Positions 1 to 64,000 of a DNA stretch of 64,000 nt are shown one piece after another. This DNA comes from Eledone cirrhosa (taxonomy: Eukaryota). The notes under the pieces are model-generated. The model saw only the letters and a program-made list of their open reading frames with translations. It was not told the DNA's origin and made no database searches. Within the stretch, counting starts at the first letter, position 1, and the number at the start of each line of letters is the position of its first letter. A program made the position numbers and the translations under genes. Location of the stretch: the NCBI GenBank assembly GCA_964016885.1, contig OZ024742.1, forward strand, positions 85,374,001 through 85,438,000, in the 5' to 3' direction.

Positions 1-399
1 AGATTCTTCATAGCAACAACTGGACAATTGCTTCTGTACATAGGGTATATTACCAGATTCTTTCTATGCTATTATTTATAGCAATAGACTTTATTTGTAA
101 TTATTTCTGCTTTGGAGTTTCTTAAATTTTCTGTGCTAAATCATACAATTGCTGATGTTAATGATGATTTATTTTATTGGCGAGAAAAACAAAATATGGC
201 GCCAATACAAGCCGTAAACATCACTGTTTATGAACCTCACCGAATAAACGAAAGGGAAGAACGTTGGTATGATAATATGAATTGTAGTAAATATTCATAA
301 TCGCAATTGCACATGATAACAAATACCAAGTTCGCTTTTTTCCTTCTGATTACTTCGTGAGAGTAGATTGATTCTGCACCTTCAATTTCATCTTTTATA

Positions 400-800
400 A
401 AACATAATGGAATGCAGCAACTCCCACTTAAAACTACGTACTATCTCAAATATGACATGAAAAAGTTGTTGAGGGTTTGGCCAACGAGAAGGTTTCTCCT
501 CCTCAAAACATTTAGAAGTGTCCAGCAAAAATCTTCCTTAGGCGTAACTACCAGGAAGATATATTAGCTTCCCTGCCATCTAAATGGTAGAAGCTCATTA
601 TTTTACAAATCAGGTGTACTGAACTATAGCATACAGCACATTTCTGTTGCATTGTGTGCCACTTGAATATGTCCGGCTTTTGTTACTTCGTTTCCTGTAG
701 ACTTTGAATAGAACTCGTTGTGCCCTCTATAGGAATGCCATTCCGAGTAATTTTTCTCCATAATCTTCGGCCTCAAATTATTCTAGAATAGGCGGTTCAG
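400..800 (-). mobile_element. Highly decayed RTE-like LINE 3' fragment
   Basis: The minus strand gives broken similarity to the RTE C-terminus (RLRxFAGHxxR-like near 500-560). Many stops and frameshifts. Confidence 0.3.
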
Positions 801-1477
801 ATTTTCCTCGCCAAATCACAGATGAAAAATATATCTAAAATAATCAATATTCAAAGGAGGAAAGAGAGCATTTGTTGTCGGCTAGGGGAAAAAAAATCAT
901 AGGAAGTCAGATATAGAGATAAAAAATAAAACAAAATGTTTAAGGTGGATAAATAAATATATATAAAAAAAAACAATTAATCAAATGAATTACTGGATGG
1001 GGTTACTTGACTTTGACTGCGTCAGTATTTTGTCACACATATTAGTCGTCTCTTAAGCTATTTATTTAATTATATTTTATGCTTGATTTTACTTAATTTC
1101 CGAGAATTGATTTGGTTCGATATCAATAAATATAATTATGTCTGTGACCCTGTATATAACCTTATGCGCACTACTCTATTCCAAACCTCGTAAATAAGAT
1201 GGATGCATACAGGATATTTTCCCAGTTATAGACTGGTAAGGCCCACTGATCCGAAGGAGTAAACGAGAAGATTTCACCGTAACGGCATATATACGAATCT
1301 GAGAGAGACGGTATCCAAAACAATAATATAACAGTAAGGGAATATCAAAGCATACCTACACAACAAACATAACATTCCCTGACAATGATGCATTCATTTC
1401 TAATGTTTGGAGTAACAGCGTTGGAATTTGTTGTCAAATAGTTTTCTGTCTTTATATAATATATATCTCCTAATAAT

Positions 1478-1608
1478 TGTTTCTACTTTAGGCACAAGGC
1501 CAGCAATTAACCAGTGCATTACTGGTACTTTATTTTATCGACCCCGTAAGGATGAAAGGCAAAGTCAACCTCGGCGGGATTTGAACTCAGATCGTAAAGG
1601 GACGTAAC
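1478..1608 (-). mobile_element. 5'-truncated tRNA-derived SINE with 18-bp TSD
   Basis: Shares core GCCTTTCATCCTTACGGGGTCGATAAAATAAAGTACCAGT with 41097 and, with one change, 43327; B-box GAGTTCAAATC. TSD tatatatctcctaataat at 1460-1477 and 1609-1626. Confidence 0.85.
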
Positions 1609-2854
1609 TATATATCTCCTAATAATGGGCATCCATTGCGGGGTCGATGTAACTTTACCAAAATAATTTGATTTAATAGATACATATATGAGAACCACAT
1701 ACTTCAAGTCAACGTTTCTGTAAGAATTCTCTTGCTGTCAGTTGATAACTTCTCTCACTGATATGTTTTCGTTCCAGCAATTTACAGCAGCGCAGCATAC
1801 AATTAACATATGGGCAACCATTCAAATGTAGTTTGAACATGAATATGTCATCGCCATATGTATTTTCAAATTCTTCATATATTTATATCTAGCAAATATA
1901 AATCTTGTAATTGCCCCTGCATTTATTTCCTCTGAATATGATGTGTAAAATTGAATATGTAGTTTCAAATGATTTGAAAACCGGTTTTCCTACTTGGAAT
2001 AATGAATAAATTATGAATATGTATAAACGTAATAAGTGGAGGACTCGTCATCTGTGCACACATTGAACTTAGTGTAATATTTCCAGGATTCATCTAGTGG
2101 AAAACGCAAGGGTGAATATAATTCACACGACTTATTTAAACTATCAGCGTTGCGGATCTGTGTAGCAAATAGTACATTTAATCGATATAAGGTTGCCATT
2201 GTGTTATAAGTAATAATAATTAACATCCAAATGCCACAGGTGGATTCTGCTGCAGCTTTATTTATAATAATTATAATTGAATGTGTATTTCAGGAACTTG
2301 TGAGTTATACTTAGCATGCATTCGCTGCTATTCATAGTAAGTTGTTGAAACAAAACTCAGTCTGAAATACCTTTATCACAACGAAAGGTATTAGTAGTGT
2401 ATTAGACGTTAGGATTCTATCTCGTTTGTTTGTAATTTTACTGTTTGTAATTATTGAATTATTTCTATCGTTATTCAGTTCTTAAGATTCTAATTCACAG
2501 ACCTTCCTTATATGTCCTTACAGAGTGTGTTGTTCAGAATTGATTAAGTGGTTCAGTATTCTATACGTTATAAGTGACCTGTTTTGTTTTCATTTGTGAA
2601 CTCATCTACTTAATCTTTTTGGAATATGTGTTTTAAGAAATGAAAGATATCTGGGGATGGTTGTAGGTAGTTGAGAATTACCATTCACGGGAATATTATG
2701 AGCAAAGTCACAGGATATGTCTAACACGTTAAAGGATGCTAGCCATTGATAGGCACTATGTATGACGTATTATCGGATTTCTGGTTAAATTTTTTGCAGG
2801 TACACATAATGAACTTGCAGAAACATTTATTCGGATGTTGCCGGAGCCGGATAT

Positions 2855-3900
2855 GGCACCTGACTGGTTCACTTGGGGTAATGCCACTCTCATCCCCATT
2901 AATTGATACACTGCAAACACCCTAAAGTATAAAATCAAAAGATGACTTCCGATAGACTACTAGACTACTACCCCAGAACCTCTCCTAGCACTTGGGAAAA
3001 AAAAATGAAATATTTTCAGAAGAGAAAAACGGATGTTCAAAATTTTGTATTGGTATATAGCTGCATTACATCTCATCAAATTATGAGGGAAAATAAAACG
3101 AAACATTATTTCAGCATCGTATGAATATTTTATCAGAAGGCATTTGACAGTGTTCCCCATACATGGATATTAAACGTATTAGCTTTGAACAAATATGCAA
3201 CGACAATAAATGCATTCAACAATCATGCTCTAAAAAAGAGGCAGAAATATCTACAGATACAAAGCAAAGATGAGTTTATAAAACTGAGCACATCCCACGA
3301 CTAGAAAACTGTTAAAAATATATGATGAAGAATAATTAATTGAAAGTTTAAAAGACCCCACAGAAAAGGAACAGCAGTCTTAAAATCTGAACTGACTGAT
3401 ACTTGTGAGGACAGAAGAAACACTAACAGGAAATGTGAAAACGATAACATAAAGAGTGACAACAAATATCCAACATGCTATATTAATAGATTGCAAGATA
3501 AATCCCAACATAACCTATACGTGAAAACCGAATGGAGGGGACATGGTAAATTCCCAATACTGGCTGAGAAACACTTGTCGAAACCCGATACTGAACGATT
3601 TCTAATTTCAGTAGAAGAGAAAGGCTACCTACAAAAAGTAATTGTAGTGGGGAATAAACAAGGAACAGTTCTCTTTGGCTGCATGATGCTGGTCACATCA
3701 CTTATGTTATTATCATTCACATGCATTGGAACTTTCGCTAGTACTTCAAATTACGGATAGAAAATGGTTGTAGTGACATAAATCATAAAATGGATGAGAA
3801 TGACAAAGCAGGCATTCTGTCGGATATGTCAATAGAGACAAATATAGAGATGGAAAGCTAATGACGAGAAATTGTAATCAATTATAAAGATCTGTAAATA
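2855..3900 (+). mobile_element. Decayed R4/Dong-like non-LTR retrotransposon fragments
   Basis: APDWFTWGNATLIP (RT entry), W.GHGKFP, and ENDKAGILSDMSIET resembling the ENxxxxILWDxxIxTD motif before the restriction-like endonuclease. Confidence 0.5.
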
Positions 3901-4026
3901 GAAATAACCTCTCTATTGATTCTATTACGTTTTCTCATGTACTCAATATTAGAGTATAAATATTGAGTTTTCTCATAAGTTAATCACTACCTTGATAAAA
4001 TCTTAACCATCTACTATGTCAGGGTT

Positions 4027-4247
4027 TGTCATGTAGCATTTTAATTTATCTGATGAAGACGTGCTGTTGAACTTAATTCAGTACCTCTGAATAATAACAT
4101 TTAATTGATCACAGAAATATCTATTTTTGTTAATATTGGAATTAATATTAATAACTCTGGAAGAAATTACTGTAGAGTGCTTTCAATCTACTGTAAAACT
4201 CATTCTTTGATGTAAAACTCATTCATTGAATCTTGTTTAACTCTTTA

Positions 4248-4308
<61 letters not shown>

Positions 4309-4430
4309 TTCAAAATATTAACAAAATAGATATTCCTGTGATCAATTATATTTTATTATACATATATCAGAGGTACTGAGTTAAGATCAACAGTACGTCC
4401 TCATCAGATAAGATAAATGATACATGGCAT
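4027..4430. repeat. Diverged inverted pair (about 4027-4145 and 4305-4430) converging on a (TA)n tract, with decayed HHR cores
   Basis: The segments are reverse-complementary. Each has CTGATGA followed by a GTRCTG/CAGTAC stem, but GAAA is decayed. Confidence 0.65.
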
Positions 4431-4902
4431 ACACAAGCACAATAACAACAAACACATATAAACACACACTAGTAAACTAAGATAGAATACAATAACCAAT
4501 ACACAGTCACCCAAACAAGAACACACATCAAACACTATACACACACGCAAACGCATGCGCAGAGAAAACAAAAAAAAAAATAAATAAATAACCCGACTAA
4601 ATAAAGATGGCGTAGGTATAGAATACAACGGGAGGAAACATAATAGCACCACTGACGATGTTGCAGATATGCAACGAAAGAACCTTGTTAGACTATATAT
4701 ATATGTGTTTATGTCTATATTGTATCTGTATGTTTGACCGTTGGTCAGTCAATTGTAACATTGAGGACCGAATAAGCAAAAACCAACCAAACAACGAGTG
4801 TGTTCTGTTATTAATTATGGCAATACTATTACACAAATATGACCCTCCCCAAGTATAACAATATTTATTTCGACACACGATTTCATATTAAAAACCTTGC
4901 AA

Positions 4903-5476
<574 letters not shown>

Positions 5477-6896
5477 CAACGTTGAGTGTGTAATCGAGAC
5501 TACACAAACGTTTATCAATATATACACACATAATTTGTAGGCATATAAACATGCTGGAAAATGTGAATTCTCCTGTAAATAAGACAAAAACTGATAAATA
5601 TCATTAATCGAATCAGAAGACGAGTATATATAATCCCATCAATCAGAAGCAAATATTAACCGATGGCTATATATTAATTCACTCTTGGTATTTTTCTGAA
5701 AAAGAAACACTAATTTCAATATACTGAGCGCTTATTTTAAATTAAATATATAGTAAGACTTGCTTATATATGCATACTCGAAACCAAGTATGATTTTGGG
5801 TGCTCCTGTGCATACTTGTTTGTATGAATGCTCTTCGGGAATAATGATTTCAAAAATGATAATATTTACAAAACGTGGTATATAAAATACGGGAATAGTG
5901 GGATTTTTGTGTGTAAATAATTTGTTGTGGAGCTGCAAAAGCCATATCACGCTTATCTGTATATTTGTATCGTATCCTTCAATCATTTTACAGCATCTAT
6001 ACGCTAATGTTATAGGCAGAAATTCCTGTATCCCTTTACCAATAAACTAGAAAACACGAGTAGTAAATTAACGAGCCTATTTGCAGCATAAACAATTCAA
6101 TAATATCAGAAGGACTTGATGTCGACTGCTAGTATTGCATTTCGGTATCAGATACGCTTAATAAAACGATATCACAAATTTATATTATTAGTAGGGCCAC
6201 GTAAACCTACTCGGAAATAGAAGCATTTTCTGGTATTTTTTTTTTTTTTTTTTTTGGTTGATTTGGAGTTAATGATCAGGTTATAACTGAATTCCTATTC
6301 TTAACAACACACGAAAGACGATGGTTTGAAAGCCTATATGTTGATATCTTCTATCGATTTATTATAATTTTTTTCCTACACGTCAGTTATAAACTGTAGG
6401 ATATAACTATTTCTGAAGGATCAGTAGATCTCATGTTGAGTGCACGGAATATAATATATATTAAATATATAACGCCAGAAATAACAAACTTCAATTACAC
6501 ATGAATTTATGAATTGAAATATCTGTGTTCATATATGGATATCAATATATATCTGTGTCCATATATGGATATCAATATTTGTAAATGAGATATAAGCTTT
6601 GCTAAACTAAGGCCATTTCACCAGTGATAAATTAACAAGAATAATTCACAAGGTGACAACATTGGTGGAGTATGAAGCTCAGATAATATATTGAGGGAAT
6701 AACAACACGAAAATTACAGGTTCATAAACACCCAAGTGTGTAAATCTACAGAAGAAACACATACAAACGTAAAACCCCGCCTCTTGCACTCTAGATTGTA
6801 TAGAAGTGTGCGTTCGTATATCTTCTGGTTTAGACTGAATAAATAAACAGTGGACATACAACGGTGATTTGTAATTTAGATGAATTTTATATATAT

Positions 6897-7098
6897 AGGA
6901 ACAAGTATGACCCCGACGGCAGAGCTCAAGCCGTTTCGACGGCTATTTCTGGACTGAAATAGCCAGAAATAGCCGTCGAAACGGCTTGAGCTCTGCCGTC
7001 AGTGTAATACTTTTTCCTTTTACCCACTCTACTACCCTAAGTATTGAGCACTTTGGTGCGTTAGGCCCCATCTGGTTCCTTACCACAACTCCTTCGTT
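6897..7098 (+). mobile_element. Fold-back mini-element family F1, copy a (3' half of an HHR)
   Basis: A short inverted arm plus a longer forward arm between TA tracts. GAAACGGC..GCCGTC is HHR stem III with GUC. Four copies in the window. Confidence 0.8.
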
Positions 7099-7837
7099 AT
7101 ATATATATATATATATATAAATATATATATATATGCACGCATGTGCGTGTGTACGTGTGTGTGTGTGTGCGGGTGGGGGGTGGGGGTGGGGGTGTGTGCC
7201 TGTATGTGTCTGTATGTGTGTGTGTGTGTTTATATATTGTTGCAGTGTGCCTATACGTGGAAGATACACAGAAACATCTTGAGAATAAGCGTGGCCAAGC
7301 AATCCAAAATACTTCAGATCAGTAGTTTATCCCAGCTACATGTTGGTGATAAGGAGTGGCGGAGAGATCGTTAATTAATTAACCTTGTTAAGACGGGATT
7401 ACTTCATCACAATTGCTTCATTGCATGATATATCCTTCTATGACATATGACTTTATCAGATGATCGTACAATCATTACGTGCAAGGTGATTTAATCTTTA
7501 AATATTCCTTATTATATAATAAATGCTAACACCAACACTTTAATATAATAATTAATAACCCAATATATATATATATAAACTCCTCTTCCACTGAACCATA
7601 ACCGAACAGCACTTCTTTACAAGGATATATCAGTAATAACAAATAGACCACTTAGATGTTTGTGGCTATCTCTAAACCTAGTGAACATTCACCCTTACCG
7701 CATTCATCTACCTGTATCATGTAAGGATAATTTATCGCGCAACCAATTTGTGATGTATCCACATATATATCTAAACACATCTGCATATGAGGGCACGCAC
7801 TTCCGTATATCTATCTATATATGTATATATATATATA

Positions 7838-8039
7838 GGCAAAAGGCCAGCAATTTCAGGGAAAGGAGAAGTCGACTAAATCGTCCCCAGTGCATAGCTG
7901 CTACTATACTGTATCGATCCCGTAAGGATGAAAAGCAAAGATAACCACGACGGGATATGAACTCATATCATAAAGGGCCGTACCTCTATGCCTCAAAGTA
8001 TGGAGTCCGACCCTCTAGCGTTATCGCCAATCCTCTGCC
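7838..8039 (-). mobile_element. Older full-length tRNA-derived SINE
   Basis: Diverged match to the 41097 SINE (GGC start, B-box GAGTTCATATC, TTTCATCCTTACGGGATCGAT core). Confidence 0.75.
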
Positions 8040-8059
8040 CTAATCTGTGTATATATGTA

Positions 8060-8173
<114 letters not shown>

Positions 8174-8255
8174 CGTTATTCCGGGTTGAATCGGAGGTAA
8201 CCACAGTAAGTAAGGTACTCAATACATTGCAGAGTATACAAGTTTTAATGTAGAT

Positions 8256-8308
8256 GAGATTCTACAGGACTAGAACTGTTTCATTCTTTAGAAATCATCA
8301 GGAATCTC
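8256..8308 (-). ncRNA. Type I hammerhead ribozyme (intact core)
   Basis: GAGATTC-CTGATGA-t-TTCT-aa-AGAA-t-GAAACAG-ttctagtc-CTGTA-GAATCTC; triplet GUA. Confidence 0.8.
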
Positions 8309-8309
8309 T

Positions 8310-8362
8310 GAGATTCCTGATGATTTCTAAAGAATGAAACAGTTCTAGTCCTGTAGAATTTC
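8310..8362 (+). ncRNA. Type I hammerhead ribozyme (mirror copy)
   Basis: Same fold as 8256-8308, with one GU in stem I. Confidence 0.8.
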
Positions 8363-8393
8363 ATCTATATTAAAACTATATATATATATATAT

Positions 8394-8464
8394 CAGAAAG
8401 TGAGTTTTTTTTTACAAAATGAAAAATAACCAGTTGCATTTTCGATTTCATCTTTTTTTCTTTA
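8394..8464. mobile_element. Tiny two-orientation fragment of the 3' tail of the 54893-56877 PLE family
   Basis: The left part matches 48938-48975. The right part CAGTTGCATTTTCGATTTCATC is the reverse complement of 47984-48015. TA-flanked. Confidence 0.6.
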
Positions 8465-8565
8465 TATATATATATATTATAAAGAAAAGGAAAAATCAGA
8501 GATGCATCTGGACATAGTTTATTTCGTGTTACAAATGTTTCGCCGCCATGTAGCTCGTGTCATGG

Positions 8566-8654
<89 letters not shown>

Positions 8655-8700
8655 GTAAATACATTTATATTTATGCATATATGTATGTATATATATATTA

Positions 8701-9977
<1,277 letters not shown>

Positions 9978-10128
9978 TCAGGTTTTCAAAATGTAGTGAT
10001 AATATATCGTCACGTTAGAGATGAACAGCGTACGAGTAGGTTTGCTCAACGAGTATAAATTATATTCCAGAGAAAATGGAGAAGAGATGAATATAAAATG
10101 AAAGTGCTTTTTTTAAAAAGGAATTTAT

Positions 10129-10245
10129 TAGGTATTGACATATGTTTCTGTAACAGACAGAATACCTATGTATCGCTGCTTGCGTAATCATATAATGTTA
10201 GCAAGTATTCGATAGCAAATGTATAATCAGTTGTCACTTCTTCAG
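10129..10245 (-). ncRNA. HHR-like motif in PLE terminal repeat (mirror copy at about 12817-12933, +)
   Basis: CTGAAGA-a-GTGACA..TGTTAC-a-GAAAC-ATAT-GTC. Stem I next to the core is unconvincing; the 3' strand AATACCTA instead pairs with an internal TAGGTATT. Confidence 0.4.
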
Positions 10246-11006
10246 AGATATTGGATAAATTGGAAAAAATCAGAAAAGTTGAAGTATTTATATTAGTTGT
10301 AATAAAGGAAGGAGAGAGGGGATAGTATATGACAGATGGCAATTCAATTCACTGGTAAACAAGTATATAGAAGGTTTCTAATGAGAATACAATGAGTATA
10401 TGGCTTATTTTATCTAAATAAGAATTTTTGGGAGTGCCTATTTTAATCTATACTTGACCAATTGAACAATGGACAGGGCTGGTCCTTTGGTGTAGTAGTA
10501 TTAATAGATATAAAGTGTCAATTAAGGAAGAGTGAGATTTTAACTGACACTGTATAACAACACTGCTGGTAGCATGCTGGTATATTCATTAGGGAATTGA
10601 ATTAAGAAATCTCATTTTATCTATAGCAGTTTATATTAAATGGTAAAAAATAGAAGAATTGACATAATTAAGACTAATAGAGAATGTTAATATGTATTTT
10701 GACAATCAAACGGAGATGGAGACTCGCGATCAATCCTGGTAGCGTTTGTAATATGAAAATGTATATTTCAAGCGATGGTTACAGTATAACGATCGCTCTA
10801 TTCTGGTTATTTATATGCGTAACTAATAGGAGCGCATCGTCACGGTAGATTCCACCGTGGAGATCCTTGAATTTTCCTTGTAGTCTGTGGGTGATATAAA
10901 TTCCCACAAGATCAGTTACTACCGCCGAATCATTGGAACCCATAGTAATATCAAAATTAGAAGCTCTATCTTTGCGAACCCAGTAGCTATCATCAAATTT
11001 AACAAT

Positions 11007-12333
11007 AGGGTTCGCAAAGATAGACCTTCTAATTTTGATATTACTATGGGTTACGGTGGAATCTACCGTGACGATGCGCTCCTATTAGTTAAGCATATAC
11101 ATAACCAGAATTTAGAAAGGATGCGTAAAAATATCAGAAATATTTTTAAGGAACTAGGATTAAATATTACATTTGAATATAACCTCAAAGAGGTTAATTT
11201 CCTTGATGTTACTTTGAATCTCAATACAGAAACGATTAAACCGTTCCATAAACTAAATGAGAACCTTAAATATGTAAATACGAGTTCTAACCATCCACTC
11301 TCTATAATTAAATCCATCCCTAGAAATATTTCCCTTAGACTCTCCCGCCTGTCGTCCAACCAGCAAACCTTCAAAGAACATGCCGAATATTATGATGATG
11401 CAGTTAGGAAGGCTGGACACCTAGATAATATAGAGTATATAGACGACGATCACCAAAACACCCAAAATAAATCTCATAGAGGTAAAAATAGCATAGAATC
11501 ACCACCATACATACACTACCGCAATAGACACACTAATAGTCGCACACCACCAAACAGAAGGCGATGTAAAGAGTATATATGGTACAACCCGGTCTATAAC
11601 AGCTCTATTAAAACCAGTCTACCCTCACAATTCTTTCGATTAGTTAAAAACACTTTCCAACATCACATAAATATAATACAATCTTAAACCCTAACACTAT
11701 TCGACTTTCATATTCAACCGCCCCTAATATTGAACAACATATAAAAAAGCTTTACGCAAAACGGTTGTATAAACGCCTTCCAACACATAACAATACACGT
11801 AAAACATCAGCTATAACATCACAAAACAACAAACAACATCCCGTCCTACCTAAGCAACGTGATCAACCCATCCATGCCAATACAACAACGCAAAATTATA
11901 ACTGTAACTGTGTCCAACCAGGAATGTGTCCGTTGAACAATCAGTGTCTTGAACGTAACATCATATACAAATGTACTATCGAATCAGATAGCCAGAACTG
12001 GTACTATGTGGGGTCTACAGCCACCTCCTTCAAATCTCGCCTTTATAGACATCGTTACTCGATGAAACATGAAAACCAGCGTTATGTAACAACACTTGCA
12101 GACAAGGCTTGGCAGCTGCGCGAAAATAAACAACAATTTAACCTAAAATGGGATATAATAGTGTCTGCCCCTCCATTACCCAGGGACAGGAATTTTGTAA
12201 ATTGTGTAATATGGAATTATTTTGTATTATAAAATCCAAAAATATTTTATTAAATAACAGAATAGAGCGATCGTTATACTGTAACCATCGCTTGAAATAT
12301 ATATTTTCATATTACAAACACTACCAGGATTGA
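11007..12333 (+). pseudogene. PLE RT (motifs 4-7, thumb) plus GIY-YIG endonuclease, frameshifted
   Basis: FDITMG, GIYRDD, VNFLDVT, SNHP, IWYNP, CNCxxxxxCPLxxxC linker, NIIY..YYVG, CKLC..E. Confidence 0.9.
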
Positions 12334-12978
12334 ACGCCTGTCTCCATCTCCGTTTGATTGTCAAAATACATATTAACATTCTCTATTAGTCTTAATTCTA
12401 TCAACTCTTCTATGCTTTACCATTTAATATAAACTGCTATAGATAAAGTGAGATTTCTTAATTAAATTCCCTAATGCATATACCAGCAGGCTACCAGCAT
12501 TGTTGTTATTCAGTAGCAGTGAAAAATCTCCCTCTTCCTTAATTGACACTTTATAATTAATACTACTACACCAACCGACCAGCCATTTCCATTGTTCAAT
12601 TGGTCAAGTATAGATTAAAATAGGCACTCCCAAAAATTCTTATTTAGATAAAATAAACCATATACTCATTGTATTCTCATTAGAAACCCTTTATATACTT
12701 GTTTACCAGTAAATAGAATTGCCATATGTCATATACTATCCCCTCTCTTCTTCCTTTATTACAACTAATATAAATACTTCAACTTTTCTGATTTTTTTCC
12801 AATTTATCCAATATCTCTGAAGAAGTGACAACTGATTATACATTTGCTATCGAATACTTGCTAACATTATATGATTACGCAAGCAGGGATGCATAGGTAT
12901 CCCGTCTGAGACAGAATCATATGTCAATACCTAATAAATTCCTTTTTAATAAAAGCCATTTCATTTTATATTCATCTG

Positions 12979-13093
<115 letters not shown>

Positions 13094-13103
13094 TGTATAT
13101 ATA

Positions 13104-13143
<40 letters not shown>

Positions 13144-13832
13144 TGGACCGCTAGTGATTGATAGTCCAGACTTCTGTTTCTAGTTCTTCATTTATATATA
13201 TATATATATATATATCCTATTTACAACAACACAGCTCACCATTTTTCATTCATATATGCTTTCACCTTCGCTTTGACCTGTCCTTTTCTCCTCCCTTACT
13301 GCTATCCTCTTTCTCTCTCCCCCTTCTCTTTCATTCTCACCCTTACTTTCACTCACCCTATCTGCTAGTCACCCTCTCTCGGCTAGCCTCTTCCTCACAC
13401 TTTCACTCACTTACTCTCTGCTACTCACCCTCTGTCTCCCTTCCCCCATCGTCCAACACCGTACGAAATTCTTTCCTCGCTCACATTCCCCCAACCAAGA
13501 TGTGTCTTTCGTCTTCTCGTCAATATTCGCACGTTCTTATGTTCAAGATGAATTATTGACTTGATTTTCTCATTTTTTCTTCTCTTTACGTTGCCTCACC
13601 CTTCGTGTTTGATTACCTGTCTCTCTTTCTCCAGCCAACTCTTGTTATCCCAATAACTTATATTAGTTATTGCATCGCCCTAGCCTGAAGTATATGGTCT
13701 GTAATGCGAAGAATACCTATGATGGCTGGTGGACCGCTGATGACGGATACTCCTGGCTTCTGTTTCTAGGTCTTTATTTTTTATATATATCCTATTTGCA
13801 ACAACACAGCTCGCCATTTTTCATTTATATAT
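13144..13832 (+). mobile_element. TA-flanked element with about 100-bp diverged terminal direct repeats (period about 586 bp)
   Basis: 13144-13257 resembles 13730-13832. CTGATGA-c-GGA-tac-TCC at 13737 has no following GAAA. Confidence 0.6.
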
Positions 13833-13836
13833 ACAT

Positions 13837-13884
<48 letters not shown>

Positions 13885-14194
13885 AGGAGTTAGTCCGGGA
13901 AAAGGTTTTAGTTGGGAAAGTAAGCTTCAACTTATATGGTATATGATGTTAATATTTTATTAATTTATTTTTTTTTGTTTTAGACTCTAGTACTTTAATT
14001 TTATAAATTCATGTCTTCCAGATTCGTGTATAATTCTATTTTCGCTAGGAATGTGAAGACAGACTACTTTATCCAGAGTCTTTAGAAATAGCTGTATAGA
14101 ATTCACCCTTAACGCTTGAGCGGCTTCATCCACTCCCTCTTTGTTCTACAGGTAAGTTCTGCCACCCGCAGCCATGAAAGATTTATATATATAT

Positions 14195-15951
<1,757 letters not shown>

Positions 15952-16073
15952 ATGTATATATATATATATATCCAGGGAGTGTAACCTGAAGTCACTGTAG
16001 TTTCACCCGGGTAAGCATCGAAGTTTTAGGTTCATTTCAGTGGCGATGTGTAGAGCTAAACTAAGTGTAATAT

Positions 16074-16339
16074 AATAATACAAGGAGGATTTGAGAAGCT
16101 TTCATTACGCTTATTCATTGGTGACGCACGTTTCGTTATTGATCAGATCAAATTTAGATCTTTATCGATCTGGCCTGACACTGGGATCAAAAGTTTGTCG
16201 GACCTCTGCTGTTGTAGTGACATTACAACAGAAGAGGTTCGACGAGATTTTCATTCCAGAGTCTGGCCAGATCGAACCTTGAACTGATCAATAGCGAAAC
16301 GCGCGTCACCAATCAATAAACGTAACGAAATCGTCCTGG

Positions 16340-16345
<6 letters not shown>
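16074..16345. mobile_element. Diverged fold-back mini-element with HHR 3' half
   Basis: Arms are symmetric about 16220. The right arm has CGAAACGCGCGTC, a typical PLE HHR stem III. No intact CTGANGA. Confidence 0.75.
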
Positions 16346-16390
<45 letters not shown>

Positions 16391-16513
16391 TGGTTTTATA
16401 AATATAGTTTCCATTTATTAATATCATTGATATTATACTCCAGATAAACTGTTGAGTGCTTCGAATCTATTATAAATATTAGTTGAATTACCAACAAATT
16501 AAATATCCCTTTG

Positions 16514-16550
<37 letters not shown>

Positions 16551-16553
<3 letters not shown>

Positions 16554-16738
16554 AACCAGTAAGACCCCGACGGCTGAGCTCAAGCCGTTTCGACGGCTAA
16601 TTCTGGACTAGCCGTCGAAACGGTTTGAGCTCAGCCGTCGGGGTCTTACTGGTTCCTATTACCCACTCTACTACCCTAAGTATTGAGTACTTTGGTGCGT
16701 TATGGTCCACCTGGTTCCTTACCGCATTTCCTTCGTTA
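16551..16738 (+). mobile_element. Fold-back mini-element F1, copy c
   Basis: Same ends as copy a (AGGAAC... to ...CCTTCGTTA), between TA tracts. Confidence 0.85.
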
Positions 16739-17440
16739 TATATATATATATAATATATATATATATATATAACGTGCATGTGCGTGCGTGGCGTGTCCGC
16801 ACTCATGCATATGATATTCCGTATATGTACTTGGTCAATATGTAAATGATTTGCGTAGATAGAAAATCTTAGGAAAACAAAGCATAAAGCAATATGTGCC
16901 AGCGGCCTTCTCAATAGTGTTTCCTTTAATTCGACCCGTATTCTCCGATCTTTGTTCCTCAAATATTTACAAAACATTTCCGACTCAACATGAGTTGAAA
17001 CGTCACTTTCTATTATGATATATATTCCAAATAACAACAGAATAATGCATTTATATGATTATTTATTTGACTAGCTACAAAATCCTACATCCTGAAAGAA
17101 ACCAGATAGCCTTATTTTATGGAATGTATAACATTGCTGAAATTCAAGTAGGAGAAATAAAATCAATCGAAATCGAAACTCTATCCATGAATTATTTAAG
17201 CACCAGCACTCTTTCATTTCTAACAAATAAAAAAAAATATATATTTTGCTCTGACACTGCCAAGATCATCAAAATATGCTCCATGTGTTTAGTAATCAAA
17301 CTCACCACTAAATTCGAGATATTTTCTGAATATTCTGATTTTCATTGCCGGATTCAGAAAGTAACACACGGATCAAATAATCACCTTGTCAAAACGTGTA
17401 TATATATTTGCATATGTATGAATCTAATTAAATGTGTGCA

Positions 17441-17485
<45 letters not shown>

Positions 17486-18020
17486 GTCAGTATCTATATA
17501 TGCATGTATGTTTGAATGTATTCACAGGGACATAGAAATACTCTGGTTGGTTTTCTCACAGGCATTTAAGGACCATTTATGGTTAGGGCATCCTTGTAGG
17601 AGAAGAGAAGCTCAGATATATAACCAGCGATATGGTTTTCTGTTTCGGTTTTTGAAACATATCACCGTTGTTCAGTAATTAGTAGTGGTCCAGTGAAAGG
17701 CCTTTCTCCATTTAAAAATTATTCAAACACAATTATCACTTGATTTAAACGTCTAACACAAGTGTTTCCTGATCATGCCTGGATGTGCTTGGGAAGGGCT
17801 TATATTTTCCTTCGTAGCGGTTCATGCAGAAAGAAATGATAGACCTTGGTATGACAATAATGGGACAGTCGAGTCACCCATTTATGAGAAAATGATCATA
17901 TGATGGCAATTCTTGAATGTTCAATGCATCCATTAATTATCTACGTGATGTATGCATTAATCTGAATCAATATACGCATGCATGTAATGCATGCATATAT
18001 ACATTTATGTATGTATGTAT

Positions 18021-18604
18021 CCTTGTTTTGTGGATGTCATAAACGACAATTGTAAATCTCTCAAATTTGATGGAGAACTGGGAGAGATTGGATGAAGAAC
18101 GTACATCATGGAGAAAATCTTCAAATATGGATCTGATGTCTCTGAAATAAAGTTATTGAAGTATGTTGTTTTGAAACGTTCCCTTCGTAAGCGTGACTCA
18201 TGTGCAGTGCCTACACAACTCCAGCAGAATTTGAGGTGCAATGTATGTGGGCGATTTCTTCTAACAAGAGGTGATTTTTTAACCATCTGAAATCACACAA
18301 TCCGGGTAGAAATCGAGCCAACTATGAGATGGTTCTACCACCTCACACTCCACAGTGCATGTGCAGTGACTGTGTTTTCATATGAAAGTGAGCGAGTGGA
18401 CTGACCAGACAAGGAAAAATGCAAGAAGACAAACACTAGATGTTTTATTCCAGGAGAGAGACAGTTCAATTGTCACATCTGTGAACGTACATGCAAAACG
18501 AAAGCGGGTCTCAACATTCCCCTGTGACCACATGATCATGCACTGTTCCTTGAGGGTATGGTGTTATTCTGACAAGAAGTAGCAATCAACATGTATGTAT
18601 GTAT
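18021..18604 (+). mobile_element. RTE-clade LINE 3' fragment with C2H2-like fingers and (ATGT)n tail
   Basis: CNVCGRFLLTRGDFL..KSH and further Cys pairs; flanked by ATGT repeats. Confidence 0.5.
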
Positions 18605-19029
18605 GATTTTTTGGTTTCAATATTTGATAAATGTTTACCAATAGAGTGGGAGTCGGTTTCTAACATATACACAATATTCTTTCATTGGAATTGATACAAG
18701 TTAAATCTGTGTGCTTGTCTTAGTGCATGATTGTATGTGGGTGTCTTTGTGCGTGTGTTTGTATGTGTGTATGTGTTCAGGTATGAATTTTATTGTATGT
18801 GTTGATCTATATTTTTGGAATATTTTATATTAGTTTCTCATTAGTTATAGATACATGTTCTTATTTTCACTAATCTTTAATATTATATTTGTAGCTTACT
18901 TCCACTACTGAACAAGTATTCATTTCCCTGTCCCATATCACTATATCTGATATGTTATGCCTCCATTTTATTGTGGTTGATTTTTCATATAATGTACGTA
19001 TATGTCAGGTTTTTGTACCGAAAACCAAG

Positions 19030-19760
19030 TCTCTTCTTGCAGTTTTCTCATCTTGAAGTTTTCTAACACAGTCCCAATGGTACTATTATTTATGCTGTAC
19101 GCTTGTGTTGTATTGTAAGGGCAGTAGTTCTTTTTAATCTCTTTTAGCCTTTTGCATCTCCCTTTCTTTCTTCACCCCATAGTTTTCTCCCGAAGGAATC
19201 TATGTCTTTCTGGGATAGGACATCAATGTCATTCATTACATTGCCCTTCATATATCTATAAACTGTTGTTTGGTTTTGGGTAAATCTACATTAATTTGTT
19301 TTCTTTCAGTCACCCTTGTCTGGTTAAGAGGTTTCTCGCTGACAGCTAACAATACTTGTTTGATATTATTCAGGACATATTCAAGAGTCATGGTTGTACG
19401 TTTTCGAAATATCGTTTCTTTTTCATCGTCCACTCTTTGTTGGTGAGAAGTGTAGATTTTTATTTTTGCTTGCACGAGGAGAGCATTGCCACATATCCTA
19501 TAATTTCCCGTAGGTCAGCAATCTGCTTTTGTATCTTTTGTAATATTTGATGGTAATTGTGGTGATGTTTTAATTTTGGAAAACACCTCTGTTATCACCA
19601 AGATAATATTTCATTGTCGTTGCCAGGGTTTATAACCGACTTTGATTTGCCAAAATATAATCGCTTTAATTCGTCGTAAATAGTCCCACCTACAATTTCA
19701 TCAATAACAAGGAGAATGTTCGTATTTGGTTACTCTTTGTTTAGCATTGTTGTTTTATAT
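19030..19760 (-). mobile_element. Decayed non-LTR (R4-like) fragment
   Basis: HQQRVDDEKETIFRK resembles the HPxxDVDRLYxxRK motif; otherwise heavily decayed. Confidence 0.3.
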
Positions 19761-20699
19761 CGTTGTGTGAGACAAATATTTGTACATAATTTAATTTCTC
19801 TGAAAAGCTTCGCTGGAGGTGTATTTTAATTGTTTATACTCTTGATTATCCCATATAACGGTAGATGTATTATTATTGACGTCTTGTTCAATAAGAGTTG
19901 AGATAGAACCAGGTGATACATGTGGTGTCAAATTGCTTACCGGCAAAATTGTTACAAGGGACTGCTTGCATATTGCTATTGAATGTTTATGTTCAGCCTA
20001 TCTTCTGAAAGTTCTAGTAAAATGGCGACGTGCATAACCTGTTGTTAATTGCCTGTTCGATCTGGGGGACTTACATTGAATAACGTTCGTGTTATTTTTG
20101 CGTTCAAAGAGTGTTGCTTGTTTGCATAATTGTTAGGCTGTGCATTCCTATATTTCTTGGTGTATTTTCTTCCCAGAATAGCCTAATTCTATTCATATAG
20201 CTAACCGAGGGGTCTTATGTAGCCATTTTATAACAGTTGAATAAATGGTAAATAAGTTCTTAACTCGAAGAAACATTCGATTTATAATTTCGGTACCTTC
20301 CTCCGGAGAAATCATGGGATTATTGCGAAGGTACATATCCTTGTTTTGGGGAAGTTGAAAATGCATATGACCACGTTCTTCGGGATCTGCTGTGGAGCGT
20401 TCTGCAGGATTATAGGATGGATGATCAACTCCTTGCTACGCTGATGTCCCTAAACGAATGCCCAAATATTTGTGTTCGTATAAATGGTGTTAAATCGAAA
20501 CCATTCAATGTGGGTGTCGGACGCCGCCAGGGGTGAATAATATCACCTCTCCTGTTTACTATTTACATGAATCGGTTTAACATGCGGAGTCGTGTTGGAA
20601 AGGTAAATTAGTCGAATGGAATTTGCAACCGAACTTAAATCGACTTGCACTCGATAGGTTTGTTCCTGAGTGCTTCGTGGATGGGATGAAAACCCTTCT

Positions 20700-22240
20700 G
20701 CGAAAGGGGAGACGCTCGTCATCTTAGGAAAGACTCCGTAGTACACTTTAGAAATAAACGGAGTTCCACTGAAGCAGGTAGACGAATTGAAATATTTTGG
20801 GGTGGCCGTGTTTCGGAGTGATGGAAGTCATGTTTCCCATGCAAATATATAGCTGTAATGGAACTCGGAGAATCTTTAAGGAGCATATGTTTAATTGCGC
20901 CATGGATTTTGCAATCAGAAAAACAAAGTATAACGTACTTTCCGGTGCTGAAGACGCCTTGTTCTCGAGGATGCACTCTAATTTTGACAAACCAAATTTG
21001 AAAAAAAATGCTAAAGAACCTTCGCCATTTAGGACGCATGTTAAATTTTTGAAACTTATTTTAGGTAAAAAGTAGTGTCTTCGACGCCGGGAAACACGAT
21101 AATTATTGTTTATACTACTATTTAAAGTTAAATTGGGTTTTGGAAATGGAACATGCCCTTTTGTTGTTGGACACAAATCTATAAACCGTGCCACAATTTG
21201 AGCCTCTGTATAAATCAGAAATTTCATGTGCAGCGATACCTAAAGCACAAAACGCAGTACTGTTAGTTAAATGTTCCACAAGAAGTGCAAGCTACTTTTA
21301 TTAGAAAGAACAGTAATGAAATGTGTATCTTATTACGAATGTCTTTATGCAGAGCGGTAAAAAAACACTTGTCTAACTTGTCTTTCAATTCTCTGTTCTC
21401 GACCTTGATGTGATAGTTATCTACCAGGGCGTTATTCAATAATCCCAACAGACACCCCAGTGACTATTGAAGAGAGAAAAAAAGGCAACTTCACGAGTAT
21501 TTCCAGTTAAAGCATCCAGGATGTAAGGTAGTATATTCTAGTTAATGAAAGCTACATGATTCCATGTATCGCCCACTAGACTTTCTCATTGTCATGGCAA
21601 ATTGGGAGTGTGACCCAATTCCTTCAGCCTAGGTTGAATGAATCTTAATTAAATTGTAACAACACCCATGGTATCAAGATACCTGTTGGAAAATATCTAG
21701 GCTGAGTGTTAATTATGTTCTAGAAACTTAATCTGATAAAAGAGCAGAAAGTGGTACGGTGGATACAATATTATGTCTAAGCAATTTCAAGAAATAGAAT
21801 AGATCATGCCTTAGTACGAAGTTTTCTTTTTCGAACAGGCTAATATGTGGATGCAGATAATTTTAGGTGTCTTCAAAAAATGATATCGTGTCATATGAAC
21901 CAGCGTTACACTTAATATTACGATCCCACGACAAATTTCGACGGACAACGGTGTTAAGCAAATATATATTCCTCCTCCAAAAATTATAGGGAATATACTT
22001 CACCGTATTCTTTACTTTTGAATTCCCCAACTATTATCGAGGCATAACTAAGGATTTTAGAACATCTGAGTGTGTTTTCAAAATCAAGAAATTTAATATA
22101 ATACCCATGACGTTCGTTTGTTTGATTCGAGAGCTTTGCGATGCTGTTGACATGGAATTTCTCAGAAGCAAACAGTCAGTATATAAGGAATAAATCATCT
22201 GAAGCAGCAGCACTTGTGGCTTCGTTATACGTTTAAGGCC
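20700..22240 (-). mobile_element. Old PLE (RT plus GIY-YIG) remnant
   Basis: STGKYVILCFSDCKIHGA..H..H GIY-YIG/CCHH-like segment (ORF 20719-21039) and a GRYMES remnant of the RYxDD motif near 21565. Confidence 0.45.
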
Positions 22241-23392
22241 ATGCTCTACATTCCGGCACTAGAGGAACCTAACATCGTGCCAAATATATATGTAAATGGG
22301 TATAGGTCCACAAAGTTCGATGCATTTGTATATCTGGATTGATACGTCGCTTCCATGACCATGGGTGGTGTAGAGTGCCGGAATGAATATGGTAATATTG
22401 ATATTTCTATCAATAATAAGAATGTCAGAATTACTATATATATATGCGTACACGTATGTATATATTTATGTAAATATGTGTATATGTGAACACATGGATT
22501 TCTATAAATTACTATTAGAAGTGATAATTTAGAACTAGTTGCATTCTGATACGATCTAGCCATTCCGGAATGAATACTGTGAAATTGTATGGACTCAGTT
22601 ATCATTAAAATAAAAATTCTAAATATTCTGTTTATCTTGAAACTTTCTTTCTATGTAGATATGTAAAAAGAGATGAAGGAAGAAGAACAGAGGATGGAGT
22701 GAGAGAAAGGGATAGATAGAGGGAGGGATAGATAGAGGGAGAGAGAGGGAGCGAGAGAGAGGGTGAGACGGTAAAAAGGGGCACACAAAGAGTGGAAGAA
22801 GAGACGGAAGACAGAAGAATATTGGGAGAAACTAACTCGCATAAAGAATGGGATTAGAAAAAAATGATCTCAATTCATATGAAATAATGCTTTTGATTTA
22901 TGGAAGTGCTGATTTTTACTGTTCTATAGAAATAAGGATTCTAATATTCTTCCTATCGATACAATTTTAGTCTTGTTTCTTGATTCGTCTTGTAGAATTT
23001 GCTGCTTTCATCACAACTGGATTTCGGCGATAAAATTAATTTATTCTGCAAAAGATTTATTCTATAGAAGATTTATTTTGCGAAAAAATGCAATATTTGT
23101 ATGAAAATACAGCTGGAAGTAAATTAGTTTGAAAAACATTCTTAATGAAAAATACTTTGGAATTTGGAAAAAGAAAGATCATTAATTATTGGATTTTCTT
23201 CTCAGCTTACGATTAATTCTTTACTGACGCAAATAGGTCAAGGCTAACATAAATTTAAAATTTGATAGATAAGCATTAAAACAAATTTCAGATAAACGTG
23301 AATATACAGAATTTCATTGTCCACTAAATTTTCCTTCTATCATGTATGTACAAGACATTGCTAACAACACCAACAGTGTACTTATCTAATTA

Positions 23393-23427
<35 letters not shown>

Positions 23428-23499
23428 CAATACACACTTCATACATACCCACCCCCCACAAACAACTTTTCACTATATATATACATATATATATATGAG

Positions 23500-23776
23500 C
23501 ATTGTGTATATCTCGCAATATACAGTATGTTTACGCATACCGTATAGACTAAATAAGTGACATAGTCGCTACTTTAAAACACATAGCGAATGGTCTTCAA
23601 ATTTCTTTTAAATAAGCATACAGTATATTAACAAATATAATATACATACATTCATACATACATGACTATTTCAAAGCACTGTTACTAATTCCTAATTTTT
23701 GCTGGACGGGCAACTGCTCTGTTTAATCAGCTCTGAGACATCACTGGAATTCTATAAGAATCCAGCTTCTATAAAT
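23500..23776 (+). mobile_element. Mini-element family F2, copy a (block A then block B, with short inverted arm)
   Basis: A (23551-23692) matches 34837-34975 and 36379-36490. B (23743-23776) matches 34710-34742. 23500-23535 is an inverted piece of A. Confidence 0.7.
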
Positions 23777-24399
23777 CTCTGTAGCTGTTTACATTTCTCT
23801 ACGTCCAAAGTTGATTCACGGACACAAAACAACTGTACAAGATCTCGCATGAACCCAGCAAGATGTTAGCAGTGACATCTCATATCAAACCGTCGGGGAG
23901 ACGGCCCATAAGCATCCAGATATCTGCACGTACCTTCCTAGCTGTTTCACAAGACTCAATCATCGACCAGGTTCATATATTCAATAGCCCACTAGACTAG
24001 AAGCACCAGTTTTGTTACGCGACTCTCGTGCTTATGTTCTCAGTGAATAACCATGACTCGGTTTGCTCCGTTGCTTTTAGACTCAGGACCAGCATCGTTT
24101 TCTACAGCATGCTCGGTTCCTCAATCATCTTCGTTCTTTCCAGGTGCTTCCTTTAGACACTACCCGACACCAAATCCCTTGCGGGTGGTAACAAAAATAT
24201 TAAAAGAGTCAATTAAAAGCAAATTGATGGGGGCATTTCTGTCAGATTGACTGTTTTGCTTTCGAATAACACAACTATCAAGCACACACTGGAGATCATA
24301 GCCTATTTCTCCTAAAACACCCCTATCAGGGACACAAAAGTACCTATCTGTCGTAAGTGTTTGACCATTTACAAAGGAAATGTAATTGCTGTTCTGAAA

Positions 24400-26250
24400 C
24401 ACTCGTCAGGTACTAATAGCTAGCTTACAGCCCGACAAGATCTGGGAACTATCATCGTTACATGTCGCTGAGGATAGAGTAACCTAACCTCGGTCGATTA
24501 ATTCTCTGATGAACAGTCTATATGCATGACAACGAATTGTCACCTACGACAAGTTGAGTATGTTGAAAAAGAATGACGCTGGCAATGCAGTCATTAATGT
24601 ACTCGCACCATAAATTGTCTGCAGGTTCATTATGGTTATTACAGCGAGGAACTGTGCTATTTCAAATTCAAAATAGGGGCTAAGAGTGAAGGTGAGGCGC
24701 TATGTGTTGAGACATGCATCTTCGGGACTCCCTCTCCCATAACACCCTTAAAGAGCATCCAAATTGCACACTGGTGCTGGCAATATTATCACATCCACGA
24801 CATGGGTCCATCAAGCTGACACAATCAGGCCGATCATCATTGTTTATTGTCGGGGGAAGTAATAACAGTGTCTGTTAGATAGCTTACGCAACACCGATCG
24901 TCTCTGTTTCGTCACGAGTTCTTGACGTTCAAAACATCCAACTATTCTAATCGCTCCGCGGTATTGAGATTTAATCGTCCAGGCCAGAGTTGATAAAGGT
25001 GAGTTATGGTAAAACAAAATATAACTCCTTTCACATAAAGGGATCCATTCTAACTCCAGTGTGTCATTCTCCGGGAAATGCACCCCATAGCACTGGTCTC
25101 CAATTCCCTTGAAAGCCACTCGAGAGTTTATGGAGGCAAAAGGAGTTGACCCGGTGAAGATGACGGAAATATTGCGCCTCATCAATGCTCTTAATCATGA
25201 AGCACCACGTCTCCCACTCTCAAACATTCTCTTCTCTAAGTATTATAACCTTTTATAACCATGCCTTAACATATGCTGAGGTAAAGATGTGTCATTTCTT
25301 CTATCTTACTTGCAATAAATATTTCGACGACAGCGTTTCGCAGCAGGCATATCTAGCTCTCATGTTCTCCGGGCTCAGTCTCCACTCAACATAATGACGT
25401 TGTGATACTGGGCTACATTTCATTCATCGTCTCCAACCAACTTTATCAATGTTGCACCTCGCAAGATATTGGAAGGAAATGTACACTGTAAATTGAAATC
25501 GATTCTAAACATCTGGGTTTGCGATGGCCTCATGGGCCCAGCACGAATGTTGGTTAAAATACAACTGTGACGATATAAATTGTAATTCGTCCTGTGCATT
25601 AGATTCGGCTTCATTAGACCACTAATACCTGATTAGATCTTTGTCTCATTTGCAAGCAAATAGCGCCATATGCTTAACATCCATACCCCGCAATTGTCTT
25701 AATAATGTGTCTAAACACAGTGCTGTGTCACTGAACATGGTCTCCAAGGTGTGTGAGCAGAATAGGTGATGTTCTTGAAACACAATCGTTGAGGCTGGAC
25801 TGAAACGTGTTCAGTCAATACCATCGACAGAACGCGTTATACGTTCATATGAATGAAACTTAGCGCAGTGCTTTTCCCCTTGAGATTTGGAGCCAAGCGG
25901 TCCGGACCATGATGGCGGTAAGTGCCTAGAAGACATAATGCATTTCTGTTCGATCTGGGCAGCTTGCTAATATGTTGCAACAGATATTCCAGGTCCAACC
26001 TCATTACCTGCTCCACAAAACACGGCACCGCCACCCGTAAAGCAGCCGAGCGGAAGGTATCCGGATTTAATCGACAGTTTCTGTTTTTGTGCCGGTTTCC
26101 TCCGATACAGGAATGGCTGTTGTCCGCATACTCTTGCTATATAGTTCCGGTTCGTCGCACATTTCTGAATCATGTCTCTATAATATCTGAAATAGTGTTT
26201 ATACAGCATTCTATTTCTTAGCCCGAGAAGTGCACTGACCGTCTGTGTAG
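24400..26250 (-). mobile_element. Possible heavily decayed LTR-retrotransposon (Gypsy-like) pol region
   Basis: GC-richer island with weak RT (FRIDF), RNase H (ILFYHNSPLSTL, RIVGC) and integrase-like remnants in Gypsy order. Confidence 0.3.
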
Positions 26251-26879
26251 ACTTTCAGATTCCACAGTTCGAGTTAATCATAACTAGTAAAACTCATCAA
26301 GACAGTGTTCACAAAAACACAATTCATATTGTTTCTAATCGTAAAATACACGCGGTCAGCAGTCTACTAATCGTTGAATAATTGATTAAGTTCCATTCTG
26401 TTGCACGCAAGCTGCAATCGATGCCTTTTCTCGTCTTTGCTATAGTATTATATGCTGCGACACATTTGCTAAAATTAATAATTTTATTTTATAATTTTAT
26501 GATTTGAAGTCCCCTACCAGCAAATATTAATAATTACAACCTTTAATTTCCTCCTAACAAAGTTGGTAATTTAGTTCCTAAAAAATTCCCAATTCTGGAA
26601 AAATTCATCACGCTTCCCAAATATTTTATTATGTTTAAGTCTTGTCTAATTTGACTGACCATAGCACTAATTTGATATCTACTGAAACTGTTGACAACTA
26701 GCATTAATCTGATAGATAAATCTCATTAACGTTTGAACACTTGGTCTCGAAAATCCTGGTAGAATCTTAAAGGTACCTTAGTGAAATACGCAATTGCATT
26801 TTCAGCCTGGTGGGGCCTATCCTTTTGCGATATAAGAACGGAACTTATCTCTACCAGAGAATGAGAGTCGGTGTGTGTC

Positions 26880-27068
26880 AGAGACGAATTCAGAAAGAGA
26901 TATGCAGGAAGAATCGACCCAAATGCTGGACTGGTACATTATTTATCGGCTTCTAAATGATGAAGAGCAAAGTCAATTATGGTGGGTTTTAAATTCTACC
27001 GAATAGAGCCTAAAAGAAGACCGCAACAAATTCTATGAGACTTCTAGCGATTGTTTTTATTCGCCGCA
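26880..27068 (-). mobile_element. Old diverged SINE copy
   Basis: AATCGACCC..GACTGGTACATTATTTATCG..GATGAAGAGCAAAGTCAA matches the SINE core. Confidence 0.6.
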
Positions 27069-28229
27069 TATACCCTTGTTAATGCTTTGTCTGTATATGA
27101 TCTGGATCACCCGTTGCTATTTTTCCAACTCATCATTCCTGTATTCAGCAAATCCCCATGATAGAATGCATTATTTCGAGAAAAGAAATATTAATTAGCA
27201 TACATTAGATTTTGTTCTTAAAATGATAAGAACATTTTTTGAAATGATGACTACGATAAAATTGGTTTTCTTCGTGAGATCTAAATCTACATGTATTACG
27301 GAAGTTATACACATTTGTAAAATGGATATTCAGGTATTTTGAGTTTGTCGTCTAAAATAGGTGTGTATCCAGTGTATCCAGTGTATCCAGATACGTAATT
27401 ATTACTATAGGGACAAAAAGAGGAGATATTTCAGAACCAATAAATTGAAGTAGGTTACTTGAAGTAGGTTATTGTCATGTAAGGAAGGTTTAGCCCAGGT
27501 GATATAGCCGTGGCTATCTTATAGATATGTTGAAACAATTCAACATCACGTAATTTTACAAAAAACTATATTTAGGAGGGTATCATAGGATATTAGATAT
27601 TGTGTGACATATCACTCATAAGATATTATCAGTAGCACAACGTTAGTGTCCAAATGTAATATCATGTCTCTATTTATATGGAAGCAATTTGAAATATGTT
27701 GCAGTGTGATAGATAAGGGGTTCTCTTGCTTACTTATATTTATGTCACTCACATGTCTGTCTGAATTTTGGAAGTTCCGTATTTGTAAATATATGAATGA
27801 GTGTTGGATGGAACGATGAGAATTGTATTCGGCTAGGTAGCACGCAGGTTATTGGAATAGAAGTTACTACTACCATTAGTATCCCAATGACATTAACTGG
27901 CCGTAGGTGTTTATTTTCTACGTGTATATGTGCCTAACTTGCATTGCAGCTTTGATCGACTGCATTGGATACGAAAATAACATTTCATATTGGACACTAT
28001 TTCATCCTAATTATGTATGCCAGTGTTAACATACACATAAATCAATTTTGTGATAAACAACAATTATATATTACGCTCTTTTAGTAGCGCTTTACACTAC
28101 TCATATTAAATTTAATATATAATAATTAAAATAATCAGAATTATTTAACCTGTATGATTGCCAATTTGAAATATCACCGTCATCGACTACTATATGGTAA
28201 AAAGGGTATCAAGGAACGATATCCATAAT

Positions 28230-29861
28230 TGATTTTGTTATTCTCTTTGATCTCTTTGATTTCGCGTTGGATGAAATTGTTAGGAGAGGGGTTGAGCTTC
28301 CAGCTGATCACCATCTAGTTATTTGTAACTTGAAACTAACTAAATCCAAAAATGCCTACAAAACTAGTGGTGTATGGTGATCTAGAATATAAAGAGAGGA
28401 GAACATACTAATTCAACTAAATTCAGAGAACATGAAAAAAGTCGTCTTGCACGTACGACACAAATAGGTACCGTGAATCGCATCAGAGGCAGTAAAGGCG
28501 TCTTTAAGCTATGAGAAGACTTACGGTTAAGTTGGAAACCGATTTCAGATCAGTAAATAATGTGTTCTGGCAGACTATTCGCTGCCTACATAATTAGACG
28601 TCACACCTGCTATCAGGAATGTGCCTGAGGTTCTCCACTCATCAGAGAGGTACATCCTTGCTAGCTAAGAGAATAATTTGCTGATCTCCTAAAGCCGATG
28701 TGAAAAGTATTTTCTGAGGTACTGAGGAACGTCTGGGAGCATTAACTAATCTCTCGGTGGCTGAGTTCACAAGATCATTTATAAAATCAAATTCGTCACG
28801 ACTGCTGGAGAACGTGAAGTCCTCACCGATATGTTAAAAACCTTAAATAGAGACGGTACTCTTTGGCGGACACGTTTGTGCCGGGTGACATGGATCTATG
28901 GAAAGGCATCTAAGCAAGGTCAATTGGGAATGATAGTCCCTATTTTCTAAAAGGGAGACAAGTGAGAATATTCCCTTCATAGAGAGAAATCCTTGTAAGG
29001 TAAAGTCTATTCTAAGTGTCTGGCAAATAGATGCAGAGAAATTGTGGAGTCCATGTTAGCTCACAAAAAGTGTGATTTTCGCCTCAGATGCAGTACAGAC
29101 GACAAAATAGTCACGTTGCAACAGGCCTCCGAGAAATCATGAGTGTATTGCCAAGAAGTACATTCTGGTTTTAGACCTCGAACAAGCATCTATACCTACA
29201 TTCCTCGGGACATGCTGGGGTACGATCTGGAGGAATATGTGATCTCTTCAGTTTCTTATTGCCTTGATACCAATTCTCGATAAATTGTGCTAAATGAAAA
29301 CCATTTAATATGGTTTCGGACTGCACGTATAAAAGCAAAACTCGCTATCTTCAATTCGGTATTCGTCTCAAACCTAATATAGGGCCATCAATTCTGGGTA
29401 ATGACTGAAAGAATATAATCGTAAATGGAGTTGTGTAAATTGGGTTCCTCCGAATTGTCCTTGGAGTAAAGTTCCTTGATAGAATGCATAGCTCGGAGAT
29501 CAGTTTGGTGCTCCAAGTAGAGCCGCTATTTATCCGAATTGAGGGCAAGGATCTCCACTACAATGTGCATGTGATTAGGATGTCTCAGGAAAGAAATGCT
29601 GGACAGATTCTACGGACAAACCCAGCCTGCAGCGGAGCCCTATGAAGATGGTTGAATACTATCCATGAGCTTGGCTGGGCTTGCTTGGGGATCCAGCCGG
29701 ATCAGTTGGAGATGGTTGCTATTAACAGGACCTACTTGAAGGTGAGTTTGGTGACTCTACCCCCAGGACACTCTCGGAAGAAGAAGAAGAAGAAGAAGAA
29801 GAAGAAGAAGAAGAAGAAGAAGAAGAAGAAGAAGAAGAAGAAGAAGAAGAAGAAGAAGAAG
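28230..29861 (+). mobile_element. Decayed RTE-clade LINE with (GAA)n tail
   Basis: APE end (RRGVELPADHHLV), RT remnants (VPIFxKGD, FRLRCST), YGxxxWVMTE, VEPLFIRIE; (GAA)n at 29777-29861. Confidence 0.75.
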
Positions 29862-31367
29862 ATCGTATACTATTGATAAATATGCCTATGCAGCCAACAG
29901 GAATAACGGGTATGAAAAATAGTTTTATTTCAGAGAAGCAATCATGTCCAGTATCTATTTATACAGCCACATAATTATGGATTAAACAAACAAAATTATT
30001 TTTCTGATCATAAGCCTGCATTCAGCCTGAGAGTGACGCCTATGTCCTAGAATGGGTTTCCTAGTGTGTAGCTTAACAGATCTATTACGTAAAAAATCTC
30101 ATATACCAACACATACAATAAGCAGATATAAAACCATTCTCGAAATATATGTTATTAAATTCCAAACGTAGTTGGAGGAAACACAATTATTTTATGAAAT
30201 ATCAGACAAGATATGTTTATAAAAATGCATAATTGCTTTAAGGTGTTGGAGCTACGATCATAAAAACATCTGTTACATGCCTGGTACCGTAGAAGCATTG
30301 CGTTTTTGAGCAAACACTCACTTTCCAGTTGCTTTTAGATAGCTAAACCAGCATTTCAATGTTGATGTCTTTCAAATTCTATATTAAAGAAATAACTCCA
30401 ATGTTGTTTATCATCTTACAGAGAATATGCTTCCTATTATTAAAATTTAGAAACATATGCTCTTTTGTCTGAAATTGCATATGTCTGTACATGTCTTCAT
30501 AGTTGTGTTTTATATAGACTTTATATACACGAATATACACCTTTCGACCGTTCTTACATTATGTGTTTCTTATATATTTCACTCTTTTGTATGGAAATTC
30601 ATACCTGATGTAATAACATATGCATATATTTCTAGCCAATATAGTTACCGAACACGTGAAAAGTTTAAAGTATTTTGTAAAGTTCTGTAAAAACATACCG
30701 TGTTAAAATATGTTGTTCTATTCATGCGTAAAATATGAATACTAATGGCTTCATCCTATTTTGTTTACATTACAGACATGTTCCTAAACTAAGAGCTATA
30801 ACTAATTGACTAATACACTCAAACGAATTACCTTTTTTGAAAATATTTCTTGCAAACTCAATTATGTATCATCACGAAATTTTAATGCAACATGTTATGA
30901 CTTTTCTGATTTTGACTCATCTGAATTCTAAACTTTGTTATATTATTACGTATACGGAGAAATATTTTCTTTAAAATGTAATTTCGGGAAGAGGCTACGG
31001 TGGCACGAGAAAAAAAAAATATATATGAATTCATTAAAATTAATGTCCAAAAATATATGGTGATGCTTTTGATATCACGGTTTTGAATTATATCCAACTT
31101 GCCAATATTTATACACGCCAGACATATTTCGCTTATTTTCAACTTAATTTAATTTGGAACTATTTAACTATTCCACATATGCTTGTGACGCAATACCTAC
31201 CAGATCAATACTATATATTCAAGTATCTCCTCGTACTCGCATGAAATATATCTAATGCACCTGCCAAAAAAACTCTCCCACACAAATAAACACCACACGC
31301 CTACATTCACAAAGGCACTCAAACACAGGGACACACACATATATACACACAGGCACACATAAACATT

Positions 31368-31481
<114 letters not shown>

Positions 31482-31999
31482 TGTTTGTGCGTGTGTGAAA
31501 TTGAATACACAGTTTTAATATAGATATTTGCATATATTTTTGTGATCAAGCATTTGAATTTAGATAAAAAATTGAATCACATCAGTGTTCAATATCAATA
31601 AACCTTGTGAAATTCAAAAGAATATATCGTGCAAATGTTTTAATGTATTTGACATCAGCGTAACAAAATATGATTTCTTTCAGTCATGCAAGCCTATTGT
31701 CATGCTACTGCCTTTACAGATTATGAAATATTGTAGAAATATGATACTACATTGTATTCTGTGGAAGCCCAAAGGAAATGTTTCCCCATTTTTTTATCTA
31801 ATGTGCATACATAAATACGATACATATACAAACCCATGCACACACATCTACACACTTACGTATATATATTGAATAATACATTGAACAATGAAAATAAATG
31901 AGTTGATTATTTTAGGATAGATTCAGTAGTTTGATTGATCATGGTAAATCGGTAAGATGAGTAAAATATGGTGCTTTTGTCACCAATAATTTCTAGTTT

Positions 32000-33650
32000 C
32001 GATATCTTTAATCCATAGCTCTCGCCATATGATCTCGTTGAAACAATCCTTTCAAGGCTGCATTAACTTCTAACAATGTTATCAGTTCAACTATAAAAAA
32101 AGAGGATATCAACATATACATATGAATTTATATGAAGGGTGAGGATTAGGGGTTAGGTTGTTCTGCTCCCAAACATAAATTCGTATATTTGATTACTGGA
32201 CAGAGAGTTGCGTTTTGTTCTTTCAATGGTGATACTATTTGGGTACTTAGACTGTTATTAGAGCATAGTTTATGGGAGTGTTTAATTGTAGAAAAAGGGC
32301 TGCCTTATCAGATATGTCTTTCAAGGAATATTATTTTATGCAGTTATTAATTTAATTCTAATTCTTCTGGTTATTAATTTAATTCTAATTCTTGTTGTTA
32401 TTGATTTAATTCTACCTATTTTAGCGAATCAACACATATTAACAGCAACCAGGCAGTGAAAATTTAAGGATAGGTGGGTATGTTTCAACACTTGTTAAAA
32501 CAAAGGATTTCCGCCTTGAGATGGAAACAGCTCCAGCTCGTGTGAAACAAGTTTGAGGATTGAGAGACATTGTCACTCCACAATATGGATATATATATAG
32601 AACAGTCCTGCTCATATAACAACAGTTCCCCGATATTTGCTCTTCGTTCTCCTTAAAAACAAATATTTAACCTCCAACAATGAGGTTGTTAAGGGCTTTT
32701 AATATCTAGAAAATTACTTGTTCTCCTCATGGAAAGATTAGCCCCAACATTCTCAATTTAAAGAAAAGTAGTAAAACCAACTTAAATATGAAGCAATATT
32801 GCATATCATCAATTTTATTTTCTATACACAATATGCATTTTTTCCTCAACACGGCTACTTTTCAAGAGTTTTGAATGAAAATGAAACAACTTAACGCAAT
32901 TCTTCCTATGCCTCGTTCAGAAATGTTAACAATAGACGCCTGATGGCGGGGGTGTTTCATAATCAATTGAGATCTTGAGATAAAATGCGCTAAAATGATT
33001 TGAATTTACGATCCATAATAATTTCTCTCCACAGACTCTGTTGTCGAATGCCTTGTTATATAAATGCACACACAATCACGCACCGACATTAAACTTATTT
33101 TCACAGCCACTGTAAGAATGCAAGTGAATGTAATTTCTTTATGGATATTGATATCTCGTCTAATTACTATGGTGCCCTAATAAAGATAATTGCGCTTTAA
33201 CTTTATTAATTATCGAGTTAATAATAGCAATTGGTGGAGGCTTCGAACAATGGTGATTTTTCTAATGTAATTCAAGTAATATCCTTCTAATCTCCGCTGT
33301 TATGATTAGTTCTGTAATATATTTGCAAGATAATAAAACAGTTTATCTCAATGACATTATCCTACGAAGCGCTTCATACTTTTATGAATAGAGTTCATCC
33401 GAGCTTCGAAAGTTCTAAATTTCAAGATTCACATATGACATCTATTTTCATTTTTAAAAAAGCCTCTGGTTTCGCCTCATGATTAAGTTTCCAGGGATCT
33501 ATAATGCAATGTTTAATGCAGCCAGGCGCCATATGGGAGATACGGATTCCAATTATTATCAACTATTTTCATAGAAAATGAGAGTTACTGTCTATAATGT
33601 CTGCGTCAGAGTATCCTACATCCTCTCGTATATACATTTCAAATTATTCC
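32000..33650 (-). mobile_element. Very old non-LTR RT remnant (possibly L1/Tx1)
   Basis: KAFD motif near 33050 and a DD remnant near 32805; otherwise decayed. Confidence 0.3.
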
Positions 33651-34373
33651 ACTACACGTACCAATTAAACCAGTGTAGGACACATCGATAAATACCTAAC
33701 ATTATTTAATTTCGACTTGCAACCCGTCTATAATAGCTGATTATCCAGCATTCCTCATAAATCATTTTTTAAATGAGAATTATGATATTTGAGAATGAGA
33801 GAAAAATTCAGTTATTAGAATGTTTGTGCATTTAAACGAAACCTTGTTTCAGTGAAATCAAATTTCAACTGAATATGATTAGATCATTCGATTACCAGTT
33901 TCGCTTGATAGATAGAATAATCCAGTCTTCTTCTTCTTCTTCTTCTTTATGTGTTTAATACATTTGTAAGAACTATCGGAGTTAAACAATATATTTTAAT
34001 TAAATAAATGAATGGAACAACCGACATAGTGGGAAGCCATTGTAAACACACACACATTCACAGACGCTCGCATGCGAACACAAAGGAATATATATATACT
34101 TATAAACGGATATACCCACAAAACCTCAAAGTTAATGACTTAATGTGCAGTTACGCCCAATACGCTGATGTAATAACATATTTGACCCGCAAGAAATAAT
34201 AACTAATACGTTTGTTTGTCTTGTTTAGGTTCGTAAATGATTGACAAATTCGATAGAATTAGTAGCGGATTGAATGCTATCAATGTTGTGCCCTGTGTGG
34301 AAAAATCTACTAACTGACACTAGCAATCGAAGAAATGAATTGTATTCAGTTGAAATTTGATTTCACTGCAACA

Positions 34374-34410
<37 letters not shown>

Positions 34411-34415
<5 letters not shown>

Positions 34416-34475
34416 ATAATAATAAATCTAAAGACTAAAATCCAAACTTTAATCTGTTATTTTAATAAATGTATT

Positions 34476-34510
<35 letters not shown>

Positions 34511-34630
34511 TCGTTAATATAAAAAATTAAATTAAAGTTTAAGCAAAGAATCGGTGCTTTCACCGTTGAGGGGTCTTCTGAAACTCGAGCCCTCTTCGGG
34601 TTTTAGTCTTCAGATTTATTATCATTACTA
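34411..34630. mobile_element. Two tiny two-orientation fragments of the 36537-39895 PLE terminal repeat
   Basis: Segments match 36720-36880 in both orientations; TA-flanked. Confidence 0.75.
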
Positions 34631-34639
34631 TATATATAC

Positions 34640-34687
<48 letters not shown>

Positions 34688-34691
34688 GTAT

Positions 34692-34973
34692 AGTCAGCTT
34701 CTAATTATTACTGGAATTCTATAAGAATCCAGCTTCTATAATTATCGCCGAAAGCAGGGGGGGGGCGTGGTTCTGTTAAACTACAACTACCGTGAAACAC
34801 ACTGTCAACCTCTCTCCGTCTTTCGCCGAAAATAACTAAGTGACATAGTCACTACTTTAACACTGATAGGGTATGGTTTTCTAAATGTCTATAATTAAAC
34901 ATACTGTATATTGCTAAATATACTAAACACACATTATTGTATGCATCGCTATTTCAGAGCACCAATCCTAATT

Positions 34974-34975
<2 letters not shown>
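34692..34975 (+). mobile_element. Mini-element F2, copy b (block B, decayed HHR, block A)
   Basis: GGTT-CTGTTAA-..-GAAACA-cac-TGTC-AACC at 34769-34810 with extended stem I; TA-flanked. Confidence 0.7.
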
Positions 34976-35025
<50 letters not shown>

Positions 35026-35032
<7 letters not shown>

Positions 35033-36378
35033 TAACAGATTAAGGTTTAAGCAAATAATCGCTGATTTCACCCTTAACGGGATCCCACGCAACGCCTGTA
35101 CCCGCACGCATACGATTATATACACAAAATACTCAAATATATATATATATGTGTGTGTGCATGTATACATATAATTAAATAAACGTGTATAAATAAATAA
35201 ATACGTATATAACAAGCGCACACACATACCTACATGTAAATACACATATTTTCGGAGATGTAGGTCAACCAAAACACAAAGTACACATATACCCACATCC
35301 TACATACGTACGAACACGCTTACGCACACAGACGCAAAACTCACGTATACAAAACCAAAAGCACATGTATTAGAAAATATAATATATACGCCAAAACATA
35401 TACAATCAAATATAGGTACGAGCAAGTTTACGTACCTTCACAAAATATACAGGTAATATATACTTACCTATGCAAATAAGTAATGGTATAAACATAACAT
35501 ATACTTAGCTACCACATCAAGACGTAAAAAATCCGCGTATAGTTCGTACTATCCATTAGGGTATAATGTGGGGCTGTAATACAGGAAAGTATTGTGCAAT
35601 TTATGTTTACAAGCCGAAATTGCCTCAGATTTTTTGTTTAAGAAGTGGTCTTTGGCGTAGTGTATTTCCAGGGCCTCAGCGGCTCAGATGTTACATGGTC
35701 TTTTATTTCCGTTATACGATCTAACCCTAGCTAGGATCTTCCAGTGTAACTTATATTGGGTGTGGTTGTCTTTTAGACTCCAGATATAAGCTGAAAGTGA
35801 CGTCATATTCATTGTTGAAGGGTTACGAAAAGACTGGGTATGAATGTAAAGACGCTGCTTGAATCTATTGGCCGTAAACCCTATGTAGGCCCCACGGGAC
35901 GTGGTTGTTTCAACCTTAAATTGGTAGACGATGTTACTAGAGAGGCATTTCCCCGACAGGGGGCAGTCAACCCGATTCCTACAATTTCAGTTAGTACTAA
36001 CTACAGGGATGCACGTGTTTCTACGGCTAGGTGTTTAGCTAAATTTGAAGCTGTGATGTTATGTGCAAGGCTAAGAGTCGTAGAGTAAGACATTTTAGTA
36101 GTATTTCTATTAAACATGTTACTATATTTATGTGTAGGGGGAACATGCTTCATAATAAGGGAGAGAAAGATCATAGCTAATGGTGTGGCCACCTCCATAT
36201 TATATGGTGGGTTATACCATATAATGCGTCGGGATCTATTTCGTCTAGTATATTCTCGTACTCTGTATATGCTACCTTATCGACAAATCCACTCCGAGCA
36301 AGAGCTTCATTGTAATATGTGGAATGGTCGTCGAAAATATGCTCGTGAGTAGATAGACGCGAAAGCCTCAAAGAAACG
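35026..36378 (-). mobile_element. Inverted 3' portion of the adjacent PLE (thumb, GIY-YIG, 3' UTR)
   Basis: Reverse complement of about 38215-39610 plus the repeat tail matching 36728-36790. Confidence 0.9.
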
Positions 36379-36490
36379 GATAGCCAATGGTTTTCTGAAT
36401 GTCTTTAATTAAACATACGGTATATTGCCAAATATATTATACATACATTCATTTATGCATCGCATTTTCAAAGCACAGGTCCTAATTCCA
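36379..36490 (+). mobile_element. Mini-element F2, copy c (3' part of block A)
   Basis: Diverged match to 34865-34975; fused directly to the inverted PLE arm. Confidence 0.7.
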
Positions 36491-36536
<46 letters not shown>

Positions 36537-36541
<5 letters not shown>

Positions 36542-39409
36542 TAAAATAGCAGATTAAATTCCATTACCTCTGCATATTATTTACTTTATTCTTAACTCTG
36601 AAGCCGAGAATCATTCGGTTTCCTAGTTAGAATTCTAGTCTACGACTTCAGTTATAACATTTACGTAGTTTTGATTTGCGTGCAATTTACTTCTGCGTTC
36701 ACAGATTAACTTTGTTACTTTCAGAAGATCCCGTTAAGGGTGAAAGCAGCGATTCTTTGCTTAAACTTTAATCTTTTATTTTAATAAATATTTGCTCTAC
36801 GATTCATATATATATTTGATATATATTTATCCTCATCGAGCCCTCTTTCGATTTTAGTCTTCAAATTTATTATTATTACTATTTGGCTCCCTCGGTTGAG
36901 CACTCTGTTGACTTATATTCATCATGCAGAAACATCATTTGAATATTTCTACAAAGAACATACCAAGCAGGAAAACATACCTAAAATTCCTGATACAGAA
37001 AACAGACGCGTTCATTCAAAGGTTGCGTTGGCGTGCCTTTTATTTCGATAATCAGGGAAAAGCAGACAACAAACAGGATAAATTTGGGTTTAAAACCTAC
37101 AATAACCGTCCGAGTAACCTAGCATTGCTACCCTTCGAACATGATGTCTTGGAACTCATACGGAGTATCAAATTTCGGAATATGAGCGATTTCTTCCAGC
37201 AGGACCCGAAGATTAGAATTCGTTCTATTAAGGATTCTAATGCCGTGCACGTCCATTCCGACACAATTGGCAATCTATATCAAGTGGAGCGCAGTTCTTA
37301 CCAGCAACTGCTGCATAATGCTGTAACTAAGGATTACCGTAAATCTAATCGGAGCGTCATAAATGAAATCCACGATGCTGGGTTTAAAATCACCTCTGAT
37401 CTCAACATCCTTGACCGCAATGAACGTCTGGACGTTTTCTCTCCGCACTTTACCCTGAAGGATCGCAAACCCAATTTTCCGAACAACCCCTCGATTCGGC
37501 TTGTTAAACCTACGAAGTCCGATTTAGGTAGACTTAGTAAAAGGATTCTTTATAGAATTATACCTGAAATTAAAAGTTTGGCCCCCCTTGCAGTGTGGAA
37601 CAATTCTTTCGCGGTGATTGATTGGTTCAACGGCATATGCAGCAAGAGACACTGCCGTTTTATCCAATTCGACATCAATAATTACTACTCCACCATCATT
37701 TTACCACTTCCCCTTAGAGCTTTCAATTTCGCTAAAACACTCACAGTGGTTAAGGATTTCGAAGTTGATGTCATCCTCAATGCCTGTAAGTCGGTGATTA
37801 ATTTCGACGACTCTATTTGGATTAATAAACCTAATAGTACCCCATTCTACGTGAGTATGGGCGCCAACGATTCTGCGGAGGTTACTGTTCTTATAGTCCT
37901 TTTCCTTCTTTTCTCTATCAAGGAAGAATTTCCAACGTTGGCGGTGGTTTGTACCGTGATGATGGTCTTTTGACCATGACTAAGTGCGGCCCACGTGCTT
38001 GCGACAGGTTCAGAAAAGAACTCACAGCCTACTTTAAAGGCTTCAACCTCTCCATACAGGTTGAGGGCAACCTCTCGGTCGTTAATTACCTCGACGTTAC
38101 CCTCAATTTATCGAATGGCTTGCATTACCCGTATAGAAAGCCAAATGATACGCTTAACTACATAAGTAAGCATTCCAACCATTCTGCCAGCATAACCAAG
38201 AACCTGGTAAGAAACGTTTCTTTGAGGCTTTCCCGTCTATCTACTAACGAGCATATTTTCAACGACCATTCCACTTATTACAATGAAGCTCTTGCTCGGA
38301 GTGGATTTGTCGATAAGGTAGCATATACAGCGTAGGATAATAGACCTAGAAGAAATAGATCCCGACGCATTATATTGTATAACCCACCATATATTATGGA
38401 GGTGGCCACACCATTAGCTATGATCTTTCTCTCCTTTATTATTAAGCATTTTCACCCTACACATAATAGAAAATTTTTTAATAGAAATACTACTAAAATG
38501 TCTTACTCTACGACTCCTAACCTTGAACATAACATCACAGCTTCAAATTTAGCTAAACTACCTAGCCGTAGGAACACGTGCAACCCTGTAGTTAATACTA
38601 ACTGTAATTGTAGGAATCGGGTTGACTGCCCCCTATCGGGGAAATGCCTCTCTAGTAACATCGTCTACCTATTTAAGGTTGAAACAACCACGTCCCGTAG
38701 GGCCTACATAGGGTTTACGGCCAATAGATTCAAGCAGCGTCTTTACATTCATACCCAGTCTTTTCGTAACCCTTCAACAATGAATATGACGTCACTTTCA
38801 GCTTATAACTGGAGTCTACAAGACAACCACACCCAATATAAGCTACACTGGGAGATCCTTGCTAGGGCTAGATCGTATAACGGAAATAAAAGACCATGTG
38901 ACCTCTGCTCCGCTGAGGCCCTGGAAATACTCTACGTCAAAGACCACATCTTAAATAAAAAATCTGAGGCAATTTCTGCTTGTAAACATAAATTGCACAA
39001 AGCTTTCCTGTATTACAGCCCCGCATTAGTACGAACTATAGCGCGGATTTTTTACGTCTTGATGTAGTAACTAAGTATATGTTTTGTTTATACCATTACG
39101 TATTTGTATAGGTAAGTATATATTATCTGTATATTTTGTGAAGGTACGTATACTTTCTCGTACGTATATTTGATTGTATATGTTTTGGTGTATATATTAT
39201 ATTTTCTGGTACATATGCTTTTGGTTGTGTATACGTGAGTTTTGCGTCTGTGTGAGTAATCGGGTTCGTACGTATGTAGGATGTGGGTATATGTGTACTT
39301 TGTGTTTTGGTTGACGATGTCTCCAAACATATGTGTATTTACATGTAGGTAGGTGTGTGCGCTTGTTATATACGTATTTATCTATATACGTTTATTTAAT
39401 TATATGTAT

Positions 39410-39445
<36 letters not shown>

Positions 39446-39447
39446 AG

Positions 39448-39506
<59 letters not shown>

Positions 39507-39526
39507 CGAATGTATACACCAAATAC

Positions 39527-39564
<38 letters not shown>

Positions 39565-39895
39565 GTATTTGGTGTATACATTCGTATGCGTGCGGGTATA
39601 GGCGTTGGGTGGATTCTGTATGTGCGTCCGGGTTTTTTTGGTTTTGTTGTACCCGTGCGTGTATTTGTATACATATGGCGAGCGTTTTCGCGTATGCTTG
39701 TGTATCTACGTATATGGATGCGTGTATGTATTTATTTAATATCAATTACGTCTGTATTTTATTTACTTTATACTTAACTCTGAAGCCGAGAATCATTCGG
39801 TTTCCTAGTTACAATTTTAGTCTACGATTTCAGTTATACCATTTACGTGTTTTTGTCTTTGCGTGCAATTGTTCTCCCCGATCCAGATATGACGT
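36537..39895 (+). mobile_element. Near full-length Penelope-like element (Naiad-like) with pseudo-LTRs
   Basis: 36562-36710 repeats 39745-39890. Short inverted stub at 36537-36560; single RT-EN reading frame between. Confidence 0.92.
36924..39067 (+). pseudogene. PLE RT plus C-terminal GIY-YIG, broken into three ORFs
   Basis: STKNIP, RLRWRAF, TLKDRKPNF, FIQFDI, MGANDSAEV, YRDDGL, VNYLDVT, SNH, CNCRxxxxCPLSGKC, NIVY..YIG, CDLC..E, LNKK.E..CKH. Confidence 0.92.
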
Positions 39896-40669
39896 ATTAT
39901 CTTCGTTTTCTCCGTTCATTGCCAGAGAACGTCTCTATGAACCACTTAATAGAATATTAATCTACGATTTCTTTTATACCATAAACGTGGTTTCGTGACC
40001 ATGAGTAAAGGTATAATCCCTACCCCACCCTAAACAAAAACAAAAAAAATTAAAAAGCAAAAAAGCAAAAAAAAACCTGAAATTCTATTATCAGAAAATT
40101 AAAAAGTAAAATAAAAATCAATGATCTGAAAAACTGCCGACACCAATACATACATTCGACTGCATTTGCACTGCTCGAATGAAAAGAATATAATCTCCAC
40201 AGATGCAAAACCCCATCATCAATTACCAAAAATTTCCGTGGAGGAATGGTCTCTTAAATAAATCAAACTCAATCTCAAAATGTTTTTTTCATATCCTCTC
40301 TGATTTATGAAAGTGACACTCTCGAAGACAATGCAAAAACCATGGCTGAAATACTGTAGAAGGAATATTGACCTGTTTTCAGTAATTGTGATATGTCTGA
40401 TTTGGGGGTATATATTATTAATTCTCAGCACACTGTATCGGGCATAACGTTTCTTGCACATGATGTCTTTGCGGCAAAAACGAAATTAAATACAACTCAA
40501 CAATATCACCTGACAGGTTCACTGCTAGTGACCTTAAGGTGTATCGACACTAAATTTAATCTGTTAAGCTAATCCGAGGAGGACCTCACTTGACGCTGGC
40601 TGTATACCTGCACATTTCTTGTCCCAGTCTGCTGTCCCAGGTTTCAAATTTTGAAACAAGTCCTTAGCA

Positions 40670-42170
40670 GTAAATTACCATGCGATCTCTTTCACCTCTC
40701 ATAATATTATGTTATTTGAGAGAATGCAGAATAACTCACTTCCTTGAAAGCAACAATCTGTTGAAATCCAAGCAACAGTGTCTTCCTAATAGCAGATAAT
40801 GCCTAACGCAGCACCTGCATCACTTTGATGACATTTTAAGAGCTTTTGGAGAGGGCACCAACACAGGTGACATACACATTGATTTCAGCAGGCTTTGACA
40901 TGTTTAATCACAACATATTGAAAAATCTTTACAAAATTGTTTTCTCTGGAACGTTTCTTCAATGGATCAAGTGTTCCCTAATAAACAGAGCCCAACATGC
41001 TCTGTTTGGAGTATTACAATCAAGCTCGGTCAAAGTCAGTAGTGGCGTCCTGCAAAGTACAGTGGTGGTTTCACTTCTCTTCATTATCTATATAAAGGCA
41101 GTGGATTCGCAGTATCGGTAGCGGGTCGAACGCCATGCTTTGACTCATAGAGTTAAGACCCTTGCCATTCTGAGTTCAAATCCCGCCAAGGTTAGCTTTG
41201 CCTTTCATCCTTACGGGGTCGATAAAATAAAGTACCAGTAATGTACTGGTGGATTGCTGGCCTTGTGCCAAAAGTAGAAACAATTATCTATATAAATGAC
41301 GTTACTGACATCATCAAGCATTGCAGCATAAGAATCTTTGCAGGTGATTCCAAGCTCCAGGTCATAAATGGAGTGGGTGATATACTTGCTTTTATCCAAT
41401 AGGCAAAAAGAAGTACAGTGAATGGGGATGAATTTGAACTAATTCTCTTTGGAAAAGTGAATTTACTGAAACTCTTATCTTTTCCAGCCTCATCTGAAAC
41501 AGTCGTGACATCAAACATTACCAGAGACGTTGGCATAACTTTTGAAAACACTATAAAGCGAGCTACTCATATAAACAGGAAAGTTGACACGGTTCACAGA
41601 ATGTGATTTTGGATTCTCAGAACTATTCAGTCGAGAGATATCCACATTATTGTGCATTTCTTGTCTACTTTTACACGGCGCCCACACTTGTTCTACTGTG
41701 ATCTCCACACAGAAAACAAATAGGGTTATGAAAGCTGAAGCACCTCAAACCCCCCCCCCCCCCCAACAAAAAAATATTATGGGAGTCTGACTATTGGAGT
41801 AGAGTAGAATATCTCATCCTCCCCTCACACCAAGGACGTTTTGAGCGCTATAATACCCGTGTTATGTGGAAAATATTCTATCAGCATTGGCCAAATAATA
41901 TTGGCAATATCTTTAAATTACACGTAAGACTTGGGCTCCGTGCTCTCCACCCACAACAAATAAAACTCACATCGCTTGACAACATAACGGCACAATGTTT
42001 TCTTCAAAAACTGATCCCGCACCCTCTAACATCAGACCAAAATACATAAAAAAGATAAACTTATCCCATAACATTACAAGATCTCCTTAATCTCCTCCAA
42101 GAAATTCCAGTTAATCCCTTCTAATTCGGTTATGTCTCCCAGAGCAATAACTCTATAACTGAGTGGAACA
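40670..42170 (+). mobile_element. Decayed CR1/Jockey-group LINE RT, interrupted by a SINE
   Basis: FDMFNHNIL, LQWI..NR.Q, VSSGVLQSTVV.SLLFIIYI, then NDV..FAGDSK after the SINE. Confidence 0.8.
41097..41282 (+). mobile_element. Full-length tRNA-derived SINE with 14-bp TSD
   Basis: GGC start, A-box-like segment, B-box GAGTTCAAATC. TSD attatctatataaa at 41083-41096 and 41283-41296. Confidence 0.9.
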
Positions 42171-43326
42171 TATTGTCTAATTAACGATATGAAAGACTAT
42201 GTCAAGTGGTGTTATTACGTTAGACATCGCTTTGGCAAACACTGACTGAAAACTATCAAAGTTATAAAAGTTATATATATATGTGTGTTTGTGTGTGTGA
42301 GTGTGTGTGAGTGTGTGTGAGCGCGTGTGTGTTTGTGTGTGTGTTTACATGTGTGTGTATGTGTGCTTATCTCTGTGTATGTACGTATGTGTATATTTGT
42401 CTATACCTTGAGTATCTACAGTGAATTTTCCATTGAACATTAAATATAATGTGGCCTCTGATACTAAACAATTATCTGCTCCCAATTATCAATAGTATTA
42501 ATCAAATGCGCATCGTATTACTCTTTCTTGATGATTGCAATTGCTTTGAAAACTCTCATAAATCATTGTTCAGTAATCATTTATCACATGATCATATGAT
42601 TTATTATTTATTAATCGTATTATAGGTTAATCAAATAATGTTATTTCAATTACTCAAATAGCCTTACGCAACACATTGTTAAATACCCCATTATGAGTAA
42701 TTATTCCTAAAATGCAATAACTATTATAGCAAATTAGCAAAAATATGACGTGAGGCAAAATGCAATTCTGAATATTCTCAAATACACAATTTTTATTAAT
42801 GTGTTCTTGCATATATTACTAGCTTTTTCGTGTAACTATAGTACGCATTCTGAATATCTCTCTAATCTATATTTATCATTCACTTTATTTCACACTTTCG
42901 CTATTTCTGTGTAATAATGTAAATACGTGACGTTTTAGAATCATGCATTAGCATCGCTTTACAAGTAGATTTCGTAACTAAAACATAACACCTTGCAGAA
43001 CGAACCGAATCCTTTTTATAAGCATTTCAACAGTAAATTTACTTTTTCCGTTCATCTGTAAGATGAAGTACAAACCAGTGTTGAGAAACTGGCGACATGT
43101 TGCTGGAATTGGTTGTAGGTGAACAATATTAACATAAGCAATGTCTGCCTACTTATTGTAACACCCATTAGAAAATTATCAATTCATGAACTTCATATGC
43201 ATCTTGTTGTTGATAATATTGCTTTTTTGCGAAGATGACATGTGATGTTGTTGATCTCGTTGTTGTTTTTGTTGTTCTTGTTATTCTATTTTTTTTTTAC
43301 TTTTCTTATTTTTGTTATTATTATGA

Positions 43327-43420
43327 AGGTTAACTTTTCTTTCATCCTTACGGGGTCGATAAAATAAAGTACCAGTAATGCACTGGATAATTGCTGGCCT
43401 TGTGTCAAAAGTAGAAACAA
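43327..43420 (+). mobile_element. 5'-truncated SINE with 12-bp TSD
   Basis: SINE 3' half; ttattattatga at 43315-43326 and 43421-43432. Confidence 0.85.
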
Positions 43421-44760
43421 TTATTATTATGATTAGCCTTAGATTAGCAGCATCAATAAAACTTTCGACAAAATGCTTTGTCTTTGGTGTCATTTCCTTG
43501 TGTTGATCAGACTTCCATGTTAATTGTGCCATACGCTCAAATATAAATTTAATTGGAAAATTAAATTGAAAAAGAATAATGATCACAAAATAAAACTGTG
43601 ACAAGCTGCTAGTATAGACCATGTATCTAGCTGTTGACAACATCCCAGACACTATCCCGGATACAAATATGAATAATACGATCGGTTTCACCAACGCTCA
43701 CATCACTCTTACTATCACAACTACTACCAATACTGACAAAATCACCGCCGCCACTAACAAAAAACAATAACTGCAACTGTAAAAGTAAAATCAACAATTA
43801 AATCGGCAACAACAATCTAAAATCCAATAACTCTAATTTCACGAAAAAGGATTAAAACAAATCTGACAGCCACACCTCAATCCACGCAGTCACACCTCCT
43901 AATAGTCATTGTACTAGGTAACTATTTAGACAACCAGTCAGCTAAATGAAGGTCCAGTTAGAAAGCCATTCATCCATTCCCGTATGATCCAATAAGCCAA
44001 CTGATCAGCTCACTAGCCAACCAACGAGCAAGCTATCAACCGAATTCATCTGTCGCCGAACTTACATCACCTAACCTGCCAAATGCAGACCGCTTAACTG
44101 ACTAGCTTCTCTAAAAAGCAGAAAGCCACCTCGTAACTCAAACAGCGAGAAAGCCGTTTGCAGGTGCAGTCCAATATTCAAAAGAAACAACATTAATTAT
44201 ATAAAAAAAAAAAAAAGAAATATTCAGTGACATTAATTAAAACAAGCTGTTTAATTTCCATGGAGTAGGGATATCATTCAAGTGAATTTCTAAAGTATGA
44301 TATTGACGGACATGAGAATGAGTATTCAATCATAAAATACAGTTTAAATATAATTTATTAAAGACGTTATTGTTGTGCTGGATTTTCAACTGTGTACTCG
44401 CTTCATCACATATTGACACCGGTATTGTTGAACGTACGGTGACAGTGTACAGTGCACGTACAGTGACGTTGCAAATTACTATATTATTTTGATAGGATCC
44501 CAGATGAAAATATACAAGCAAATGATTCACACATATTTAAAATTAGAGTGCATATTCGAAACATGCCGTTCAAGTTATTCGCGGGAAAAATATTATTGGT
44601 GTATGAATTTAATTGAAAGATAATGTCAAACATGTGCACATCGTTTTGCGGGGACGTGTACGCGTAATATGAACTTATATGTATGTATATATGATTATAT
44701 GTGACCATCTATGTATGTGGTGGCTAGTTCTCTATGGGTGAAATACATCTATGCGCACAC

Positions 44761-44812
<52 letters not shown>

Positions 44813-44832
44813 ATATAACTATTATATATATA

Positions 44833-44926
<94 letters not shown>

Positions 44927-45951
44927 ATAATTGTGTATGACCTCCCGTTTGTATGTTTACTTGTGCGAATGTAACTTGCTTTCAGATGGAATCGGATGAG
45001 CTCCATGACGCGCAGGAAATGAACACTAATTTCGGCTGATACAATTATATTGCTGCCAAGGAAATTGGTCAAATTCGTATTATTACATTTGCCTGTCTGT
45101 GTGATCAACCACCCAAAGAAATATAACAATCGTTTGTTTGTGCAGCCCTTCCAAGTTTAATAAGCATGCAGCTTAATAGATATAATTTCCATTCTCATCT
45201 ATCCCGGGGACTTCTACCTTCAGTTACAATTCACTATAAACAATATGACTAATACAAGACTCGTTTCACGTCATCTCAAATAAAATAATGTTTATTATTA
45301 TATAATATTCACTTTCGTTTTATATTATCATTTATATATTTCATTTCCCTTTTCCGCGTGTTTTACTTGCTCGGCAAATAGGTGAACACCACCTCCACTA
45401 TTTTACCTAAGAAATGCATATTATAAGGCGTTTTGTAAGGCCAATCAATGGTAATTATGTTTGAAAATGTGAACAATATATAAATGTATGTCGACGTTGG
45501 GCAGATTACCAATGATGAGGCTAGTTTACAGTGGGATATTTTATATACACGTATGGCTTTTTACTGTAAATTTCATACAAGTAAACCATTAAATTTGGAG
45601 ATGAATGATGCTAGGGAAATAATTTACAAGAAGGCAATTATTTTAGATCGATCCAATGGATTTACAAATTTTTGAGTGGTACGTAATCCGAAAGAAAAAC
45701 TGAGTATTCTCTAGAGCTGAACAATATTTCAACAAGTCATTTTTAGAATGAAGATATTAATTGGTGATATTTTTTCTTTAAAAATTAGGGTCATGAGTAC
45801 ATTAAAGTAAGTTAACCGATTTCCCACGTTTATTCCACGTTCATTCATAAGACGATAAGGCGCGTACACATCATAAATAGCCCAACCCCCGCAAAAACAC
45901 GTAGGGACACTTGTATATATATATATGTATGTATATATATATATATACATA

Positions 45952-45994
<43 letters not shown>

Positions 45995-46110
45995 GTATAA
46001 ATGTTTCGTATCTCCAGAGAAATACGCTTTTAGGAAGCCATAGCTATGCAAACACCGGGGGGGGGGGGGTCTAACGCCCTCTGGTGATTTCCTGCAGAAG
46101 CAAGGGGGAA

Positions 46111-46154
46111 ACCGTCTATGCATTTCAGGCTTAACTGGCCATCGACAGGACCGT
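46111..46154 (-). ncRNA. Minimal type I HHR, one core mutation
   Basis: ACGGTC-CTGTCGA-t-GGC-cagttaa-GCC-t-GAAAT-GC-ATA-GACGGT. Confidence 0.65.
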
Positions 46155-46432
46155 CCCTCCAACCGCTTGCGACTGCTGGACTAGAAGACAGGCGAGAATA
46201 TATATTTTTCTCGTCTGTGTAAATGAGGTGATTAATTTAATTAGCATATGAAGGTGCATAAGTTGGCTCAACTTATAATAAAAAAGAAACAGGATTTCGC
46301 TTCAAGCATTGCTTTATACAATATGTATAAATATTTCGTATCTTCAAAGAAATACGGTTTTAGGAAGCCGTAGCTATGTAAACACTGGGGGGCTAACGAC
46401 CTCTGGTGATGTCCAGCAGACGCATGGGGAAA

Positions 46433-46476
46433 ACCGTCTATACATTTCAGGCTTAACTGGCCAGCATCAGGACGGT
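46433..46476 (-). ncRNA. Minimal type I HHR, different core mutation
   Basis: ACCGTC-CTGATGC-t-GGC-cagttaa-GCC-t-GAAAT-GT-ATA-GACGGT. Confidence 0.65.
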
Positions 46477-46552
46477 CCCTTCCACCGCTTGCAACTGCTT
46501 GACTAGAAGCATGGCGAGAATATAGAAGTTTCTCGTCTGTGTAAATGAGGTG

Positions 46553-46618
<66 letters not shown>

Positions 46619-46620
<2 letters not shown>

Positions 46621-47768
46621 TTATATAGAGATTACAATAATCAAAGTTCAGTTTAAGTCATTTATTTGCTTACAATTGTTTCCTCCAAACCGAGGTTTGG
46701 ATTCTTCGGAGCAACTATTTACTGATCTATAACATTCTTGACCTCCTTTTCAACCCAAGAGACACATAAAACATATGCGCATATTGATCAACAGTGGGGT
46801 GACACTCATCAAATGATATAGCATGGCAATTTACATGTAAAGGTTACAGGATAAAAATAAAAATAAAAATAAAAGCAAGAATGAAAATAAAGATAAACAT
46901 GAAGCGTTGGCAGTCTATGAAGATAAAGCAAGAGGAAAGCTTAGAGTAGTCAGTGCATGAAACAATCTCACGTGTAGCATGCACGCGTGTCTTATTTATA
47001 CATGATTAGAGTGCGTCAGAATGATATTTGCAGGGTCAGGCAGTTGAAGCAGGCAATCGATCTTATTATGTGGGCTGAATTATTAAGTCATTTATTCTCA
47101 TACATCTGTATGATATACAGTCTCGGATGCATGGAAACACCAAAATATCAGAAACTTTCAACATACTATAAACCTTATTGTATCGTAGGCAAAGCCGTAC
47201 CACTGTCTTCGCTCACACCACCACTCACATAATCCATGAGACGCAATATATAGAACACGTGTCTATCGTATAATTCGCGATGGTTCAGCATATAATCAAG
47301 TTATAAACCGTATCCAGTCGGTTCTTAATTAATAGATCATGCTGTGCAGATTCCGGAAGTGTCTGAATGACTAAGGCGAATTAATGCGTAAGGGGAGGTA
47401 ACTAGCTAGTTATCTTAGTTAAATTACTATGCTAAACTACATTAATGGTGATTCAAATACGTGCCTATCATATGAAGTTATAACTAATTTCTAGAGTATG
47501 TTTCCCAATTATAGGTTAGAGAGTTGTCCATTAAGAAGTACAAGGGTGCATATATTAAGCAAATAAATGACTTAAACTGAACTTTGATTATTGTAATCTC
47601 TATATAACTGCTCTGTAAAACAACTGATGTTATTACATTGAGCTATTTATCTTACTGGTAATAGGATAGTAATTAATGACTATCTTTCACTATTTAAGGT
47701 TTGTATATATAATATATTACCATTAAAGGTTTTATTACATACATAACCATAAATAGTACCCTTAAATC
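46619..47768. mobile_element. Non-coding fold-back element: long minus arm plus forward arm from about 47556
   Basis: 47556-47607 is the reverse complement of 46621-46672; flanked by microsatellite tracts. Confidence 0.8.
46666..46714 (-). ncRNA. Minimal type I HHR, CCGAAGA variant
   Basis: Identical to 15623-15671. Confidence 0.65.
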
Positions 47769-47791
47769 TATATATATATATATATATATAT

Positions 47792-47954
47792 AGGAACAAG
47801 TAATGACCCCGACGGCAGAGCTCAAGCCGTTTCGACGGCTATTTCTGGACTAGTCGGAGTCATACGTGTTCCTATTACCCACTCTACTACCTTAAGTATT
47901 GAGTACTTTGGTGCGTCATGGTCCATCTGGTTCCTTACCACAATTCCTTCGTTA
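47792..47954 (+). mobile_element. Fold-back mini-element F1, copy d
   Basis: Same termini as copies a and c; the forward arm starts at the GTC triplet (47853-47855). Confidence 0.85.
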
Positions 47955-47983
47955 TATATCTCTCTCTCTATATATATATATAT

Positions 47984-48170
47984 AAAGAAAAAAGATGAAA
48001 TCGAAAATGCAACTGGAGTCTTATTTTAAAAAATATGCTTTTCAAAAGTAGAGTTGACATGGAGGGCCTGTGGTTTTTCTCACATCAGATGTGAGTAAAA
48101 CCACAGACCCTCCATCTCAACTCTACTTTTGAAAAGCAGAAGAACTGCGAAACCGGTAAAGGAACCACAT
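47984..48170. mobile_element. Fold-back of the tail of the 54893-56877 PLE family
   Basis: Palindrome centred on CTCACATC-A-GATGTGAG (about 48086); GAAACCGGTA motif in the right arm. Confidence 0.8.
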
Positions 48171-48184
48171 ACATATATATATGT

Positions 48185-48850
48185 ATATATATATACATAC
48201 ATGGTCACATATATATATATGTACGTAAGGATTCACCGAACATTTATTATAATGCACGGTGTGTTTGTAAACAAACATCCCGTAGTAAGCCGTAGTGTCT
48301 AGCAACCATCGTATATACATATACATACTACTGTACGTATGTATACATATATGTATGTACGTGTACATACTTATATTTAAGTAACAGCCGTACTAAGAGT
48401 GGGAAATGAAATTTCGTTTTTTTTTTCCGTTTATCGTTTTCGGTGCACCCGGCCGATTAACCCACTCGATATGCAAATTGGGCTACTCATTCGTTAATAT
48501 GCATTAGGTAAGTATATACGTTCAACAATCTGGCAGGAATGTATACGTTGCTGACGATAGCTAATAAGCTTGAAACTAGTACAACGTTCCTTTGTCAGTG
48601 TTGAACAAACGAGCAACGATGGTTGCTAGACACTACGGCTTAATATTTGATGTTTGTTTATAAACACACCGAGCTCTATAATAAATGTTCGGTGAATCCA
48701 TACGTACATATATATATATATGTGCATGTATGTATATATATATACATACTACTGTACGTCTGTATACATATATGTATGTACGTGTACATACTTATATTTA
48801 AGTAACAGCCGTACTAAGAGTGGGAAATGAAATTTCGTTTTATTTTTTCC

Positions 48851-48856
<6 letters not shown>
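48185..48856 (+). mobile_element. Retrozyme-like element: about 1.3 units of a 421-bp monomer plus inverted arm
   Basis: 48320-48434 repeats at 48741-48856. 48185-48312 is the reverse complement of about 48616-48745. Confidence 0.85.
48521..48605 (+). ncRNA. Intact minimal type I HHR with extended stem I
   Basis: ACGTTG-CTGACGA-t-AGCT-aata-AGCT-t-GAAAC-TA-GTA-CAACGT (48545-48587). Outer helices GGAA/TTCC, CTGGCA/TGTCAG and TTCAACA/TGTTGAA. Confidence 0.88.
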
Positions 48857-48937
<81 letters not shown>

Positions 48938-48942
<5 letters not shown>

Positions 48943-49105
48943 CTGAGGTTTTTTACAAAGTGAAAAAATTAAAACGAGGTGTCATGCACGAGTGAATGTA
49001 TAAAGAAAAAAGCTGAAATCGAAAACGTAACTGGAGTCCTTTCTTAAAAAAATATATATATTAATGTGGTTCCTTTACCGGGTTCGCAGTTCTTCTGCTT
49101 TTCTC
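48938..49105 (-). mobile_element. 3' tail fragment of the 54893-56877 PLE family
   Basis: Reverse-complement match to 56725-56877. Confidence 0.7.
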
Positions 49106-49106
49106 C

Positions 49107-49162
<56 letters not shown>

Positions 49163-49526
49163 GATGGCTGCAAACCCTGCTAAGTGTATTGCAATCGTTT
49201 GTCAAATTACAGAGTTTGTTGCACTTTTAGGCTAATGGCACCCACACGAACCCGTAATAGATCCTGAACAAGCAATGTCTCATCTTTGAAGGGTTTTTTA
49301 AGGAAAGGCCCTGCTCTCGACCAATCCCACCCTCTCTACATCGTAAACCCCACCCGAAAAGGAGAACTGGTTAACAAATGCTTCCGAAGCCGCAGGTGTT
49401 TTTTTCAGAGTTTCCCTCTCCCAGAAAGTTGTTGTTTCAACAACCGAGGACCTTTCACTCCCACGTGAAAAAATAAAGTACTAGTTGATTCTTCTACTTC
49501 AGAGAGAGAGAAGGAGAGAGAGAGAG

Positions 49527-49615
<89 letters not shown>

Positions 49616-52006
49616 TGCAGTTAATACGAAGCGGTATGAGATATACAGTAAAAGACCAATTATTTTCAAAATGCCTGTACAATGCGCTAGAAAGATAAGG
49701 GCAAATGACAAATAAAATAGAAAAATATTGTTTTACCTCATGTATTTTAACAATACAATAATGTTTTACCACATGCATTCCTCGCAATTTCACGCTTTTC
49801 TCAGTATTCGGTATTATGTGCCACAATGATAATCTCTGTATGGGTGTTTGTTTAATGTATTCCACTCGCATGCTTGGAGAACAGACAAAATATTGCTTTA
49901 AATAGCCTCGTTTCTGTTGCTTGGTTGATTATATGAGGCCATCAATAGGATGGTAGGTGCCCTCTATGTGTTGCCTATCACATTGCATGCATCTTTATCT
50001 GTATAATTGTTGTGTCCAAGAATTCATTTATTTTTTATATGTTCGATCCACCTAGTGCATGCATTTGCGTATTTGATTTTGCTTTGTGATGCATAAACAT
50101 TTCCTTTCAAGCATACAATTTCAGTACATCGAATCGAACGTAAAAATTGCCACATCTTTCCTTTGATTGTGTACCTCCTGAATAATTCATTTTAGTATCA
50201 CCTTATTGTATCCATTTGCTGCAAATCGGGTAACGCTATTGTCATTATAGTTGAGAAAGATGGTGTGACCTCTTTTGTGGGATGTTGAGTCTTCAAAATT
50301 CAAATATTTCTCAGCATAAATTTCTTAGAAATTGGCGGAAAATTGTATTCTAATTGTTGAGGTCGAACTTTCTTTGTTTAAATAAGTTTGTGAAAGTGCA
50401 CATTCCAATTCTTCTTCAATATTCACCAAATTCTTCTACTTATCCGAATCTACTTTTATCACTATACCATATATTAAAAATATATATATATATCTGTGCA
50501 ATATTTAAGTTCTGAATGATTTTATAGTTTTGTACTACAATATTATGACAGTAATTACTTCGTTTGTAATACAGTTATTCATTTGATACATCTCACCTTA
50601 GGAACTACGCGAAAATATTATTTTAGGGATTATTCCTCCTACTTTCTCATAAAAAAATATTTCAAGTGCACAAGTCTTAATTAAATAAAACACAAATCAA
50701 TACAATATTTTCTTAATCTGTGTTGTTAAATTTCTATTGCTATGTATTAAGCCTATTGCCGAAAATTCATTTCAGTATCGATTTTCTGATATCGTTATCA
50801 GTCAGGCAATAATCGCATGTTTTTGATCACTCAGATTCCCATTACACATTTGTCTCTTCAAATTTAATCTTTAAAATAACAGTTAGATTTAATTCTCTGG
50901 AAGACCTTGATTATATGACCATTTAAACCAGAACATTAAGTTTTCTGTTGAACAGTGTTTGAATTTTAAAGGTTTACTTAAAACATAGCACAATATAATA
51001 AAGCGTATGATGAATTTTATAGTTGTAAGATACAAAATAATTTATAAATGAGATTATCTAGTTATTAAATTACTATCAATTACAATTAAATTACGTTCGT
51101 TTTTGCCCTTGACATATGTTAATATGTTCTATTCTATTTAGTCTTCGCTATTTATTATAGATAACATGTATGTAAATAGGAAGATTGATGGCACAAACAC
51201 CTAAACAATACACAGAAAACACAACAAACCTGCACGCATAAATCCGCTAACATATCCTCGGGCATACAACCCTCATTTCGTAAACCACACAAATACCTCA
51301 CTGGCCACCAACTGTTATTTTAATCTATCTGTTTTTGCTTTTTTTTCATAATGTGGTGACTATTCGTGCACATAATTGAATGGACTTAACGAATCATGCC
51401 ATATTTTAATGTATTATACACGTTGAAATATGGCATAATACACATATACATACGTGCTCAATCACCACCCCACAGTCACATAAAGACACTCACTCTCATA
51501 TATATATATATATATATACTGGACATCCTGCAGGACTAAAAACAAAACCTGTCAAAGGCAAAAGGAGCTCTTAAGAGTCAATGGCCATCCAAAATCACCG
51601 GAAGAGATGACACCTTAGCTTTTGTCAAGGCAGAATTCTAGGAGAAGGAAAACTCTGATATAACACCTGCAACTCTGATGGTATCCAATGATGTTAACTT
51701 GTTCTTCTTTTTGGTAAATATCATCTTGGTTAAGAGAGTGGGACTGGCTTTGTGCAGTGCCTTTGCTCACTATAAAAGCTTCACGGCACAGGCATTGCTT
51801 TATATCTGGAGATCTCTCTACACTTGTCGTCACATGGTAACATGGGCCCAGAACTATGTGTCAATAATTGTCACAAGTGTAGTGTTTGTACCAGAGCTTT
51901 CAAGGTGCTGGCTGGACTAAAATGTCACACTCGTTTAGCGTATCGCTAGGGGTTCTCCTACATGGATATAAAGTAGTGGCCGTACTCGAAAACGAGTTGG
52001 CAGCCA

Positions 52007-52071
<65 letters not shown>

Positions 52072-53073
52072 GTCGTCACGTATGAAATTTATAGAAATCT
52101 GTAGAAAAGAAACACATTTCTACAAATGTCATTCTTGACGACGCATTATGAATACAATGGTGAGGAGAGGTAGAAAGCAAAAGCAGGGAGGTAACCTTTG
52201 TTTGTCACAGCATAATTTGGGATGCATTATCAAATCACATTTTTGGAAAATTTGGAATGTAGCAGAGAGAAAGCCCCAAGCTCTCTTATTAGTTCATATT
52301 AAAGTTGTCAGACTAAGCTCTGCACATGCTATTCAATCAGGTGCACAGATATCATCAGTCAGATAGTAAATTCATAAATATCGTGGCAGGTCGAGTTGTA
52401 GATTTGTCCAGTTTCCTACCGTTTATATTTTGTTCTTTGAGTCGGACCTGCGTAGCTTAATAGTATGTTTATTAAAGTTATTTTTCTTTAGGCAGTCAGT
52501 TATACAGTTAGGATATTATGTTCCATATCCACTATGTTAAAAGGTTGACTCTTGCCCTCTTTCTATATTTCATTTAAAGAAATGTTATCTGGATGACAAA
52601 ATCTACATAGTGGAATGTAATTTGATCCCGATCCCCTGGAGTCCGAAATCCCCTACCTATGTAGAAAGTATTGATTTTATCAAACTCCAACTTTACAAAC
52701 AAGTGCATGTTCTCAGGCTGGGATAATTTGTCAAAGAGCACGTGTTGTTTTCATTGTGGGAGAGTCCCTGCAGGGTGGATAGTAAATGAGCAAGGGGATA
52801 TCGAGGCTCTCGCTCCGGATAAGTCACGACGTAATTTGTTGTTTTGCCAGGGTGCAAGACTTTAAGAATACAATTTGAAATTTTTAATCTAAACTATTTA
52901 AATAATAACTATTTTATTAACTTTCAAAAATAATTAAATCAATAAATATTTTCTCAACGTAAGTGAGACACATTATACTTATGTTAATTCTTGTATTTTA
53001 TTATATAAATCGAGAAACAATTTCCATTACCTCTACTATGTTACGACTTATCTTATCTAAATAACAAGAGTGA

Positions 53074-54000
53074 CGCTTTTCAAAAGTTGAGTTGAGATGG
53101 AGGGTCTGTGATTTTTCTCACATCTGGTTGGTCTCTGAATGTTACTTGTTTTATGTGGAAAAAGTGGCTCGAAATGCCAGGTTTTTCGAGAAGTAATTTG
53201 ATTGGTTGGTCAATAATTATAATAAATTTCGTGCCAGTTCGCGTTACAAAGTTCTTCAAACAGGGGGGGGGGGGGGGGCTGTCACAGGTTGTTTTTTTCA
53301 TATATGTGTGTTTGAATTTCTTTTTACTTAAAAAAAGGGGGCTCACGAAGGTATTTTTTTTAATAAACGGAATTTGATTGGTTATAAATGAAATAATGGC
53401 TGTCACGTGAACAAGTTTTCATTAAATTTTCGCGCCCTTATTTGGAAATCCATTCTGTAGCCTCTGTAGAGAATTTTATGACAAGTAAAAGATAATGGTC
53501 AAGAGAAATTGGATGGGAGAATTGTTCTGGTTCAGTGAATATGGTTAGTTCGCTGGGGTGTCAGAATTCAGATTTTCTATTGAATAAAGAATGTAAAGAT
53601 ATGTATGTTTATTTGTGTGCTTGTGTGTGTGTGTGTGTGTGTGTGCGTGTGTGTGTGTGTGTGTTGATGTGTGTGAGTTGTGTGTGTTTTAATTTCTTTT
53701 TACTTAAACAAAAGGGGCTCACGAAGGCTTTTTTTTAATAAACGTAATTTGATTGGTTATAAATGAAATAAATTATGGCTGTCACGTGAACAAGTTTTCA
53801 TTAAATTTTCGAGCCCTTATTTGTAAATCTAATCTGTAGCCTTTTTAGAGAATTTTTTGACAAGCAAAAGATAATGGTCAAGAGAAATGGGATGGGAGAA
53901 TTGTTCTGGTTCAGTGAATATGGTTAGTTCGGTGGGATATCAGAATTCAGATTTTCTATTGTAGTAAAGAAAGGAAAGATGTGTATGTTTATTTGTGTGC

Positions 54001-54090
<90 letters not shown>

Positions 54091-54205
54091 TCGAAGATGA
54101 TTCTATTAGTAGAAATGGCGGAGGGAGTTGTGTGTGTGTGTATATAGGTGTTATGTGTGTGTGGGAGTATGTTAAGATGGAGAGAATACATATTTTGTGT
54201 GTGTA
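53074..54205 (-). mobile_element. 3' UTR fragment of the same PLE family with internal about 375-bp tandem duplication
   Basis: Matches 54977-55710; 53304-53640 repeats at 53680-54010. Confidence 0.75.
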
Positions 54206-54308
54206 TATATATTTATTTTATTTTATATATATATATTTATATATATATATATATATAAAATAAAATAAAATAAATAAGTCAAATGTTTAAAATTTGGCTT
54301 CGTTTATT

Positions 54309-54361
54309 ACTGCTATATATTTCGGTGACAGCCATCTTTGGCTGTGACCTCTTCAGGCAGT
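54309..54361 (-). ncRNA. Intact type I HHR (left arm)
   Basis: ACTGC-CTGAAGA-GGTcACAGCCA-aaga-TGGCTGTcACC-GAAAT-AT-ATA-GCAGT. Confidence 0.85.
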
Positions 54362-54667
54362 CCGAATTAGTGTGGTAGAGACGAGTACACATGTTGTTGA
54401 GGTGTATAACTTTGCCAATACTCCGATATACCCAGTTGCTGGTTGGGTAGTTATTTCACCGAGGAACTGGAATCATGAATTCAAACAAACGAATTTCAGC
54501 GTTTTTTTTGTTTTGTTTTTTTTTACGCTGAAATTCATTTGTTTGAATTCATATGGTTCCAGTTCCTCGGTGAAATAACAACCCAACCAGGAACTGGGCA
54601 TATCGGAGTATTGACAAAGTTATACACCTCAACAACATGTGTACTCGTCTCTACCACACTAATCCGG

Positions 54668-54722
54668 ACTGCCTGAAGAGGTCACAGCCAATGATGGCTG
54701 TCACCGAAATATATATAGCAGT
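54668..54722 (+). ncRNA. Intact type I HHR (right arm)
   Basis: ACTGC-CTGAAGA-GGTcACAGCCA-atga-TGGCTGTcACC-GAAAT-ATAT-ATA-GCAGT. Confidence 0.85.
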
Positions 54723-54892
54723 AATAAACGAAGCCAAATTTTAAACATTTGACTTATTTTTTATTTTAATTTACATTACTCCGGAGTAACCAAACCAACC
54801 TGCGCACTTCGTCGAGTGTTCCAATCTGCATACTGAGGTGTTAGTATACAACCAACATATAGTAAAAAATATATATATATATATATATATAT

Positions 54893-56875
54893 AGGGAAAA
54901 AAGATGAAATCGAAAATGCAACCGGATTCTTTTTAAGAATAGTTATTTCTTTCCTTTACCGGTTTCACATTTCTTTTGCTTTTCAAAAGTAGAATTGAGA
55001 TGGAGGGTTTGTGGTTTTTCTCGCATCTGGCTGGTGTTCGAATGTTACTTTTGTTTTATGTGGAAAAAATTGGCTCGAAATGCTAGGTTTTGTATAAATG
55101 TAATTTGGTTGGTAGTTGTCTGTCACGTGAATAAGTATAATAAATGTTGCGCCAGTTCGCGTTATAGAGTTATCATTGTATTTGCCCTTTTTGAAAAAAA
55201 AGGAGGAGGGGTGCCCAGATTGTCTTTTCATATATGAGTGAAATTTGGTTGGTTGAAGCAGTCACGTGAATAAGCACATCAACTTTCGTGTTTGAGGCTT
55301 CTTTTCACTTAAAAAAGTGGCTCAAATAAGTTGTTTTTTTATAAACGTAATTTGATTGGTTATGACTGTCATGTAAATAAGTATATTACATTTCGCGCCT
55401 GTTTGTATTTGCGGGTTCTTTGTAGCCATTTAGAGAATTGTGTACCAAACAAAAGATAGTGGTCAACAAAAAAGGCATGGGGAGAATTGTTCTGGTTCAG
55501 TGAGTATGTCTGATGTGCTGAGGTGTCAAGATTAAGACTTTCTATTGAAATAAAGAGAATAGAGATATATATTTTTATTTGTGTGCTTATGTGTTTGTGA
55601 AAATGATTATATTAGTAGAAATGGTGGATGGAGTTATGTTTGTGTGTGTATGGGTGTTATATGTGTGTGAGGGTTAGCATGTTAAGATGGAGAGAATATA
55701 TACTTGTGTGTTTATATGTGTGTGAAATGTGTGTGAAGAAATGCGGAAGCATGCAACATTATTCACAAGAACATCCCACTATTGAAAGAAGACCCAAGAA
55801 GGAACAAAGCCCTTGAAACACACAAAATAATCAAAAGCAAAAGATAACCGAAATCACTAAATCAAAAAATGTGTTTATGCCATTAAATGTAAAGGATACA
55901 ATGAAGATTATATAGGGCAAAGTAAACTCACACTCAGAAACAGAATGACAATTCATCGCCAACAATTACGAGACCCTAGCACAAGACAGATACCACTCAG
56001 TGCACCTCTAGACATATGCGCAATCGATAAGACACCCAAATTCCAATTCTCCCCACTTTATCTTTGCGCTGACAATACAACAGAACAAATACGAATAAAT
56101 AAGGAAAATATGTTTATTCAAAAATATAGACCAGCATTATATAGTTTAATATATATTATGTTAACACAATAACATGGTAACCATTCTAACAGAAACATAC
56201 ACACACACACAACACACACACACACTTAACACTCTCTTCTATATTCGAAAATAAAAACCAGAGCTAAATAGACCTTAACATACATTAATACCCTAACACC
56301 TTAACATGCTAACCATACTAACCATACCCCCCCCCCACACACACACATATAACACCAGTACGCACACACAAATAACAACTTTTTTTGAGCCACATTTTTA
56401 ATTGAAATGAACCCTCAAACAAGAACTGGAGCGAAAGTTGATGTACTTATTCACGTGACTGCATCAACCAACCAAATTTCACTCATATATGAAAAAACAA
56501 TCTGAGCCCCCTTTCCCTCTTTTTTAAAGGCAAATACAATAAGAACTCTATAACGCGAACTGGCGCGAAATTTATTATACTTATTCAAGTGACAGTCATA
56601 AACGAACCAAATTACTTTTCTAAAAAACCTAGCATTTCGAGCCACGTTTATCCACATAAAACAGAAGTAACATTCGAACATCAACCAGATGCGAGAAAAC
56701 CACAACCCGCCATTTCGATTCTACTTTTGAAAAGCATAAGAACTGTGAAACCGGTAAAGGAAACAAATAAATATTCTTTAAAATACTCCAGTTGCATTTC
56801 GTTTCACCTTATGTCCCTATAATTTCACTCATGTAGGACATCTCGTTATTTTTCATAAAAAAAACTCTCATGTTC

Positions 56876-56877
<2 letters not shown>
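54893..56877 (+). mobile_element. 5'-truncated PLE (Neptune-like GIY-YIG) with inverted 5' arm
   Basis: VYAIKCKGYNEDYIGQSKLTLRNRMTIHRQQ..E..FIQKYRPAL at about 55860-56145. 54893-55720 mirrors about 56170-56820. Confidence 0.85.
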
Positions 56878-56919
<42 letters not shown>

Positions 56920-58103
56920 ATGTGTGTGTGTGTGTGTTTGTGTGTATGTGTGTAGGTGCAATTCAATCCGGCAGGATTTAGCTTCGCAAGTCTTTCGTTG
57001 GGTCACGATAAAGTACATTACCAACTAGGCTGTAGCTACAATTTTATAATCTTAAACCTACTGAAACGACGTCACTTTCCCCGAATTCGCGAGAGAACTC
57101 TATTATATAATCACCTGCTAGAATTTAATGTATATTATAACTTGACGTTCTTGCAGACGCAGCTTTAGTAACCAGAGTAGATACTTAGAGTAAGTCTTTA
57201 GTTTCGGGAAATTGCGGAACATTGACCAATTCCAAAAGGCTCTGGTGTTAACAAATTTCTGGCAAACACCAGCTGTACAACAATATATTCTTATATACAT
57301 TTTCTTGCAGTGATTTATAGCATTCTACTGTAGGTTCAACTAATACCTGTGTTCAATTTTAGAAAACGCTCCGACAGTTTAGACATACAAATCCAAACAC
57401 ACACACGCAGACATTTTTATGAATTTTTTAAGACATATTATTTATATATACGTATTTTATATGTGATATGCGCCTTTTAAGGAAAAGTATTATTTTCATT
57501 CATATGATTGCCACATCCTCATGGAATTCATTCCTGCAAGTTTTCAGGCAGTAATTTCCAGGCAATTAATTTCCTTCTAGTTAATATATTTAATTCATAA
57601 ATGAACAATAAAATCTTCTAATGTTAAAATCCTGAATTGAAGAACTTTAATAAAAATGAACATGTAAGTTAGAATATAGAAAATGTCAGAAGCTCCCAGC
57701 ATATTATCGGAAATGATTAGGAAATTAATAGAATTTTGTATATGGATGTTTCAAGGAGTGAAATAATTTGCAACGGAATATACTTTTCATAAAATTACAA
57801 GTAATATAGCTTGGAATGATTGTCGTGATATATCATCAAAGGTTCCTGCAAGAGAAATTGTATCTGAAATTGCAAAATCTAGTTTCTCGTTTAAAAACCT
57901 TATAATACGTTAATACATATATCGATAGCTTATACATATTTAATATTATATCAATATACCCTAGTCACTAACATGTGGATGCTGCAACAAATTTATACGC
58001 ATACACATATTCTTAATTCTATATGTGTTTCAATTCTATGTATAGTATATCTTACTTATAGATGCGCACAAATTAGGTGTTATATAAAGTTTATATATAT
58101 ATA

Positions 58104-58733
58104 TATATTAAGTGTAAGGAATTCTTTTACAATGGAATTAGCTCGAAAGGAAATATTCCTGAGCCGTGTATAAAAGTAATATATATGAGTAATATATATG
58201 TTGAAACAGATACCAACATATCTGTATTTATATTGCAAAAGAAAGTTAGCCAGACTGAAGAATATTAATTATTATACCACAGTTCGTCCACATCGATTTA
58301 AAATAATAATAATAATAAATCGACAAAAACTAGTTGTGCTGCCAAATGGCAATGATGTTTATACATATTTAAATTTCAAAGTCAAACCTGTTCAGTAGAT
58401 AAGTTTAAACCTCAAAATCCAAACATGTTTCGAGATGGATATAAGTGTAGGAATATCATGCCACTGCTCTCCTCAGTAAACATCCAGAGACAATTGATAA
58501 GCTTCACTTCTAAATAATTTAAAAGACTGTGTGACGCACATGGGTTCACAGATTCAGGCTAGTCTCATAACCGTACTGCTAGAAATAACAGTCGTATATA
58601 TGAGGCGAATTTTAGCTCGACGAAGAGCCGTTATATTAAGTGTAAGGAATTCTTTTACAATGGAATTAGCTCGAAAGGAAATATTCCTGAGCCGTGTATA
58701 AAAGTAATATATATGAGTAATATATATGTTGAA
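58104..58733. mobile_element. About 1.2 units of a 528-bp monomer between TA tracts
   Basis: Identical 102-bp direct repeats at 58104-58205 and 58632-58733. Confidence 0.85.
58417..58481 (-). ncRNA. Candidate minimal HHR
   Basis: GTTTA-CTGAGGA-GAG..CTC-GAAAC-AT-GTT-TGGAT; stem I is weak (three GU pairs). Confidence 0.55.
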
Positions 58734-59402
58734 TATATATATATGCAGAATTAAACAAATCACAAAGCAAAAGACACAGTATAATGAATAAATATATTAG
58801 TTAAACACTTGATATTGTAATAAAGGAGGCTAAACATTTCGGAAACTAGTCCTTCATTAGGAAATAGACTGAGAAATAAAGGATTAATAGAAAGATAGAA
58901 AATGGGAGTAAATATGTGTGTATTCAGTCAGCCATTCTAGAATGTATGTTTGTGTTTGCGTGAATGCATGGGCGCGCGTGCGTTTGTGTGCATATGTGCA
59001 TGATGTTGCGTGTGTGTTATGTTTTGCTCTAGAACTGTGCACTGTATATTTTGAAAACCTGTATCTATTTTCCTAACTGGATATAAACAAATCAAAATAT
59101 TGTGAAAAATCTTCATTAATACTTCCCATCAATTTTTACAAAGATCTCTACGTTATGGTTTAGTTAGACAAATAAGAAAAAAACGTGAAAAGAGAGAAGA
59201 AACGTTGATAAAATACATAACATTGAAGGAGTTAGTTGAGTACATACACTCATCATTGTAAATGAATCATTCTATTTAGATTATCCAGATATCAAATTCG
59301 TTATGCATAAATATTACAGCAGAATAATTCTTCTCATGGTTGAATGCCTGTTTGTTACGAACAACCCAGCTTCACGAGATCATATGAAAGAATATTATTT
59401 AA

Positions 59403-59620
59403 CTAATGTATTGGTACGCGATGGGGCCCAACCACAGCCCCGGCGGACATAATGGAAAAGGCGTTTCCCCGGAGGACGGCAAGGGAGACGCGCTGGAAAA
59501 GCCACTCCAACTCGCGGGGCTCACACCTGGGGCTGGCCAGCTCAGCGCCTATGGTAGTGAGTAAGGAGGTAGCCCTGGGGCCGAGGACACCATAAGTTTC
59601 CACTGCCAGGGGAACGACGT
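59403..59620 (-). mobile_element. CRE-like non-LTR retrotransposon 3' fragment
   Basis: VPLAVETYGVLG..LFQRVSLAVLRGNA, the C-terminus of the restriction-like endonuclease; GC-rich island. Confidence 0.75.
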
Positions 59621-60285
59621 TCTGATTGTCTCCTAACTTCAATATTAATTTCAATAATTACTTCTGTATTATATCTATCTCTGTATCTATCAATCAATCT
59701 ATATAGAAATGTTTACGTATTAAAAATACATAGAACCTCCTCCTATTTTTTCCTCCATAACATGAAGAGTGAATGTGTTAGGAAGCGGGTAAATAAACAG
59801 GCAGTTAATCCACATAATTCTTCAACTTATATTTCTCAGTCTCCAGCCAAAATACTTTTTTATTTTTATTTGTTTATCTATTTATTTTCCTCCTCTTTTC
59901 AAAAGCCATTTACTATCCCACAGAAGATTCACTGTTGCTGTGTTGTCTCACATATTTCTTTCCGGTGGAGAACGTTATGTTGTTATCTTTGTGGTTCGTG
60001 AACTGAGTGGTTTGGATTTTGTCGGGATGTAGGATGGCTGTTTCTTAGTTAAAGAAAAAGCTTTTGATCAGAAGCTCCTGCATATTTCCAGGCTTCTTTG
60101 TTGTGGTTCTTTTGAGAGTGATTTACTTCTGCTTCATATATCACCTATAGATATGGGGTACTGCATTGTTTGCCTTCTACATGAGCATCCATTATGTAGA
60201 AGCCTTTTGCAATTGTTGATGAAGTTGGATTGCATGTATGCATGTTGCATGTATGAATGTATGTATGAAGCAATTTTATGTTATA

Positions 60286-61449
60286 CTAGCAGCAGGACCC
60301 GGCGTTGCGCGGGGTAGGAAACATGAAATAGCAACGCGCATATGCAAATATTGAGGAATGTAGCTGTGTACATTTTGAATTCCCTTATTCTCAGGGAATG
60401 ATTGTTCATCTACTAGAAACGTAGAACACCAGCAGGCAGTATCCAGTAGTAGCGGTGTCAGTGGGTTGATTGCGGAAATCCTGTATGCGAAAGTAGTAAG
60501 TAAGTGTTGTGGGGTGATGTATGTCGTAAGTCTGTTCACGAATTACGTCACATATGCGGAACACACGTTAGTATGACGGAGTGACGTAGTCAATTGTGTG
60601 AAAACCAAGTAGGGATGAACGTGTAAGTAGGGATATTGAGATGACGAAATCAGCGTGGCAACGCAGATGCAGCAGAAGGGGGTCATAGTGCAATTAGCAC
60701 AAACACTGGGCGGCACTGGTTGCACTGTATTTACACAGCAACAAAGGGGCGACATAGGGGGTCACTGCGGAATTAGCACAACCGCTGTTCAGCGTACTTG
60801 CGCAGGACGTTTATAGTGCAGTGTAAGTGCAACAAAAGGGGTCTTAGTAGAAGTAGCACAGACGTGAGTTTTACGGTGTCAATAATACGGCAACGTACAC
60901 AGGGCCCAGATTTGTGCGTGATGAAAGTACGAAGCGTCAACAGGTTGCTGACAAATATTTTAAGGTCCTCCTCATTTCCTCAACCCCACGAAAATGGTCC
61001 AGCTTAAAAGTAAGTAAGTGTTGTGTCCTCTGTTAACTAAACCAATTTCTTTTAATGAAATATTATACGTTACTTACGATGTTTAAGTAGCGTTTATATT
61101 GAAAATGAAAAGGTCATGTAATGACCAATGCTAATTCGCAAATTTCCTAAAGACCGTTAATGGAATCGGAATCCTTTTTCTTCACAGCAATGTGGGGGGA
61201 CTACCTAATGGGTACCGCAAATTTCGAGGAAATCGGTAGGATTATCTTTAAGTAACGCCTAAAAGAATGACTAAAAATGCTTAAAAAATGCGGATTTTCG
61301 CCTAATGCGGACCCTAGGGCAGAAAAAGTTAACATTTTTTCAGCCCATTGCCCTTCAAGAAATATAAGTAACACATGTGTAAAGTTTGAAAAATGTCGGT
61401 TGGGTACTTCTTGTGTTTTACGGATTTATACAGACAGACAGACATCCTC

Positions 61450-61470
<21 letters not shown>
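60286..61470 (-). mobile_element. Non-autonomous Helitron
   Basis: The minus-strand 3' end has the hairpin CCCG-cgcaacgc-CGGG followed by CTAG|T. The 5' end reads TATATAAAACAGAGGATGTCTGTCTGTCTGT. No ORF. Confidence 0.7.
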
Positions 61471-61484
<14 letters not shown>

Positions 61485-61485
<1 letters not shown>

Positions 61486-64000
61486 TAGCAAATGCCTCCC
61501 CCCTCCATTGGACGGTGTTAGTTCTCGGTAGGACTACAGTCTTAATGATGAAATTCCGTTTTGTTGATGTTTAACACGGAGGATAATTTTACGTAATCAA
61601 CTCTTTCAATCAAAAATGAGACGGTATTCAAAATGAGCATGTTTTATTTACAGATATCTGTCATTACAATGTGAAAATAGAGATATATCGAAAATAGAAA
61701 ATAGAGAAAATTGGAAATATCGTTTGGAATGTCATTTAATTGATTGAATGGCTGAAGAATCGATACAAAAAGCATAGACGACAGTTCGGTTGACATGAAG
61801 GCAATCTGTAAGAAACTAAATGTTTAATTGAATTATGAAATAACCTGGGGCATTTGGAAAGCTGTCCATTGAAATGGAAAAATGGTTGATTTCATCAATG
61901 GGCATTTGTTGGAAGAGTAACATTACCTATTGTGAAAAGTAAGTAATCGCAATAAGGATCAACCTGAGGGGGCTTTCAACTCCACGGAAAAACTATTGGA
62001 GGGCTGCCTTGTAAACCACATGTGTTGTCAATCTTCCGGGAGCGTAGTAAAAGAGATTGGCCGAGTTTCCAACTCTTGAACATCCTACATACAGTTGTCC
62101 GTGTGAAAAGCATGGTGTACTGAGGTCCAGCCCAACCACTTTTAGTGACTGCCCCTGGGCTTTGTCAATGGAATGGGGGAATTGGACTCTTTTCATCGAA
62201 AAGACACAGTCAGTTGGAATAAGTAGAACTCTGGAAATAAAAACAGAGTCGCCAGCGCCTTTTCCCGTAATGATTTGTAGCCTCGAGAACGTCATCCAAC
62301 ATTTGTGTTATAACCAAGCGTGTGCCATTGCAAAGCCGAGGAGGTTGCAAGTTTCTCAAGAGTATGATGGGACTTCCAAGTCTTAGGCAGAGTTTATGCG
62401 GTGGCATTCCCGGTGGCTCTTGTAAGTTTAAAAACTCTGTTGGATAAAACGTTACTTGCGTCGTATCCGTAATCGAATCAATCGAAGCATAACATAGCTC
62501 TTGGGAAGGAAGTTGACGAAACAGACATGTGTTAAGAGCTTGGACGGTGGCATTTGTAGGAGTTAAGATGGCCCTTTCACACATCCATTGATGACTGACG
62601 TAATCTGTTGAGAGGTCGGGGTAAACTCTTGTGCAAATGTCCACAAGGATGGAGACGTAGTTACCGATGGTCCTTATGTCAACCAAACCGTTTACCTCGA
62701 TTGGTAAGTTCCCATTACCAACATCCAATAACTTTGAAGCAAAGTAATTATCACCGTCTTGTTGGTAGAGAATCGATCGCATGTTGATGGTTAACTTTCT
62801 TGACTGGACGAAGCGCCAAAGATCAGAATGTTTAATGCAAGCATCTATTTCATCAACTGGTTGGCCTTTTGGGACAATGGGAAGCGTTTGACGGAAATCC
62901 CCAGCAAGAAACAGAACGACGCCACCGAACGGTTTAGAGTTGGAACGCAGGTCTTGTAGCGTTGGATCGATTGCATCAAGTGCATTCTAGTGGGACATTG
63001 TTGCCTCGTCCCAGACATTCAATTTGCATTTTTGAAAGACAGCAGCCTCATCAGAATTAATCTTTATATTGGTGGTCAGATTTTCAACATGACCGATGTT
63101 AAGGGAAGCTTAAATGTTGAATGGACTGTTCTGCCGCTGTCTAGCAGTGTTGCTGCTATTCCTGAAGACGTCATTGCAATGGCAATCTGTCCAGGTTGGC
63201 GAACTTTAGCAAGCAGGGGGTTGAGGAGAAATATCTTTCCTGTGCCACCTAGTGCATCAAGGAAGTGGATGCCACCGCTGGTGTCTTCAAGCATGGTCAA
63301 AGCAAAAGTATAGACATCAGCTTGTTCAACATTCAAAAGTGTTTCTCTTTCTTGAACGTAGGACAGAAGCCTGGCAGCATCGTAGCATGTATCCCTTAGT
63401 AGGGGGCGGTTACAAACAGCCTCATTTTCTCTTTTAGGGGATTCCATACAGTAGTTCTTCAAGGGACGGCCACCCATTTCCAAAAGTATAAGTATATCTT
63501 CTAGAAATATGAGACCGCATGTGTACATTTCAGCTGTAAACTGTAAATTCATGTGTGTAGACGCGAAGCAAGATTGCATTAGGATGTCCAAACATATGCT
63601 GTCGCGATATTTCTCCCAGAAAGACTGTGGATTCTCAAGACTGCAGTATATGAGCATAACGGCGAAAATCTTACGAAGAGCAATTGGTGACCGCAACATT
63701 GATGCTTCATGGAGGGCGTTGTCATAGTGGTTATCATTGTCGAGAAGACCTAATTTGGAGCAGGCCTCCTTTTTAAATGTTGAACAAATATGGCCATTGA
63801 CGGAACGAAGGTCTTCAACGAAAGTTGGACCTTTGACAACGTGCAATAAAAGACGAAAGAATAGAAGGTGAAAGCATTCTGAATTGAGCGGGTTAACTGT
63901 GTACACTCTTGAGAGGGCATCAGACTCACGCATCCAAGCATCCCTTTGTGAAATGCGTCCTCGCTTTCTTCTTTGAAGATTTATTTCACGTGTAGAATGT
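61485..64000 (-). mobile_element. Decayed autonomous-type Helitron, continuing past the window end
   Basis: 3' CTAG|T at 61485 with an imperfect hairpin at 61501-61515; Rep/helicase remnants upstream. Confidence 0.92.
61993..63960 (-). pseudogene. Helitron RepHel PIF1-family helicase, frameshifted
   Basis: RLLLHVVKGPT, GGTGK, SSGIAATLL..GRTVHSTFKLP, VWDE, FGG..AGDFRQ, LLRNL.PPRLCNGTR, KAQGQSL..FSHGQLYVGCSRV. Confidence 0.95.

What the first reader, a model, noticed from the sequence alone, without database searches (positions are those of the whole stretch)
45992..46555. Retrozyme-like dimer whose two decayed ribozymes complement to an intact HHR
Seen: about 325-bp tandem units, each with a minus-strand HHR. 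The cores are CTGTCGA and CTGATGC, each with a different single lesion, so the consensus is CTGAYGA with stem I ACCGTC/GACGGT and palindromic ATGCAT stem III. Known: non-LTR retrozymes are tandem units of a few hundred nt with one HHR each and yield circular RNA. Inference: genomic copy of a roughly 325-nt circular RNA.
Basis: partly seen in the sequence, partly recalled or inferred. Interest (0 to 1): 0.75.

Follow-up and report, generated by a model that had tools for sequence, protein, structure and literature searches.

The report
Decayed retrozyme copy with Penelope footprint
This is one mutated copy of a 323-base non-coding repeat that carries a predicted self-cutting hammerhead RNA and occurs at roughly a thousand sites in an animal genome; the way its copies sit in TA repeats suggests that a Penelope-type jumping-gene enzyme likely pasted them in, but the ribozymes at this site are probably dead and would not rescue each other.

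Summary
Real, and a new member of a known kind. Window 45992-46555 (minus strand) is 1.75 units of a ~323-nt repeat set in (TA)n. The family has 1,451 candidate places, 503 exact intact hammerhead cores and compensatory stem changes in a sister family. It is a non-LTR retrozyme by structure; cleavage and circles are untested, and no RNA run was listed.

The 'complementation' claim fails. Each copy has three lesions, and both core lesions lie in the same strand, so a double hammerhead would not repair them.

The family bears the Penelope-like-element (PLE) footprint: 146 of 195 arms end at two internal sites about 40 nt apart, and only 2 end at the ribozyme cut. In 36 of 38 scorable two-armed insertions one arm ends at each site. 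Both arms usually share one haplotype. A coding PLE family follows the same rule (16 of 17), but no homologous parent was found and three fusions to it are not significant. Earlier scan notes report this footprint in other repeat families.

The parts
45992..46555 (-). Single-armed insertion of the ~323-nt repeat, 1.75 units; 5' end truncated at unit position ~1, 3' end at the tail-less site E1
46234..46555 (-). Unit A (full period), 8.1% diverged from the family majority
45992..46233 (-). Unit B (partial, ends at E1), 5.4% diverged; poly-C run expanded
46433..46476 (-). Hammerhead A: stem I 46476-46471 / 46438-46433, core 46470-46464 with A9>C (46464), 10.1 A>T (46463), stem III C>T (46442), predicted cut after 46439; probably inactive
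   Evidence: sequence, family alignment
46111..46154 (-). Hammerhead B: stem I C>G (46152), core 46148-46142 with A6>T (46145), 10.1 A>T (46141), intact ATGCAT, predicted cut after 46117; probably inactive. Cut-to-cut distance 322 nt
   Evidence: sequence; majority alleles at 46141, 46145 and 46152 also seen in public contigs
46281..46321 (-). The ~40-nt 'tail' between the family's two preferred 3' ends (E1 ~46322, E2 ~46281); internal here, terminal in about half of the family's arms
46198..46250 (-). Stretch most conserved between the two sister families (octamer-like word, decayed here, then a TATA-like box ~30 nt before stem I); possible internal promoter, not supported by the test against host U1/U2 promoters
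45914..45991 (.). (TA)n target tract at the 3' end
46557..46620 (.). (TA)20 then (AG)12 at the 5' end

Best explanation
The stretch is a mutated 1.75-unit copy of a ~323-nt non-coding hammerhead repeat family that sits in TA microsatellites and was likely spread by the enzyme of a Penelope-like element (PLE). Proposed cycle. (1) An intact tandem copy is transcribed (inferred). (2) The RNA presents the unit as an endless template, most likely a monomer circle made by hammerhead cleavage and host ligation (inferred from other animals; about 55%), otherwise an uncut multimer. (3) A PLE protein cuts both strands of a (TA)n tract and starts reverse transcription inside the RNA at two fixed sites about 40 nt apart, one for each DNA end (inferred; the two ends and their pairing are shown). 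(4) Each cDNA runs through the ribozyme for about 0.1-2.7 units (one array of about 10) and stops at a variable point; the 5' ends are joined head to head (structure shown). (5) The inserts then decay (shown). This locus kept only the tail-less arm, and its ribozymes are probably dead.
For: Family: 1,451 candidates, 40 scored; 503 exact cores; period median 324; no reading frame over 77 codons. Structure: four stem pairs differ on both sides between the family and its sister family. Ends: 146 of 195 arms in 108 loci end at E1 or E2, 119 of these directly in TA; 2 of 195 3' ends and 4 of 195 5' ends lie at the cut site; 169 of 195 arms cross it. Pairing: 36 of 38 scorable head-to-head pairs are E1+E2, p=2.7e-9, including 20 of 20 in the 49 loci fetched afterwards. 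One template: at 7 marker sites the partner copy shares a minor allele with probability 0.74 (opposite arm), 0.78 (same arm) and 0.20 (other loci); in the new 49 loci 0.67, 0.86 and 0.20. A coding RT+GIY-YIG family shows the same rule, 16 of 17. Literature: partial tandems, an inverted 5'-truncated copy and a one-sided 30-40-bp tail are PLE hallmarks (PMC8557442); a purified PLE protein cuts and extends both strands and starts at two internal RNA sites that define the tail (PMC11167929).
Against: No parent was found: a profile of the unit hit no terminal repeat in 123 loci of three coding PLE families, only ordinary unit copies. Fusions to the tested PLE are 2 of about 41 non-canonical junctions, p=0.31; 0 of 60 further PLE loci held the unit; its tail is 60 nt against about 40. 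Haplotype sharing is incomplete: L015 and L020 carry different haplotypes within one arm, and marker 42 was discordant in 6 of 19 opposite-arm pairs in the new loci, so a single monomer circle is not the template every time. 36 of the 74 head-to-head pairs had an end outside E1/E2 and could not be scored. Among loci not chosen on the core, core positions are barely better kept than the rest (3.0% vs 3.7%), as expected of dead copies. Samples are biased: 30 loci by best score, most others by an intact core, which inflates 'crosses the cut'.
Confidence: 0.8

Rival explanations
1. Same PLE-driven spread, but the template is an uncut linear multimer transcribed from a tandem master array; circles are absent or a by-product.
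For: [quoted passage not shown] An array of about 10 units exists (L064). L015 and L020 are mosaic within an arm. No arm over 2 units among 120 in the chromosome-1 sample.
Against: Successive passes usually share a haplotype (0.78 vs 0.20). 5' ends show no pile-up at a start site. The L064 variants are mostly private (99 of 138 seen once). Retrozyme circles are abundant in coral, mussel and axolotl (PMC7229834). Cut-to-cut monomers of two natural copies fold stably as circles, z -2.7 and -4.3.
Confidence: 0.35
2. The copies are just 5'-truncated ends (pLTRs) of an unsampled autonomous PLE whose terminal repeat is this unit.
For: The footprint is that of PLEs. In Xenopus, 24 of 57 retrozyme families matched known transposons, 21 of the 22 matched being PLEs (10.64898/2026.07.22.740005). 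Only three PLE families of this genome were sampled.
Against: Arms run unit into unit, up to about 10 units, without coding sequence in 105 loci. 5' ends scatter around the whole unit. No homology to three PLE families. The hammerhead is canonical (6-7 bp helix I, 4 bp helix II), unlike the minimal one of the tested PLE.
Confidence: 0.1
3. The two decayed ribozymes at this locus complement each other as a double hammerhead and still release a circle.
For: Palindromic helix III favours dimers (PMC4209133). A U-U pair at the base of stem II is tolerated in an axolotl ribozyme (PMC7229834).
Against: A6 and A9 are conserved core bases (recalled); both lesions are in the CUGANGA strand, which is not exchanged. 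Further lesions in stems I and III. The locus is among the more diverged copies (5-8% vs median 3.7%).
Confidence: 0.04
4. A minisatellite or fold-back DNA element amplified at the DNA level; shared alleles come from gene conversion.
For: Inverted arms could convert each other. The 2026 preprint invokes local amplification by unequal crossover.
Against: Dispersed over many chromosomes. Fixed 3' ends, free 5' ends and E1+E2 pairing. The outer ends are not inverted repeats of each other. Most variants are private to one pass.
Confidence: 0.05

Closest known systems
Metazoan non-LTR retrozymes (PMC7229834; passages, Results parts 3-4 of 6 and Discussion read)
   Same: Tandem unit of ~170-400 nt, GC below 50% (43% here), one canonical type I hammerhead per unit, no ORF, no LTR, thousands of copies beside PLEs.
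   Different: That paper does not mention inverted copies (0 hits for 'inverted') and names PLEs only as a strong candidate. Here the copies show two fixed internal 3' ends and inverted arms; here cleavage and circles are untested.
Retrozymes as non-autonomous PLE derivatives (bioRxiv 10.64898/2026.07.22.740005; parts 1-3 of 5 read, supplements closed)
   Same: Same conclusion: PLE machinery moves retrozymes.
   Different: Its evidence is co-occurrence and pLTR homology in vertebrates; 'tail' has 0 hits and 'inverted' occurs only in a reference. Here the evidence is the insertion footprint, and no homologous pLTR was found.
Endonuclease-bearing Penelope-like elements (PMC8557442 and PMC3846280, passages; PMC11167929, parts 1-2 of 4)
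   Same: Partial tandems, head-to-head inverted 5'-truncated copy, one-sided tail, (TA)n targets, reverse transcription from two internal sites, hammerhead not cut in the inserted copy.
   Different: No RT or endonuclease. In vitro no strand difference in start site was seen, whereas genomic pairs here nearly always use one site each.
Non-autonomous Chlamys elements such as MRC1 (PMC8557442, passage)
   Same: Non-coding PLE passengers with pLTRs and head-to-tail multicopy insertions.
   Different: Green algae, no canonical hammerhead, and generally 3' similarity to an autonomous family.

Membership tests
Type I hammerhead ribozyme | Core CUGANGA...GAAA...UH with three helices | tested here: met
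   Family majority and 503 exact copies; not met by the two window copies
Type I hammerhead ribozyme | Covarying helices | tested here: met
   92.8% of cells paired vs 29-56% when slid; 4 pairs changed on both sides between two families, i.e. few independent events
Type I hammerhead ribozyme | Match to an Rfam hammerhead model | tested here: not met
   No hit for the window copies at E<=10; intact copies were not scanned
Type I hammerhead ribozyme | Self-cleavage | not testable with these tools
   Needs an assay; in the 2026 preprint 1 of 9 predicted elements cleaved
Non-LTR retrozyme | Tandem units of a few hundred nt, one hammerhead each, low GC | tested here: met
   Period median 324, GC 0.43
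Non-LTR retrozyme | Non-coding, no LTR | tested here: met
   Longest open frame 77 codons; not the end of a coding PLE in 105 loci
Non-LTR retrozyme | Expressed as circular RNA | not testable with these tools
   No RNA holder listed
Non-LTR retrozyme | 'Active' copy: complete hammerhead in two consecutive units | tested here: not met
   Not at this locus; met at others, e.g. L015 and L021
PLE-type insertion | Inverted 5'-truncated copy at the 5' end | tested here: met
   45 of 72 chromosome-1 loci are two-armed; this locus is single-armed
PLE-type insertion | 30-40-bp tail at one end only | tested here: met
   About 40 nt; 36 of 38 scorable pairs
PLE-type insertion | (TA)n target | tested here: met
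   119 of 146 E1/E2 ends directly in TA
Autonomous PLE | RT plus GIY-YIG ORF | tested here: not met
   None in the unit; tblastn with one PLE protein found none in the window
Derivative of a PLE pLTR | Homology to the terminal repeat of a coding PLE | tested here: inconclusive
   None in three families, 123 loci; other PLE families not sampled
snRNA-type promoter (as recalled for newt satellite 2) | Octamer and PSE like the host's U1/U2 genes | tested here: not met
   Best match 12-14 of 18, equal to shuffles; no octamer within 320 nt upstream of host U1/U2

The most novel reading that the evidence does not exclude
A dimeric PLE protein grips one small ribozyme-made RNA circle that has no homology to the PLE, and copies it by rolling-circle reverse transcription from both cut DNA ends at once, using a different fixed start site for each end. 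The fusions in L008, L050 and L086 would be template switches that name the ~36,000-candidate TA-targeting PLE family as the partner.
Probability: 0.35. Interest if true: 0.7.

Novelty: new member of a known kind. Interest (0 to 1): 0.42.

Why it matters
The locus itself is an ordinary dead copy. The family matters moderately. What mobilises animal retrozymes was left as a hypothesis in 2020 and argued from homology in 2026. Here the insertion footprint points to PLE machinery without needing homology. It also adds a rule that the in-vitro PLE system can test directly: one start site per DNA end, on one template. Intact dimers (L015, L021) and open PLE frames in the same genome make a reconstitution feasible.

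Tried and rejected
Rfam: no hammerhead hit; the hits are microsatellite hairpins. Folding the window copies alone gave no significant stability (z -0.3, 0.4, -1.2); the whole element gave z -2.7. A recalled Pfam accession was not in the library. RNA evidence: no RNA holder listed; the four runs laid were contigs of unknown kind from one study and only confirmed the majority alleles. snRNA-type promoter: no better than shuffles, and I found no held paper that I could use for the recalled newt promoter (listings only). L1-type twin priming: rejected, because the 5' end of one arm does not abut the 3' end of the other in unit coordinates. A suspected PLE body at C1:175.35 Mb proved to be two separate insertions. 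PLE partner: 3 of the first 29 PLE loci held the unit, but two were separate insertions in shared TA-rich sites, and 0 of the next 60 did. The low core mutation rate was an artefact of choosing loci by their core (redone). A short word shared by the 3' ends of the unit and two PLE families is not significant. Target-site duplications cannot be read in (TA)n. Rows dropped: duplicate fetches of the same place; six complex loci (L008, L060-L064) were left out of the haplotype test.

Full report
Observation. The minus strand of 45992-46555 holds one full unit (46555-46234) and a partial second one (46233-45992). They are 81% identical, spaced 322-330 bp, between (TA)n tracts. Each has a type I hammerhead outline. 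Rfam does not score them.

Family. The unit has 1,451 first-look candidates in the 3.0-Gb genome; 40 were scored and 30 fetched. In 70 of 74 hammerhead hits aligned, the majority is intact: CTGACGA, stem I ACCGTC/GACGGT, stem II AGGC/GCCT, ATGCAT, cut after A. That core occurs 503 times exactly, control 0. Median divergence from the majority is 3.7%; the window copies are at 8.1% and 5.4%. A sister family with 3,867 candidates has changed both sides of one stem I pair and three stem II pairs. These are inherited once, so they are few independent events, but they are what selection on a fold leaves. Public contigs from one study show the same majority alleles at the window's lesions.

Complementation. 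Each window ribozyme has three lesions. The two core lesions, A9>C and A6>T, both lie in CUGANGA. In the dimeric fold helix III forms between copies (PMC4209133, passages), which exchanges the cleavage strand, not this one. Both composite sites stay damaged; that these bases are needed is recalled knowledge. The shared A>T at 10.1 was likely in the template: it occurs in 7 of 70 copies and in both passes at all three loci where it could be compared.

Insertion footprint. I mapped 195 arms in 108 loci: 105 chosen for the unit and 3 found through a PLE. Of these, 75 end at unit position 228-247 (E1), 71 at 268-285 (E2), 2 at the ribozyme cut and 47 elsewhere; 119 of the 146 E1/E2 ends run directly into TA. 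5' ends scatter over the unit. 169 of 195 arms cross the cut site, a figure inflated by choosing most loci on an intact core. In the chromosome-1 sample 45 of 72 loci have two arms joined head to head, 44 of 120 arms exceed one unit and none exceeds two. Of 74 head-to-head pairs, 38 have both ends at E1 or E2, and 36 of those are one of each (p=2.7e-9); all 20 scorable pairs in the 49 loci fetched later obeyed. This is the tail described for PLEs (PMC8557442; PMC3846280). In vitro the tail lies between two internal start sites of a PLE reverse transcriptase that cuts and extends both strands (PMC11167929).

Template. At seven polymorphic sites in 101 loci, a copy with the minor allele has a partner with it in 74% of opposite-arm, 78% of same-arm and 20% of between-locus comparisons; this repeated in the new loci (67%, 86%, 20%). 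One locus carries a private change in all three passes on both arms (L013). So one insertion is usually copied from one sequence. Against a strict monomer circle: L015 and L020 are mosaic within an arm, and site 42 replicated weakly. Gene conversion and same-time templates are not excluded. A cut linear monomer is excluded; circle versus uncut multimer is open, and I put the circle at about 55%.

Partner. A TA-targeting coding family with RT and C-terminal GIY-YIG (36,412 candidates) follows the same E1+E2 rule in 16 of 17 pairs, with a 60-nt tail and a different hammerhead. It is fused seamlessly to the unit three times: in the same direction in L008 and L050, head to head in L086. This is suggestive only. 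The family covers up to 2.7% of flanking DNA, so 2 of about 41 junctions gives p=0.31, and 0 of 60 further loci held the unit. A profile of the unit found no related terminal repeat in 123 loci of three PLE families.

Mechanism. Shown: repeat structure, intact family fold, fixed 3' ends, pairing rule, shared haplotype, decay here. Inferred: transcription, cleavage, ligation, and action of a PLE protein in trans. No RNA run was listed. An snRNA-type promoter was tested and not supported.

Comparison. It meets the sequence features of animal non-LTR retrozymes (PMC7229834). A PLE origin of that class is argued in a 2026 preprint. In eight searches of the held library I found no paper that describes tails or paired inverted arms for retrozymes. 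Most subscription papers are not held, and I did not see the supplements of these papers, which may bear on this. Earlier notes of this scan describe the same footprint in other families of this and other genomes; I read them after my counts were made and did not test them. None matched this sequence.

Verdict. Real; a dead copy of a new retrozyme family; complementation rejected; the family-level footprint is a useful, testable link to PLE machinery. Interest 0.42.

Noticed in passing
window 46614-46672 and 47556-47614: 59-nt inverted repeats, 95% complementary, 883 nt apart, directly beside the element; likely a MITE or DNA transposon
   Followed up: no
window 4652-4700 (+) and 4836-4905: Another hammerhead-like motif, with a nearby 70-nt piece 80% like the tail of the coding PLE family
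   Followed up: no
window 53305-54068: Two tandem copies of a 379-nt unit, 91% alike; no hammerhead seen in my simple scan
   Followed up: no
window 8266-8352 and 54413-54617: Long near-perfect palindrome and long hairpin; the Rfam miRNA hits are far below cut-off
   Followed up: no
L150-L179: Sister retrozyme family, ~342-nt period, about 80% like this one, 3,867 candidates, similar tandem and inverted layout
   Followed up: partly
L149:2440-7450 and L144:839-2440: Partial-tandem copy of the coding PLE family, and a 534-codon open RT+GIY-YIG frame
   Followed up: partly
L064:2631-5935: Array of about 10 units whose variants are mostly private, as if made in one event
   Followed up: partly
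L240-L269, about -60 to -25: Host U1 and U2 genes share a short word near -58 and a TATA-like box near -30, and lack an octamer within 320 nt
   Followed up: partly
L066, L070, L073, L079, L083, L084, L094: Several further unrelated hammerhead-like motifs near TA tracts
   Followed up: no

Follow-up and report, generated by a model that had tools for sequence, protein, structure and literature searches.

A repeat element at about 48180–48856 of the 64,000-nt window (the whole stretch of Eledone cirrhosa DNA analysed here; contig OZ024742.1, positions 85,374,001 to 85,438,000) is, with a probability of about 0.85, a dispersed, high-copy, non-coding hammerhead repeat that was inserted by the RT-endonuclease of a Penelope-like element (PLE), probably of the (TA)n-targeting Hydra type. 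The element belongs to a non-LTR retrozyme family with thousands of copies. An internal 28-mer of the family has 6,335 exact matches in the 3.0-Gb genome, compared with 0 for the control. The family consensus, derived from 85 full units, is 420 nt long; sampled copies show an average divergence of 2.4%, and the unit lengths of the subfamilies range from about 420 to 540 nt. The GC content of the unit is 35%, and the direct arm of the window copy is about 4% off the family consensus.

Structure of the element and its hammerhead motif

The features of the element are as follows, in window coordinates.

About 48180–48856: whole element, inverted arm plus direct arm
48180–48312, minus strand: inverted arm, a 5'-truncated second copy (unit about 307–420 plus 1–17)
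48311–48856, plus strand: direct arm, 546 nt, 1.30 units of the 420/421-nt monomer
48311–48434, plus strand: terminal redundancy, first copy (second copy, 48732–48856)
48471–48478, plus strand: octamer ATGCAAAT, kept in a 68%-identical sister family
48520–48606, plus strand: type I hammerhead domain (core, stems and long interrupted stem I)
48551–48557, plus strand: core CTGACGA
48558–48571, plus strand: stem II, five-step, with U.U at its base
48572–48575, plus strand: GAAA
48576–48579, plus strand: stem III, 1 bp (C-G), with palindromic CTAG loop
GTA, plus strand: predicted cleavage after A48581
48791–48800, plus strand: site B (CTTATAT/TTA), the family's second fixed 3' end, through which the direct arm reads
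48798–48856, plus strand: PLE-type 'tail' from site B to site A, 56–59 nt, its exact length in the direct arm being blurred by TA microhomology
48857–48936: (TA)n target tract, right border of the element

The preliminary description of this locus proposed a 421-nt unit copied 1.3 times, with a terminal redundancy of about 115 bp and no ORF, and all three points are borne out. The 546-nt direct arm equals 1.30 units; the direct repeat at 421-nt spacing extends ungapped over 116 nt at 97% identity, and BLAST aligns 48311–48434 with 48732–48856 over 125 nt at 97.6%. No ATG-started frame in the element exceeds 63 aa, the longest running through TA-rich DNA, and an ORF with RT plus GIY-YIG, the criterion for an autonomous PLE, is absent from the element. 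The inverted 5' arm is also recovered, pairing with 48616–48748 over 133 nt at 91% identity and adjoining the 5' end of the direct arm, although it starts at about 48180 and not at 48185. Its outer end is atypical in that it stops at unit position 17, while most such arms reach site B (about 66–69). This end was likely eroded by the loss of DNA lying between TA-rich stretches, a setting in which small deletions occur often. The direct arm finishes at site A (CCGTTTAT), a regular end for the family. A TA-like tract at about 48167–48180 flanks the left end of the element, and no target-site duplication is readable at its borders. The element sits in its TA tract amid pieces of another repeat family (48036–48182 and 48911–49103), a nested insertion into (TA)n; the flanking family recurs at 53075, 54951 and 56686.

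The hammerhead core pattern has 31,960 matches genome-wide, including those in sister subfamilies, compared with 6 for the reversed control, and the predicted plus-strand fold beats 100 of 100 shuffles (z = -5.4 for the whole unit and -3.3 without the TA-rich part; the minus strand gives z = -2.1). Thus, the hammerhead core is present beyond chance. Ten of the 34 ribozyme pairs are changed on both sides, a count that none of 500 shuffles reaches and that exceeds all slid controls, and 92% of the cells in the ribozyme alignment are paired. The alignment holds 8 sequences that stand for about four lineages (subfamilies and the sister family of 68% identity) and that also served to draw the structure; the covariation therefore supports, but does not prove, a kept ribozyme fold. 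Compensatory changes of this kind would indicate selection on the ribozyme somewhere in the cycle. Variants in the catalytic core number 24 of 930, against 850 of 24,853 elsewhere, a depletion that is not significant by eye. Rfam gave 108 matches in the 64-kb window at E ≤ 1, none of them a hammerhead and all of them noise from hairpins and TA repeats.

An intact hammerhead, the best in the window, was initially described at this locus. The long interrupted stem I is seen at 48520–48606, and the core and stems are in place. However, stem III has a single base pair, stem II carries the U.U, and a G>T change at 48540, private to the window copy, breaks one pair of stem I. The U.U at the base of stem II is a trait of the family, being present in 60 of the 60 motifs listed (some of these loci overlap), and the 466-nt sister family has G-C at this place. 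With two other core-complete motifs present, at 54356 (minus strand) and 54673 (plus strand), the ranking as best in the window is not established. They lie one per arm in a fold-back of another non-coding family (54253–54870), whose stem III is made of (TA)n and which has a one-sided tail. A short near-perfect palindrome at 8241–8377 carries a hammerhead core on both strands. Elsewhere in the window, a PIF1-like helicase fragment lies at 62210–62986 (minus strand), which we take to derive probably from a Helitron.

In axolotl, HHR_Amex1 has a 1-bp helix III with a palindromic tetraloop and HHR_Amex2 has U.U at the base of helix II (PMC7229834). Dimers of the axolotl repeats with weak monomer ribozymes are cut efficiently, and circles accumulate (PMC7229834). 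The ribozyme of the window family combines both weak features; it is predicted to have little activity as a monomer and to cleave as a dimer. In that case, only loci with two tandem ribozymes would yield monomers; at least two ribozymes are found in 34 of 163 family arms. In Xenopus, 8 of 9 predicted retrozymes showed no in vitro cleavage (bioRxiv 10.64898/2026.07.22.740005). The window locus has one ribozyme, so a 421-nt monomer would not be released from it by double self-cleavage. Under the definition of an 'active' retrozyme given in the same preprint, at least two consecutive ribozymes, it is a monomer and not an active retrozyme. The window copy is best read as an ageing, slightly decayed dead-end product.

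The octamer ATGCAAAT, kept in both the main family and the 466-nt sister family, is possibly part of a candidate internal promoter, such as would be expected of a newt satellite-2-like snRNA-promoter repeat. Among 12 distinct upstream regions of host U1 genes, none contains it, the displayed matches having E ≥ 0.08. By eye, two upstream elements recur among the host U1 genes (L258–L277), the distal one GAWTTAYYTCCCTTG-like and near -260, the other AAANTCAGT-like and near -60. A possible intron enclosing the ribozyme, with GTAAGT at unit 198 and CAG at 288, was considered and rejected: no spliced genomic copy was seen, and the donor is not conserved in sister subfamilies. Contigs from four sequencing runs report presence only, with a few low-depth pieces in two other organisms, and are not counted as evidence. 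A metagenome scan with the ribozyme pattern gave 0 matches.

Insertion ends and the route into the genome

We mapped the ends of family copies at 165 loci, merged to 105 regions. The final set comprises 163 arms in 102 regions, each at least 60 nt long, at least 84% identical and not touching the locus edge, with 4 tandem-duplicate arms dropped. The 3' ends of 86 of these arms lie at unit position about 125 (site A) and those of 60 at about 66–69 (site B), together 146 of 163. The two sites are about 57 nt apart, and both are joined to (TA)n. The other 17 arms have their 3' ends at different positions, 7 of which fall within the TA-rich first 50 nt. A subset picked by the internal 28-mer, not by its ends, gives the same picture (67 of 77 at A or B), and exact junctions across the genome number 1,942 for A-(TA) and 1,359 for B-(TA). 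The 5' ends scatter across the whole unit with no fixed boundary. The 466-nt sister family (about 68% identical, L103:6300–8001) ends at the equivalent of site A.

The two sites are also paired. Among 48 head-to-head pairs, 8 have an unclassified end (the window copy is one of these), and 38 of the 40 classifiable pairs join an A arm to a B arm (p = 1.5e-9 against 50%). All 16 junctions listed from chromosome 1 are likewise A+B, some of these insertions being shared with the set of 40. The joints between arms overlap by 1–8 nt in 23 of the 48 pairs, are blunt in 7 and carry 1–19 extra bases in 8; the remaining joints show longer overlaps of 14–60 nt. A start hairpin shared 3' of both ends was also considered and rejected by eye, a small bulged hairpin being drawable after B and none alike after A.

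The same rules apply to the ORF-bearing PLEs of this genome. Two ORF-bearing PLE families of the window, with 73,068 and 58,201 candidate matches genome-wide, both end at two sites joined to (TA)n. All 9 loci (of 50) with a readable upstream inverted arm and direct end follow the A+B rule. Two broken Hydra-type PLE copies with inverted arms lie in the window, at 9972–12982 and at about 35150–39424; the former obeys the A+B rule, with a tail on its inverted arm and none on its direct end. An intact 713-aa copy has a C-terminal GIY-YIG, DKT, a CxCX5C linker, RWR instead of RWK and a (TA)n target. By the motifs read in this sister copy, the PLE family at 36.9–39.1 kb, a candidate helper, has Hydra-clade traits. 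Copies of this family occur with (L172, L184, L193) and without (L167–L171) a stretch starting GCATAG/GTAAGT just after the ORF, and on this comparison intron-retaining and spliced copies have apparently both been inserted. Pfam named none of the five PLE fragments in the window.

Sharing its end rules with ORF-bearing PLEs and showing published PLE traits, the footprint of the family implicates a PLE enzyme. The connection with PLE machinery that was drawn at the outset is thus strengthened by the fixed 3' ends, the (TA)n targets, the random 5' truncation and the A+B arms. No homologous autonomous end was found in the two Hydra-type families (50 loci), which have only motifs of about 20 nt in common with the repeat; the enzyme is therefore assigned by footprint only, and the helper is left unnamed.

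In the proposed route, the enzyme would cut both strands of a TA tract and prime a cDNA on either side of the break, at A on one side and at B on the other. Each cDNA would be extended backwards along the RNA to a random stopping point, and the two would then be joined head to head, in most cases via 1–8 nt of microhomology. For the window copy, the A-primed strand would have run 546 nt through an uncut or re-joined ribozyme site, leaving the 125-nt redundancy, and the other strand about 130–190 nt, giving the inverted arm.

This route alters the reading of the terminal redundancy, which had been taken as a sign of copying from a circle. A fixed start plus a random stop yields a terminal repeat, here the overlap of the fixed 3' start (unit 125) with a chance 5' stop, and the redundancy does not decide between circle and multimer. 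The junction at 48311 had been treated as a unit boundary, but it is not biological, and the sole candidate circle junction is the ribozyme cut site. Crossing of the unit junction by other copies, a check put forward with the original reading, is routine among mapped family copies.

Two other accounts of the repeat were weighed against insertion of an independent retrozyme. It is improbable that the unit is a mere truncated terminal repeat (pLTR) of a protein-coding PLE, with no life of its own. The shared end rules would fit such an origin, which has been proposed for Xenopus retrozymes (bioRxiv 10.64898/2026.07.22.740005), but the unit runs straight into the next unit up to 60 times, the 5' ends lack a fixed boundary where an ORF would attach, and the subfamily units vary from about 420 to 540 nt. 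We regard as more improbable still a satellite or fold-back DNA element that spread at the DNA level and carries a chance or dead ribozyme motif. The one-sided polarity (fixed 3' and random 5' ends), the A+B rule, the covarying ribozyme and the same ends even on a 60-unit array all count against it; the DNA-level expansion of long arrays in 4- and 5-unit higher-order blocks and the lack of an Rfam hammerhead match speak for it.

Family arrays reach 60 units, and mosaic arrays of 15–60 units are present. The longest (C21:33,955,909–33,981,736; L031–L036) spans 25 kb and has an A end plus an inverted, B-ended arm. It is a satellite born from one insertion; its 4- and 5-unit higher-order blocks and recombinant units rule out a single rolling-circle product. 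Four other arrays (L090, L103, L099 and L246) have a two-unit period in part or whole, and in three of them alternate units in a stretch carry a ribozyme lesion. These lesions affect the stem II base, the GAAA core and the loop III palindrome. A dimer circle behind the two-unit-period arrays is only a lead, since the outer units suggest in-place duplication instead.

Circle or multimer as the template

Passes ending at most 5 nt from the ribozyme cut number 1 of 236, where about 4 are expected by chance, and 1 of 127 when the long copies picked by BLAST are left out. A cleaved linear monomer as the usual template is rejected, as no 5' ends pile up at the cut (0 of 167 at 271–275, and the 1 of 236 passes). 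The absence of a stop indicates that the template spans the cut site, as a circle and an uncut multimer would alike.

The sequence relations among units bear on both. The two arms of one insertion diverge by 2.1%, compared with 4.5% between different insertions. At subfamily-diagnostic sites, adjacent units agree at 22 and differ at 42, the two arms agree at 35 and differ at 33, and different insertions agree at 11%; these counts include tandem duplicates, and some of the sites may be mutation hot spots. Private variants are common to both arms in only 5 of 42 two-armed insertions, and they recur in the neighboring unit in only 9 of 79 adjacent-unit pairs. In several arms, units belonging to different subfamilies meet at switch points other than the cut site. 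Gene conversion makes mosaics after insertion, as a tandem duplicate at C1:19.62 Mb demonstrates, and the long arrays grew by DNA-level duplication; both processes weaken the circle and multimer readings alike. RNA editing left no mark in the form of an A>G strand bias (50 vs 48).

We give nearly even odds to a 421-nt circular RNA, produced by ribozyme cleavage, as the main template, with the RT running round it. Apart from the lack of a stop at the cut, this is favored by two young two-armed insertions (C1:50.60 Mb and C1:9.97 Mb), in which 9–10 near-identical passes extend over both arms and rare variants are shared across them, although a young homogeneous array would yield identical passes too. 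The lower divergence between arms of one insertion than between insertions also favors a circle. The efficient cutting of axolotl dimers (PMC7229834) suggests that long uncut multimers might be short-lived. On the other side, the disagreements at diagnostic sites and the scarcity of shared private variants speak against a pure monomer circle, many arms combine units from more than one subfamily and change between them at points other than the cut, and the window locus has a single ribozyme. Such mosaic adjacent units are what an uncut linear multimer transcribed from tandem loci would leave, with mosaic arrays of 15–60 units as possible sources and the ribozyme not needed for insertion. PLE RNA with a dead ribozyme is inserted normally in vitro, where unprocessed RNA serves as the main substrate (PMC11167929). 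We consider this template a real contender, though at less than even odds: gene conversion after insertion can make mosaics, as at C1:19.62 Mb, and the compensatory changes imply selection on the ribozyme. That the circle and multi-unit RNA routes operate equally seems unlikely.

A fuller version of the circular-RNA reading can be offered tentatively. A Hydra-type RT dimer may copy a small RNA circle repeatedly from both sides of the break, using two hard-wired starts, one per side, with cleavage setting the template size. If so, the arrays with a two-unit period in which one ribozyme is crippled would be traces left by dimer circles, and both the life cycle of retrozymes and the strand-specific use of the two PLE start sites would be readable from the genome.

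Comparison with known systems

The family resembles the metazoan non-LTR retrozymes described in PMC7229834 in its non-coding tandem unit of a few hundred nt, its low GC content, its type I hammerhead in each unit, its thousands of copies and its highly paired predicted fold. It differs in a slightly longer unit (420 nt) and is known here from genome sequence alone. A link between retrozymes and PLEs was proposed by Cervera and de la Pena 2020 (PMC7229834), and Li, Clavereau and Pollet 2026 (bioRxiv 10.64898/2026.07.22.740005) describe retrozymes as non-autonomous PLE derivatives. In the Xenopus work, PLE dependence was deduced from co-occurrence and pLTR homology, whereas here it is deduced from the insertion footprint. 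Unlike in Xenopus, no homologous pLTR was found in the two PLE families tested here.

An inverted copy and a one-sided tail are PLE traits (Craig et al. 2021, PMC8557442). The family shares partial tandems, an inverted 5'-truncated copy, a one-sided tail and (TA)n targets with the Hydra-clade/EN+ PLEs of that study, and differs from them in having no ORF and a tail of 56–59 nt rather than 30–40. In Craig et al. 2021 (PMC8557442), non-autonomous Chlamys elements form head-to-tail copies and have 3' ends in common with their partner elements, whereas the present family shows no such likeness to the two tested Hydra-type families. Ribozyme motifs are absent from one supplement file of Craig et al. 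2021 (PMC8557442).

Entry of retrozymes into DNA via PLE enzymes or circles has been proposed before, and the family adds insertion-end evidence. Our search, which lay outside subscription journals, found no paper with PLE-type ends or a one-site-per-side rule for a retrozyme. With its two mapped start sites and the near-strict use of one site per side, the 420-nt unit of the family is a substrate on which both hitch-hiking and the way in which PLE inverted arms and tails arise can be tested directly. For Poseidon PAc in vitro, Frangieh et al. 2024 (PMC11167929) show that both strands are cut and that two internal RT start sites delimit the tail. The family likewise has two adjacent internal start sites bounding the tail, and AT-rich targets. 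The start site of Poseidon PAc in vitro did not differ between the strands (PMC11167929), whereas the family almost always uses different sites on the two sides of one insertion.
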